Source of the DNA: an uncultured archaeon
GTDB lineage: Archaea; Asgardarchaeota; Hermodarchaeia; Hermodarchaeales; Hermodarchaeaceae
Length of the DNA stretch: 53,689 nucleotides
NCBI GenBank assembly: GCA_964347045.1
Contig: CAYFXC010000008.1
Coordinates: 73,768-127,456, forward strand
Direction: 5' to 3'
The first letter of the stretch is position 1; every line of letters starts with the position of its first letter. The notes below the pieces were generated by a model. That model saw nothing but the letters and a program-made list of their open reading frames with translations, was not told the origin of the DNA and ran no database searches. Below are positions 1 through 53,689 of the stretch, one piece after another. The position numbers and the translations under genes are program-made.

Positions 1-2
1 GG

Positions 3-263
3 CTTCAACATCATTTGCCCCAATGGTGTTCAGACGATTTTCTTAATCAGTTTAATGAGGTCGATTTAGTAATTGCGAAGGGAATGGGACACCATGAGAC
101 TCTGCCCGAATTTTCAATACCTACACCTACTGCGCATCTGCTTCGAACAAAGTGCCAGCCAATTGCACGGTCTCTAAATGTAGCCAAAAATCAAAATGTA
201 GTGAATGTTATAATTAATCATCAAGGACCATTAGGATTGCTCCGAAAGAAGAATGTAAAATAA
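3..263 (+). CDS. ARMT1/DUF89-like damage-control phosphatase, C-terminal part (5' truncated by window edge)
   Basis: DLVIAKGMGHHETL and LLRTKCQPIARSL match the C-terminal motifs of DUF89 proteins; the frame is open to the window edge. Confidence 0.75.
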   Translation, partial: LQHHLPQWCSDDFLNQFNEVDLVIAKGMGHHETLPEFSIPTPTAHLLRTKCQPIARSLNVAKNQNVVNVIINHQGPLGLLRKKNVK

Positions 264-266
264 TGG

Positions 267-2066
267 CTATTCTGTTTCAGTACTGATATAGTAGTATTCA
301 CCGCGTTGTTTTTGTTCACGATCTAATCGGCTGTCTTCTTTGTTAACTCTTGGTCGCCCTGTTGCATAATCGCGACGAAATGTTACACCCATATCTTTAA
401 GAAAAGTATTCATTCCTAATCTAAGGTCAACCGGCGCTTGACAAAACCCAGATTTGCCAGGTTGCCCAGTGAAGACTGAAATTGTATCAGCAAAAGCGGA
501 TAATGCTACCATATCATGTTCAACAACAAAGGCGGCTTTCCCTTTATCATGGACAATAGACCGAATCACCTTTGCTGCTGCTAGCCGTTGTTCAATATCT
601 AAGAATGCAGAAGGTTCATCAATCAGGAAGAGGTCAGCAGGTCGAGCAAGGCAAGCAGCAATTGCAACCCGTTGAAGTTCGCCACCACTTAGCTCATTGA
701 TCTTCCGATCTTCTAATTTATCTAGTGATAATGGACGTGTAATATCCGATCTGAAAATGCTGGTCAACACTGAAGCGCCTCCCACTTCTTGGAGTGCCTC
801 GATAACAGTGTTTTCACTTTCAGCACTTAGGTATTGGGGTTTGTAACTGACCTTGATATCTGTTTCAGGAATTGAACCCTCATCAGGTACCAAATCTTGG
901 GCTAGTAGACGAACAAAGGTAGTCTTTCCAATACCATTAGGCCCAAGCACCCCGATAACTTCACCCTGATGAATCGTCCCAGGCATTATTTGAAGATTAA
1001 AATCCTCGAACCGTTTCACCATGGCATCATATTCGAAGAGCAGTTCGACACTAGCCCAGAAATCTTCGGTGGGAGGACGAGTATCAAATCGAATTTCTTC
1101 ATTTCGAAAGCGTACGTTGCTGTCAGGTAAAAAGCCGTTAAGGTAGATATTGATTCCTTCTCGGACTCCATGTGGATTTGAAACAATTCCATAGACTCCT
1201 GGTTCACCGTAGAATATGCATACGTAATCGGAGATATAATCTGCGACCGCCAAATCGTGGACAACGCTGATAACCATTTTTCCTTCTAATGCTAGTGAAC
1301 GAATAGCACGAGCGGTACGAACTCGTTGATAAACGTCAAGATAGGAAGTGGGTTCGTCTATTAGATACACATCTGCGTCTCGAGCCATGACGGCAGCAAT
1401 TGCTACCCGTTGTAATTCACCTCCACTAAGAACAGATACATCTCGGTGAAGCACATTATCAAGTTCTAGCTGTTCTGTGAGAGGGCCGAGAATTCCTCGT
1501 TCGTCAGTGGATTCAAGGAGTGACTGAACAGAGCCTTTGTAAGCTTCAGGAATAGTAGTTACAATTTGGGGTTTGTAAGCAACGGTAAGGTCACCTTTTG
1601 AGGCTTTTTCAAAATAGGGTTGCAACCCTGATCCCCGATAATGAAGAATGATTTCAGACCAGACGGGGGGTTCTTCGAAGTTTCCTAAATTTGGTTGTAA
1701 TTGAAGCGCAAGAATTTGTAATGCCGTTGATTTCCCTGTTCCATTTGCTCCGACAAGCCCTGTGACAGCACCAGGCGTAGGGATGGGTAATCGGAATAAT
1801 TTGAAGCTATTGGGTCCGTACCGATGAGAGGTATCAGTTTCTAGTTCATCAGCGAGATTGATGATACGCAGTGCCCCGAATGGGCATTTTCGCGTACAGA
1901 TTCCACAACCAGTACATAAGATTTCAACAATGCGTGGTTGAGCGTCTTTTTTTTCTTCAAAAATGACAACTTCGTCGCCCATTCGTTGAGGAGGGCAGAA
2001 TCGTTGGCATTCTTTTGTACACTTGGAGGGGTTGCAGGCTCGTGGATCTAATATAGCGACACGCAT
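267..2066 (-). CDS. rli: ABCE1/RLI ribosome recycling ATPase
   Basis: N-terminal Fe-S motifs CNPSKCTKECQRFCP and CTGCGICTRKCPF; two ABC domains (GANGTGKS, GPNGIGKT, LSGGELQR x2); C-terminal GRPRVNK. Likely start is ATG 2066 after GGAG (ORF extends to 2120). Confidence 0.97.
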   Translation of the reverse strand: MRVAILDPRACNPSKCTKECQRFCPPQRMGDEVVIFEEKKDAQPRIVEILCTGCGICTRKCPFGALRIINLADELETDTSHRYGPNSFKLFRLPIPTPGAVTGLVGANGTGKSTALQILALQLQPNLGNFEEPPVWSEIILHYRGSGLQPYFEKASKGDLTVAYKPQIVTTIPEAYKGSVQSLLESTDERGILGPLTEQLELDNVLHRDVSVLSGGELQRVAIAAVMARDADVYLIDEPTSYLDVYQRVRTARAIRSLALEGKMVISVVHDLAVADYISDYVCIFYGEPGVYGIVSNPHGVREGINIYLNGFLPDSNVRFRNEEIRFDTRPPTEDFWASVELLFEYDAMVKRFEDFNLQIMPGTIHQGEVIGVLGPNGIGKTTFVRLLAQDLVPDEGSIPETDIKVSYKPQYLSAESENTVIEALQEVGGASVLTSIFRSDITRPLSLDKLEDRKINELSGGELQRVAIAACLARPADLFLIDEPSAFLDIEQRLAAAKVIRSIVHDKGKAAFVVEHDMVALSAFADTISVFTGQPGKSGFCQAPVDLRLGMNTFLKDMGVTFRRDYATGRPRVNKEDSRLDREQKQRGEYYYISTETE

Positions 2067-2143
2067 TGAGGGAACTCCGTCATCTTCGACTACAATGCTG
2101 GTTTTTAGTTTTGTGGGCATGCTACTAGAGTAGCATTAAATTA

Positions 2144-3508
2144 CTATAATTGAAGCCATTCAGCTCGTTGCTGAAGAAACTTAAGAGCTTTTGCGGCTCG
2201 CTGTGGCGTAGCAAAGTTGGGGATTCCGGCTTCAGTCAGAATTGGAATCCCTGGTTCCACAATATCCTCAGCTAGCCAACAGGTAATCAAAGGTTTCTGC
2301 GGGTTGCATAGTTGTGCTTGTGCGATACTCTCCGATATTGTTTTAATGTCAGAAAAGGGTGTAGGAACACACAAAACAAGCACCATGTCTACATCTTCAT
2401 TTTTGAGAAGAGTTTCTGTGACTAGTTGATAAGTAGTCGGAGAGCCTTCTGGTCCTAAGTCAACAGGATTTGCCATTGAGCAAAATGGTGGTAGGAATGA
2501 TTTAAACTCTTGAACTAGCGAAACCGGGAAAGGATTAACATCAAGACCATTTTGAGCACAGGCATCAACCGCAAGAACTCCGGGACCCCCACTGTTTGTA
2601 ATGATTCCAACTCGTTTTCCACGAGGCAGTTTCTGATTCAATAATATTAGACACCCATCAATGAACTCGTCAAGAGTGGAAGCTTGAAGAACCCCCGCCT
2701 GCCGAAAAGCTCCTTCATATACTGCCTTTACCCCTGCCATAGCCCCCGTATGTGATTGAATCGCCTGTGTGGCTACTTGAGTTTCTCCAGGCTTGAGAAC
2801 AATAACAGGTTTATGAGGTGTTATGGTGCGTGCTTCAGTTAGAAACTGACGAGCATTTCTGATCCCTTCGAGATAACAGCCAATTAATTTCGTAGGTTTG
2901 TGTCCACCCAGAAAGGAGAGTATTTCTTCTGACCCAACATCTGTTGCATTTCCGTAGCTGACAAACATACTTAACCCAATTCCAACATTGCGTGCCATAG
3001 CAAAAATTACCGCACACATGGCGCCACTTTGTGAAAGAAAAGCTAGGTTTCCAGGTTGAAGTCGATTTTCAATACTTGCATAAATTCCCTCCGTTGTTGA
3101 TGCAAACCCAGCGCAATTCGGCCCCAACATTCTCATACCATATTTAGTTACACGTTTTTGTAGTTCCTGTTCTCCGGGTATGTCACCTAATTCACTAAAC
3201 CCAGAACTCATTACTATAACAGAATTGACCCCTTTGCGCCCACAGGCGTCTATGGCATCTAGTACCCGATCCTTTCGTAAAACAATAATTACCATGTCAA
3301 TATCATTTGGTACTGCTTCAATTGAAGGATAAACAGGGATATCAAAAAGGACTTTGAGTCGTCGATTTATTGGATAAATCGGACGATTATATTTTCCAAG
3401 TATCAGGCTTCGGACAACCTCGTAGCCAATACGGTCGGGTTTATCCGTAGCTCCAAGCACTGCGATGGACTGGGGTCGAAACAATGAATTTAGGGATGTA
3501 TGGGACAT
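2144..3508 (-). CDS. acdA: ADP-forming acetyl/acyl-CoA synthetase alpha subunit
   Basis: LFRPQSIAVLGAT CoA-binding start, GPNC, SQSGA, phospho-His motif SHTGAMAG, TNSGGPG, NPVDL; no ATP-grasp domain and no adjacent beta subunit; likely start ATG 3508. Confidence 0.88.
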   Translation of the reverse strand: MSHTSLNSLFRPQSIAVLGATDKPDRIGYEVVRSLILGKYNRPIYPINRRLKVLFDIPVYPSIEAVPNDIDMVIIVLRKDRVLDAIDACGRKGVNSVIVMSSGFSELGDIPGEQELQKRVTKYGMRMLGPNCAGFASTTEGIYASIENRLQPGNLAFLSQSGAMCAVIFAMARNVGIGLSMFVSYGNATDVGSEEILSFLGGHKPTKLIGCYLEGIRNARQFLTEARTITPHKPVIVLKPGETQVATQAIQSHTGAMAGVKAVYEGAFRQAGVLQASTLDEFIDGCLILLNQKLPRGKRVGIITNSGGPGVLAVDACAQNGLDVNPFPVSLVQEFKSFLPPFCSMANPVDLGPEGSPTTYQLVTETLLKNEDVDMVLVLCVPTPFSDIKTISESIAQAQLCNPQKPLITCWLAEDIVEPGIPILTEAGIPNFATPQRAAKALKFLQQRAEWLQL

Positions 3509-3639
3509 ACAACACACCACTGGGTTGAAATTGGATGGCTACCCTATGGCAGGCAGCCTTTGGAGTGCAATAACCCAGAGTGTTTTAAGACTTGCTGGCG
3601 AGGCAGTGAAAATAATTGTGTAGAGGCCATGAATTTGTG

Positions 3640-4587
3640 TTAGGTGAATTGGATGATTTTAGCGATTTCCCTTTGTCGCGAGCGAAGCGTGACCTCGGTT
3701 ATGCCTAAGGTAGTAGCAACAGCTTGTTGTGATCGGGTTTCATCAAGTTGTTTAGCGGCTAAATAGATTGCAGCAGCAACATAGCCTTTAGGATCTTTCC
3801 CAGAGAGCTGAAGTTTTTGTGCGGTGATGCCAAGAATTTCAATAGCCCTTTGTTCAACGGGTGCTGATAAGCCTAAAGCATTAGCAAAGCGTGGTACAAT
3901 TGAAGCTAGATTTTGCTGCTTGGGCTTTAGGTTAAGCGTTTTAACCAATAGAACGTAGCACCGTTTGATTACTCGATCTTCTTCAGCTGAAGTTTTTAAA
4001 ATACTATCTAAAGTTAATGGAAAACCACAAGTTTTCGCAGCTGCAAATACGCAAGCAGCAACCATGGCTTTAATACTATGCCCTCGGAGTAGGTCATGTT
4101 TGTACGCTTTCCGATAGTAAATTGCTGCTGTTTCACGAATATGCCCGGGGATACTCAACTTTTCAGCCATACGCCGAATTTCAGTAAATGCAATAGTGAA
4201 GTTTCGTCGACGCCAAGTTGATCGTGAGTTCCAGCGCATAATCCGTTCAAGGCGACCAGCATGTTCAACAGAAATGCCATTTCCGTTCAATCGGGTGGAC
4301 ACCTTTGTTGATAAACCAAAATCAGGGAGCATTTGAGAAAGAGGTAATCCGTTGGTACTCCGTTGCGCCTTTTCCTCAGGTGTGAAAGCTCGAACTCCAG
4401 CACGGTGATCAATCATGGCTTCGGATAGAACCATACCGCAGCCGGTACAGATGAGTTCACCCCGTTGAGGATCATGCACAATATCCTGTGACCCACAATC
4501 TTGACAGCGGGTAGCATCAGAATGTTTTGTGGTGACTGCTTCATTATTCGAATATTCTACAGTCAAGAAGCCTTTAACCTCACACAC
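3640..4587 (-). CDS. tfb: Transcription initiation factor IIB (divergent TFB)
   Basis: Zn ribbon CQDC...CTGCG, two cyclin repeats (LRGHSIKAMVAACVF; SGKDPKGYVAAAIYLA), C-terminal HTH GITEVTLRSR; exact start uncertain. Confidence 0.93.
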   Translation of the reverse strand: MCEVKGFLTVEYSNNEAVTTKHSDATRCQDCGSQDIVHDPQRGELICTGCGMVLSEAMIDHRAGVRAFTPEEKAQRSTNGLPLSQMLPDFGLSTKVSTRLNGNGISVEHAGRLERIMRWNSRSTWRRRNFTIAFTEIRRMAEKLSIPGHIRETAAIYYRKAYKHDLLRGHSIKAMVAACVFAAAKTCGFPLTLDSILKTSAEEDRVIKRCYVLLVKTLNLKPKQQNLASIVPRFANALGLSAPVEQRAIEILGITAQKLQLSGKDPKGYVAAAIYLAAKQLDETRSQQAVATTLGITEVTLRSRQREIAKIIQFT

Positions 4588-4675
4588 TAAGAGGCGTCAG
4601 CGTCTTTTTTTAACTCCGCAATAATAGCACTAAAAACATCAACTTATGCTTATAAACACGGATATTTTTAGGAAG

Positions 4676-5578
4676 TCAGCCAGCTTCTTTGATAAGTGTA
4701 GCAAGAGCTTGATGGCGGAGACCAGGGAAGTAGTTGTGATGTTTAGAAATCTGAACAGTCACTGTAGGGATGTGTTTATTCTGTCGGGTGGTTCGAACAA
4801 TTTTATCTACTTCAGTTAGGTTTTCCCCAACGAGAAGGCTAATCATAATAGGAGCTTCAACAGAAATGTAAGTTTCCCACAGTGAGAGGGGAAAGGTCTC
4901 CTCCAGCCAAGAGGCTATTGCCTTATGATCTGCTGCCCGTTCATCCCATGAAATCCGCATTAAAAAAGGAATATTTTCTGCGACGCCAAGTTCGACGAAG
5001 GCAGAAAACCTCACGGCTTGGCCATCAATAATTTCATTGATTAGTTTTCGGACGCGCCGGGCAGTTAGCCCTGATTGATCGGCGATGTCAACAATGGATT
5101 TTCGAGGATTATCCATTAGTGTTTTCAGGATGCGAAGGTGGAGTTTTGAGAACTTCATTGTAGAGCTTGGTAAACTCAACAGCTGGTGTGTTTCAATGTT
5201 GTAAACACAATCGAAGCTTCGAAGAAATGCACCGAGATCCCAGAGATCTTGCGAATCACGAAATTCAGCAATGAGGGCATAATGTCCGCCCGTGTAAGAT
5301 GCTGCGGCGATTACTTTGTTATTTTCTCCCAGCGTATTTACAAATTCTGCTTCATCTTGTGAGCCATCAGTTGATAGCATCCCAAAAAGGAGGTCTGTGC
5401 CAATCATATTTGGGGATAGTTTGATTGTGTAACCTGTGATAATACCTGTATCTTCAAGTTTTCGGACTCGTTTTTTAATAGCGCTAGAAGAAATGCCATA
5501 TTTGATTGCAAGTTCTCGATAAGTGATTCGGCAGTTAGAAACCAAATCCTTGAGAAGGCTAATATCTATTTCATCCAA
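4676..5578 (-). CDS. Lrp/AsnC-like regulator with two HTH-RAM repeats
   Basis: N-terminal MDEIDISLLKDL..NCRITYRELA..IKKRVRKLEDTGII; second HTH HLRILKTLMDNPRKSIVDIADQSGLTARRVRK. Confidence 0.85.
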   Translation of the reverse strand: MDEIDISLLKDLVSNCRITYRELAIKYGISSSAIKKRVRKLEDTGIITGYTIKLSPNMIGTDLLFGMLSTDGSQDEAEFVNTLGENNKVIAAASYTGGHYALIAEFRDSQDLWDLGAFLRSFDCVYNIETHQLLSLPSSTMKFSKLHLRILKTLMDNPRKSIVDIADQSGLTARRVRKLINEIIDGQAVRFSAFVELGVAENIPFLMRISWDERAADHKAIASWLEETFPLSLWETYISVEAPIMISLLVGENLTEVDKIVRTTRQNKHIPTVTVQISKHHNYFPGLRHQALATLIKEAG

Positions 5579-5600
5579 GGATTACCACCTTGACTCGCTA

Positions 5601-6944
5601 TTACTGAGTTGGAACTCGACCAACCTTCCATTTGGTGTGAGGTAACATATTGGTGGTGTCAATTAGTCGATCTTCAATTCTTGCTAGTGTTGATTTAGCC
5701 TTTTTAAATTCAGCATGGGATGCAAGGAGAATAACACAATCTGCGCTCAGTGCTTTATCAAATGTAGCGGGAATGAATCCAAACTCAGAAAGTTCCTGGT
5801 TTGAAAAATATGGATCATGGGCTAGTATGGCTTTAGGATTGTACCCCCGAAGTTGTTCAAGAATTTGAAGGCTTGCAGCAAATCGTGTTTCTTTAACATC
5901 AGCTCTGAATGACACACCCAGCAGGCTAATTTGAGAGCCTTTGATGGATTTCTTTTGGGCATTTAGGCACCGAATCACTAAATCAACTGTGTGAAAAGGC
6001 ATGCTATCATTGATGTATCGTGCCTGACGAAGTAAAGCTGAGTTAACCCCCAACTCCTTGGCCTTATTGATTAAAAACCATGGATAGACCGGGATGCAAT
6101 GCCCTCCTACGCCAGCACTAGGTCGATGAATCATACAATGTTCGCTCGTATCCTCGTTGGCTGCAGCGATGATTTCCCAGACATCAACACCCAAGGGTTC
6201 ACAAAGTTTAGCTAAGAAATTCGCATATCCAATGTTGACATCACGGAAGGTTCCTTCAGCCACCTTGACAAGCTCAGCTGCAAGCAACGAGGAGGTTTGT
6301 ACAACATCACCAAATATACCAAAAACACCAGCAGCGGCCTTTGTACTAGCTTCGTCAATTCCACCAACGATTTTGGGAAACTTGTAAAGATTCCGGACCA
6401 CTCGGCCCACCATAAGTCGTTCAGGACTATGAGCAAGACCAAAATCCTTTCCAGCAGTTAATCCACTTGCAGCTTCCAGGATGGGTTTAATTACTTGTTC
6501 TGTGGCACCAGGAGGCATTGTAGTAGAGGTTATCACTAAGTCGCCTTTTTCTAGGCCTTTTCCTGCTGCTTCGGTAGCCCTTCGAATAATGGTATAATCT
6601 TCCTGACCTGTTGTATTAACTAAGAGCGTGACCAGAAGGATAATGACATCAGATTCTTTAGCTGCAGCAGTGCCATCAATCGTTGCACGGAACTTACCAG
6701 TCTTAACCATTTCTTTAAGGAGTTTGGGAATCTTAGGTTCTCCAATAAGTGGGGATTCACCTCGATTTATTTGATCAACAACAGCCTGATTCGTTCGAAC
6801 ACCGACAACCTTTGCACCTTCTTTAGCGAATGCAACAGCTACGGGGAGACCCATATTTCCGATACCGACAAGATCCATAGTCACGTCCCCATTGCGGATT
6901 GCGTGTGAAACTGCTGCAGCAGATTTTCCGTACACTTTGACCAT
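5601..6944 (-). CDS. Nucleotide-sugar dehydrogenase (UDP-ManNAc/UDP-GlcNAc dehydrogenase, WecC-like)
   Basis: GIGNMGLP Rossmann motif, SPERL, catalytic GVGGHCIP, LGVSFRADV. Confidence 0.9.
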   Translation of the reverse strand: MVKVYGKSAAAVSHAIRNGDVTMDLVGIGNMGLPVAVAFAKEGAKVVGVRTNQAVVDQINRGESPLIGEPKIPKLLKEMVKTGKFRATIDGTAAAKESDVIILLVTLLVNTTGQEDYTIIRRATEAAGKGLEKGDLVITSTTMPPGATEQVIKPILEAASGLTAGKDFGLAHSPERLMVGRVVRNLYKFPKIVGGIDEASTKAAAGVFGIFGDVVQTSSLLAAELVKVAEGTFRDVNIGYANFLAKLCEPLGVDVWEIIAAANEDTSEHCMIHRPSAGVGGHCIPVYPWFLINKAKELGVNSALLRQARYINDSMPFHTVDLVIRCLNAQKKSIKGSQISLLGVSFRADVKETRFAASLQILEQLRGYNPKAILAHDPYFSNQELSEFGFIPATFDKALSADCVILLASHAEFKKAKSTLARIEDRLIDTTNMLPHTKWKVGRVPTQ

Positions 6945-7040
6945 TTAGCCAACCTCGCGCACTAAGCACTTCAAGCGCGCACTTAAGCATTATTGTTAAC
7001 AAACTTTTCAAAAAAAGGAAGAAATCTAGGTGCAATAGCG

Positions 7041-7742
7041 CTAGAATTTTTTAAGATTTAATTTGTCAGTGAGAAACGCTAGGATCATTGAGATGATGTG
7101 ATTAAGACGACGAGTCCAGAAATGATTTGCCCCTTTAATTATACGTAGATACTTATCTTCCACTTGCAACAGAGCATAGATTGTCTCTGCTTCAACGAGG
7201 TTGACTGTATCATCATCTTGACCATGAACAATATATGTTGGACAGGGGACATACCGAATAGCCTCCTTTATTAGTTCGGAATCCAAATCAGGGATACGAA
7301 TTGGTGCACTGATAGTTACAAGTGCAGCAGGAGAGACATCCATTGCCGCAGCCAAACTCATACTCCCACCAAAACTGTATCCAAGAAGGGCAATACGCGA
7401 AGTATCCGTATGAGTGTGATTTCGTAGAAAGTTTACAGCCGCTATCGTATCTTGGATTTCACCAATTCCCTGCCCAAATTTTCCCTGGCTTTTCCCTACT
7501 CCACGATAATTAAATCGAAGAGTATTGAATCCCTTGGCAATAGCCGCTTTTTGGATTGCTCTTATGCGACTATCATCCATTGACCCACCATAAATTGGAT
7601 GTGGGTGACAAAGTACTAATCCAGGTTGATTAGCTCGCTTGGATAATGCCAGAACCCCTTCCAAGGAAAGATGTGATGTTTCAATTGAAACAGCGTTTTC
7701 ACTGCCGTTCAAGGATTCATCGTTGTACTTTGAATTGAACAC
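7041..7742 (-). CDS. Alpha/beta hydrolase
   Basis: CHPHPIYGGSM, FNYRGVG, nucleophile elbow GYSFG, HGQDD, ANHF. Confidence 0.9.
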   Translation of the reverse strand: MFNSKYNDESLNGSENAVSIETSHLSLEGVLALSKRANQPGLVLCHPHPIYGGSMDDSRIRAIQKAAIAKGFNTLRFNYRGVGKSQGKFGQGIGEIQDTIAAVNFLRNHTHTDTSRIALLGYSFGGSMSLAAAMDVSPAALVTISAPIRIPDLDSELIKEAIRYVPCPTYIVHGQDDDTVNLVEAETIYALLQVEDKYLRIIKGANHFWTRRLNHIISMILAFLTDKLNLKKF

Positions 7743-7917
7743 GTAAATCCAAGCCTCCTGAAGTCGTAAGCGGCTATGAATTCGAGGTTGTCCTGTCCTT
7801 TTAAACCTGCGTCCTTCAATTGAAGCTCATTTAATTCAAGACCCATTTCGTAGTGAGTACGAAACTGCAGCAGATATTAAAGTTAGATGAGAAGGAACGC
7901 ATAGAGGAGGTAATTTT

Positions 7918-8826
7918 GTGCCAAAAATATTAGGAAACTTTCATGAGCAGCTGGGTTTGAAAGTCATAGATAGTCATTCTCATTATCTTTCTTATGCGAC
8001 TTTTCAGTCATGGCAGGTAAGCTCAAAAGCAATTCAACGACGTATCCGTACCCGAACAGATATGACCGAAGTTGAGGTGCCTGGTCAGAATGAGGATTTT
8101 GCCCAACGTTGGGTCAGGGAAATTGATCGATATGGAATTACAAAGATTGGCATGATGGTGGGGCCTGAATCTTGGAACGAATTCGCTGACGCTCTTAAAC
8201 GATTTCCTGACAGGTTTCTTGGTTTTGCAAACATTAATCCTTGTTTACCGGATGCTGAAGAGAAGGCGCGCTATGTCATTCGTGAGCTTGGTTTCCATGG
8301 GTACAAACTCTACCCAGTACTCAATAACTTCCACACCTATGATAAGGAAGCGTACAAGATTTACCAAATTGCCGATGAGCTGAATGTTCCGGTGCTTCAT
8401 CATTTTGGTGTTTCAATTGGAGCAGGCGTCAATCTTCGATATAGCAACCCACTCGATTTGCAGCCCCCGGCTCGGGATTTCCCCAATGTCAATTTTGGTA
8501 TTGCCCATCTAGGTGCAGGAATGTTTCGAGAAACCCTCTTGCTCTTCTACCAGCAAGACAATATCTATGTTGACACATCGGGGTCGAACGTCTGGATGCG
8601 ATACATCCCCTATCCTTCGGATTTGAAAGGTGTAATGAAACGAGCTCTCGAAGCGGGAGGACCTGATCGGATAGTTTTTGGCACAGATAGCTCGATGTTT
8701 CCTCGGGGATTCCGATACGATATCCTTGAAAACCAGCTACGCATTTTCAAGGACTTAGGACTGTCGGATGAAGATATACAAAAAATATTCATAAAAAACA
8801 TATTATCGATTATAGGAAAGAAATGA
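7918..8826 (+). CDS. Amidohydrolase_2 family metal-dependent hydrolase
   Basis: IDSHSH, GYKLYP, VLHHFG, IAHLG, YVDTSG, VFGTD; GAGGAGGT RBS upstream. Confidence 0.9.
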   Translation: MPKILGNFHEQLGLKVIDSHSHYLSYATFQSWQVSSKAIQRRIRTRTDMTEVEVPGQNEDFAQRWVREIDRYGITKIGMMVGPESWNEFADALKRFPDRFLGFANINPCLPDAEEKARYVIRELGFHGYKLYPVLNNFHTYDKEAYKIYQIADELNVPVLHHFGVSIGAGVNLRYSNPLDLQPPARDFPNVNFGIAHLGAGMFRETLLLFYQQDNIYVDTSGSNVWMRYIPYPSDLKGVMKRALEAGGPDRIVFGTDSSMFPRGFRYDILENQLRIFKDLGLSDEDIQKIFIKNILSIIGKK

Positions 8827-8828
8827 GG

Positions 8829-9284
8829 CTACACTTCGGGATTGGTTTCAGTATTTGATTCTGAGGAATTCTCTTTTGGCTGTTGGCGTTTAAGAGGTTC
8901 TTTTGCATCGATGCTGTATATGGCTTTGACATAGAGTCCCCCCTCACATCGAGGACAAGGACCAATGTCTCGAAAAATGTGATCACCAGATTCCAGAGGT
9001 CCTTCGGTTTCAACACCACATTTTTCACAAGCGATCAGACGCCGAACTTCGGCAAATTCGAGCTTAGTCGGGGTACGGGTTCTGCGATAAACAAGGATTA
9101 AGAAAACGCCGAGAAATCCCACCCCGAGACCCCATAAAAGAAAATTGAGAGGTGGAGGTTGAAAAAATCCCCAAAATAATAGGACAATAATTAGAGCAAT
9201 AAGAAGTGCCCACCAAAAACGCTGACTCATACCTCCGGCTGTCAATTCTGGGCTGGGTTCTCCAGCCGCCTGGTAATTCGACAT
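8829..9284 (-). CDS. Membrane protein with two TM helices and C-terminal Zn finger
   Basis: Two hydrophobic helices followed by CEKC...CPRC. Confidence 0.75.
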   Translation of the reverse strand: MSNYQAAGEPSPELTAGGMSQRFWWALLIALIIVLLFWGFFQPPPLNFLLWGLGVGFLGVFLILVYRRTRTPTKLEFAEVRRLIACEKCGVETEGPLESGDHIFRDIGPCPRCEGGLYVKAIYSIDAKEPLKRQQPKENSSESNTETNPEV

Positions 9285-9365
9285 TTTCAGGTCACCTAAT
9301 TACGTTCTCAGTATTTATGTTTCAGCCTAACGATTCGGGATTTAGAATAGTTTCACATCCAAGTG

Positions 9366-10715
9366 CTATTTTTTACTTTTTCGCATTCGTTGAATAAATG
9401 AGAGGGTCTCTTCGATTTCTCGCTCTCGAGCTTCAATAAGTGGCCACAAACTTAGCCCTAAACCTTCTCCCGAAATTTCTGCAAACAAATCAATGAAAAG
9501 CCCAACTTGGTATGCATACATGTTAGATACAGTCTGTGACGGGCGCCCATGTTTGATGTGAAATTCAACAAGAGCATAATCACTCCACCTACGATAGGTT
9601 TCGTTCTTCCAAAGTGTTGCCGCATCAAGTGGAAAATGCATTAGGGCATTTTTCTTTCCAATATTTGGAAAAAGAAACGGAGCTTGAAATGGATTCTGAA
9701 CATTCCATTCAATATGGAGTAAATCCTGGGTTTTTAAGGGATGTAGCTTACAGGGTATAGCTGTATTATCCCGGCGAACCTCAGGAGTAGTGAGAGCATA
9801 GGCATGCCATTTTCTAGGTACATGCAAAGCAATTGGACTATCAGCGCTCTGTAAATTATCAATATGACTAACACGAAGGTCATTAGGAACTTCTTGGTAG
9901 TGATAGCTACCCCCGAAAGCTTTAGTCATGTAATCAGCCATGGGATTGAAGTCATCTGGAGAAATCTGCAAATCTTTACTGTCCCAGTTAATAAAAGATC
10001 GAATGGTATGACCAGGTCGTTTACCTTTTAGAATAGGCTGAGCACCATAATCAGCATTAAATGTCACAATTAGGGGTTCAAAGGTTTTCCCGTCCTTCCT
10101 AACTATTACATAAACGGGTTCATAGTCATACAAATGCCGGGGGAGAAGCTGAATAGGCCAATAAGTAAAATATTGGATGCAGTATATGTTCTTATCTGCG
10201 GGATCTCGACTAACTCGAAACTTGATTACACAAGTCGGTGTATCTTCAGAGGGAAAGATGCTCGAGAAGAGGCTACGAACATATTCCTGGAATTGTACTG
10301 AGTATTCAGATCGAAGGCGGTTCCGAATCTGATCAAGTACTCCATGCATTTCTCTATCCCATGGTATATCACTTTCAGGTAGATCAACGCCTAATACCGC
10401 GAGTTTTGCACCAGTTAGATTCTGAGGGAAATCACCAAGACAAAATAGAAATAACGTATCCGCGATCCCAGCAAAATCGTCACCACGAATTCGTTTCCTT
10501 AACGCAGCGAACCTTCCTTCAGACACTGATAGACCCAAATTCTTTGCGAGATCTTCTTTTTCCTCTTTGAATAAGCGCATATCTACATATAGCTTTGGAC
10601 AAAATTGTTGGGCGAGACGATGTTCTTCATCAGTTGGTTTTTTTAGAGCTGGTTTGAATCCTGCTAAAGGAAACGCCTTTTTCCACCGATTGATAACTAA
10701 TTCTGATAATTTCAT
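9366..10715 (-). CDS. Hypothetical protein, possible Vps62/NPP1-like fold
   Basis: 449-aa ORF; LAQQFCPKLY and IQYFTYWP..HLYDYEPVYV resemble the P-x-L and Y..H-x-x-D-W-E motifs of Vps62/NPP1-like proteins. Confidence 0.6.
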   Translation of the reverse strand: MKLSELVINRWKKAFPLAGFKPALKKPTDEEHRLAQQFCPKLYVDMRLFKEEKEDLAKNLGLSVSEGRFAALRKRIRGDDFAGIADTLFLFCLGDFPQNLTGAKLAVLGVDLPESDIPWDREMHGVLDQIRNRLRSEYSVQFQEYVRSLFSSIFPSEDTPTCVIKFRVSRDPADKNIYCIQYFTYWPIQLLPRHLYDYEPVYVIVRKDGKTFEPLIVTFNADYGAQPILKGKRPGHTIRSFINWDSKDLQISPDDFNPMADYMTKAFGGSYHYQEVPNDLRVSHIDNLQSADSPIALHVPRKWHAYALTTPEVRRDNTAIPCKLHPLKTQDLLHIEWNVQNPFQAPFLFPNIGKKNALMHFPLDAATLWKNETYRRWSDYALVEFHIKHGRPSQTVSNMYAYQVGLFIDLFAEISGEGLGLSLWPLIEAREREIEETLSFIQRMRKSKK

Positions 10716-10826
10716 GTTTGAGTCTCCGGCGTCTCAACCCACGAATAGCATGGAAACGAGTAATTATCTATTTTTGGGTTAGCTTTGAGCTTTTCTTGCT
10801 TATGATAGAGAGGATTTTATTTTAAC

Positions 10827-11786
10827 ATGTATCGATTACTAGAACTTGTGAATGATATTACAATTGAACGAATTAATCCCTTATCTGATCTTCCAGAACT
10901 TGTTTCGCTTAATCGAAAGGATACAGAAACTAGTGAAGGCATCGATCCCCAAGAATGGCAGCAACTTTCTCGCATGGAACGTTGGCAACAAGGAGGTCCT
11001 TGGCTCGATCGACAAACCTTGGCGCTTCATTTAGACGTAATGGAAGAAGCAGGCGGAATAATCTTAATTGCGCGAACCCCGGAATTACTTGTTGGCGAAT
11101 TAGAACTCCTTTTTGAAAAACATGTCAGTGACATAACTAAGGCTTTTATCACCTGGATGGTCGTGCATCCAGGATTTCGACATCAGGGAATCGGATCACA
11201 ATTGATCAACCATGCAATAAAATTGGCTAGAAATCAAGGTTGTAAACAGCTCTTTACAACAACGGAAAATCCAGATGCTTCACACTTTTTTGAAGCTAAT
11301 AAATTTAAAATTATTGACCAAGAAGCACAATTTTCGAAGACTCTAAAGCCCTTCCGTAAACCACCATCGCCAAATATTCAAAAAATCTCGCTGCAATGGA
11401 AGCAACGTGAACACACCCCAATGGGCTTTGTACCGAGTATCGGAGTTAATTATACCTCAGAATATATCTGGAGTTACCTACGCAACACAGATCATTTATA
11501 CAGTATGTTAACAATTGATGTCCCCCGACCACAACTATGGTTATTGCGTCAAATAGAGAAAGAAGCTCTAACCGTAGATTACCCATTTCTTCGGATTTGG
11601 TTAGCCGAAGCCAACGCGCAAGATACAGATTTCCTTATATCCGTTTTAACCGTCACTGAATATTTGAGCTGGAAAAATGGAGTGACAAAATTATCTGCAT
11701 TTTCGCATAGAGACAAGTATGAATTTCTCAAAGCGAACGGGTATCAACTTAAGCAGGAACACCCTTTCCTAATGCTAGCAATTTAG
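10827..11786 (+). CDS. GNAT N-acetyltransferase
   Basis: Motif A VHPGFRHQGIGSQL; ASHFFEANKF. Confidence 0.85.
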   Translation: MYRLLELVNDITIERINPLSDLPELVSLNRKDTETSEGIDPQEWQQLSRMERWQQGGPWLDRQTLALHLDVMEEAGGIILIARTPELLVGELELLFEKHVSDITKAFITWMVVHPGFRHQGIGSQLINHAIKLARNQGCKQLFTTTENPDASHFFEANKFKIIDQEAQFSKTLKPFRKPPSPNIQKISLQWKQREHTPMGFVPSIGVNYTSEYIWSYLRNTDHLYSMLTIDVPRPQLWLLRQIEKEALTVDYPFLRIWLAEANAQDTDFLISVLTVTEYLSWKNGVTKLSAFSHRDKYEFLKANGYQLKQEHPFLMLAI

Positions 11787-11789
11787 TTA

Positions 11790-14162
11790 TTAAGAATGGA
11801 TAATGCGACCATTTGCCATCCGATATTGATGTTCTGACGCTGATAATACCGCAACCTGATGACTCACTACAATAATCTGTTGGAAGGTTCGAGACAATTC
11901 GTCTTTTAATAGTCGGATAATATTATCACGGCGTTGAATATCGGAGCCTCCAAAGGGTTCATCAAGAAGAAGAAACTGGGGTGCGGTTCCCCTACCTTGG
12001 GGGAGAAGAGCAATAGCAAAGCCTAATCGTAGAGCAAGGAGAAATTGGTCTTCGGTTCCACCACTGTACAGGTTGGCTTCAACATATTCCCCAGCTGTTG
12101 AGGAGTATACTTTGAGACTATAATCCTCACTCAGTTTCGGAAACCGATACCTACCATCAGTTATTGTTGCTAAAAGCCGTTCCATAACGTTTACAACACG
12201 AGGGCGAACTTGTTCACGGCCTTTTTCTGCAACTTCACGAATGAGATCGATGACAAGCTGACCAGTTTTGATATTTTCATCAAGTTTCGCAACTTCTCGT
12301 TCTTTTACCGAAAACTCTTCTGCAACACCTTCATTTTCTTTTAAGAGGTTATTTAGTTCGACAATTCGTTCAGCAGTGGTTTTCCGATTGGTCTGCAATT
12401 CGACTTTTCTTTCACGCATCTCTCTAACTTGTTTATCGAGTTTCTCAAAAAGAGCATTCGAATATTTTCCTATATTCTCAGGTAGTGTGGGAAAACTCAA
12501 GGAGGATAACTCGTCATTCAATGCAACAATTTCTAATTTGGTTTGTGCCAAATCTTCTTCCGCTTCAGCCATTCCCTTTATCTGATCTCTAATTGAGCCC
12601 AATTGTGCTGTTATCGAATCTGCACCAGCTTTGAGTTCGAGTAGTTTCTGATCTACAATTCTTACAGTTTCGAGTAAAGTGGATGCATCAGATTCCGCGG
12701 ATATTTTTATTCCTTCGAGAACAGAAGGAGAAAGCTGATTTAGCTGTGAATGAACTTTTTTGCTTTGTGCCATGATTTCTTTGTTTAAATCTTCTTTTCG
12801 ATTTAGTTGTTCTTGAAGTTGATCTTGGAAATTTTCTTTTACTCGATGTTGTGTAATTACCTCGCTCAGCGTTTCTTCGCGTTGTCGAAGTTGGTCTAAT
12901 TTGAGAACATTTCGTCGGAAGAAGTAGTATGTCCTTCCCAAGTAGGCTAGAAAAGGAATTGCACTTATCATTAGGATAATGCCAATTGGGAGATTGAAAA
13001 ATAGGGTAGCAATACCTGCTGCGAGAAGCCCAATGGAGAGGATATAAAGAAATGGAGAAAAAATTCGCTGCTGTCTCGCTTCAGCTTTTTCCCTTTGAGT
13101 TTTGACAGATTCATATTCAACGACAACGTCATCTATTGGACTTAATCCATCGAGCTGAGCTTCCAATTCGGTGATAACTTCAGTTACCATTTGTTTTTCA
13201 TCGACAATAGTTCGTAATTGATTCGAAATTTCTTGTAATTCATCAAACTTCGTTGTATCATCTTCCAAATACTCAAGTTGTTTTTGACGTTTCTTTAGAC
13301 GCTTTTGTTGAGACTGGAGTTTAGATGCGCTAGCTAATTGTTTCATAATTCGCGCCCTAGTCTCATTTCTAAATCCGATTTCTCGTTTCAACTCCTCTTG
13401 CTTATCCTGGATATCTTTGTAAGCCTTAACCCCGGCGTAATCTTTCTCGGTTTGAGCTAGAATTTGACTAATCTGCTTGAGTTGTTGTTCTAGCTGGGTT
13501 AGAACTTGTTGTTTATTTTCTTGCTCACCTATTTGCTTACCATATTCTTCATTGCGATGTTGTAGCTGTTTTAGCACATCTCGTTCCGATTCAAGGGCTT
13601 TTTTCAGTGGACGAATTTCAAGCGCAACTTTGTCGTCGACACGGGAGAAACATTCCCGACCCATCATCGCATTGATGACATGACGTCGCTCCATTTTAGG
13701 CATCTGTGCCAAACGATCTAAATCCTTCTGCAAAACAATATTACTCGCGAGAAGGTCACTGAGGGCAATTCCGTTGAGAAGACCAGTGATTTCTTTATCG
13801 ACGTTTTTTACACCGGTTGCAAGCAAAGTAGTCTGCCCTGATGAACCGATTTTATGCAGCTGCGCTTGAGAAGGACGTTTGCGATGAATTTGACGCGTAA
13901 CTCGATAATTCGTTCCCTCGATTTCAAAAAATAATCGAACAAAAATCCTATCGGCGTCATAGTTGATAAGCCGATCTTTTTGCCCCGTAGGAGCTTTATG
14001 AGTCCGCCCAAAGAATGCAAATAATATTGCCTCAAAGATACTAGACTTTCCTGACTCATTGGGTCCACTGATCGCCAGAATGCCTTGAGGGAAGGTGATA
14101 TCAACATCAAGATGTTTGAAATCTCGTGCGATAAGTTGTCTAAGAATAACCACCTTCACCAA
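11790..14162 (-). CDS. rad50: Rad50/SbcC SMC-like ATPase with a central hydrophobic hairpin instead of a zinc hook
   Basis: Walker A GPNESGKS, Q-loop IVLQKD, long coiled coils, signature LYSGG, Walker B LLLDEP, H-loop VSH; start overlaps the end of mre11. Confidence 0.9.
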   Translation of the reverse strand: MVKVVILRQLIARDFKHLDVDITFPQGILAISGPNESGKSSIFEAILFAFFGRTHKAPTGQKDRLINYDADRIFVRLFFEIEGTNYRVTRQIHRKRPSQAQLHKIGSSGQTTLLATGVKNVDKEITGLLNGIALSDLLASNIVLQKDLDRLAQMPKMERRHVINAMMGRECFSRVDDKVALEIRPLKKALESERDVLKQLQHRNEEYGKQIGEQENKQQVLTQLEQQLKQISQILAQTEKDYAGVKAYKDIQDKQEELKREIGFRNETRARIMKQLASASKLQSQQKRLKKRQKQLEYLEDDTTKFDELQEISNQLRTIVDEKQMVTEVITELEAQLDGLSPIDDVVVEYESVKTQREKAEARQQRIFSPFLYILSIGLLAAGIATLFFNLPIGIILMISAIPFLAYLGRTYYFFRRNVLKLDQLRQREETLSEVITQHRVKENFQDQLQEQLNRKEDLNKEIMAQSKKVHSQLNQLSPSVLEGIKISAESDASTLLETVRIVDQKLLELKAGADSITAQLGSIRDQIKGMAEAEEDLAQTKLEIVALNDELSSLSFPTLPENIGKYSNALFEKLDKQVREMRERKVELQTNRKTTAERIVELNNLLKENEGVAEEFSVKEREVAKLDENIKTGQLVIDLIREVAEKGREQVRPRVVNVMERLLATITDGRYRFPKLSEDYSLKVYSSTAGEYVEANLYSGGTEDQFLLALRLGFAIALLPQGRGTAPQFLLLDEPFGGSDIQRRDNIIRLLKDELSRTFQQIIVVSHQVAVLSASEHQYRMANGRIIHS

Positions 14163-15319
14163 CCCCCATACTCTTCAAGGAGCTCTATTCCACGTTCTAA
14201 GGCATTTTGGAGAAGCTTCTTCTTTTCAGGGTTTTTTTCTTGATTGATTCGTTCAAGGACATATTCTCGGTATTCGGTGTTTGGAGGTTTAAGTTCAGCT
14301 TCAGGAACCAAAAAATCTGGATCTGGACTAATGTATTCAAGTTCATCAATAATTTCAGTTGAGAAGCATTTTGCAAATCCGTGGCGTACGACCTCCGAGC
14401 GACGATATAGTTCAGCAGATTTGATTGTCATAACTCCCTTAAGACGGAATCGAAGGATAAGTTGAGGATTACGAAGACGCGTTATTTCTTTGATGAGCAA
14501 TTGATTGATATTCGAGTCTTCGGGAATTGTTACCTCGATAGTTTTCATGGGACGGGTTGCAATAGGAATTTGTTTGAGTTGTTGAACGCCATCGGTGTCT
14601 ATTTCAAGCCAGACAAAACCTTTCTTTTGACCTTCTTCAGAAAAGGTCACATGTTCCGTGCTTCCTGGAGTGCAAATGGTAGTATTCTGGAGTTGTTGTT
14701 TTTGAAAATCATGATTATGACCTGCAGCCAAATAAGTGAGTTTTTTAGGAATCGATTTCAATAGGATATCAGGTTCGTGAGGAAAAGTCCCACGTAATCC
14801 CTCAACGTTATAATGAGCGAGGAGGAGATTCACATCACCTTTTCCAGGAATAGACAATTGTTTCAGAGGGTCTTCTGAAGGTAAAATCAGGGGATTAAAC
14901 GATAACCCTGAAACTTCAACCTCCAGATTGTTAATGGTAATCGTATCGGTTTGGATAGTTTCCCAGTTCTGGAAGAAATTGACAAACCCTGCACGGGCAT
15001 ATTCAAGTAGGGGTGCAACACCATGGCGGCGAGCACGAGGAACATCATGGTTTCCACTGATAATGTAAACAGGAATTTGCTTTTCATGGAGTTTACGGAA
15101 CGCGTCCATAACATGTGCACGGACTGGATTGCGAGGATTTAAGCCATCAAAAAGGTCCCCTGAATGTAGAAAAAGGTCTGGTTTCTTTTCGAGGGCATAC
15201 GTGATGACATCATCAAAGGTTTTTAAGAAGTCTTTTTTTCGTTCATAACGTCTGGCTTGGAATTTTACGCCAGGTATATCCAAATGAGTATCGGATGTAT
15301 GCAAGATTGTAATGGGCAC
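14156..15319 (-). CDS. mre11: Mre11/SbcD nuclease
   Basis: Metallophosphoesterase motifs SDTHL, GDLFD, GNHD, LAH, GHNH, PGSTE; position in the operon. Confidence 0.93.
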   Translation of the reverse strand: MPITILHTSDTHLDIPGVKFQARRYERKKDFLKTFDDVITYALEKKPDLFLHSGDLFDGLNPRNPVRAHVMDAFRKLHEKQIPVYIISGNHDVPRARRHGVAPLLEYARAGFVNFFQNWETIQTDTITINNLEVEVSGLSFNPLILPSEDPLKQLSIPGKGDVNLLLAHYNVEGLRGTFPHEPDILLKSIPKKLTYLAAGHNHDFQKQQLQNTTICTPGSTEHVTFSEEGQKKGFVWLEIDTDGVQQLKQIPIATRPMKTIEVTIPEDSNINQLLIKEITRLRNPQLILRFRLKGVMTIKSAELYRRSEVVRHGFAKCFSTEIIDELEYISPDPDFLVPEAELKPPNTEYREYVLERINQEKNPEKKKLLQNALERGIELLEEYGGW

Positions 15320-15325
15320 AGATAA

Positions 15326-16957
15326 TCAAACCTCGGAGAAGGATCCTTTGAGCTTGGTTTCTTCTTTTCGTTCTCTTACAAGTTGTTGCTCGATTCCTAC
15401 AGCTTTTCGTGCTTTTTTAAGTCGTGCAACTACATCGATGTCCGCTCCACCCTCCTTTGTAAGGCGAGGACGGACTTTCACCATGACAGGAGTGCGTGTA
15501 ATATCACCGACTACTACGGCTTCACCGACATTGAGACCGGGAAGATCCGAGATTAGATCTTCACTTAGTCGTTCAGAGGATTGGGCAATGGCGTTTTGGT
15601 CCCGGGGATTAGTGATTTTTAAAACAATTTGACTATTGCATTGGCTAAGGCTATCAGGATGAATTCGTCCAGGCCTTTGACTGATTAGAAGTAAAAAGAC
15701 GCCAAATTTTCGCCCTTCCTGGGCAATTCGCCGAATGATCGGAGCGGAGTAGGTAAAAGTTTCTGGAGGAACAAAATTGTGGGCCTCTTCAACAACGATG
15801 AAAACCGGATAAGTGAATTCGTCTGTTGCAACTGCTTCAAATACATCTCTTAAAAGTCTGCTAACAATATAATCCGTGCTTCGATTTCCGAGTCCTGAGA
15901 GGTCCATAACAGCGGCGTGATAGGGCTTAATGATTTTTGTGATTGGTACTCCACTTCGTGAAAAAACACGTAGTCGCCGAAGACGATGAATATATTTAAC
16001 TGCATTTCGGGCGCCCGCACGTATATCCTTGCTAGCTTCTTCATTCGTAGAAACGGCATTCAACTCATTTACGATGTCTTCCATGAGATAAACTACTTTC
16101 CGTTCTTTTAACTGATTCAAGGCAGCCTCTAGACCAGCACGAATAATTGTGAACTGCTCCCCTATTCCACAAATACCACATAGTTCATCAAAATCTAAAT
16201 CAGCTAATCGAACAGTATATTCTTCGACTTGTCCAATGTCTTTCTTACTATAGCGACCGGTACTTTCAGGATTTTGAAAAACAGTAACATGATTAGAGAA
16301 ATCGTGCGTTTCGCCTTTATCAGTTTGACTCAGAAAGACATAATCAGCGTGAGGATCGATAATAATAACTGTCGCACCCCGCTGCATTAATTCTTCGATA
16401 AGCACACCTGTGAGATAACTTTTCCCTGCACCAGTCTGGGCTAGAATAGCCACATGACGTCGAAACCCATTGATGCGTATATTAACGGGGATCTGTGGAC
16501 GAGAGATGAGATTACCAACATGGAGGCTGGCTTCAGGGGGATAAGCATAAAACTGGGAAAGAAGGCGATCTGGAGCAATATAGATGGGATTTCCTGGCGT
16601 TACCGCTCTACGGGGGAGTAATATTAGCGGTGGATGTCCTTTCTTGGAAGGAGCAAGGTATCCGAGAACACGGGCAATACCCCATGTTTTGATATCATCA
16701 ATATGTGCTTCTTTGATACGAGTGATGGCTTCATAATCTAAATCTCGACGCAGGGCTAGGCTTTGTGCGGTGATACGCTCGACTTGCGCCAGCACCTCAA
16801 CGGATGTTAACACACCATCTACCAATTCTTCAGATTCAACGGTGAGATATTCAAATTTCGGAGGATACCTTTTCTTTTCACTCGCAAAGTAAAATTCAGT
16901 GGCTTTGGCTTCTTCAACAATAAATCCAACTGGTTCATCTTCGTATGTTTTAGGCAT
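15326..16957 (-). CDS. herA: HerA helicase/translocase
   Basis: N-terminal HAS-barrel-like region, RHVAILAQTGAGKS, IIDPHADY, IVVEEAH, EGRKFG, SQRP, SQCNSQI. Confidence 0.93.
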   Translation of the reverse strand: MPKTYEDEPVGFIVEEAKATEFYFASEKKRYPPKFEYLTVESEELVDGVLTSVEVLAQVERITAQSLALRRDLDYEAITRIKEAHIDDIKTWGIARVLGYLAPSKKGHPPLILLPRRAVTPGNPIYIAPDRLLSQFYAYPPEASLHVGNLISRPQIPVNIRINGFRRHVAILAQTGAGKSYLTGVLIEELMQRGATVIIIDPHADYVFLSQTDKGETHDFSNHVTVFQNPESTGRYSKKDIGQVEEYTVRLADLDFDELCGICGIGEQFTIIRAGLEAALNQLKERKVVYLMEDIVNELNAVSTNEEASKDIRAGARNAVKYIHRLRRLRVFSRSGVPITKIIKPYHAAVMDLSGLGNRSTDYIVSRLLRDVFEAVATDEFTYPVFIVVEEAHNFVPPETFTYSAPIIRRIAQEGRKFGVFLLLISQRPGRIHPDSLSQCNSQIVLKITNPRDQNAIAQSSERLSEDLISDLPGLNVGEAVVVGDITRTPVMVKVRPRLTKEGGADIDVVARLKKARKAVGIEQQLVRERKEETKLKGSFSEV

Positions 16958-18287
16958 GACGAATCCTCCTGTCTCGACGTTTCGGCGTCAATAGAATTTT
17001 CAACTCTTTTTCTACTAATGGTTCATATAATGTTCTCACATCACTCATAGGAAGCCGCGCTTCTTGGTCAGCTTTCACCAAATAGACATTATACAACTCG
17101 CGTCCGCCATATTCTCCACGTAAGGTCCCAAGAACCCTAGTTACACGAGGCGGCGGGGGATCCAGCAGGCGTGATACAGATATCTGAGAAATTCGTGTTG
17201 GGAGCCCAGCATTGAAAGCGGGCATATCAATTCGCATGGGAGTATCATTATAGGCAAACTTGGCGCAAAATGTTACAAAGGTAGGAATTTGAAAGAAATC
17301 TTTCATCACAGGAATAGCCCACTTTTCAAAATCCTCTGCCCGCTCATAATCATCATAAGCGCTTACAAACCGTCGTCTAACATATGCTAGTGGTTTCTTC
17401 GATTCGTATTTGAAGAGGGGCACATCGGGGTACGGTTCAATTGGAGTAGTATACCCCGTAGTTTCTGTCCAAGCACGGATTAGAGAAAAGTCTGGACGCG
17501 GACGCCTAAGCTCGAAAAGTAGATCCCAAATTAAATCATGTTGATCACTACTAATTGAAAGACCCTTGAGGACGCTTCTGGCAGAAATTGATTGTTTCTT
17601 TTCAGTGTCAAATAATTGGGTTAATTGGTCTAAGTCTTTGGGAGAAATCATAGAACTGAGATTTTTTAGAATGTCATTCTTTAATGACTCGAGAAGAATT
17701 CGCGTCAGGTGTCGGGCAACAGAATCTTTGCTAATTCCCAAGATCAAGATTTGGCGTTTCCGGCATTCTTCGAGTAGCTGCATGAATGTCTGTAAATAGC
17801 GTAAATAGAGATCCCTTTCACCTGGATAATTAAAGGCAACTGGTACATGTGTTACTCGTCCATACAAAGAGCCATCTATTAGTATCAGATCTACATCAGA
17901 ACTTTCTTGAACGGCTTGGAGAGCCACTTGATGTTCGATATGTTCGGAGCGTATTCCGGCAAGGTTAATGAGTTGTTCTCGGGGAGAGGCAATTATGTGA
18001 GCATTTGAGGCAATTTTACGATATTTTATACCCCATGATGTGATTGCACATGCCCGGCATATATACATGAAAGAACCGGGTGCATACTCACGGATAGAAC
18101 GCCCACTATCCACAGCGATAACATTAAGATCTAGCTTCTTTTCTTCAGGAATGGGGTGCCATTCTTTTTGAAACGCTGTTTTCAAGAGTCCATCGAGATC
18201 TGTGGATTCTTCGCCAGTAAGTCGACGACGAAAGGTTTCTCGTTTTTCTTGTAACTCTGTTAGGAATAAATCAAGAAAATGTGGCAT
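16950..18287 (-). CDS. nurA: NurA 5'-3' nuclease
   Basis: IAVDSG, ILIDGSL, GISKDS, C-terminal LVKADQEAR; overlaps the herA start by 8 nt. Confidence 0.88.
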   Translation of the reverse strand: MPHFLDLFLTELQEKRETFRRRLTGEESTDLDGLLKTAFQKEWHPIPEEKKLDLNVIAVDSGRSIREYAPGSFMYICRACAITSWGIKYRKIASNAHIIASPREQLINLAGIRSEHIEHQVALQAVQESSDVDLILIDGSLYGRVTHVPVAFNYPGERDLYLRYLQTFMQLLEECRKRQILILGISKDSVARHLTRILLESLKNDILKNLSSMISPKDLDQLTQLFDTEKKQSISARSVLKGLSISSDQHDLIWDLLFELRRPRPDFSLIRAWTETTGYTTPIEPYPDVPLFKYESKKPLAYVRRRFVSAYDDYERAEDFEKWAIPVMKDFFQIPTFVTFCAKFAYNDTPMRIDMPAFNAGLPTRISQISVSRLLDPPPPRVTRVLGTLRGEYGGRELYNVYLVKADQEARLPMSDVRTLYEPLVEKELKILLTPKRRDRRIRHA

Positions 18288-18777
18288 GGTACCTTCGCCC
18301 CACTGTATGCTTCACAGATGCCTGATTTGCACCTTTAAACCTAACCCACACAATATGATAAGTTATTACAGCTTATTGCAGCAATTGAACTTTAAGGAAG
18401 AATTTTTCTCACTACCCAAGTTGTATTGGTTACAAGAGCTAATGTGGGTATTACCGAATTACGTAACCGGCGATAGGTACAATGCAAGTTGACCCGTTTC
18501 ATCACTTCTGATTTAGGCTAACGTTATGAATTTCGTTCTCAATTTATTCTTTTAATTCATTGCACTCTCCGTTGCTACCGAATGGTGTCTATTCATTTAG
18601 TTACACGGAGAGAAGTTTTAATCGGTATAGCAATCATCACTATCATCAATCAAATAATTTGGGTTATTGTTTGTTTCGTTAACCCGATTAATACTTGCCC
18701 ATTTTAGTTAAACAACTAAACTATAAATGATAGAAATATGTAAAACAATACAACCAATAACAGCGTGGTTCTAAACA

Positions 18778-19194
18778 ATGCAATTAGCAGAATTAATTCT
18801 TTTAGTAATCGGTTTCATCATCATTTGGCTATTTGGTTCGCTAGTCCTCTGGTTGGCAGGAAAAGTTGTGTCGGGATATAACGCTAAGTTCACTGATGCA
18901 CTTTTAATCTCACTACTTGGTGCCATCATTGACTATGGCCTAGGGTGGGTAATGGAAAACTTCGTTAATCCAATACTTCCACCAGGTCTAATAGGCTTAA
19001 TTATTGCTACAGTTGTTCCACTAATAATTATCCTTATTGTGTATATCTGGTTAATCATGTATTTCTTTGATACAGGATTCCTTGGTGCTTTGGCTGTTGG
19101 CATACTTTATGTAATTTTCATGATCATTATTGGGATCATTTTAGTAGTCATCGGTGGCATCTTACTACTACTTCTATTGGCGATATTCCCATAG
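18778..19194 (+). CDS. Small, highly hydrophobic integral membrane protein (about 4 TM)
   Basis: 138 aa, almost entirely hydrophobic; TATA-like TATAAA at 18722 upstream. Confidence 0.8.
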   Translation: MQLAELILLVIGFIIIWLFGSLVLWLAGKVVSGYNAKFTDALLISLLGAIIDYGLGWVMENFVNPILPPGLIGLIIATVVPLIIILIVYIWLIMYFFDTGFLGALAVGILYVIFMIIIGIILVVIGGILLLLLLAIFP

Positions 19195-19200
19195 TAACAC

Positions 19201-19246
19201 GGAGGGGAACCAATAGGTTGGCTACCCCTTCCATTTTCCTTTTTTT
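19201..19246 (+). terminator. GC-rich hairpin followed by a pyrimidine/T tract
   Basis: GGAGGGG-AA-CCAA-tagg-TTGG-CTA-CCCCTTCC then ATTTTCCTTTTTTT, 6 nt after the stop of 18778-19194. Confidence 0.6.
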
Positions 19247-19269
19247 GAGCTTAATTATTGCAGTTTTCT

Positions 19270-20013
19270 CTATGGTGATTTTGTAGCAAAAATCCAGAAT
19301 ATTGGAGTGTAGATGAAAGTAGGTAAAACCCATTCAATGCCTTTTTCTTGGAGCAATATTGCCTCAGATTGAATTTCGACCTCTATTCCTTTAGGATCAA
19401 ACATCCATGAAAGAACTCCGAATCGAACAAAACAAAAGTTTAGATTCGTTAATTCTCCTGGCAGTTGTCCGCCTGTATAGGGATCAGCACCTAGTCGCGT
19501 TAATGCTATGGCAATGGGAAAAGGGGGCTTAGCTTTGCCAAGGGTGCCACTTTCATAAATTTCAATTCTCCCCGAATAGTCGGGTTCTATACAGGCTAGT
19601 ATTCCTCTGGCTGATAGCGTTTTGTGAATTTCATTTAATGCTTGATTTCTATTCGGAATCCACATCAATGTGAAATGACTAAAAGCAAAGTCTCCAACAT
19701 TGGTTCGAAAAGGAAGTGCTGTTGCATCTGCGAATATGTAATGAAGTGCTTGACGGTTCGAATGTTTTGTAATAGCATATTGAAGCAGGCTTTGATCGAT
19801 GTCAAACCCAATGACTGTGCTGCAAGGTAGATTCTCGCTAATCTCAGGAGTGATTACTCCCGCGCCACACCCTATATCAAGGCAAATTGGTGCGTCTTTC
19901 AAACTCATTTGTTGGTAAAAGAACTGGCGAGTAGGGGCAGTCCGATGAGCTTGATTATAAAGAAATTTTGGTGTGTAGGGTTGCACGGGTTTGTGCCTCC
20001 CGGCATTCGTCAA
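19270..20013 (-). CDS. Class I SAM-dependent methyltransferase
   Basis: CLDIGCGAG, GFDID, ADATALPF, CIEPDY. Confidence 0.88.
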   Translation of the reverse strand: MTNAGRHKPVQPYTPKFLYNQAHRTAPTRQFFYQQMSLKDAPICLDIGCGAGVITPEISENLPCSTVIGFDIDQSLLQYAITKHSNRQALHYIFADATALPFRTNVGDFAFSHFTLMWIPNRNQALNEIHKTLSARGILACIEPDYSGRIEIYESGTLGKAKPPFPIAIALTRLGADPYTGGQLPGELTNLNFCFVRFGVLSWMFDPKGIEVEIQSEAILLQEKGIEWVLPTFIYTPIFWIFATKSP

Positions 20014-20035
20014 AGGTGGACTTTAGTTCTTATAG

Positions 20036-21364
20036 TTAACCACCAACTTTATGGGGGCAACACACTTCCTTGTATTCGGTAAAGAGGGGACATCCCCCGC
20101 CACAAGCTTTGAGCAGCTCACAAGATAGGCATTTGTCTGCAAGTTTTTTATGCCCTCGAAGGGCTTGCGCTGTGGGGTGATTCCATATGGTTTTCCATGT
20201 ATCAGTGAGAATATTCCCTAATGGTTCGAAGTAGCTTTGACAGGGAAGAACATCCCCATTGGGCTCAATTGCCAAGCTGGAATATGCAGCACTACAGCGC
20301 CGAGGACCTAGGCCGTATTCGGTTGGATCGAAATGACAATACATTGTGGGGCTATACCATATCAGGCGTATATCGTGTTCAGCTGCTTCCGCTAGGATAT
20401 CGGTAATAATTTCGTCAAGGTCTTGTTCTGGAATTGCTTGATCGTCTGCTACTTCTTTTCCACTTCCAGAGTAGATAAGACCGTTCATGGCGAACTGCTT
20501 TTGACCTAATTTCGCTAGAAATGCCACTGTTTCAGTAATCGTGGGTTGGTTAATTTGCGTTAATGTTGTGTTTGTGAGTGTATAGATATCGGTGGCAATG
20601 AAGCGTTTTAATCCAGCGAGGGTCTCTTCCCAAGCTCCTTTGACACCGACCATTTGGTCATGTATTTCTGGGATATGTGATTCAAAGGTTATTTGAACAT
20701 AATCTAAACCCGCGTTTACTAAATCATCAACCAATGCTTTTGTTAGGCGTCGTCCATTGGTGACTAAGCCAGCAATGATTCCGATGTCTTCAGCATATTG
20801 CACTAATTCGACTAGGTCATCTCTTAAGGTGGGCTCACCACCGGTAAATGTAACATGGGGGATAGCTTGATCTAAGAGCATGTCGAGGACCTTTTTCCAT
20901 TTCGGCGTCTCGATTTCACGAGTGGCATCCCAGCTACGGCGTTCGGGGGGAACATAACAGTGGGGACAAGTATTGTTACAGCGGTATGTTAGAGCTAAAT
21001 CTATTCTATAGGGGGCAGATGGTTCATGTGAGAAAGGTTCAACCTCCCCAAAATCAAACGTCTCAATTGGGGAAACATCTGGTTGTGCAATGAATGAGAG
21101 AATCTTATCCTTTAATTCGGCATAGTGGTTGCGAATTATATCTGGGTTCACTCCTCGGTATTTACATCGGAAAAGTTCAACTATCTCATCGTCGGATTTG
21201 CCTTCAACCGCAGCGATTGCATAGTCAAAACCACTTTCATTGAGAAAGAGAAGGCGGGAGGCATCAATTACGATGGTTCCACCCTTTGGGTCTTTTCGTA
21301 GGTGGAATCGGTGTCCTTCTAATTCGCCTTTTCCAAAGAGAATTTTGCTGCTTTCTATTTCCAT
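20036..21364 (-). CDS. Radical SAM/SPASM protein with N-terminal PqqD/RRE-like domain
   Basis: CNNTCPHC, FTGGEPT, TNG, SPASM CSAAY..IEPNGDVLPC..CLSCELLKACGGGC; N-terminal ~90 aa with an RRE-like strand/helix pattern; likely start ATG 21364 after GGAG. Confidence 0.9.
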   Translation of the reverse strand: MEIESSKILFGKGELEGHRFHLRKDPKGGTIVIDASRLLFLNESGFDYAIAAVEGKSDDEIVELFRCKYRGVNPDIIRNHYAELKDKILSFIAQPDVSPIETFDFGEVEPFSHEPSAPYRIDLALTYRCNNTCPHCYVPPERRSWDATREIETPKWKKVLDMLLDQAIPHVTFTGGEPTLRDDLVELVQYAEDIGIIAGLVTNGRRLTKALVDDLVNAGLDYVQITFESHIPEIHDQMVGVKGAWEETLAGLKRFIATDIYTLTNTTLTQINQPTITETVAFLAKLGQKQFAMNGLIYSGSGKEVADDQAIPEQDLDEIITDILAEAAEHDIRLIWYSPTMYCHFDPTEYGLGPRRCSAAYSSLAIEPNGDVLPCQSYFEPLGNILTDTWKTIWNHPTAQALRGHKKLADKCLSCELLKACGGGCPLFTEYKEVCCPHKVGG

Positions 21365-21517
21365 TATTATAACTCCTAGCAAGTGATGTGTGTTCTTCAT
21401 CAGACCATCAACAAAAGTCTATCGAACAGAAAATGCCTATCTTCAATTGAAAGGTTTTTGAGCAAAATTGTAGAGACGGAAGGCTTTTCGGGAATTACAC
21501 AGAACAAGGTATGACGG

Positions 21518-22126
21518 ATGTCGTTAATAATCATGTCAAAGATTGAAGAATTGGAACAATTAGCCCGAATTTCAAAGTTAGGACCGATTGCCCGACGCTA
21601 TTTTGCTATGAATGCCTTTGATGGAACCCTTACAATATTGGGAATCATACTGGCTTCTCATTTTGCGATGCATTTTGATGCACGAGCGATTCTTGTGGCG
21701 GGAATTGGTGCGTGCTTGGCAATGATGTTTTCTGGTCTCGCTGGTACCTATCTTGCTGAAAAGGCTGAACGTGAACGTGAGCTTCGCGAAATGGAGCAAG
21801 CAATGCTTCGCAAGCTCGATCAGACACTTTACAAACAGGCTACACGATTTGCTATAATTATATCATCTGTTGTCGATGGGTTTGCCCCCTTTATGGCAGG
21901 CCTTATACTGTTAGCACCATTTTTCATGGTATTACTCAATCCTACCCTATGGTACACGGCATTAATAATTTCAGTTGCAACTGGGTTTTTTCTGCTGTTT
22001 CTATTAGGCATCTTTTTAGGTCGAGTTTCGGAACAGAATCAATGGCTCTATGGTTTACAGACTTTGGCCGCAGGTCTAGGAACTGCTTTAGCGATTATCC
22101 TTCTGGAGATGTTCCTTACTATCTAA
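21518..22126 (+). CDS. VIT1/CCC1 family Fe/Mn transporter-like membrane protein
   Basis: RRYFAMNAFDGTLT, GTYLAEKAER, about 5 TM helices. Confidence 0.85.
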   Translation: MSLIIMSKIEELEQLARISKLGPIARRYFAMNAFDGTLTILGIILASHFAMHFDARAILVAGIGACLAMMFSGLAGTYLAEKAERERELREMEQAMLRKLDQTLYKQATRFAIIISSVVDGFAPFMAGLILLAPFFMVLLNPTLWYTALIISVATGFFLLFLLGIFLGRVSEQNQWLYGLQTLAAGLGTALAIILLEMFLTI

Positions 22127-22134
22127 TGCGGAGT

Positions 22135-22938
22135 TCAGATCGAAATCGGAAGTGTTAATGCACCACGTTCTCTGAGAAATTTATGAAGTTGTTTTAAATG
22201 AGGTATAGCTTTTTTAAAATCCTGAAGGGTATGGCTATCTGAGCCAACAAAAAATTGAGCACCGGTTTCCACTAATTCATCAATAAGAGATTGCGAGGGA
22301 TGCATCTGGTTCCAAGGATGATTTAGTCCACTCAGATTGACTTCGATTAGTACCCCAGACTTTTGACATAGTTTTCCAAGCTCAAGTGTTCGATTTTGCC
22401 AAAGGTTCAGAAGTTCTTCACTACTTGAATATAATGGGATAAGTCGCATTACTCCATCGATATGTGCAATTCCGTCGAATAATCCTGATCGAATTGCGCC
22501 TTCAACTTCATCAAAATACCGGCTAATGATTGATTGTAACCCAATCCGGGTTATCAGGAGATCCAATTCTTCTTGGGTTGTGACAGCTAAACCATCGATT
22601 GTATGAACCGTCCCAATGAAATAATCAAAGTCTTTCCGATAATTATCGCAGAATTCAGCAACAGAAAAGGATTGATCTGAATAGTAATCCACTTCCAATC
22701 CCAGAGAAATGTGGAGATTTTTGTTTCGGGCGAGTTTAAAAGATTTAAAGAGATTAGGCAGGCAATCATAGTTGAGGTAATCTTTGCGATTTAGAAAAGC
22801 AAGCTCAAAGTGATCCAAGAACCCAAGATGGATAGAATGCTGTTGGGCTAACTCAGAATAGGCTTCAAGGGGCGTAGAACAATCTGGACTGAACTCTGTA
22901 TGAATATGCAAATCATAGATAGATTGTTGCGTTGACAT
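22135..22938 (-). CDS. PHP-family phosphatase (histidinol-phosphatase-like)
   Basis: DLHIHT, LDH, GLEVD, GTVH, IAHID, EVN, GSDSH; likely start ATG 22938. Confidence 0.87.
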   Translation of the reverse strand: MSTQQSIYDLHIHTEFSPDCSTPLEAYSELAQQHSIHLGFLDHFELAFLNRKDYLNYDCLPNLFKSFKLARNKNLHISLGLEVDYYSDQSFSVAEFCDNYRKDFDYFIGTVHTIDGLAVTTQEELDLLITRIGLQSIISRYFDEVEGAIRSGLFDGIAHIDGVMRLIPLYSSSEELLNLWQNRTLELGKLCQKSGVLIEVNLSGLNHPWNQMHPSQSLIDELVETGAQFFVGSDSHTLQDFKKAIPHLKQLHKFLRERGALTLPISI

Positions 22939-22982
22939 GGATAAAGCTGCACCTAGAGGTTTATTTGCGGGAATGCCCCGTT

Positions 22983-23723
22983 TCATTCCTTGATAATATA
23001 GTTGTAGTCTTTTCGTTCATAAGTATGGATTTTTTCATTGAATGGTAAACCGCGATTCTTTACAATTTGAATTTGGCGGACTGGAGTTTCTCCGAGAGAA
23101 GCAGGCAAGGAGGTAAACCGGAGAATACTATCACTCAAGCGTTCAATGCTTTCAGCGAATTGTGGGGTATGCATTTCTGGATAAAAGGAGGCGATAACAG
23201 TTAGTTTTCGATGTTGAATAAAAGGTACAAGAGCTAACCAAAATTGCCAAGCCGCCCGATCAGACTCCATTGAATGCAAAAGCACACTAAGTGAATCGAC
23301 ATACAGTCGGGCAAGATCAAAACGTTTCACCGTTGCACGTAGTTCTTCATAGAATTTTGCTGTATAACGAATGTTGGAGCAACGAATCACTCCCTCTTTC
23401 GGAGGATCGGAGGGTTCCCCGAATGCAAGTGATGACAGTCCATCCATTAAAAGCAATTGATTTGGTTTGGCATCAGTTACGAGGGCCTTCACAGGAGGAA
23501 GAAGATCATATTCTCCAACTGTGTGTTCTGAAAGGAGAATTATAGCACCTTCGTCAAGTTGCAACCCATTTCGAAGAAATGATACACCTAGGAGCCCAGA
23601 AACACCTCTTGATTCACCTTTAAGCTCCTCAATAAGACACGTGCTTCCTCGCCGCAATCCACCACCGAGAAGCTTGTTGATTGAATCCCATTCACATTTA
23701 ATCAATTCTTCATCATTTGCCAT
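22983..23723 (-). CDS. RecA/KaiC-like (RAD55 family) protein with degenerate Walker A, copy 2
   Basis: INKLLGGGLRRGSTCLIE, Walker B LYVDSLS, IERLSDSIL, IVKNRG; no GKT/S. Confidence 0.8.
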   Translation of the reverse strand: MANDEELIKCEWDSINKLLGGGLRRGSTCLIEELKGESRGVSGLLGVSFLRNGLQLDEGAIILLSEHTVGEYDLLPPVKALVTDAKPNQLLLMDGLSSLAFGEPSDPPKEGVIRCSNIRYTAKFYEELRATVKRFDLARLYVDSLSVLLHSMESDRAAWQFWLALVPFIQHRKLTVIASFYPEMHTPQFAESIERLSDSILRFTSLPASLGETPVRQIQIVKNRGLPFNEKIHTYERKDYNYIIKE

Positions 23724-23919
23724 AATGAGAAAGATCCTCCTCGAGTTCTCTGCTTAAATCGGCAGCTAAGAAGTTTTTAACAGTTTCCTAATGAAGGACC
23801 CCTCTCACTTGAAGTTGGTAACCTATAATGAGAGAATAGAAAAGGTAAAGTTTGACAAGCCTTTGATGGCTTCTTCTGCAGACATACAGCTCAATTAAAC
23901 GTTTTCTGACTGTTGATGA

Positions 23920-24666
23920 CTAATACATGATTTTAAATTCGAACTTCTCTAACGCATAAGTGAGTTTTCGGTCATCGAATGGCAAACCTCGATTTTTCAT
24001 GATCTGCATTACGTGTATAGATTTACCATCTGTAGTGAGTTCACTTGTGAATTGTATAAGAGTATCACAGATTCGCTCAATACTTTCGACAAAGGCTGGA
24101 GAATGCATTTCCGGATAAAAGGAAGCTACAACAGTGAGTTGACGGTGACGAATGAGAGGAAGAAGACTCAGCCAAAATCGCCACGCCACCTTATCGGATT
24201 CCATTGCATGCAATAGAACACTTAACGAATCGATAAACATGAGCGGATGTTTAAACCGACGAACTGTCGTTCGCCATTCTTCAAAAAATTTTGCAGCATA
24301 ACGAACATTAGAACACCGGATAACGCCCTCTTCATTATCGGTAGGAATACGACCAGGTTCTCCATAGGTCATTGAAGTCAGGGCATCCATGAATATGAAC
24401 TGGTCCGGTTTAGCCTTAGACAAAATACGATGCGTTCCGGGCAGGTCTTGAAACTCTTTGACGGTATGTTCTGATAACAGTAATATTCCACCATTACCGC
24501 GCTCAACACCTACGGAAAGGAAATCCATTCCAATAATGCCAGTCAATCCACTGGATTCACCATGTAATTCTTCAAGTAAGCAGGTAGTTCCTCGTCGTAG
24601 CCCCCCACCTAAAACCGCATCAATGGCTGGCACTCCAATGGATATTACATTCTCTTGATTGGGCAT
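23920..24666 (-). CDS. RecA/KaiC-like (RAD55 family) protein with degenerate Walker A, copy 1
   Basis: SIGVPAIDAVLGGGLRRGTTCLLE, MFIDSLS, IERICDTLI, IMKNRG; no GKT/S; likely start ATG 24666. Confidence 0.8.
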   Translation of the reverse strand: MPNQENVISIGVPAIDAVLGGGLRRGTTCLLEELHGESSGLTGIIGMDFLSVGVERGNGGILLLSEHTVKEFQDLPGTHRILSKAKPDQFIFMDALTSMTYGEPGRIPTDNEEGVIRCSNVRYAAKFFEEWRTTVRRFKHPLMFIDSLSVLLHAMESDKVAWRFWLSLLPLIRHRQLTVVASFYPEMHSPAFVESIERICDTLIQFTSELTTDGKSIHVMQIMKNRGLPFDDRKLTYALEKFEFKIMY

Positions 24667-24847
24667 GTCCGTTATCCACCAGTAGGTTTTGCCCATTCAA
24701 CTAATAGGCATCCTGTTAATAACGATTTTTCCTTCTACCAAAGAGGTCTCAAAATTGCAGAAAAGGAAAATCACCATTTTAATACATGGTTTTTCCGATA
24801 TCTCCAATGACACCAAGTCAGTGCTCAAGAAGATGCACAGGATTGGA

Positions 24848-25879
24848 CTAAGATAGACGTAATTTGGGTAGTGCCGTTTCTACTAATTTTACAAGATTCG
24901 ATAAGTCATCTAAGTGTATGATCTCCACAGTTGAATGGAGGTATCTTACAGCAACTGATAATGCCATCATTTGAGCTCCTGTCCCAGCACGTTGAATAGC
25001 GGCACCATCGGTTCCACCACCAGTAGCTCCAACTTGAAGGGGGATTTGATGCTTATTGGCGAAGGTTTCAAATTGCCGACGGATTTCAGGAGAGGCAATA
25101 GCGCGGTTATCTAATAAACGAAGGACTGGTCCAGCGCCTAGACGAACAGGGGCAAGATGGAAAGGAACATCGGGCGCATCACCCGTAGCAAATGAGTCAA
25201 TCGCGAGTACAATATTTGGAGAAAATCGATTTCCGATTACTGTTGCTCCGTGTAAACCGATTTCTTCTTGGACACTCCAAACGAAGGTTACTTTGCGATC
25301 AAGTTTTTGATTAGAGAGGCCTTCTAAGACTTTGAGGAGAACAGCACACCCAAATCGGTCATCGATAGCACGGCCACAGAGGTACTTTCCTTGAATAATA
25401 AAGGAGTCCTTCTGAAAGGTTATCGGATCAAGTAGCTTTACACCTAATTCTTCGGTTTCTTGGCGGCTTCTGGTACATAAATCAATGTGTAATTCCTGAA
25501 ATGGTACTACTTGTTTCATTTGAGAGCGTTCAATCATCAGGTGCGGAGGAACCATTCCAATAACCCCACGGACCGGACCTGATTGAGTGTGGACAATGAC
25601 AGGACGACTAGGAAGAAGGCGATCATCGATGCCTCCGATTTTTCGAAAGCGGAGGCCCCCGTTGTCTTCGATGTGAGTGACTACAAATCCAAGTTCATCC
25701 ATATGGGCAACCAATAAGATATGAGGCGAACCTTTCCCCATTGATCCATAGAGATTGCCTAATGAGTCCGTTTCTAAAGTTAACATGTCACCGACGCTTT
25801 CTCGGATTACCTCACGAATTGGGGCTTCAAATCCTGATACCCCAGAGGCCGCGAGTAACCATTGTAATAATTTTAACAT
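24848..25879 (-). CDS. M42 family (TET) aminopeptidase
   Basis: GVSGFE, AHMDE, RAIDDR, VQEEIG, GGTDG, YLHS; likely start ATG 25879. Confidence 0.93.
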   Translation of the reverse strand: MLKLLQWLLAASGVSGFEAPIREVIRESVGDMLTLETDSLGNLYGSMGKGSPHILLVAHMDELGFVVTHIEDNGGLRFRKIGGIDDRLLPSRPVIVHTQSGPVRGVIGMVPPHLMIERSQMKQVVPFQELHIDLCTRSRQETEELGVKLLDPITFQKDSFIIQGKYLCGRAIDDRFGCAVLLKVLEGLSNQKLDRKVTFVWSVQEEIGLHGATVIGNRFSPNIVLAIDSFATGDAPDVPFHLAPVRLGAGPVLRLLDNRAIASPEIRRQFETFANKHQIPLQVGATGGGTDGAAIQRAGTGAQMMALSVAVRYLHSTVEIIHLDDLSNLVKLVETALPKLRLS

Positions 25880-26061
25880 GCTATCGAATCCTATCAAGAA
25901 GATGTATTGCATTGCCTTTCAGAGTTATTTCAGCCTTTGGCTTATCATTGGTTTGAGCAATACGTGCATTACCGGAAAAAGCGATGGTTCTAAAAGTAAG
26001 TATCATCTGTAGGACGAAGTACCTGAAACCGTTTGAATCCTAAATGAGGGGTTTGAGCTGA

Positions 26062-27852
26062 ATGTCTGATGTGAAATATAAGAGTGCTACTCGTTACCAG
26101 TTAGCCGCATTACGGCACTATCCTGGTGTCACCGTGGTAGCGATAGCTCTTGCACTCTTTGCGTCATACCTCCTAACCCTTCCCGCCATCATAATAGGTA
26201 ATGCCATCAACATCCTTGAATACGATGGATTCACTCTGACCTTCATCGCGCAAGTTTGGCTAATCCTCGGCGTCGCCGCAGCCCTGTTTGCTACTATTCT
26301 CCTGACAGGCTATGCTTTTGCAATTATAACTCTTCGATGGGAACGGGATGCGCGCCAAGAATTCTTCGAGTTAGTCCAGGATAATAGTATGACTTTCCAT
26401 GATCAGGTTGATAGTAAACAATTACTAGCTGTAGCAATGCAAGATGTTCGGTGGGTCCGTTTCTCACTAAACCCTGCTCTTCGCAATATAATTTCAGCAA
26501 TAGGTACCCTAATTATTGCTTCAATTTTTCTTGCTTTGATGGATATTTGGCTTGGACTTATTGTCGTAATAGGCGCCCCCCTCTACCTCTTCCTCGCGTA
26601 CCGGTATGCAGTGAAAGTTGAACCGGTTCGACGATCACGCGCTGAGCAGAATGAACGAATTACAGCAATCAGCCAAGAAGTGTTTCGTGGGATAGAAGTG
26701 GTTCGAGCCTTCGGATCAGAAGACCGAGAACAAGAGAAATTTAACGAGGCGGCAGGTGTTTATGAACAACTTACAGCCCGTGAAGGAAAACTTGGGGCTT
26801 TTTATCTTCCAACTCTGATTTTAATTGCGATTACAACACTCGCCTTCGTTTATGGGGCATATCTAGTCATAATAGGAACTTGGACAGTCGGTATGCTGGT
26901 CACCGCTCTTGGATTATTTGCAGCTATAGAAGGATTTAGTTTCATGCTTCCACGATTCTTACTCGTTATCCGAGGTGGCTACATCAACGCTCAACGTATT
27001 ATCAATGTATTGAATTGGAAAGATCCGCTTCAAGAACCCGATCCAGCAGTAACCGATATCGAATGGGCTAGAGATATCGTCCTTGATAATGTAAGTTTTT
27101 GGTACACCAGCGATAACGGACACAATAATTCTTACGCCTTGAAGAATATCAATCTCACAATTCCAGGCGGCTCACGAGTAGCCCTAATAGGAGGACCTGG
27201 AGGCGGAAAAAGCACCATATTGAAGCTTCTTTTACGACTCTATGACCCCACAAAAGGCCGTGTTTTAGTTGGAGGCATTGATCTCCATGATGTACATACC
27301 CGAGACGTACGAGCAGCAGTAGGACTTGTTGAGCAAGATATTTTCCTTTTCCGTATGAGTGTTCAAGACAACATTGGTTTCGGGTGTGTTGATGCTGGCG
27401 ATGAAGAAATTATTGAAGCCGCAAAGAAAGCACAGGCACATGAGTTTATCATGAAATTACCAGAAGGCTATGATACTGTTATCGGTGAGCGGGGGATGAC
27501 ACTGAGTGGAGGGCAACGGCAACGCCTTGCCATTGCACGAACACTGGTGCAAGACCCCAAGATTCTATTGTTAGACGATTCGGTAAGTGCGATTGATGCA
27601 CAAACCGAGTTTTCGCTGCGAAAAGCCCTTGATGAAGTGATGAAAAATCGAACTAGCATTACTGTTACCCAACGTCTTCGAACGCTTCTGGAATCTGATT
27701 TGATTGTTATAGTTGATAAGGGTGAAATTGTTGCAACGGGCACCCATGATGAGTTAATTCAGACATCTGAGCATTATCGACGTATTTTTGCACGGTTACC
27801 TGGCGCTTTACCCTATGTTCAGAACATGACTAAAAGGGAGGAGAGCAACTAA
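26062..27852 (+). CDS. ABC exporter TMD-NBD subunit (degenerate catalytic site)
   Basis: N-terminal TMD, GGPGGGKS, LSGGQ, Walker B LLLDD, switch VTQR. Confidence 0.92.
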   Translation: MSDVKYKSATRYQLAALRHYPGVTVVAIALALFASYLLTLPAIIIGNAINILEYDGFTLTFIAQVWLILGVAAALFATILLTGYAFAIITLRWERDARQEFFELVQDNSMTFHDQVDSKQLLAVAMQDVRWVRFSLNPALRNIISAIGTLIIASIFLALMDIWLGLIVVIGAPLYLFLAYRYAVKVEPVRRSRAEQNERITAISQEVFRGIEVVRAFGSEDREQEKFNEAAGVYEQLTAREGKLGAFYLPTLILIAITTLAFVYGAYLVIIGTWTVGMLVTALGLFAAIEGFSFMLPRFLLVIRGGYINAQRIINVLNWKDPLQEPDPAVTDIEWARDIVLDNVSFWYTSDNGHNNSYALKNINLTIPGGSRVALIGGPGGGKSTILKLLLRLYDPTKGRVLVGGIDLHDVHTRDVRAAVGLVEQDIFLFRMSVQDNIGFGCVDAGDEEIIEAAKKAQAHEFIMKLPEGYDTVIGERGMTLSGGQRQRLAIARTLVQDPKILLLDDSVSAIDAQTEFSLRKALDEVMKNRTSITVTQRLRTLLESDLIVIVDKGEIVATGTHDELIQTSEHYRRIFARLPGALPYVQNMTKREESN

Positions 27853-29747
27853 TGGCAATACGTCGTGGACCAACTGCATTAGCAGGTGAACGGCACAAAC
27901 GCAGCCGTTCGCTCCGGGTTCTCCTCGGTGCCATGTTCGGATATCTTGGTCGATTTAGGAAGCTCATCGTGATTGCCGCAGCATTTTCTGTCATAGCAAC
28001 GATCGTTCGTGCCATCGATCCAGTGTTTCTTGCTAATGGGATCAACCTTGTATTAGTGCCAGCAGCGCAGATAAGTGCCGTAATGTATTTGGGAATAATC
28101 TATGTGATACTAAGGGTAGTGGGTTGGTTACTGAGTTCACTTTATACATGGATTCTCGCAGGCGCTCAAGCAGGCTTTGTCCGTTCTCTCCAACAAGATG
28201 TATACAAAAAACTTGTTTCCGCAGATTTATCCTACCACCGGGCTAAACAAAGCGGTGACATCACTTCTCGAGTCACAACTGACACGGATAACCTTGCTGC
28301 CGGCATTCAGATAGTTATTGACTTTTCAAGCCAGCTCCTTCTCCTAATTGCAACGTTTATCCTTATGTGGATAGTATCTCCGCTCGTAGCCCTAACATCG
28401 CTGGTGGTTGTTCCCGTGGTCATCATCATTGTTGTGCTTTTCGGGACAGTTGGACAGCGAACCATGTTAGCCTCCCAACGCGCAACAGGTTTTGTCTCTG
28501 GTCAAATTGCTGAAAACCTGAGCGGTATACATATTGCTAAAGCCTTCAATCGAGAAGATGAAACGGCCAGCCTCCTAAATGATCTTAATCAAGAATCGTA
28601 TCGCCATGGATTCCGATTCATGATGCTAATGACGCTATTACAACCTCTTGTCCGCGCTACCGGTATAGCAGCTGTAGCCGCCATATTGTTTGTTGCCGGA
28701 AGCCTTGCCGTTGGAAGTGCACCACTTCTTACGTTGGGAGAGGTATTTCTCGGAGTGATTCTCGTTCAACGCTTCTTATGGCCGTTACTAATTCTAAGCA
28801 TGATGGCCACCCAATTCCAAGCATCCTTAGCATCCATGGATCGCCTCATGGATATCCTAGAAGCAGAGCCCGCAATCCAAGATACTGACACAGCTGTGTC
28901 ACTAAAGACCGAGAGCGATGGTATTGTCTTTGATAATGTCACCTTCAGCTATATTGAAGGTGCCGAAGTGTTAGAAGATGTTAGTTTCACAGTACATCCA
29001 GGGGAGCTTGTGGCCATTGTAGGTCACACAGGAGCAGGCAAAACCACTATTGCAGCACTCATAAACCGGTTTTATGATCCGCAAAGTGGCAGCATCCGAA
29101 TTGGTAATCAAGATATCCGTACAATAACTCTAGAATCACTCCATGAAAATGTCGCTTTGATTGCCCAGGAGCCCTATCTATTTGATGACACCGTCATGGA
29201 AAACATCCGATATGGCCGACCTGATGCGACTGATGAGGAGATCCTTAACCTTTCAAAATTAATCGGAGCACATGATTTCATCGAAGTGCTCCCTCAGGGT
29301 TATAGTACGATGCTTGCCGAGGGAGGTAAGAATTTGAGTGCCGGACAAGTTCAAATGATTTCCATTGCACGCACAATGTTAGCAGATCCTAAGATACTAA
29401 TTCTTGATGAAGCAACCAGCCGGTTGGATGCTTATTCTGAATCTTTGGTGCAGGCAGCCCAAGAACAGTTGTTCTCCAAGCGAACCACGGTGGTTATCGC
29501 CCACCGATTGACAACTATTGCCAACGCATCGCGATTGCTCGTGTTCGAACATGGTAAGCTCATTGAACAGGGCACCCATGAGGAATTGTTAGCATTAGGA
29601 GGCCACTACAAAGCCCTCTATGACACTTATTACGCCCATCAAACAGCAGAGGAAATCTCCGAGGAGACCCTCAAGGTTGCCCAAGAAGAATTAGCAAAAG
29701 AAGAACCCCAACTAAAACGCAATCCTGAACCTGATATGAAGAAGTAG
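27852..29747 (+). CDS. ABC exporter TMD-NBD subunit (consensus site); heterodimer partner
   Basis: TMD, GHTGAGKT, LSAGQ, ILDEATS, IAHR; TAATG overlap with the upstream gene. Confidence 0.92.
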   Translation: MAIRRGPTALAGERHKRSRSLRVLLGAMFGYLGRFRKLIVIAAAFSVIATIVRAIDPVFLANGINLVLVPAAQISAVMYLGIIYVILRVVGWLLSSLYTWILAGAQAGFVRSLQQDVYKKLVSADLSYHRAKQSGDITSRVTTDTDNLAAGIQIVIDFSSQLLLLIATFILMWIVSPLVALTSLVVVPVVIIIVVLFGTVGQRTMLASQRATGFVSGQIAENLSGIHIAKAFNREDETASLLNDLNQESYRHGFRFMMLMTLLQPLVRATGIAAVAAILFVAGSLAVGSAPLLTLGEVFLGVILVQRFLWPLLILSMMATQFQASLASMDRLMDILEAEPAIQDTDTAVSLKTESDGIVFDNVTFSYIEGAEVLEDVSFTVHPGELVAIVGHTGAGKTTIAALINRFYDPQSGSIRIGNQDIRTITLESLHENVALIAQEPYLFDDTVMENIRYGRPDATDEEILNLSKLIGAHDFIEVLPQGYSTMLAEGGKNLSAGQVQMISIARTMLADPKILILDEATSRLDAYSESLVQAAQEQLFSKRTTVVIAHRLTTIANASRLLVFEHGKLIEQGTHEELLALGGHYKALYDTYYAHQTAEEISEETLKVAQEELAKEEPQLKRNPEPDMKK

Positions 29748-29865
29748 ATAAAACAGTGATAAGCTCACCATACGGTAGACAACTGCCTGATAGTATAACC
29801 AGTGATTTCACTGAAAAGAAAGCCGTCCCTTATGAACGATTTGACCAATCTATGAATCAAGTATC

Positions 29866-30363
29866 TTATTTTCCGATATAGCGGACAAACCAATAACCGA
29901 AACTAGATATAATGACGCTGATTCCCATGAAAACGACGAACCAGCCACAGAATACGGCGAACGCAGTTATAAGTGTATTAGTCAGAATGAAATTGTAAGC
30001 CGCCCAAGAAACGCCAGCGCTCGTAACAATTCCACCAACCGCTTCGATTTGACGTTGATACGTATCTCTAAAGATAACCCGCAGAATCAAGACGACAATA
30101 TTGATTACTAATATCCCAAGGAAAAAGAGGTAATTTGTATTATAGATGATGGAATGTACTGCAGGGGTTGCTGGAGCCCACCACCAAAAGCCAGTAGCGA
30201 CTTCGGTCCACACTAAGTCAAGGACGAAGTTAATGATCGACGGAAATAGGTTCGGAATGGCAACCAAGAGCACCGCTATTAAGATGATGATTAAACCCGC
30301 AGTGACTGCGCCCAGAATGTCCGGATCTTCACGCGTTCTTCTACTCAATATCATAACCTCCAA
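29866..30363 (-). CDS. Hypothetical membrane protein (about 4 TM)
   Basis: Hydrophobic helices; follows the zinc-ribbon gene on the same strand; true start probably a few codons downstream, after GGAGGT. Confidence 0.75.
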   Translation of the reverse strand: MEVMILSRRTREDPDILGAVTAGLIIILIAVLLVAIPNLFPSIINFVLDLVWTEVATGFWWWAPATPAVHSIIYNTNYLFFLGILVINIVVLILRVIFRDTYQRQIEAVGGIVTSAGVSWAAYNFILTNTLITAFAVFCGWFVVFMGISVIISSFGYWFVRYIGK

Positions 30364-30378
30364 TATTGATGCTTGTGG

Positions 30379-30708
30379 TTAGGTTTCCCTCCTAATCCGA
30401 CGTTTTCGTCGAATCGAATTTAGTGCACAGATAAGGATTACAAATCCAACAATGATACCAACAAGGGGACCAATGAGCATCCAGATTTGTATCTGTAAGA
30501 TAAGAGCCAATCCAAAGACAACCACGATTAAACCAGCGAGAATACCAATGATTGCTCCTCCACCAGTGACGCCGAAGCATTCTTCCTCTGCTCGATCACC
30601 GTATTTTTCCCGCCAAGTCCGTTTAACGGGAGCTAAGGGAGCACCGCATTTTTTGCAAAAATCTGCTTCTTCGGTGTTTTCAGTTCCGCATTTCTGGCAA
30701 TAGACCAC
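30379..30708 (-). CDS. Zinc-ribbon plus two-TM protein
   Basis: YCQKCG..ADFCKKCG, EEECFG, two TM helices; GTG 30708 preceded by GGTGAGGTG. Confidence 0.85.
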   Translation of the reverse strand: MVYCQKCGTENTEEADFCKKCGAPLAPVKRTWREKYGDRAEEECFGVTGGGAIIGILAGLIVVVFGLALILQIQIWMLIGPLVGIIVGFVILICALNSIRRKRRIRRET

Positions 30709-30800
30709 GAGGAACACCTCACCCAGCAGTAGCATCCTTCTTCTTCTTATAGCTTTGGGGAACTCGCAAACGTAATAAACGAGAAATATTCGTGAAAGAG

Positions 30801-30812
30801 AAGTTTTTATTA
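30801..30812 (+). promoter_or_regulatory. Putative BRE/TATA for the intergenic RNA
   Basis: Purine-rich GAAAGAGAAG followed by TTTTTATTA, about 25-30 nt upstream of the structured element. Confidence 0.45.
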
Positions 30813-30836
30813 GGCAAATTCATAGGGGTCTTATTG

Positions 30837-30975
30837 TTGGGGATCGGAATTAAAAACTCCCCCCCCAGAGTGGCAAATATTCAGGCTCCACTTACTCCCC
30901 TAGAAACCATTCCCTCTCCCCTCCAATTGTGTCCTTTTTGTGGGGCTTGAATTGCCATAGCTCCGGATTCCCCAA
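30837..30975 (+). ncRNA. Candidate structured small RNA with C-rich loops
   Basis: Nested stems 30837-30848/30962-30975 and 30871-30891/30940-30957 (6 bp + 12 bp with two G-U pairs on the + strand); CTCCCC three times in unpaired regions; no ORF. Confidence 0.6.
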
Positions 30976-31042
30976 GTCATTTTGTATAGTGTTGGGACCA
31001 AAGTTTAAATTTCTAGTTCGATGATAGCGAATTCACGATTGT

Positions 31043-32476
31043 GTGGATTGTGTCTTCGTGAAGATTTTGTTTATTGAGCCTCCAAAAGAGCCCTGGTTTG
31101 TGATGGGAGAGTATCTACCACCTCCCTTGGCGCTCTTGTGTCTAGCGGCGTACCTAGAGGCGAACCACACAGATGTTGAGATTCAGGTGATGGATTGCCA
31201 AGCAGAACAGGCGAGATGGGAGGATGTTGAAAAGCAACTAAAGCGATTTTTGCCTGATATTGTGGCACCAAGTACTGTATCAACCTGTAATGCTAATATT
31301 ACCCTTCAAGTTGCCAGTTTGGCGAAACGTGTTGACAAAGAAATCTTTACTATCGCTGGAAGCCAGCATTTTTCGGTGCTCGCCCAGGATGTGTTAGAAG
31401 CCTATCCACAGCTTGATTTGATTGTGCGTGGTGAAGGTGAAGTTACACTTATGAAGGTTGTGAGAGCCTTAGAAACGAATAAGTCGTTAAAAAGGATAAG
31501 CGGAATTTCTTTTCGAGAAAACAGAAATGTGATTCATACACCGGATCGCCCCGTAATTTCGGATTTAAACAGTTTACCTTTTCCTGGATATCATTTTGTG
31601 CGAGAGCATATGGAAAAATATCGTTTTCCAGCAGGACGGGATTTGCCCTATGCGCTGGTGGAGGGTGGTCGAGGTTGTGCTCATTCGTGTTCATTTTGTG
31701 GTCAATGGCGGTATTGGGGTCGATGCCGCCGTAAGTCTCCGAAACGTGTTGCAGATGAGTTTGAGTATTTATATCGTGAATTTGGCAGCCGATTTCTATG
31801 GCTTACTGATGATTTCATCCAGCTGGACGACTGGATGGTAACACTATGTGATGAGCTAATCAAACGAGGAATCACCGAAGATTTGATGTGGTTCTTTCAA
31901 ACGCGAGCGGATGAAATCATCGCAGGAAAGGAACTACTGCCAAAACTTCGAAAGACTGGTCTTCAATGGATTATGACAGGATTAGAAAGCCATGATGAAC
32001 AAAGGCTGAAGCAGTATAGAAAAGGCATTGATGTGCCTATGGGAAAAGAAGCGATTAATCTGTTGAAAGAGAATGATATTCTCTCTCAGACAACCGCTAT
32101 TATTGGTCATCGTCAAGATTCACACGAAACCATTAATGCATTTCGAGAGTGGATTAACGAAGTAGATCCCGATATCGCAGTGTTTATGACAATGACGCCA
32201 TATCCAGGTACACCGATGTACGAAGAAGCACTGAGGAATGAGTGGATAACCGATCCACAGTGGAGCCAGTTTGATATGGTACATGCAATTATGCCCACAG
32301 AGCACTTAACACGAGAGGAAATACAAAAGGAGTTATTTGCCACCTACCGAAAATTTTACGGATGGCGACGCCGAATAGGTGGAACTTTAGCGATAAATGA
32401 AGTGAAGAGAACCTATTATCGCCATATGATGTGGAAAGGGTTTCTTGGCACCATAAAAGGACTCATCCGACTATGA
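31043..32476 (+). CDS. Cobalamin-binding (class B) radical SAM protein
   Basis: B12-binding N-terminus (ILFIEPP, PPLALLCLAAYL, IVRGEGE), RGCAHSCSFC, TDD, GLES, TPYPGT; probable start GTG 31058. Confidence 0.92.
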   Translation: MDCVFVKILFIEPPKEPWFVMGEYLPPPLALLCLAAYLEANHTDVEIQVMDCQAEQARWEDVEKQLKRFLPDIVAPSTVSTCNANITLQVASLAKRVDKEIFTIAGSQHFSVLAQDVLEAYPQLDLIVRGEGEVTLMKVVRALETNKSLKRISGISFRENRNVIHTPDRPVISDLNSLPFPGYHFVREHMEKYRFPAGRDLPYALVEGGRGCAHSCSFCGQWRYWGRCRRKSPKRVADEFEYLYREFGSRFLWLTDDFIQLDDWMVTLCDELIKRGITEDLMWFFQTRADEIIAGKELLPKLRKTGLQWIMTGLESHDEQRLKQYRKGIDVPMGKEAINLLKENDILSQTTAIIGHRQDSHETINAFREWINEVDPDIAVFMTMTPYPGTPMYEEALRNEWITDPQWSQFDMVHAIMPTEHLTREEIQKELFATYRKFYGWRRRIGGTLAINEVKRTYYRHMMWKGFLGTIKGLIRL

Positions 32477-33216
32477 CAACGCGTAAACCAAGTTCAAGTT
32501 TTGCATTGATTTCTCTTGCGTTATCATTGATAGGATTAGGGTTCCTTCCCTTCTTTTTATTGAGCCCTCCTCCAAGTTTGGTAATTCCTTGGCAAAATCA
32601 ACTCATTGGAAGTGTTTTTACCCTAATTTGTATTTTCGGCATAATAGCCGGGGTTTCTCCATCTCATTGCTCACCCCCTTTTTACACTAGGCGGAAAAAA
32701 GAACTTGAAAAAACTGATTCAACATCTGAATCGAATAACTTTGGAAAAATTCGTAAGATAGGTCATCATCCTACCTGCGAACATTATACTAGTCATGTTT
32801 TACGAATTCGAACACGAATTTTATGTGCCGGATGTTCTGGGCTTGTCGCTGGAGCAACACTTGCTTTAGTCGGCACTATACTCTTTTTCTTTGGAAATAT
32901 CCAGTTCAACTTTCCAGTGCTAGTCCATTGGCTTGGGTGGATCTTCGTCTTAGTAGGATTACTTCAACATTACCTCTACCGTTTACTTCATGTTCAACGA
33001 GGTTTGGTACGGTTTTTAGTAAACATAGTTTTTGTTGTGGGCGCATTTCTGCTCTTGGCTTCCCTTGTGCAACTTTCGAATAGCCTGGTTTTAGGTTCTT
33101 ACCTACTCGCTCTAATTCTTTATTGGATTTTCACTCGGATTCTGATGTCTCGTCGGTCGCACCAACGAATATGTGCACAATGTAGGACACTGACCTGCCC
33201 CTATTCCGACACCTAA
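32473..33216 (+). CDS. Membrane protein with Cys/His motifs, translationally coupled to the radical SAM gene
   Basis: ATGA overlap at 32473-32476; GHHPTCEHY, LCAGCSG, C-terminal HQRICAQC..C; about 6 TM. Confidence 0.75.
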   Translation: MTTRKPSSSFALISLALSLIGLGFLPFFLLSPPPSLVIPWQNQLIGSVFTLICIFGIIAGVSPSHCSPPFYTRRKKELEKTDSTSESNNFGKIRKIGHHPTCEHYTSHVLRIRTRILCAGCSGLVAGATLALVGTILFFFGNIQFNFPVLVHWLGWIFVLVGLLQHYLYRLLHVQRGLVRFLVNIVFVVGAFLLLASLVQLSNSLVLGSYLLALILYWIFTRILMSRRSHQRICAQCRTLTCPYSDT

Positions 33217-33225
33217 ACCCTCGCA

Positions 33226-33552
33226 TCACCGCTTTTTCTGCATTGAATAAATCGCACCGGCGACAATTAGTAACCCAACGGTAATCAAGATTATGGGCCA
33301 GAAATAGTCCCAGATACTCCATCCAAGAAATGCACCTACAGCCCAGAGAATGATGAAGACACCAATGATTATGCCACATATAGCTCCCCCATACGGGAGT
33401 CCAAAGCAATCCTCTTCCTCGGAGCCATAGCAGTCTTTATCTAGTTCGTGGACTTGAGGTTTCATGGTTTTATCGGCAAGGTGGGCGCCACAACGAGCAC
33501 AGAAATCCGCATCATCATCGTTTTCATATCCACATGCATCACAGGTTTTCAT
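33226..33552 (-). CDS. Zinc-ribbon plus two-TM protein (paralog of 30379-30708)
   Basis: MKTCDACG..ADFCARCG, EEEDCFG, GGAICGIIIG; start ATG 33552. Confidence 0.85.
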   Translation of the reverse strand: MKTCDACGYENDDDADFCARCGAHLADKTMKPQVHELDKDCYGSEEEDCFGLPYGGAICGIIIGVFIILWAVGAFLGWSIWDYFWPIILITVGLLIVAGAIYSMQKKR

Positions 33553-33634
33553 AGGAAGCCTCCTTGGCTCTACATTCCTGTTTTCTACACTTAAAGTTTT
33601 CAGGTTAGCTAAAATAGCTGAAAACCTGCTTCTT

Positions 33635-34186
33635 TTAGGCGTAAAACCCAGGTTGTTGCTGTTGATCAGACGGCACACCGAAGTTATGACCAAAAGTCCA
33701 GATAACAAATAGCATACTGCGGAAAACATCATCTATGGCTTCAAGGAGTGTTGTCTTTGTTAAATTGTCATTGAGTAAACGTACCTGAAATTGCACAGCA
33801 TCCCAGACTCCATCATTCTCTTTGACAGAAAAGCCAGGGCGGCGTGATAATAGCTGAAGTTTAAGATTATGAATTAGGGGCTTCCGTTTCTCAGGTGAAA
33901 GTTTCGCTAGCGATGTTTGATGCGAAGAAGCGACTCGTAAAACTGAAACAACTAGAAGTCCATCTTTCATATCGCGAGGTTTGACAATTTCAATATGATA
34001 GGGTGAGCCGACAGGGTAGTTAATACCAAAATGGAATGCTGATTTAGGATCATCAACTTCTTTGCGAAACATGCCTTCTTCGGCTAGCCAGTCATAGACT
34101 TTTTGTTTCCATTCATTCGCTATCTTTTTGGGTTTAGCCTTTTCTGACACGTTCATCCATTCCAAAAAGTATACACAACTTTTCAT
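33635..34186 (-). CDS. DUF2299-like archaeal conserved protein
   Basis: KVYDWLAEEG, FHFGINYP, LTKTTLLEAIDDV, acidic/aromatic C-terminal tail; true start probably near 34150. Confidence 0.75.
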   Translation of the reverse strand: MKSCVYFLEWMNVSEKAKPKKIANEWKQKVYDWLAEEGMFRKEVDDPKSAFHFGINYPVGSPYHIEIVKPRDMKDGLLVVSVLRVASSHQTSLAKLSPEKRKPLIHNLKLQLLSRRPGFSVKENDGVWDAVQFQVRLLNDNLTKTTLLEAIDDVFRSMLFVIWTFGHNFGVPSDQQQQPGFYA

Positions 34187-34261
34187 CGAGTCGGAGGAGA
34201 TAAGAACTTTACTATCCCTATCTGATGCACCGCCTAAATCTTATCATACGGCCATATTGTT

Positions 34262-36265
34262 TTGGCTTTCAAAAAGGAAGTGACCACTTTGGAACGTAAA
34301 CGGATTCGAACCGTCTGTCCGCGTGACTGTTATGATAGATGTCACCTGATAGCCGAATTTCCTGAAGGATCTCCAGTACCTGTTCTGAAAGGAGACCCAG
34401 ACCACCCAATTACACGAGGCTTCACCTGTCCACGCGGAGATAAAGATCTTAAACGAGCAAATAGCCTGCAACGTGTGTTATTCCCCTATATTCGAAAAAA
34501 ACAGGAGAAGGAAAAGAGGGGCAAAAGAAGTTCATGGGAAGAGGCCTTACAGCTAGTCACAGAGAAACTTCATACTACCCTTCGAAAATGGGGACCTGAG
34601 GCAGTTCTCCATATTGAATACGCTGGAAATACTGGTTTACTGACCTGGTATTTTCCTCAACGATTATGGAATGCTTTGGGTGCTACAAAAACCGATTATA
34701 GCATTTGTAGTAAATCAGGGCATGAAGCATTAGCTTTGCATTATGGTTCATCCTATGGTTTGCAACCTAGGTCACTTCCCGATCAAAAACTCATTATTTT
34801 CTGGGGGATCAACGCTGCCGTCAGCGCAGCTCATATGTGGAAACTCGCCCTTCAAGCACGTAAAGTTAATCGAGCAAACATTGTGGTAATTGATCCACGC
34901 ATAAGTGAAACCGCGAAACAGGCTGACGTTCACATACGACCTAAGCCTGGGAGTGATGTCGCCTTGGCTTATGGTCTAGCCCATTCCTTGATAACAAAGA
35001 AGTTACTGGATGAGAAATTCATTAAGAATTGGACTCGAGGATACGACCAGTATAAGAATGAAGTTAGGAAATGGACTCCCCAGCGTGTGGAAGAGATTTC
35101 TGGAATTGAACAAGCACAGGTTGATATGCTAGCAAAGATTTATGGAAAGCGTCGTCCGAGTGTAATTTTCATTGGTTTAGGAATGCAGAAGAGCAAGAAT
35201 GGGGGGGAGGCTGTCAGAGCGGTTAGCCTACTTCCAGCTCTCATTGGTTTGCATCGTGGATTCTTTTACAGTAATACCAAGGCGTTCAATGTTGATTTTG
35301 ATTTCATCACAGGTGAAGGAATAACAACTACCCCCCATAATATTGTAAGTCAGGTTGGATTGGGTCAACTCCTTCAAGAAGGGGCATTCAAGTTCATATT
35401 CATTTATAACATGAATCCGGCTCAAACTTTACCAAACCAGAAGATGGTTCGAACCGGTTTGCTCCGAGAAGATGTTTTTGTAGTTGTCCATGACACCCAT
35501 TGGACAGAATCGGCAAACCTCGCCGATATCGTGTTACCAGCGCAAACATACCTTGAGAAAGAGGATCTAATTATCCCCTGGCACGACAATTCCATACAAC
35601 GGTCCAACCAGCTTATTGAACCTCGCGAAGAAAGTCAAACAGAGATTTGGGTAATGCAACAACTAGCACAGCGGCTCGAACGTAAAGAACGATGGCTATT
35701 CCAATCCCCATGGGATGCTGTAAAAATCGCATTCACTGATTCGTTGAAGGAAGGAGCCTTTGAAGAACTTTTAGCAGGAAGACAAGTGCAACTTGAATCA
35801 AAACCACTTGATAAATATTCAACCCCAACAGGAAAAATCGAGTTCTTTTCATCTATGGCACGAAATAGAGGTTATTCGCCGCTTCCCCAACATAATGATT
35901 TCAGCAGCGCACCTGGCGAATTCATTTTCTTGAACAGCGCAATTAGAAATTATACACATACCCAATTTCAAGATATCTACGGGAAAATACCAGCAGAGGT
36001 GTTTATTCACCCTGAGGATGCCAAAACCTTGGATGTCCTCGAAGGAGACCAAATTATGCTTGAAAACGAACAAGGTTCAGTTAAGGCAAATCTTCGCATT
36101 TCTACCGAGGTTTCACTTGGAACCTTGTGGGCTCCCCGACAGTTCATTGGGTTGAATGGGAATCCACAAAATTGCTTGGTCCCAGATACATGTCAGTTAA
36201 TTGGAAAGGGGTCTGTATTTAATTCAACACTTGTGCGCCTACGAAAAATGTTAGATTCAGACTAG
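34262..36265 (+). CDS. Molybdopterin (bis-PGD) oxidoreductase catalytic subunit
   Basis: TVCPRDCYDRC..TCPRG Fe-S motif, SICSKSG (Cys ligand), VIDPR, PGSDVALA, TESANLADIVLPA, C-terminal IHPEDA domain. Confidence 0.92.
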   Translation: MAFKKEVTTLERKRIRTVCPRDCYDRCHLIAEFPEGSPVPVLKGDPDHPITRGFTCPRGDKDLKRANSLQRVLFPYIRKKQEKEKRGKRSSWEEALQLVTEKLHTTLRKWGPEAVLHIEYAGNTGLLTWYFPQRLWNALGATKTDYSICSKSGHEALALHYGSSYGLQPRSLPDQKLIIFWGINAAVSAAHMWKLALQARKVNRANIVVIDPRISETAKQADVHIRPKPGSDVALAYGLAHSLITKKLLDEKFIKNWTRGYDQYKNEVRKWTPQRVEEISGIEQAQVDMLAKIYGKRRPSVIFIGLGMQKSKNGGEAVRAVSLLPALIGLHRGFFYSNTKAFNVDFDFITGEGITTTPHNIVSQVGLGQLLQEGAFKFIFIYNMNPAQTLPNQKMVRTGLLREDVFVVVHDTHWTESANLADIVLPAQTYLEKEDLIIPWHDNSIQRSNQLIEPREESQTEIWVMQQLAQRLERKERWLFQSPWDAVKIAFTDSLKEGAFEELLAGRQVQLESKPLDKYSTPTGKIEFFSSMARNRGYSPLPQHNDFSSAPGEFIFLNSAIRNYTHTQFQDIYGKIPAEVFIHPEDAKTLDVLEGDQIMLENEQGSVKANLRISTEVSLGTLWAPRQFIGLNGNPQNCLVPDTCQLIGKGSVFNSTLVRLRKMLDSD

Positions 36266-36643
36266 TAAGCGAATCCGTGCGGGGCGGTTAGGATTTATTT
36301 CTGCAACTTTGACATGTGCTAGAACTGCTGCAAATTGACTAGCCGAACTTGCACCATGTGTATGTGGACGAACTATTGCACCAAGAGTTCCAGGTTTGGG
36401 TTCAGCAGTGGTAGCACCAATTTTTAGCCAACCGCCCGATGGAATAAACCTGAATTCCTTGACGAGATCATCAATTGCGTTCACGTGGACAGCGACGCGG
36501 GTTTTCTTTTCGCCAACGCGAAACACCATCTCTGTTGGGGAAACGGATTCAACAATAAATTTTGCACCGCTTGCGGTCTTGAGACTAGTTCCGTTTTTGA
36601 GTTTTGATCGAATTGCTTGCCGAATGGTATCAGATTGAATCAT
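36257..36643 (-). CDS. Hypothetical protein
   Basis: 128-aa ORF with GGAGGT RBS before ATG 36643. Confidence 0.7.
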   Translation of the reverse strand: MIQSDTIRQAIRSKLKNGTSLKTASGAKFIVESVSPTEMVFRVGEKKTRVAVHVNAIDDLVKEFRFIPSGGWLKIGATTAEPKPGTLGAIVRPHTHGASSASQFAAVLAHVKVAEINPNRPARIRLLV

Positions 36644-36871
36644 TTTTCCTACCTCCAAAGTCTTGTACCTATTAGTACTGATACCTTTTCAGACTTACTC
36701 CTTTCAACTTGAGCGAAATAATACCAATCAGTTCGAATGTCCCGATTTTGTCTGAACCTTCAATTTCGTGAACGATGATTGAAATGCCGAAGTCTAGAAT
36801 TAATACTAGCTCACGCTAGTTCCATGGACACCGCTGTCTAGGTTTTTGTTCACCGTGCAGATTGTTGTTAG

Positions 36872-37393
36872 CTAGATTATACTCGCGCCACAAACACCGC
36901 AAAATTGTGCATTTGGGTCAGCAACAGGGTTTCCACAGGCAGAACAGTATTTCACGCCTTCTGTCGATTTTAGTGGAGCGACTTCTTTCTTAGTAGGTGT
37001 TGGAGCGGGAATATAGGTTGATTTCTTTGACGCAATGGCCCCTCCAATTAAGGCTAAGAGCCCTGGAAGGAAACCAGAAAAGACAAGTCCAAGAATTCCA
37101 GTAAGGATTAGACCAACCTTATGTTGACTTGGATTGCCCCTCCACATGAACCAAACAATAGTAAACACTAATGCAAAAACTGTCATGATAGCGGTAGATA
37201 TCATTATGCCCATCATTACAGTCATAAATTCAGCGATAGGCGGTGTTCCAGGGGGAAGCGCAGATAGTGGAATTGTGGGAAGAACAGCATATACCATTGC
37301 AAATAATGCCGTCATGCCTGCCAATACAAAGAAGAAGATGAGTTGGAGCACAGCACCAACAAGCACAAGTGTTGAGGATGTTCCTTCATCAGC
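36872..37393 (-). CDS. Membrane protein with C-terminal zinc ribbon
   Basis: Three to four TM helices then YCSACG..FCGVCG; likely start ATG 37393. Confidence 0.82.
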   Translation of the reverse strand, partial: ADEGTSSTLVLVGAVLQLIFFFVLAGMTALFAMVYAVLPTIPLSALPPGTPPIAEFMTVMMGIMISTAIMTVFALVFTIVWFMWRGNPSQHKVGLILTGILGLVFSGFLPGLLALIGGAIASKKSTYIPAPTPTKKEVAPLKSTEGVKYCSACGNPVADPNAQFCGVCGASII

Positions 37394-37563
37394 CATTTTA
37401 GGAAATCTCCAATGAATTCCTAAGAACTGCTCGTAATCTAGGTACATAAAATTATGTATCTCGGATTCCTAAGATGAAACAAAATTTCAAGTTTAGAAGT
37501 CCAACAGGTTTTTCAACACTTGGCGTTCCTCATCTATTAGAGAATTGTTAAGGTTTCAGAGGT

Positions 37564-38130
37564 TTGAAGGAGGGTGTTGATACGAGCGCTTCACAAATGG
37601 TAACTCGTTCTCGAGGGATTGCGTTAACTGCACTCTTATCCGCGGTTTATGTCGCATATGCGCTCCTGGGCAGCTTCATCTTTGGCTCGATTACGCATGG
37701 GGCGGATAACTTCGTTGTCCGTTCGCTTGTTTTTGTGATTCTCGTAGGACTCAATTCGGGATTTGGCTTTAGCACAATAATGGGGGGAATATCTGGATTA
37801 GTCCTCGAAATTAGTATTCCCACGCCAGTTCGGTTCTATCTTTTTCCCTCGCTTCTCGCCTATGGTTTTGTCTTAGATATTGTCATTAACATTAAGAAAG
37901 CGCCGAACGCGGATCTAGGCACGATTCGTATGCTCCTGGGAACTATTTTGGCAAGTCTAGCGATGTCTATCACCGCACTTACAGTGTTTACCCTTGTCGG
38001 ATTTTTCCCACCCGCGCTTATTCCTCTCATTTGGACATTTGAAATTGTCATCGATATTGTTCTCGGCATTATTGGTGCTACTATTGGGCTGGTGCTGCTG
38101 CGTCAACTCGTTTATCTCAAATCCTCATGA
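37564..38130 (+). CDS. Membrane protein, possible ECF S-component-like
   Basis: About 5-6 TM, IALTALLSAVYV N-terminus; start uncertain. Confidence 0.6.
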   Translation: MKEGVDTSASQMVTRSRGIALTALLSAVYVAYALLGSFIFGSITHGADNFVVRSLVFVILVGLNSGFGFSTIMGGISGLVLEISIPTPVRFYLFPSLLAYGFVLDIVINIKKAPNADLGTIRMLLGTILASLAMSITALTVFTLVGFFPPALIPLIWTFEIVIDIVLGIIGATIGLVLLRQLVYLKSS

Positions 38131-38158
38131 AATTTCATCTCACAGGAAGTTAACTTAG

Positions 38159-38884
38159 ATGTGTTACTATTATTCAGTTCCCAACCTTGATCTGTTAGCG
38201 ACTCATTTTCATGCTACCCCTTCTGAGTCAACCACGTTTGATCGAGTGTATCATGTATCGGGTTTTGTTAAACCGCGGTTACCGGTTATAACTAATGAAG
38301 CCCCAAATACAATCCAAATGCTTACGTGGGGGCTCATTCCCCATTGGGTAAAGGATGAAACCACGGCCATTAAACTACAAAGCCGGTTGCTAAACGCCCG
38401 ATCAGAAACCATTCATGAAAAACCAGCTTTCCGTTCTCTGATTTCTTCAAAACGCTGTTTGGTCCTATCTGATGGCTTTTTTGAATGGCGTCACTTTGAA
38501 GGTCTTAAGTACCCGTATTATATCCAACTTGCTAGTGGCGAACCCTTCGCCTTTGCCGGCCTTTGGGATACCTGGTCCCATCCAGAAACAGGAGAAACTA
38601 TGAAAACCTATTCCATCATTACAACATGGGCAAATCCTCTGCTTGAACAGGTGCACAATACACGTAAGCGCATGCCAGTCATCTTGCACCAGGCAGATGA
38701 AAAACCATGGATAGAAGTCGAGCTTAGCCGTGAAGCAATCGATAGTTTCCTAATACCTTACGAATCTAACAAAATGGTTGCACACCCCGTATCTCGGCTA
38801 ATCACAACGAAGGGTGCAAAGAAGAACGTCCCAGAAGCCATAAAATCCACTCATTATCCCGAGCTTCCATCAATCGAATTCTGA
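38159..38884 (+). CDS. SRAP (HMCES/YedK) abasic-site processing protein
   Basis: Cys2, WGLIPHW, NARSET, RCLVLSDGFFEW, FAFAGLWD, HNTRKRMPVIL. Confidence 0.93.
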   Translation: MCYYYSVPNLDLLATHFHATPSESTTFDRVYHVSGFVKPRLPVITNEAPNTIQMLTWGLIPHWVKDETTAIKLQSRLLNARSETIHEKPAFRSLISSKRCLVLSDGFFEWRHFEGLKYPYYIQLASGEPFAFAGLWDTWSHPETGETMKTYSIITTWANPLLEQVHNTRKRMPVILHQADEKPWIEVELSREAIDSFLIPYESNKMVAHPVSRLITTKGAKKNVPEAIKSTHYPELPSIEF

Positions 38885-38970
38885 TATCCTTTAATTTACT
38901 AAACAATCCCCCACATACTTAATTAACAATAACCGGAATTAGATTTCATGGAACAGGGGGTCTCAACAAA

Positions 38971-39525
38971 ATGCCTGATTTTTTCAAAACATTCTCAACT
39001 CCCTTTGGAAAAATGAGTATTGTATGGCATGAGACCAAATCACAGCTTCTTGTGACCCACATCTTTTTTTCCCAATCCCAAAAAACGTCGGAGTTGAGAG
39101 CTAAGAGGGCATATCCCCATTCGGTCGTTGGAACCGCTCCACAAATCGAAAACCTAGTACTGACCCTGCAATCATACCTTCAGGGCAATGTTGTTGAGTT
39201 TGACCTAAGCCTACTAGAATGGTCACAGTGTTCTATAACTCAACAGCGAATATTACGCGCTGAAGCAAGAATTCCACGCGGCTGGATTAGTACATATAAC
39301 CGAATTGCCCAGCATTTAGGAATCGAAAATGGTGCTCGGGTTGTTGGAAATGCCTTAGCAAGGAATCCCTTTCCGCTAATTATTCCCTGCCATCGAGCCA
39401 TCAAGTCCGATGGCAGTTTGGGTGGCTACCAAGGAGGCCTTATTATGAAAAGAAGACTCCTTGAAAACGAAGGCGTGCAGTTTACAGCACGCGGAAAGGT
39501 TGTTATGAAGAACGTTTATTATTAG
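38971..39525 (+). CDS. ogt: O6-methylguanine-DNA methyltransferase
   Basis: ARVVGNALARNP, active site IPCHR, LGGYQGG. Confidence 0.93.
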   Translation: MPDFFKTFSTPFGKMSIVWHETKSQLLVTHIFFSQSQKTSELRAKRAYPHSVVGTAPQIENLVLTLQSYLQGNVVEFDLSLLEWSQCSITQQRILRAEARIPRGWISTYNRIAQHLGIENGARVVGNALARNPFPLIIPCHRAIKSDGSLGGYQGGLIMKRRLLENEGVQFTARGKVVMKNVYY

Positions 39526-39530
39526 GACCT

Positions 39531-39977
39531 ATGAAATTCTACGTCACCACGGTCGGATATATTCGGAAACCTGATGTTAGTTCTATTTTCATTGAAATTG
39601 CGCCTCAATACTGGGATGCAACGCTTAAGTTAGACAAGTTCTCTCACATCATCATCCTTTGGTGGATTACAGGGCATGATAACCCTACTAGTCGCGCCAA
39701 TTTACAAGATTATCCTCCACAAGAATCTGCGGAATTATCTGGGGTTTTCGCTAGTCGTTCTCCAGCCCGACCTACTCCCATTGGGCTATCTGTCGTTGCA
39801 ATCAAAAAAATTGTCAAAGAATCTCATCGAATCTATATCGATCAAATCGACGCCCATGATAATACTCCTATTATTGATATTAAGCCGTATATGCCATTTT
39901 CTGATAAAGTTGACAATTCCAAGGTTCCAAGTTGGTTTCGTGATAATGTTCCTCGATATACTAAGATGGCGGAATGA
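39531..39977 (+). CDS. TrmO/TsaA (UPF0066) tRNA methyltransferase-like protein
   Basis: FSHIIILWW, GVFASRSPARPTPIGLS, TPIIDIKPY. Confidence 0.9.
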   Translation: MKFYVTTVGYIRKPDVSSIFIEIAPQYWDATLKLDKFSHIIILWWITGHDNPTSRANLQDYPPQESAELSGVFASRSPARPTPIGLSVVAIKKIVKESHRIYIDQIDAHDNTPIIDIKPYMPFSDKVDNSKVPSWFRDNVPRYTKMAE

Positions 39978-39980
39978 CAA

Positions 39981-40706
39981 TTAGCTCTCTTTTATTGCTT
40001 GATGTATGGCAACGGTGCCGAACATCATTGGCTGGCACCCTACTTTTGTAAAGCCTATTTGAAGCAATTTGTCACGGAACTCATTTGCACTGTAAAACCG
40101 TTGGATCGAATTTGCTAAAAAGGCCGCCCCAGTTGCAGAACCAAAAAGTAACCGTCCTAATCGTTTGACAACTATTTTCACATACAGGTGGAACAGAATT
40201 CGAGTGAACACAAAGGATGGTTGACTAGTTTCCACGTTCACGAATCGTCCATGAACTGCTAAACTCTGGTGTATTTCGCTCAGACACCGATTTAGCAAAT
40301 CCGGAGTTAGATTTAGGTTGCGAGTGGCAAATGCAATGGTGATAAGATCAAACACGTGATTACGAAAAGGAAGATCACGTGTATCAGCTAGAACGAACGA
40401 AACGAGTTCAATGCTTCGTTTTGTGGTGGCGCGGCGTAGCATAGGAATTGAGAAATCGGTGGATACCAGTGCCCCTTTCTGAGGGTGCACGTGTTTTAAT
40501 GCGGCGGTCATTTCACCCGTTCCTGAGCAGACATCCATCCAACATGCTCCTCCCCCTTTTTCAGCGATTTTCGCTGTCTCTCTTCGCCATACGCCATCTA
40601 GTCCAAATGTCAAAAGGCGATTAACCCAATCGTATACCGATGCAATCTTTGAATAAATCCGTTGTAGCCCCTTTGCCATGATGAATCCGCCAACTGAACG
40701 CGTCAA
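39981..40706 (-). CDS. UbiE/MenG family quinone methyltransferase
   Basis: IASVYDWVNRLLTFGLD..WR, DVCSGTG, DFSIPML, IAFATRN; probable start ATG 40679. Confidence 0.85.
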   Translation of the reverse strand: MTRSVGGFIMAKGLQRIYSKIASVYDWVNRLLTFGLDGVWRRETAKIAEKGGGACWMDVCSGTGEMTAALKHVHPQKGALVSTDFSIPMLRRATTKRSIELVSFVLADTRDLPFRNHVFDLITIAFATRNLNLTPDLLNRCLSEIHQSLAVHGRFVNVETSQPSFVFTRILFHLYVKIVVKRLGRLLFGSATGAAFLANSIQRFYSANEFRDKLLQIGFTKVGCQPMMFGTVAIHQAIKES

Positions 40707-40796
40707 ATCTTAAAAACGCAAGCATTAGACTACACGAAGGAATTTGATAAGTGAAGATAGGAATACTGGATGAAAACCTAAAATTCATATCAAATA

Positions 40797-41456
40797 CTAA
40801 CTTGTTGGTTTTTCTACAAGAAGCGAAAAGTGGCTCATTGAGAAGACTTGCAATTGTAATATCACAAAGTGTTGGAAAAGCTCTTCTAATTCATCCTCTG
40901 TGAACAAATGGTGGGGAAGCCCCTTTTCACAGCCACTGCTTGGCACCCAAGTGTCTGGTTCGATTTCATTTCCATATTTTGATCCATGTCCCTCGGGAAC
41001 TGGAACTGTGACCCAAGCAAGCCCTTTCGGCTTTAATACACGATACATTTCTTCAACGGTTTTTCGAATAACAGTGATTCGATCATGATGAATGACTCGT
41101 ACACTGACTATAGCATCAAAGAACTCATCTTCATAAGGAAGCTGGCGAATATCAGAGAGCGAAGTATGACCAGTAAGTCCTTCTGCAGCAAGTTTCTGAA
41201 TTGTAGCGCTTAGACCTGACGGAGCAATATCTAGTCCAAACACATCAAACCCTTGTTTTGCCAAATAAACCGTGTGACGCCCACTGCCACACCCATGATC
41301 AAGAACGCGGAGTACTCCATGAGTTTTGAAACGTTTTGCTATACCTGGCATTTCATGATGAATTGATTGGTCAAGAAAGAAGCCCTTTTGATATTGTCGT
41401 TCCCATGCTAATCGAGCATCATGGAATTCATCGTCAAGATTGGGGAAATTGGCCAC
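40797..41456 (-). CDS. Class I SAM-dependent methyltransferase
   Basis: VLDHGCGSGRH, GLDIA, RVLKPKG. Confidence 0.9.
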   Translation of the reverse strand: MANFPNLDDEFHDARLAWERQYQKGFFLDQSIHHEMPGIAKRFKTHGVLRVLDHGCGSGRHTVYLAKQGFDVFGLDIAPSGLSATIQKLAAEGLTGHTSLSDIRQLPYEDEFFDAIVSVRVIHHDRITVIRKTVEEMYRVLKPKGLAWVTVPVPEGHGSKYGNEIEPDTWVPSSGCEKGLPHHLFTEDELEELFQHFVILQLQVFSMSHFSLLVEKPTS

Positions 41457-41467
41457 CCTCTTGCACT

Positions 41468-42058
41468 CTAAAAGGCTATAGCCTGTAAGCGAGCGGCTGT
41501 AGACAATTCTTGAATTCGTCCTCCAAGTTTCATTGTAATATAGGCAATTAGAACTACTTCACGAGAGGTAAACCGGTGGCGTTGTCCCTTGAAGATGGTA
41601 AAATCATGTTTTGCGGGAGCAAAGATAAAGGAATTAAACCGTTTTAATTGATCCACGAGATCTGCAGGAATTCCCAGCTTTTTGGGCGAGAGCCGTCGCA
41701 CATTACTACCTAATGATCGGGTTTTTGTTGCGGCATCATCTGTGAGTTCAAAGGTCCAGGCGCGTACCAACAGTTCGATATATTCTGCTAAATATCGAAT
41801 GGCATCTCTGGTAAACCGAGGTAAAGTCTTCAGAGCTTCTTGGGCATCAAGTAATGGATGCTTGGGAGGGGGTGCAACTAGGGCTTTGAGCCGCTGCATT
41901 GCCGCATCCTTCAGTTTCTTACTGCGAACCAGATAGACGGCAGTAGTCTCCGCTTCGATATATTCCTGTTCTGTAAGTACTTCTTGAGCCAGCGTCGTAA
42001 GATATGGGAGCGCCCATAAAACCTCAGCTTTTCGGCCCGTTTGACTCGGCGTTGCCAA
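41468..42058 (-). CDS. Hypothetical helical protein, possibly HEPN/DUF4145-like
   Basis: Helical pattern, RSLG, LKRFNSFIFAPAKH; GGAGG RBS upstream. Confidence 0.55.
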   Translation of the reverse strand: MATPSQTGRKAEVLWALPYLTTLAQEVLTEQEYIEAETTAVYLVRSKKLKDAAMQRLKALVAPPPKHPLLDAQEALKTLPRFTRDAIRYLAEYIELLVRAWTFELTDDAATKTRSLGSNVRRLSPKKLGIPADLVDQLKRFNSFIFAPAKHDFTIFKGQRHRFTSREVVLIAYITMKLGGRIQELSTAARLQAIAF

Positions 42059-42215
42059 TCATAAGTCCTCCTGTCAGAAGATATCACAAAGTAGTGTATT
42101 TTCTATTATTTGGGTCTTATCTACTGGTGTAATACTCCACCTAGATGCCTTCAAAATGAACTAAAGGGCTGGTTTAGCAGTTAAAAACACACATTTTTAC
42201 TATAACTCAGTTAGA

Positions 42216-43307
42216 GTGAAGAGTATGAGACAACCAGCGATATTTGACGCCTATCCGGATCTTCAAGAAAATATTCCTTGGATTTCCATTCTTTCAAAAC
42301 CAACTCCGACTCGACAATTGAACCAATTAGTGGAATCATTGAAGACAAAGGAGGAATTGTGGGTTAAACTAGACAATCTCACATCTGACAAATATGGGGG
42401 CAATAAGGTCCGTAAATTAGAATTTCTCATAGCAGAAGCCCTTCAACAAAAAAAGGTGCAAATTGCCACATTAGGTGGTTTGGGTACTAATCACGGATTA
42501 GCTACTACCATCCATGGACAAGCCAACAACCTAGGCACGCGGCTCTATCTCACGGACCAACCCATAACACCTCACGTGTTGAAGAATCTGAAACTTCTGT
42601 ATCATTTTGGTGCCGACATGATTTACTCCAAAACAAGAAGAATCGCCAACTTACGTTTTTATTTTCTTGATCGACTCCACCAACGGCAAACCTATTGGAT
42701 CCCACTAGGTGGTAGCTCAGCAGTCGGTGTTTTAGGGTATGTGAACGCAGTATTTGAACTGCAGAACCAGATTAGCGCCGGACTTCTCCCTGAACCGCGA
42801 ATCATTTTCATTCCTGTAGGTAGCCTTGGCACTATAGCTGGCATTGATTTAGGATTGCAACTCACAGGGTTATCAAGCCGCGTCAAAGGAATCTGTGTTG
42901 CCCCGCAGCTACCAAAGCCAGACCATATAAATCAACTCATCCATAACGCACTTACACTAATGCAAATTAGCAAGAGATTACAACAATTCACCTCCAAACC
43001 TCGTTACGAGCTAACTATAGCCCATGCAGGGAATGAATATGGCAAACCCACATCCGAAGGTACTATGGCAACACAACTTGCCCAACGCCTTGAAAACCTA
43101 ACACTTGACCCTACCTACACGGCTAAGACTTTAGCCGGTGCCATCAGAAATATCCGCCAGGGAGTAAAGGGACCCATCCTCTACTGGCATACATTCAACT
43201 CCGTGGATCTCTCACCAATCGCAAATCAGATTGAATATCAGGATCTACCCACACCATTTCACAAATTCTTCAAATCAAGTGATGCAAAGAAAGATTTGCG
43301 AGATTAA
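42216..43307 (+). CDS. D-cysteine desulfhydrase/ACC deaminase family PLP enzyme
   Basis: YGGNKVRKLEF (PLP Lys), TNHG, PLGGS, GSLGT, LDPTYTAK, YWHT. Confidence 0.9.
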   Translation: MKSMRQPAIFDAYPDLQENIPWISILSKPTPTRQLNQLVESLKTKEELWVKLDNLTSDKYGGNKVRKLEFLIAEALQQKKVQIATLGGLGTNHGLATTIHGQANNLGTRLYLTDQPITPHVLKNLKLLYHFGADMIYSKTRRIANLRFYFLDRLHQRQTYWIPLGGSSAVGVLGYVNAVFELQNQISAGLLPEPRIIFIPVGSLGTIAGIDLGLQLTGLSSRVKGICVAPQLPKPDHINQLIHNALTLMQISKRLQQFTSKPRYELTIAHAGNEYGKPTSEGTMATQLAQRLENLTLDPTYTAKTLAGAIRNIRQGVKGPILYWHTFNSVDLSPIANQIEYQDLPTPFHKFFKSSDAKKDLRD

Positions 43308-43344
43308 CGCCTTGATTGATGAACCAGATAATGGAAAACACCCA

Positions 43345-44457
43345 TTATACTTCAGATGCGCGTTCTCCGACAATGAGAATAAACGCTGTGATTAACCCAA
43401 GGAGTACCAAGGCTTCACCTATTTGTTGCCAGACCAACGCTGTGGGAACAGTTATTGAACCAATTAGAAGATATGTCAAACTGATAACCGAAAGCCCACT
43501 AATGAATGCAAGTAGGACCACAATGCTGAGTAGAACAAACAGGTAACGTCGGGCGCCTTGCCACCACCAACTACTGCCTAAAACACCTATCACAGGTGCA
43601 CGTCGGACAAACACAATAATCGCCCAGAGTCCGAGCATACTGACACCCAATAATACTCCACCAAATAACATGTACGCGTCAGGAGTCCATGGAATCCCAG
43701 GAAGCAACGCCCAGATAATCTGTATCCCAAATTGTCCTGCAATAAACCCTTCAAATAATAAGATCCAAACCGCAAAAGCAGCTGAAAAGTACGGCAAGAA
43801 GGCCAAAAAGTAAAATTTCCAATCTTTCTGGATTTTGATAAATGGAATCGGCCAAGTAACACCCTTCGCAGCAACACTGGTTACCTTAGTTGGTGTGAAT
43901 GGCTGTTGACCAGGAGTATCTGGTCCTGAAAAAGATGCAATTGTGAGCCGATAGGCTTTGTAGAGGAGAACAAACAAGGTTCCAAGGAAAAAGAGACCAA
44001 CAAGAATCAATCCCAGCATGTGCAAAATGAAGGGATTTTGAATAGAAAGCCCAATCCGAATGACTTCTAAAAGGAAGATGAAAGCACGGTGCATACATAT
44101 CCAGATGCCCATCCACGCCGTAAACACAAGGAGGAACCCCAGAATATATTGAAATCCACGAGGACTACGCTCCGGTGTTCCCAACGGAAGCAACCACACA
44201 AAATAGACAATATAAAGCACAATAACCCCTAATGATGCCAAGAAAATACCGATATCATGCAGCGCCGCCAAACCAAGTGGGTTCCCCTGTATAAACGGTA
44301 TCTGATAGAAATCCGGCGGTAGTATACCGGTTTCAAAAAACGCAACAAGAAACAGCCAGGCTCTGTGGATTACCCCAACCCCGAAAACGTACAGTAGAAA
44401 CCCAAGTAGCCCAAAAACGAAAAGCCCAATCCATTCATTCACAGATAGTGTCCTCAC
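43345..44457 (-). CDS. Hypothetical polytopic membrane protein (about 8 TM)
   Basis: 370-aa ORF with repeated hydrophobic helices. Confidence 0.75.
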   Translation of the reverse strand: MRTLSVNEWIGLFVFGLLGFLLYVFGVGVIHRAWLFLVAFFETGILPPDFYQIPFIQGNPLGLAALHDIGIFLASLGVIVLYIVYFVWLLPLGTPERSPRGFQYILGFLLVFTAWMGIWICMHRAFIFLLEVIRIGLSIQNPFILHMLGLILVGLFFLGTLFVLLYKAYRLTIASFSGPDTPGQQPFTPTKVTSVAAKGVTWPIPFIKIQKDWKFYFLAFLPYFSAAFAVWILLFEGFIAGQFGIQIIWALLPGIPWTPDAYMLFGGVLLGVSMLGLWAIIVFVRRAPVIGVLGSSWWWQGARRYLFVLLSIVVLLAFISGLSVISLTYLLIGSITVPTALVWQQIGEALVLLGLITAFILIVGERASEV

Positions 44458-44547
44458 TCAACCACCAACTCACATCAGCCCCTAGCTAAACCCAATCATA
44501 AAAATTTATGCCGTTAATTACTCGAACCACCATACAAGCGCGCGGTT

Positions 44548-45558
44548 TTACAGTTGAAACCAATGATGTTTCAGATACCACTGAACCGTTTCTTCTAAAC
44601 CGATTCGTGAATCAGGGTAAACGATCTGATAGCCTGTGCTTTTGAGCTTGGTATTGCTATACTGATAATCGTGAAACATCAAATCGATAGTCGCGCGTTC
44701 AAGTTTTGGTTCTGTGTGAGTGAAATTATGAGCCTTCCATTCAGCCCATGAAGCCACTGCGTTTAGAAGCCACCGAGGAAGAAGAGGAAACCGCGTATAG
44801 TAAATCTTGGTATTCAATAATGGTGCTACATACGAAAATAGATCGTATTTGCGATAGGAGGAATCATCGACTACATTATAGACTTGGCCTAACGCTTTAG
44901 AGATCGAAAGTAAGTGAAGTGCCGCACCAACCACATCCGTGACGTGAACTAGAGGAACCAACGTGTTTAGATTCTCAGAGATAATGGGGAGTTGACCGAG
45001 CGCTAGCATTCGAATGATTGTTCCGATTCCATACCGATTGCGAGGACCATAGATAGGCGCCGGGCGCAGAATGATATAATCTAATGTGCTATCGGAAGAA
45101 ATCCTTTGGACAGCTTGCTCCTGTTCTAATTTTGATTGTTCATAGTTATTTGAAGGACTCGTAGGAGCACGTTCACTGACAGGTAATGATTGAGGAACTC
45201 CATACACACCTGCTGTGCTAATGAGCACTAATTTCGAGACTCCAGCGGCGATGGCAGCGTGACAAAGATTCTGAGTTCCTTCAACATTAACTGCGTACAA
45301 ATCCTCCCAAGACGCTGAATAGCGAAACAAGGATGCAACATGTAAGATGACATCAACACCCTTAACCACGCGAGACAGCGTTTGGAAATCTCGTAAATCG
45401 CCAGGTAAAAATTCGGCTTTACGATTCAAGAACGAACGATCAGCTTCGGGTAAGTCCATGCCACGAACCGTATAATTGGGATTCAAGAGCAACTGGTCAA
45501 TGAAGTGACTTCCCACAAACCCACAAGCCCCCGTAACTAAGATCCGTTTTTTTGGCAC
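44548..45558 (-). CDS. NAD-dependent epimerase/dehydratase (extended SDR)
   Basis: VTGACGFVG, VNVEGT, ISTAGVYG, YEQSK, RPAPIYGP; GTG 45558 after GGAGGT. Confidence 0.9.
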   Translation of the reverse strand: MPKKRILVTGACGFVGSHFIDQLLLNPNYTVRGMDLPEADRSFLNRKAEFLPGDLRDFQTLSRVVKGVDVILHVASLFRYSASWEDLYAVNVEGTQNLCHAAIAAGVSKLVLISTAGVYGVPQSLPVSERAPTSPSNNYEQSKLEQEQAVQRISSDSTLDYIILRPAPIYGPRNRYGIGTIIRMLALGQLPIISENLNTLVPLVHVTDVVGAALHLLSISKALGQVYNVVDDSSYRKYDLFSYVAPLLNTKIYYTRFPLLPRWLLNAVASWAEWKAHNFTHTEPKLERATIDLMFHDYQYSNTKLKSTGYQIVYPDSRIGLEETVQWYLKHHWFQL

Positions 45559-45575
45559 TCCGCGACCTCCATGAA

Positions 45576-45980
45576 TCATAATAGCCCAACAATCCCTGTT
45601 TGTCCTTCGTGTCGACCAAACAGGAGGTATCCAAGAAATATACCACAATACAACCATAACGGATAGATTGCAAACAAGACTATAGCTACTGTATCAATGA
45701 GACCTGCTGTGTTCGTGTATTCGAAGCCAAAGACGCAACTATTGATCATGAAATCCCGTCCCGTCACCGCTCGACCCGTCCACAACCACATCCAATCAAA
45801 CCATCCCAAGTTCATATACATCGACCCCGCGGCCGCCCAAAAAAGTACCACTGTAAGCAGCCCTAGGACCTTCGTGGCATGAGGGGTCACTCGATATAGC
45901 CAGCGGTTCCGTAACCAGACAATAACCGCTCCACAAAAGAGCAATAATAACGGGTCCAGAAGGAAACTCATGGCTATCAA
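45576..45980 (-). CDS. Hypothetical membrane protein
   Basis: Three TM helices; directly upstream of the SDR gene on the same strand. Confidence 0.75.
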   Translation of the reverse strand: MIAMSFLLDPLLLLFCGAVIVWLRNRWLYRVTPHATKVLGLLTVVLFWAAAGSMYMNLGWFDWMWLWTGRAVTGRDFMINSCVFGFEYTNTAGLIDTVAIVLFAIYPLWLYCGIFLGYLLFGRHEGQTGIVGLL

Positions 45981-46013
45981 CTAGCGAACTATGTATTAAA
46001 AACCCTAAACACC

Positions 46014-46802
46014 TTATCCGGTTTGCTGAAAGAACCTTTTTACATTAACGCCAGCCGATTCGAGCCGACGAATTGTGGTTTTATACGGATCGCATCGTTC
46101 TTCTTCCAGCTGTTCCACCAGCTGCATATCCAAGTCAGCGAGTCGAGTAATGAGTAGCTCGCGTTCCTCTGCTGACATCAGCCGTGGATCCGTCATGGCT
46201 GCCACATGAAAGCGCGCCTTTGCCTTCAGGAGATGTTCAATGGCTTGAAATGGCAAATCAACTGCCTCACCAACGGCACCGGTTCGCGTCTGAAATCCTT
46301 TTGGTGTTGCGGCTTTCAGACTCAGCCGAACATGCACCTTCTTGAACTGTGCAATCCGTCGGGCGTAGTCGGCATCGTTACCAAGCAAAATGCCATTTGT
46401 TTCTAACATGAATGATGCAAACCTTGAGTCTTCTATGAGTGGCAACACCGCCAATAAATGTGCCTTACACAGCGTTGGCTCCGCTCCTGAAATCCGCGCC
46501 TTTCTAATATTCCTATCGCGTCCTGCCTCCGACAGGGCATTCACTAACGCTTTCGGTGTGTAAAACTGTCCACGACGCTCTGGATACTCACGTGAATCGT
46601 CGACCCAACAAAAAATACAGCGCAATGGACACCCCACCGCGTACGCGGTGGCTATCCCACCATAGACTCCTGCGACATATACATCCGTGTATTTCCGAGC
46701 ACAACCCTCATGGCGGCACACAATGCTTTGAGTTGCTTCCGCTAGCAGCGTCGGATCATATGGCACACTGGAAGGCGTTATCATCCGAGGATAGGATTCC
46801 AT
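46014..46802 (-). CDS. Short radical SAM protein
   Basis: YGGIATA..VGCPLRCIFCW, RISGAEPT, LETNG, VRLSLK. Confidence 0.88.
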   Translation of the reverse strand: MESYPRMITPSSVPYDPTLLAEATQSIVCRHEGCARKYTDVYVAGVYGGIATAYAVGCPLRCIFCWVDDSREYPERRGQFYTPKALVNALSEAGRDRNIRKARISGAEPTLCKAHLLAVLPLIEDSRFASFMLETNGILLGNDADYARRIAQFKKVHVRLSLKAATPKGFQTRTGAVGEAVDLPFQAIEHLLKAKARFHVAAMTDPRLMSAEERELLITRLADLDMQLVEQLEEERCDPYKTTIRRLESAGVNVKRFFQQTG

Positions 46803-46898
46803 TGTGAAGAAATACGATATCTAGTGAAAAAGTCTGTTGGAACCCATTGCACAACCAAAACCCAAACAATTAATAATGCTTAACACTGTTAAGACTCT

Positions 46899-47885
46899 TT
46901 GATGACTGTGTCAATCCCTAAAAACACCCTCAACCTCATTGGCAACACCCCAATGGTCCCAGTTCTCCACCTAAATCCTAACCCCAATGTCAAGATATTT
47001 TTGAAGCTGGAAAAATTCAATCCCGGAGGATCCGTTAAAGACCGAATTGCCAAATATATGATTGAGGATGCAGAACAGCGTGGGGTGCTCACCAAGGACA
47101 AAATTGTCCTCGAGCCCACCAGTGGTAATACTGGCATCGGATTAGCTCTTGTGTGTGCGGCCAAAGGCTTTCAACTGGTATTGGTGATGCCAGAGTCCAT
47201 GACTAAAGAACGTCGACAAATTCTCGCTGCCTATGGCGCGCACATGAATCTCACTCCAGCAGAAGTCGGGATGGATGGAGCCGAAGACGAAGCCCACAAA
47301 ATCGCGGAAGAAAACCCGGACAAATATTTCATGCCCGACCAATTTGCCAATGAAGCCAATGTCCAAGCCCATCGTGAAACCACCGCTGAAGAAATCTGGC
47401 GCGACACCAAAGGTGCAATTACCCATTTTGTGGCTGGAATGGGCACCAGTGGCACCATCATGGGTGTGGCCTCCACATTAAAACCCCGCAACAAAGACCT
47501 CCAATTCATAGGCGTCGCTCCTCACCCTGACACACCAATAGCTGGATTGAAAGACTTCACCACTCAGTACGTCCCCAAAATTTTTCAAAAATCATGGATT
47601 GATGATACGGTTCAAATCCGTCTCAACGAAGCCCAAGAGGCCGTACGCCTCCTCACCACCAAAGAATGCCTATTCGTTGGGCCCAGCTCAGGCGCTATCT
47701 TCCTCGCCGCCCAACGCCTTGCCCAAACCCTCAACTCCGGCACCATCGTCGCCATCATGCCCGACGGCGGCGAACGCTATCTTAGCACCGAACCGTGCAC
47801 CACCGACCAATGTTTAACCTGCGCACCACACCACGGAATCAAATGCAGCCTCACCCACACCAGCCCCTCCAACGCCCACAAATGA
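46899..47885 (+). CDS. Cysteine synthase (CysK/CysM family) with Cys-rich tail
   Basis: IGNTP, NPGGSVKDR, EPTSGNTG, GMGTSGT, GPSSGA, PDGGERYLST. Confidence 0.93.
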   Translation: MMTVSIPKNTLNLIGNTPMVPVLHLNPNPNVKIFLKLEKFNPGGSVKDRIAKYMIEDAEQRGVLTKDKIVLEPTSGNTGIGLALVCAAKGFQLVLVMPESMTKERRQILAAYGAHMNLTPAEVGMDGAEDEAHKIAEENPDKYFMPDQFANEANVQAHRETTAEEIWRDTKGAITHFVAGMGTSGTIMGVASTLKPRNKDLQFIGVAPHPDTPIAGLKDFTTQYVPKIFQKSWIDDTVQIRLNEAQEAVRLLTTKECLFVGPSSGAIFLAAQRLAQTLNSGTIVAIMPDGGERYLSTEPCTTDQCLTCAPHHGIKCSLTHTSPSNAHK

Positions 47886-47996
47886 TTTTTGAACTATACC
47901 CCCACTTTCCTTCTCTTTTCGCTGTCATCATCCAGAACACACATGCAACCCCCCCCAAATCAAGAAGAGGGAGCACGCTTCCAAAAAAAAGGATTT

Positions 47997-48761
47997 CTAA
48001 AGTCCGGGGATTTTAGTTCGATCGTAAACGTAGTCTAATATCCTAGAGATTACAGAGACCAATACCAGATATATCAGAGCAATAAGCAGATAGGCGGTTA
48101 AGGTTAGAAAAGTACGGGCAACAATAAAGTGTGCCGCAGCAAAGAGATCTTCAACTCCAATAAAGTAGGCAACAACAGTGTATTTTGGTAGATAGGCGGC
48201 TTCGTTGGACCATGAAGGTATGACTCGACGTAGGGATTGCGGTAAGACAATGGAGCGGATACCCCCAACCCGCGATAACCCTAGGGATTGTGCAGCTAAT
48301 AATTGTCCAGCACTCACAGAAGCGATTGCGCCTCGAAGGTACTCAGCCTGATATGCCGTACTGTTAAGTCCTAATATCAAATAGCAAGTAAAAATCCGAT
48401 GATTCAAAATGGTAACCAACTGGCCACCCGGACCAATTATTTGGATACCCCAATCTAAAGGGAGTGGAGGATACCCGAGCATTTCGAGCATCGCACTTAG
48501 ACTATAGGGAAAGAAGTAGAAGAGAAAAAGTTGAACAAGCAACGGGGTACCACGGATTACTTCAATGTAGGTAGTGCAAATTCTTGACAGGATTCGTCCG
48601 CCATATTGTCGACGAATAGCGAACACCAAACCAAGAAAGAAGCCCATTACTAATGCGGTAAAATATAACGTTAGGGTCGTCGCTAAACCTGAGATAATTT
48701 CAGTACTATAGGATAATACGGTAAGGAGGTCTTCAAGCCATCTAGGGAGGACTTGAATCAC
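47997..48761 (-). CDS. Polar amino acid ABC transporter permease
   Basis: IRGTPLLVQL, AYQAEYLRGAI, EAA-like loop GQLLAAQSLG. Confidence 0.92.
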   Translation of the reverse strand: MIQVLPRWLEDLLTVLSYSTEIISGLATTLTLYFTALVMGFFLGLVFAIRRQYGGRILSRICTTYIEVIRGTPLLVQLFLFYFFPYSLSAMLEMLGYPPLPLDWGIQIIGPGGQLVTILNHRIFTCYLILGLNSTAYQAEYLRGAIASVSAGQLLAAQSLGLSRVGGIRSIVLPQSLRRVIPSWSNEAAYLPKYTVVAYFIGVEDLFAAAHFIVARTFLTLTAYLLIALIYLVLVSVISRILDYVYDRTKIPGL

Positions 48762-49552
48762 TAAGTACCTTCCTCCTCATTTTTCTGTTCAAGAATCGCT
48801 TCATGGTGACCGTAGAGAACTTCAAGCTGATGAAGGAATTGCTTTGCTCTCTCCGTTTCAGGAGAAACAGAAAAGTGCCTAGGAGTCCCCCGTTCGACAA
48901 TAAGCCCGTGGTCAATGAAAATCATCTCATTTGCAACAGCTCGGGCGAAGCCCATTTCGTGAGTTACCACAACCATCGTTGTACCAGTTTTAGCAATCTC
49001 AAGCATCACTTGTAACACTTCACCAATTAATTCAGGATCTAACGCAGATGTGGGTTCATCAAACAGAATCAAAACGGGATCCATAACCAAGGCTCGAGCG
49101 ATTCCCACTCGTTGTTGTTGCCCACCTGACAACTGGGCGGGATAATGGTCTACCCAATCCGCCATCTTCACTTGTTCTAATGCCTGTAGGGCCTTTTCGT
49201 TTGCCTCTTCTTTTGACAAGCCAAGTACACGACGTGGACCAAGGCTAACATTTTCTAATGCCTTAAGATGCAAAAAAAGATTGAAATGTTGGAAAACCAT
49301 CCCAATCTTTGATCGAATTTCATTCAGATTCGTATCAGAATCCATGAGATTCGTACCTTGAAGCACCACTGTTCCTTTGTCTGGGGAAGTGAGCATATTG
49401 ATACAGCGGAGGAGGGTGCTTTTCCCTGACCCACTGGGACCAAAAATTACCTTAACTTCACCTTCTTCCACGTCAAAAGAGACGCCCCTAAGAACTTGTA
49501 GTTCATCATATGCCTTCCAAATATTTTCTACTTGAAGTAACGGTATTTCCAC
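48761..49552 (-). CDS. Polar amino acid ABC transporter ATP-binding protein (GlnQ-like)
   Basis: GPSGSGKS, MVFQHFNLF, LSGGQQQR, FDEPTSALDPE, VTHEMGFA. Confidence 0.95.
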   Translation of the reverse strand: MEIPLLQVENIWKAYDELQVLRGVSFDVEEGEVKVIFGPSGSGKSTLLRCINMLTSPDKGTVVLQGTNLMDSDTNLNEIRSKIGMVFQHFNLFLHLKALENVSLGPRRVLGLSKEEANEKALQALEQVKMADWVDHYPAQLSGGQQQRVGIARALVMDPVLILFDEPTSALDPELIGEVLQVMLEIAKTGTTMVVVTHEMGFARAVANEMIFIDHGLIVERGTPRHFSVSPETERAKQFLHQLEVLYGHHEAILEQKNEEEGT

Positions 49553-49557
49553 TTCTC

Positions 49558-50241
49558 TTAGCCTCCTAATCCTAAGTCTTTGAGTTTCTGAGTTTGTCGC
49601 TCTCCAAAGAATCTCGTGACGGGATAGGTAAAGATGAAATAAATAACAGCGAGAACCACAAGCGGGGGAGTCAACATCTCTGGATTATTCGCCACAACTC
49701 GAAATGTAACCCGGAGCATTTCGATCATACCCACAGCTGAAGCGAACGTTGTATCCTTGATTACAACGGCATATTCATTTGACCAGCTTGGAAGAGCCAT
49801 TCGAAGGGCTTGAGGTAAAACTACATGTCGAAACGCTTGTAGACGGCTCAGCCCTAATGCCCTCGCCGCCAACTGCTGTCCTGGAGTTACGGAGAGGATA
49901 GCCCCTCGAAGGATTTGAGATTGATAAGCCCCACTTCGAAGCGCCAACGAGAGAATAACCGCTGCTAGAGTTCTGTTTAGCGGGTCGATAAACCAAAAGA
50001 GTCCAGGAAAACCAAATGCAAAAATAAAAATTAACACTAGCAGAGGAATGCCGCGAAATACTTTCTCATAGGCAATTGCAACCCATTCGATTTCTCGGCC
50101 ACCATAAACCCGCATCAGCGCTAATAAAAGTCCAATCAAAAATCCCCAAATCAGACCGTGTGCTGTAAGAATTAGCGTTGTAGGTAATCCTTGGATAATA
50201 ATGTAAAAAAAGATGGAGGGGAGATCCGGCGCTTGCAACAT
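49558..50241 (-). CDS. Polar amino acid ABC transporter permease
   Basis: FRGIPLLV, AYQSQILRGAI, GQQLAARALG, VIKDT. Confidence 0.92.
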   Translation of the reverse strand: MLQAPDLPSIFFYIIIQGLPTTLILTAHGLIWGFLIGLLLALMRVYGGREIEWVAIAYEKVFRGIPLLVLIFIFAFGFPGLFWFIDPLNRTLAAVILSLALRSGAYQSQILRGAILSVTPGQQLAARALGLSRLQAFRHVVLPQALRMALPSWSNEYAVVIKDTTFASAVGMIEMLRVTFRVVANNPEMLTPPLVVLAVIYFIFTYPVTRFFGERQTQKLKDLGLGG

Positions 50242-50244
50242 GTA

Positions 50245-51045
50245 TCACCCAAACCACTGTGCGATAAGGGCGTCCATTGTTCCATCTGCAAACGCATTCA
50301 AAATTACAGTGTTCATTGCCTGCAATAAATCCGGAGTCTCCCAACGGCAAAATAGGGCTGTAGGTGGTGCAGGAACGGTGAAAATCGTTTTGAAACTATA
50401 AATTCCTGCATAGACTGTAAAGACTGGTTCATCCACATAGGCTGCATCGAGTCCGCCAGCTTCCAAGTCAGCTAGCATGATATCTGCTCTAGCATAGCGA
50501 ATTAGGTTTATACCAACACCTGCATCAACCAAATCTGTTAGATCAAAGTCTTCAACTGTACCTGATTGAACTCCAACATCGTAGCCTTCCAGATCCTCCA
50601 AGTCAGTAATTGTGAGGGTTGAGTTCCCCTTGACAATTACAACTTGATTGGTTCGGATATAGGGAACTGAATGGGCAAGCTGTTGAGCGCGTATGGGTGT
50701 GACAAACATGGCAGCCGCAATCATATCAATTGTGCCAGCTATGCATGCCGCAGGTAAGGCGTCAAAATCCATATCCACCCACGTAACCGTAACATTGAGG
50801 TAGTCAGCAATCATATCAGAAAGATCGATATCAAAGCCTTCATACTGATCTGTCGTCGTGTTGTAAATCTCAAAAGGGGGCCAATCAGAACTTGTTCCCA
50901 CAATAAGCGTGCCCCGATCTTGAATCTGCGCAATAAAACTAGGCGCCGGAGCCGGCGGAAGTAAGGCTGGCGCAAACCAGCCTACACTGAAACCAACCGC
51001 TATACCGATAATCAAAGCAATAGCAGCAATTCCTCTACCATTCAA
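50245..51045 (-). CDS. Amino acid ABC substrate-binding protein (family 3) with N-terminal membrane anchor
   Basis: RGTLIVGTSSDWPPFE, GFDIDL, VGVQSGT; GGAGGT RBS. Confidence 0.92.
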   Translation of the reverse strand: MNGRGIAAIALIIGIAVGFSVGWFAPALLPPAPAPSFIAQIQDRGTLIVGTSSDWPPFEIYNTTTDQYEGFDIDLSDMIADYLNVTVTWVDMDFDALPAACIAGTIDMIAAAMFVTPIRAQQLAHSVPYIRTNQVVIVKGNSTLTITDLEDLEGYDVGVQSGTVEDFDLTDLVDAGVGINLIRYARADIMLADLEAGGLDAAYVDEPVFTVYAGIYSFKTIFTVPAPPTALFCRWETPDLLQAMNTVILNAFADGTMDALIAQWFG

Positions 51046-51286
51046 AACATAAGACCTCCACTTATATGAACCATCAGGTTCGCCACTAATTATCGCGGAG
51101 ACATCATAAATATTACTAAAATAGCTTCACAGCGAAGTAACCCAAAGATTCTACGAAAAAATCGTCCAACTTATCACAACCACCCAACATTAGGTCAACC
51201 AAACCAAACTTAGTAAGACAGAAACCTCTAAGAAAAACCATTCTGAGATAAACGAAATGTGGAAGCTATCGTGAAGGAAGGTATGA

Positions 51287-51877
51287 TTGGTGAATTTTTG
51301 GGACCAAGCCTATTCATATACACCCCCCTGGGATATAGACCAACCCCAACCCGTCTTCATCGACCTGTTAAATCGGGGCGAAGTCCAACCAGGACCCCTC
51401 CTAGATGTCGGATGTGGCACCGGTGAAAACGCCATCTTCTTTGCCCGTAACGGATTTAGTGTCACCGGTATCGATTTATCTCCCACTGCCATACGCCTTG
51501 CCAAACAAAAAGCTCACCAACACCACATTTCCGTGAATTTTTACACGGAAAATGCACTTATGCTCGCAAATCGATTTGCCCCAGCCACCTTCACAACTGT
51601 GATTGATTCCGGGCTCTTTCACACATTAACCGACGATGAACGCCCCGTTTTCACTGACCAACTCGCCAAGATTCTCAAAGACCATGGCAACTACTTCATG
51701 CTCTGCTTCGCCGACAAAGAACACCGCCCAAGCGGCCCCCGCCGCATCTCCAAAGAGGAAATCCATCACACCTTCACCCCTCATTTCATCATTAACTATA
51801 TCCACGACGCCATCATGCTCTCCAACATCCATAATCCCCCCATCCAAGCCTATTTCACCTCCGCAACCAAACTCTAA
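51287..51877 (+). CDS. Class I SAM-dependent methyltransferase
   Basis: PPWDIDQPQP, LLDVGCGTGEN, GIDLS, VIDSGLFH. Confidence 0.9.
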   Translation: MVNFWDQAYSYTPPWDIDQPQPVFIDLLNRGEVQPGPLLDVGCGTGENAIFFARNGFSVTGIDLSPTAIRLAKQKAHQHHISVNFYTENALMLANRFAPATFTTVIDSGLFHTLTDDERPVFTDQLAKILKDHGNYFMLCFADKEHRPSGPRRISKEEIHHTFTPHFIINYIHDAIMLSNIHNPPIQAYFTSATKL

Positions 51878-51891
51878 AAAAAGAGCCTCTC

Positions 51892-52086
51892 CGAACCCCA
51901 CGACGACGAATCCGAATAGCCCTCCTTTTCGAAGCCATGCGATGGCTCGGACACACCACGCAACCTGAATCACCCCCCACGCTCTCCCACGACCCACTCG
52001 AAAAGCCTATCATCGCCATCTTCACAGAAGAAGACAATCCCCCAACCGAGACATATCAAACTAAAACTCATGTTCCGGACTATTAA
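51892..52086 (+). pseudogene. Possible decayed GNAT acetyltransferase fragment
   Basis: Open frame without an upstream start reads RRRIRIALLFEAMRWL; two CGA-to-GGA changes would give RRGIGIALL..AM.WL (GNAT motif A). Confidence 0.3.
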
Positions 52087-52129
52087 CGCCCCTTGATGCA
52101 CATCGTTTTTTGCTATGAAGAGGGGGTGG

Positions 52130-53263
52130 TTAGGGTTTCCTTCGTCGGAAGTATACTATGACAATGATACAAAGGGCAAGTCCTATACCAAAGGCGACGG
52201 CAAGGACAATGAGACCCGGGGGCACTGGGTGTGGTTCCCGAGAATTGAGCACTGCAAGGAAAATCTCCTCGAATAGCGGCGCATCAGCATGGACCGCCAC
52301 CATGGTATTGTAAGGTTGCCAGCCAAGCGATTGGGTCCAGCCAGTTTCATTTCCCCCATCGACCAACACCGCGATATAATGCCCTTCAAAAGTCACCACA
52401 GACGGATCCGTTAGCGCAACCGCCGCTAACTGATCCCAGAAATAGCCTCCCAGTCCTGGTCGAAGAAATTCATAGATAATTGCAGCTTCCCGCGTTCGCA
52501 TTTCGTTTTCCCACCGCGTCCGAAACGCCTCATTTTTCGGCACCTCATTGGTCGCATCCAAGGGAATGAGCGTTATGGGAACCCCGGATTTGAACACGAT
52601 ATCTGCCGCCAGAGGGTCAACCCAAATGTTCCACTCTGCCACATAGTTCGGTATTGGCGGATATTCATACCCGACATTCCCCGGAACGGTCACCGCGCCA
52701 CCCATACAATGGATGCCCTCAATTCTCTCCCTTATCGACGGATCTGCTTGCAGCGCGATGGCAATGTTTGTTAACGGACCCAACGGCACCAACGTAACAT
52801 TCTCCGTTGAACTCGTGATGACCGAGATAATCAATTCCGAGGCATTCAGCGCCGAAGGTTGCAAGTCCGTTGGCGGTAAATCTAACCCATAGAAGTTATA
52901 ACTCCCATCCCGCCACGCGGTGGGAAACGCATTATCCCCTGCAAGAGGCGTTGCCTTTCCCCCCGCCACCGGAATATCCCGAATCCCCAGATAAGCCAAC
53001 AACCGCAACACATTCGCCACCCCCTCCTCGATGTAAGTGATTCCACACGACACCGTAATCGCCCGTACCGACACCGCCGGATGCTTCAACAAATACAACA
53101 GTGCCGGAGTATCCGACGGATCCACATCCATATCCACGATCACCGGCACCACACCATGCTGAGCCACGCAACGCCCACTCAACGGCATCTGGCCAACGAA
53201 CAGAATCCCCACTAGCAAAATCAACGTCAGCCTAGACCAGTTGACCAACTCATCCACCACCAA
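52130..53263 (-). CDS. Nucleoside hydrolase (IUNH family) with signal peptide and C-terminal TM anchor
   Basis: VIVDMDVDPSD, PLGPLTNIA, MGGAV..GNV, AEWNIWVDP, PLDAT, FWDQLAA; hydrophobic N-terminus; C-terminal TM followed by RRRK. Confidence 0.9.
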   Translation of the reverse strand: MVVDELVNWSRLTLILLVGILFVGQMPLSGRCVAQHGVVPVIVDMDVDPSDTPALLYLLKHPAVSVRAITVSCGITYIEEGVANVLRLLAYLGIRDIPVAGGKATPLAGDNAFPTAWRDGSYNFYGLDLPPTDLQPSALNASELIISVITSSTENVTLVPLGPLTNIAIALQADPSIRERIEGIHCMGGAVTVPGNVGYEYPPIPNYVAEWNIWVDPLAADIVFKSGVPITLIPLDATNEVPKNEAFRTRWENEMRTREAAIIYEFLRPGLGGYFWDQLAAVALTDPSVVTFEGHYIAVLVDGGNETGWTQSLGWQPYNTMVAVHADAPLFEEIFLAVLNSREPHPVPPGLIVLAVAFGIGLALCIIVIVYFRRRKP

Positions 53264-53406
53264 TGACGAGCTCTAGACTCACGCGTATTTAAGCAAGGTC
53301 GCACAAATAATTAGTTAACCAGAAACCGGTTAATTTTTATACTATGCAGAACAGAATACTGACTACACGAGGGAAATTGCTAACATCAGACCCCGGTGAG
53401 TCTCCC

Positions 53407-53689
53407 ATGTTTACCTCACTCCGCTACCCGTCAGCCAAACAAAACTGGATCTGGTCCCAACGCCGACGTAACGTCAAACCCTCCGACCTCGCCGCCGAAC
53501 TCAACGTCTCACGACCCTTCATCAGCAAAGAACAACGCATCGCCGAAAAACGCATTAAGAAACTCATCGAACACGCCGCATCAATCAATCGCATCACCAT
53601 CCACCACATTAGCCCACGTTACGGTATTGCCATCGGCTATTGTTCGGCGTCGCAAACTGACACCTACATCCTCTACTCACCTAAAATTG
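53407..53689 (+). CDS. HTH-containing protein, N-terminal part (runs off the window; absent from the ORF track)
   Basis: ATG 53407 after GGTGAG; MFTSLRYPSAKQNWIWSQRRRNVKPSDLAAELNVSRPFISKEQRIAE..., HTH-like; no stop before the window end. Confidence 0.75.
   Translation, partial: MFTSLRYPSAKQNWIWSQRRRNVKPSDLAAELNVSRPFISKEQRIAEKRIKKLIEHAASINRITIHHISPRYGIAIGYCSASQTDTYILYSPKI

Follow-up and report, generated by a model that had tools for sequence, protein, structure and literature searches.

A nurA-herA-mre11-rad50 cassette of a Hermodarchaeota-like archaeon encodes a Rad50 with a hydrophobic hairpin, a candidate membrane anchor, in place of the zinc hook

The CxxC zinc hook is regarded as universal in Rad50 and as one of its defining parts, and the current ring and rod models of how Mre11-Rad50 senses and tethers DNA ends rest on it. 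What the hook provides is constitutive dimerisation, and an SMC hinge can take its place with repair function kept (PMC6969161), which makes replacement of the apex mechanistically plausible. Bacillus subtilis SbcE (YhaN) has no CxxC and has a conserved hydrophobic, insoluble central domain with a conserved proline; it acts in the repair of double-strand breaks together with a nuclease, SbcF (YhaO), and is seen as foci at the poles of competent cells (PMC2811018). A 2020 review of the Rad50 apex does not include SbcE/YhaN and uses the word "membrane" once, in an unrelated context (PMC7752040). We found no paper describing an archaeal Rad50 of the hairpin type treated here, and no published name for its clade.

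The window, a 53,689-nt stretch of the genome of a Hermodarchaeota-like Asgard archaeon, encodes four tightly linked genes on the minus strand. The first gene of the cassette, nurA (16950..18287, minus strand), encodes a 445-aa protein with a NurA domain (PF09376, E 2.8e-16) and intact AVDS and IDGS motifs. It overlaps by 8 nt with herA (15326..16957, minus strand), encoding a 543-aa FtsK/HerA-type hexameric translocase (PF01935, E 6.6e-39; NCBIfam helicase_HerA, E 1.3e-65) in which Walker A (GAGKS176) and Walker B (VEEAH) are intact. The HerA central domain (PF01935) and the NurA domain (PF09376) with its catalytic Asp lie in overlapping genes, as in archaeal HerA-NurA pairs. A gap of 6 nt separates herA from the mre11 nuclease gene (14156..15319, minus strand; 387 aa; Metallophos, E 3.4e-17; Mre11_Sulfo, E 6.2e-30), whose phosphoesterase motifs I-V are intact (DTH, GDLFD, GNHD, GHNH). 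This gene is directly upstream of and co-oriented with a rad50-like ABC ATPase gene (11790..14162, minus strand; 790 aa), with an overlap of 7 nt at the TTG start of rad50; that start is uncertain by 3-4 codons, and homologues begin 3-4 codons later. A TATA-like TTTAAA (18334..18339, minus strand), ~47-52 nt upstream of the nurA ATG, is a putative operon promoter read from the sequence. The ORF coordinates, overlaps, gap and motifs verify what the earlier note had said of four tightly linked, catalytically intact genes. None of the NCBIfam equivalog scores for Rad50, HerA, NurA and Mre11 comes near its cut-off, so the four proteins are at most candidate orthologues of the characterised repair proteins.

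The ATPase has the split ABC head, long antiparallel coiled coil and adjacent Mre11 of the Rad50/SbcC family, with matches to SMC_N, AAA_23 and SbcC_Walker_B. Its head motifs are intact (GPNESGKS33, Q145, SGGTEDQ700, LLLDEPFGGSD731, VVSH765). In an alignment of diverse hairpin-type proteins (A2), G33, N35, E36, G38 and K39 of the Walker A motif GPNESGKS (residues 33-40; 14043..14066, minus strand) are invariant, as are S700, D705, Q706, D734, E735 and D741 of the stretch holding the signature SGGTEDQ, Walker B LLLDEP and the D-loop (residues 700-741; 11940..12065, minus strand). The best NCBIfam matches are archaeal Rad50 models, with a top score of 120.3 bits against a cut-off of 700 (PRK03918). 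The best PDB sequence matches are to the heads of M. jannaschii, T. maritima and P. furiosus Rad50 (E 7e-24; 3aux, 3qku and others), and by fold the protein is most like Rad50 from the MRN complex of Chaetomium (7zr1). The AF2 model, built on a 27-sequence alignment (pLDDT 76.9), is helical from residue 169 to 667 with a turn at 387-390, giving arms of ~199 and ~218 helical residues. The zinc hook of the family is absent: the 790-aa protein has no PF04423 match and, as had been noticed earlier, has a single Cys, C171, and no CxxC.

At the apex lies a hydrophobic hairpin (residues 367-409; 12936..13064, minus strand), with a helix at 370-386, a turn at 387-390 and a second helix from 391. It is a run of 43 residues without D, E, K or R in a protein that is 29% charged and whose next longest uncharged run is 18 residues; a run of 43 at a given position is expected by chance at ~4e-7. 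The block has a KD hydropathy of ~1.95, K/R are about two-fold enriched on both flanks, and D/E are depleted downstream. In the AF2 model it sits at the midpoint of the coiled-coil arms, where the chain folds back (H343-367, H370-386, turn 387-390, H391-474). The earlier note had proposed a transmembrane-type helical hairpin at this apex, with residue and nucleotide positions that are correct, and the helix-turn-helix at the fold-back and the uncharged block with its K/R flanks agree with it. Two hydrophobic segments of ~19-20 residues, a short turn and basic flanks are the sequence features of an integral membrane hairpin. Simple sums on the Hessa scale come to -1.7 kcal/mol for the first 19-mer and +2.1 for the second, and the rest of the protein does not fall below +6.6. 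The second helix, at +2.1 kcal/mol, contains two prolines and has marginal insertion competence alone, and a 43-residue segment is near the lower limit of length for two complete membrane spans with a turn; the hairpin may insert in a re-entrant, monotopic manner or form a hydrophobic core independent of lipid.

The central block is retained, and CxxC absent, in 48/48 close homologues (47-76% identity). Among the top 149 representatives of 50% clusters, at least 121 carry a central block of at least 31 aa, and a central CxxC occurs in none. An artefact, whether an assembly chimera, a frameshift or a decaying hookless Rad50, can be dismissed on the uninterrupted 790-aa frame with its intact ATPase motifs and on the presence of the same architecture in the 48 close homologues, whose assemblies are independent, and in distant homologues numbering in the hundreds. 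The hairpin-apex clade is used here as an operational class, defined by a hydrophobic, uncharged block of two helices (~38-50 aa) at the centre of the protein and by the absence of CxxC there. In a quick tree of the heads only, with hairpin and coils left out and rows taken from the best matches to the window Rad50, 51 hairpin-type rows and 8 nested rows without a detectable hairpin form one clade (SH-aLRT 99). All 19 hook-type Rad50/SbcC rows in that tree, Asgard ones included, fall outside this 59-row clade. The window Rad50 belongs to the hairpin-apex class both by its block without CxxC and by the grouping of its head, and the clade takes in cultivated Thermofilum and Dictyoglomus relatives as well. 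Hairpin-apex Rad50 is a large, old and barely described branch of Rad50/SbcC in archaea and bacteria; the design is widespread and not special to the Hermodarchaeota-like lineage.

The reading that we favour, and hold to be somewhat better than an even chance, is that the Rad50 apices are anchored in the membrane by the hairpin, and probably joined by it, so that a complete NurA-HerA-Mre11-Rad50 end-resection machine is tethered there; insertion, pairing and the repair role are what we infer. Each Rad50 would fold back as an antiparallel coiled coil whose arms, with ~200 helical residues each, are ~29 nm long. At the position of the CxxC zinc hook in other Rad50s, a pair of hydrophobic helices (~19-20 residues each) with a turn of 3-4 residues between them would enter the cytoplasmic membrane. 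Both arms would remain cytoplasmic, as the K/R flanks suggest. In an Mre11(2)-Rad50(2) complex two hairpins would lie side by side in the bilayer, and so would hold the arm tips together constitutively, which is the job of the hook, and also fasten the complex to the membrane. Together with Mre11, the ATPase heads would hang ~25-30 nm into the cytoplasm, where they would bind and clip DNA ends and pass them to HerA-NurA for 5' resection.

The hairpins of two Rad50 chains might instead form a four-helix hydrophobic core outside the membrane, a zinc-free, soluble dimerisation module equivalent to the hook. The hook's essential role is constitutive dimerisation, which another module can supply (PMC6969161), and two full membrane spans would normally call for a longer hairpin; within the close family small residues of helix 1 are invariant (S376, G383) or present in at least 90% of the members (G378), as is G394 of helix 2, which fits tight helix-helix packing. 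A uniformly apolar four-helix bundle would still expose a large hydrophobic surface, however, and helix 1 has a moment of 0.08, with 0 of the 43 block residues charged; this helix lacks amphipathicity, which speaks against its lying on the surface of a soluble bundle. K/R collars like the two that flank the block commonly mark membrane interfaces, and between distant members only the hydrophobicity and length of the block are kept and not its sequence, as for membrane anchors and unlike specific protein interfaces. The central domain of SbcE was also wholly insoluble when expressed alone (PMC2811018). We consider a soluble core unlikely.

The window genome (89% complete) contains one Mre11/SbcD only. 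A search of it for a second Rad50, which the earlier note had called for in hook-bearing form, found none, and no PF04423 zinc hook scored above cut-off. With a hook-type Asgard Rad50 as query, the best match is the hairpin-type gene in 18 of 19 genomes of the Hermodarchaeota-like family, and the remaining genome gave no match. Since the hairpin type is the only Mre11-Rad50 found across these 19 genomes, its complex would presumably carry out chromosomal double-strand-break processing in this family. Pinning to the membrane by arms of ~29 nm would reach only peripheral DNA, which is awkward for a sole general repair complex. A stronger version, which we regard as improbable, is that all Mre11-Rad50-dependent break processing in Hermodarchaeota-like Asgard archaea takes place at the membrane because the sole complex is anchored there, with broken chromosome ends captured and held at the envelope for HerA-NurA resection, and that in the many lineages with both types the hairpin-apex clade provides a second, general membrane-coupled mode of Mre11-Rad50 action.

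The order NurA-HerA-Mre11-Rad50(hairpin) also occurs in Hermod- and Thorarchaeal genomes, Bathyarchaeia, Thermofilaceae, Dictyoglomota, Krumholzibacteriaceae and others, and the Mre11-Rad50 pairing is kept in nearly all hairpin-type loci in which the upstream region is present. The window NurA shares 29-33% identity with its counterparts from hairpin-type cassettes of other Asgard families and has no BLAST match among the ORFs of hook-type operons. The window HerA has 47-52% identity to HerA of other hairpin-type cassettes and short matches of 25-35% to hook-operon HerA. Each of the four genes of the cassette is nearer to hairpin-type cassettes of other phyla than to the hook-type operons that other Asgard families have. 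At least four Asgard genomes (G029, G142, G097, G207) hold a Rad50 gene of each type, and G029 has both full operons. Given its recurrence across lineages and this coexistence, nurA-herA-mre11-rad50(hairpin) is an old paralogous cassette inherited as a unit and not the product of local hook loss. The earlier interpretation therefore stands for the operon, the missing hook, the apex hairpin and the YhaN precedent, and gives way on the point that a core archaeal resection operon had its hook replaced, since this is a separate ancient cassette; the membrane insertion, tethering of broken or foreign DNA and segregation role that it put forward are again what we infer.

The coexistence of the two types suggests that one does not simply stand in for the other, and that the hairpin type may be devoted to a particular task. 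The same membrane machine could have as its normal substrate not chromosomal breaks but DNA at the envelope, either incoming or foreign DNA (uptake, transferred DNA, defence) or chromosome ends or termini at the division site, with the hook-type operon serving general repair where both exist. Retained paralogues, as in the at least four genomes with both, have usually diverged in function; SbcE/YhaN contributes to transformation and localises to the cell poles in competent B. subtilis (PMC2811018); HerA is FtsK-like and scores against CedD and anti-phage HerA models; and Rad50 has generic matches to Lamassu LmuB and the MADS mad3 model. These PADLOC scores, at most 172 bits for HerA and 91 for Rad50, are nevertheless below the repair-type NCBIfam scores of 222 and 120 bits, and Mre11 and NurA have no PADLOC match. 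The cassette is flanked by GNAT, methyltransferase and radical-SAM enzyme genes and genes of no known function, which is not a defence island, and Ced, pilus and restriction genes are absent next to it. As the only Mre11-Rad50 found in the 19 family genomes, the hairpin type must also cover chromosomal repair there, if that function exists. An envelope-DNA substrate is a possibility that we rate as doubtful, though less so than the soluble core, and membrane-tethered end resection is preferred.

A natural clade with a membrane-type hairpin for a hook tests which functions of the hook are essential, and it points to an unexplored coupling of DNA-end processing with the cell envelope, for which the cultivated Thermofilum and Dictyoglomus relatives offer tractable organisms. 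For annotation, what is called "Rad50" in many archaeal genomes proves to be a separate paralogue, and its equivalence to the characterised protein should not be assumed. If true, membrane-only break processing would parallel, in prokaryotes that are the closest archaeal relatives of eukaryotes, the way in which persistent breaks are moved to the nuclear envelope.

Canonical archaeal Rad50 (Methanocaldococcus jannaschii, Pyrococcus furiosus, Sulfolobales) shares with the window protein the bipartite ABC head, the long antiparallel coiled coil, the adjacent Mre11 and the presence of HerA and NurA in the operon. The window protein differs in lacking CxxC/PF04423 and in having a hydrophobic helical hairpin at the apex; it scores 120 bits against the 700-bit cut-off, and its head falls in a separate clade. 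The gene order nurA-herA-mre11-rad50, the Walker A GPNESGKS and the signature SGGTEDQ also set it apart from the canonical cluster. The hook-type Asgard operons come from the same phylum and have the same four functions in a similar layout, with a candidate NurA-sized gene followed by HerA, Mre11 and Rad50 (~700 or ~865-910 aa). Unlike the window protein, their Rad50 carries CxxC at its centre and lacks a hydrophobic block, and their HerA, Mre11 and upstream gene are distant from those of the window (25-35% over parts, or no match).

Lamassu LmuB resembles the window Rad50 in that most of the latter can be aligned to the PADLOC model of LmuB (PDLC03859, E 2.5e-26) and Lamassu structures are among the fold matches. 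That score is below the score to Rad50 models, the partners LmuA and LmuC are absent beside the window ATPase, whose neighbours are Mre11, HerA and NurA, and the protein is not assigned to LmuB. To our knowledge, no membrane hairpin has been described for LmuB. The Rad50-MukB hinge chimera of fission yeast shows that the apex needs only a stable dimerisation point, which makes a replacement of the hook in nature plausible; the chimera is artificial, with a soluble apex and no membrane attachment, whereas the window hairpin is natural (PMC6969161).

The closest described relative is Bacillus SbcE/YhaN, likened to the window protein by its family description. Pfam model AAA_27 matches 20 of 22 diverse hairpin-type members, and its match to the window Rad50 is marginal (22.3 against 22 bits) and covers 75 residues of the P-loop region only. 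Pfam AAA_27 was, we take it, built around YhaN, and the profile search returned no named YhaN. The window Rad50 shares with SbcE the absence of CxxC and the hydrophobic central domain, which bears out the YhaN-type precedent invoked earlier, although the SbcE domain was not read as a membrane hairpin (PMC2811018). SbcEF is a two-gene system without HerA-NurA, whereas the window cassette has both.

The window carries a nurA-herA-mre11-rad50 cassette on the minus strand. Its genes encode NurA (16950-18287, 445 aa, Pfam NurA PF09376), HerA (15326-16957, 543 aa, PF01935, NCBIfam helicase_HerA with E 1.3e-65), Mre11 (14156-15319, 387 aa, Metallophos, Mre11_Sulfo with E 6e-30) and a Rad50-like ABC ATPase (11790-14162, 790 aa), which matches SMC_N, AAA_23 and SbcC_Walker_B and has archaeal Rad50 models as its best NCBIfam matches. 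The nurA and herA genes overlap by 8 nt, herA and mre11 are separated by 6 nt, and mre11 and rad50 overlap by 7 nt. Catalytic motifs are intact in all four proteins, and all four score far under the curated NCBIfam equivalog cut-offs. Homologues suggest that rad50 may start 3-4 codons downstream of the TTG. The Rad50 has a single cysteine (C171) and no CxxC, and residues 367-409 (nt 12936-13064) contain no Asp, Glu, Lys or Arg. Charged residues make up 29% of this protein, and its second-longest uncharged run is 18 residues. The ORFs, families, motifs and cysteine count agree with the operon description and the residue and nucleotide coordinates of the earlier note. Among the sequencing runs searched, no RNA dataset contained the cassette; the sole match was a DNA metagenome, from which the assembly may itself have been made.

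The AlphaFold2 model of the Rad50 (27 homologues in the alignment, pLDDT 76.9) is helical from residue 169 to 667. Helices at 343-367 and 370-386 are followed by a turn (387-390), after which a further helix begins at 391. About 199 helical residues flank this hairpin in one arm and about 218 in the other. The hairpin thus lies where the coiled coil, about 29 nm long, folds back on itself, which is the apex position claimed for it from the sequence. The first hairpin helix has a hydrophobic moment near zero. Both flanks show a roughly two-fold enrichment of Lys and Arg, and the downstream one a depletion of acidic residues. Position-independent Hessa-scale sums for the two hairpin 19-mers are -1.7 and +2.1 kcal/mol, and the minimum elsewhere in the Rad50 is +6.6. 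In length the block lies near the lower limit for a turn plus two full spans, and it is therefore possible that the hairpin enters the membrane as a re-entrant insertion. Two copies of residues 320-460, modelled as a complex with the close-family alignment (A1), gave a score of 0.03 (mark 0.42), which speaks neither for nor against pairing of the apices. The C-terminal arm is broken by a model loop (554-568) that contains P-T-L-P at residues 558-561 (window 12480-12491, minus strand). P558 is invariant in A2, a very diverse alignment of hairpin-type proteins with a mean identity of 23%, and P561 is invariant in A1 only. The motif may serve as an elbow or as a site where a partner binds.

The hairpin is conserved, and the observation is both real and robust. 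Each of the 48 close homologues (47-76% identity), which come from Promethearchaeota/'Thorarchaeota' MAGs and are 781-791 aa where full length, carries the block in an unchanged position and has no CxxC. This conservation rules out an artefact or a pseudogene as the reason for the missing hook. An exhaustive HMMER search covering 1.84 billion cluster representatives found 223 matches at E <= 1e-30. A central block that is hydrophobic and >=31 aa long is present in at least 121 of the best 149 of these, and in several more it is split in two; a central CxxC was found in none of the same 149. Named members include the protein annotated as 'Rad50' in the cultivated Thermofilum adornatum and proteins from other Thermofilum, Bathyarchaeia, ANME-1 and Blastocatellia. 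A distinctive Walker A motif, G-x-N-E-S-G-K-S, and signature, S-G-G-T-x-D-Q, are common to the clade. Distant members differ in the block's sequence but agree in its length, its hydrophobicity and the basic collars, a pattern that would be expected of a lipid-embedded anchor.

A close hairpin-type orthologue adjoins Mre11 in all 18 other genomes of the family, from a search of 301 genomes of the phylum. In other Asgard families the complete cassette is sporadic (G029, G018, G142 and G034), with 47-52% identity to the window for HerA, 34-39% for Mre11 and 29-33% for NurA. Typical Asgard operons elsewhere encode a Rad50 of ~700 or ~865-910 aa with a central CxxC, and their HerA and Mre11 are just remotely similar to those of the window. 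Beyond the Asgard families examined, the four-gene order with a hairpin-type Rad50 occurs in Bathyarchaeia, Thermofilaceae, Thorarchaeota, Dictyoglomota, Krumholzibacteriaceae and unclassified bacteria, and Bathyarchaeia, Nitrososphaeria and Chloroflexota often have pairs of Mre11 and hairpin-type Rad50 that lack HerA-NurA.

Downstream of rad50, every related locus that reaches far enough encodes a 449-aa protein that has no Pfam match (window 9366-10715, minus strand). It is present in both genera of the family at 51-81% identity and is followed in the window by a 151-aa ORF (8829-9284, minus strand). In many genomes a convergent GNAT gene (window 10827-11786, plus strand) lies between it and rad50. 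Since the 449-aa gene was not seen beside the hairpin cassettes of other families, this is probably plain synteny. In another Asgard family (f6), four hook-type operons (L055, L056, L065 and L066) continue beyond rad50, on the same strand, with genes for two polytopic membrane proteins that are paralogues of each other (~500 aa, with 6-9 hydrophobic segments each).

The source genome (2.58 Mb, 83 contigs, 89% complete) has one Mre11/SbcD gene, and a profile search of it gave no zinc-hook match above the cut-off. The earlier note had raised the possibility of a second, hook-bearing Rad50, which is ruled out at this level of completeness, as the two remaining SMC-like proteins have neither a CxxC nor a hairpin. 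One is a true SMC encoded with ScpA (C1:184794-189183). The other is a 985-aa ATPase with weak SMC/ASRP matches (C5:29991-32945; L019:992-3946), whose gene is followed by ORFs of 269 aa and 219 aa that have no family match; together these look like a second SMC-like system besides SMC-ScpA. A second pair of HerA (521 aa) and NurA-domain (395 aa) proteins is encoded beside ileS (C1:173232-175963; L020:3233-5964, minus strand), unlinked to any Mre11 or Rad50. This HerA is ~28-30% identical to those of hairpin-type cassettes and scores similarly for repair-type and anti-phage HerA models. With a hook-type Asgard Rad50 as query, 18 of the family's 19 genomes were matched, always with the hairpin-type gene as best match; G096 had no match, and G043 had one additional, unclassified 942-aa ORF. 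No hook-type Rad50 was thus found in the 19 genomes, which are incomplete MAGs, so that it is best described as not found rather than absent.

The heads of the hairpin-type proteins also form a group of their own. In a quick-search tree built from the heads only (~165 N-terminal and ~165 C-terminal residues, leaving out hairpin and coils), with the best matches to the window Rad50 as the hairpin-type rows, all 51 of these fall in one clade (SH-aLRT 99) along with eight nested rows that have no detectable hairpin. The 19 hook-type Rad50/SbcC rows, nine of them from Asgard genomes, all lie outside. Nested within the clade are the heads of Rad50-like proteins of ~1050-1270 aa from Chloroflexota/Thermoflexus (L125, L127, L128, L134, L137, L140; P0181, P0193, P0200, P0209), which have no detectable hydrophobic block and no central CxxC and may therefore represent a third kind of apex. 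In f6 (G145, G139, G298 and G211; L051-L054), Rad50-like ATPases of 431-443 aa, too short for long arms, are encoded directly after an Mre11-like gene (358-381 aa) and form their own long-branched clade in this tree. At least four Asgard genomes (G029, G142, G097 and G207) carry a hairpin-type as well as a hook-type Rad50 gene, so the two are old paralogues and not allelic states. The hookless hairpin architecture of the earlier note stands, but what it took for the loss of the hook in a core operon is instead an ancient paralogous cassette. The hook-type gene of G142 (L155, C10:63521-65605) has one in-frame TGA, which may reflect a sequencing error or recoding, or may mark a pseudogene.

In characterised archaeal systems the Mre11-Rad50 heads bind and clip DNA ends, and HerA-NurA resect them. 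On the most economical reading, the hairpin would insert into the cytoplasmic membrane with both coiled-coil arms in the cytoplasm. In an Mre11(2)-Rad50(2) complex the hairpins of the two chains would be kept together within the plane of the membrane, giving a constitutive apex junction in place of the hook and pinning the complex to the envelope. The heads and Mre11 would bind and clip DNA ends, which HerA-NurA would then resect. In yeast an SMC hinge functionally replaces the Rad50 hook (PMC6969161), suggesting that the apex needs only a stable junction. Since no other Mre11-Rad50 was found in the family, the processing of chromosomal breaks is the default role. It is also possible that the hairpin type is specialised for a task linked to the envelope (DNA uptake, transferred DNA or defence), as its occurrence side by side with the hook type in other Asgard genomes and the example of B. 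subtilis SbcE/YhaN (PMC2811018) hint; however, the neighbourhood of the cassette is no defence island, and PADLOC gave generic ATPase-level matches only. These matches, which come with no partner genes, do not justify Lamassu or MADS defence as the primary label. Ced-type DNA import was likewise rejected, as HerA scores higher with HerA models than with CedD.

The window cassette is one ordinary member of a clade with a variant hairpin apex, and it is notable because no other Mre11-Rad50 was found in its family. In the literature searched, no archaeal Rad50 with a membrane hairpin was found described, and Krishnan et al. 2020 may mention the clade in their classification of ABC ATPases. A review of the Rad50 apex does not include SbcE/YhaN and does not mention membranes in a relevant way (PMC7752040). 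B. subtilis SbcE/YhaN, of the YhaN type that the earlier note rightly named as precedent, lacks a CxxC and has an insoluble hydrophobic central domain; it helps in both break repair and transformation, and in competent cells it gathers in foci at the poles (PMC2811018). No protein named YhaN was among the matches of a profile search. By its published description, SbcE/YhaN resembles the window Rad50 in having a hydrophobic centre and no CxxC.
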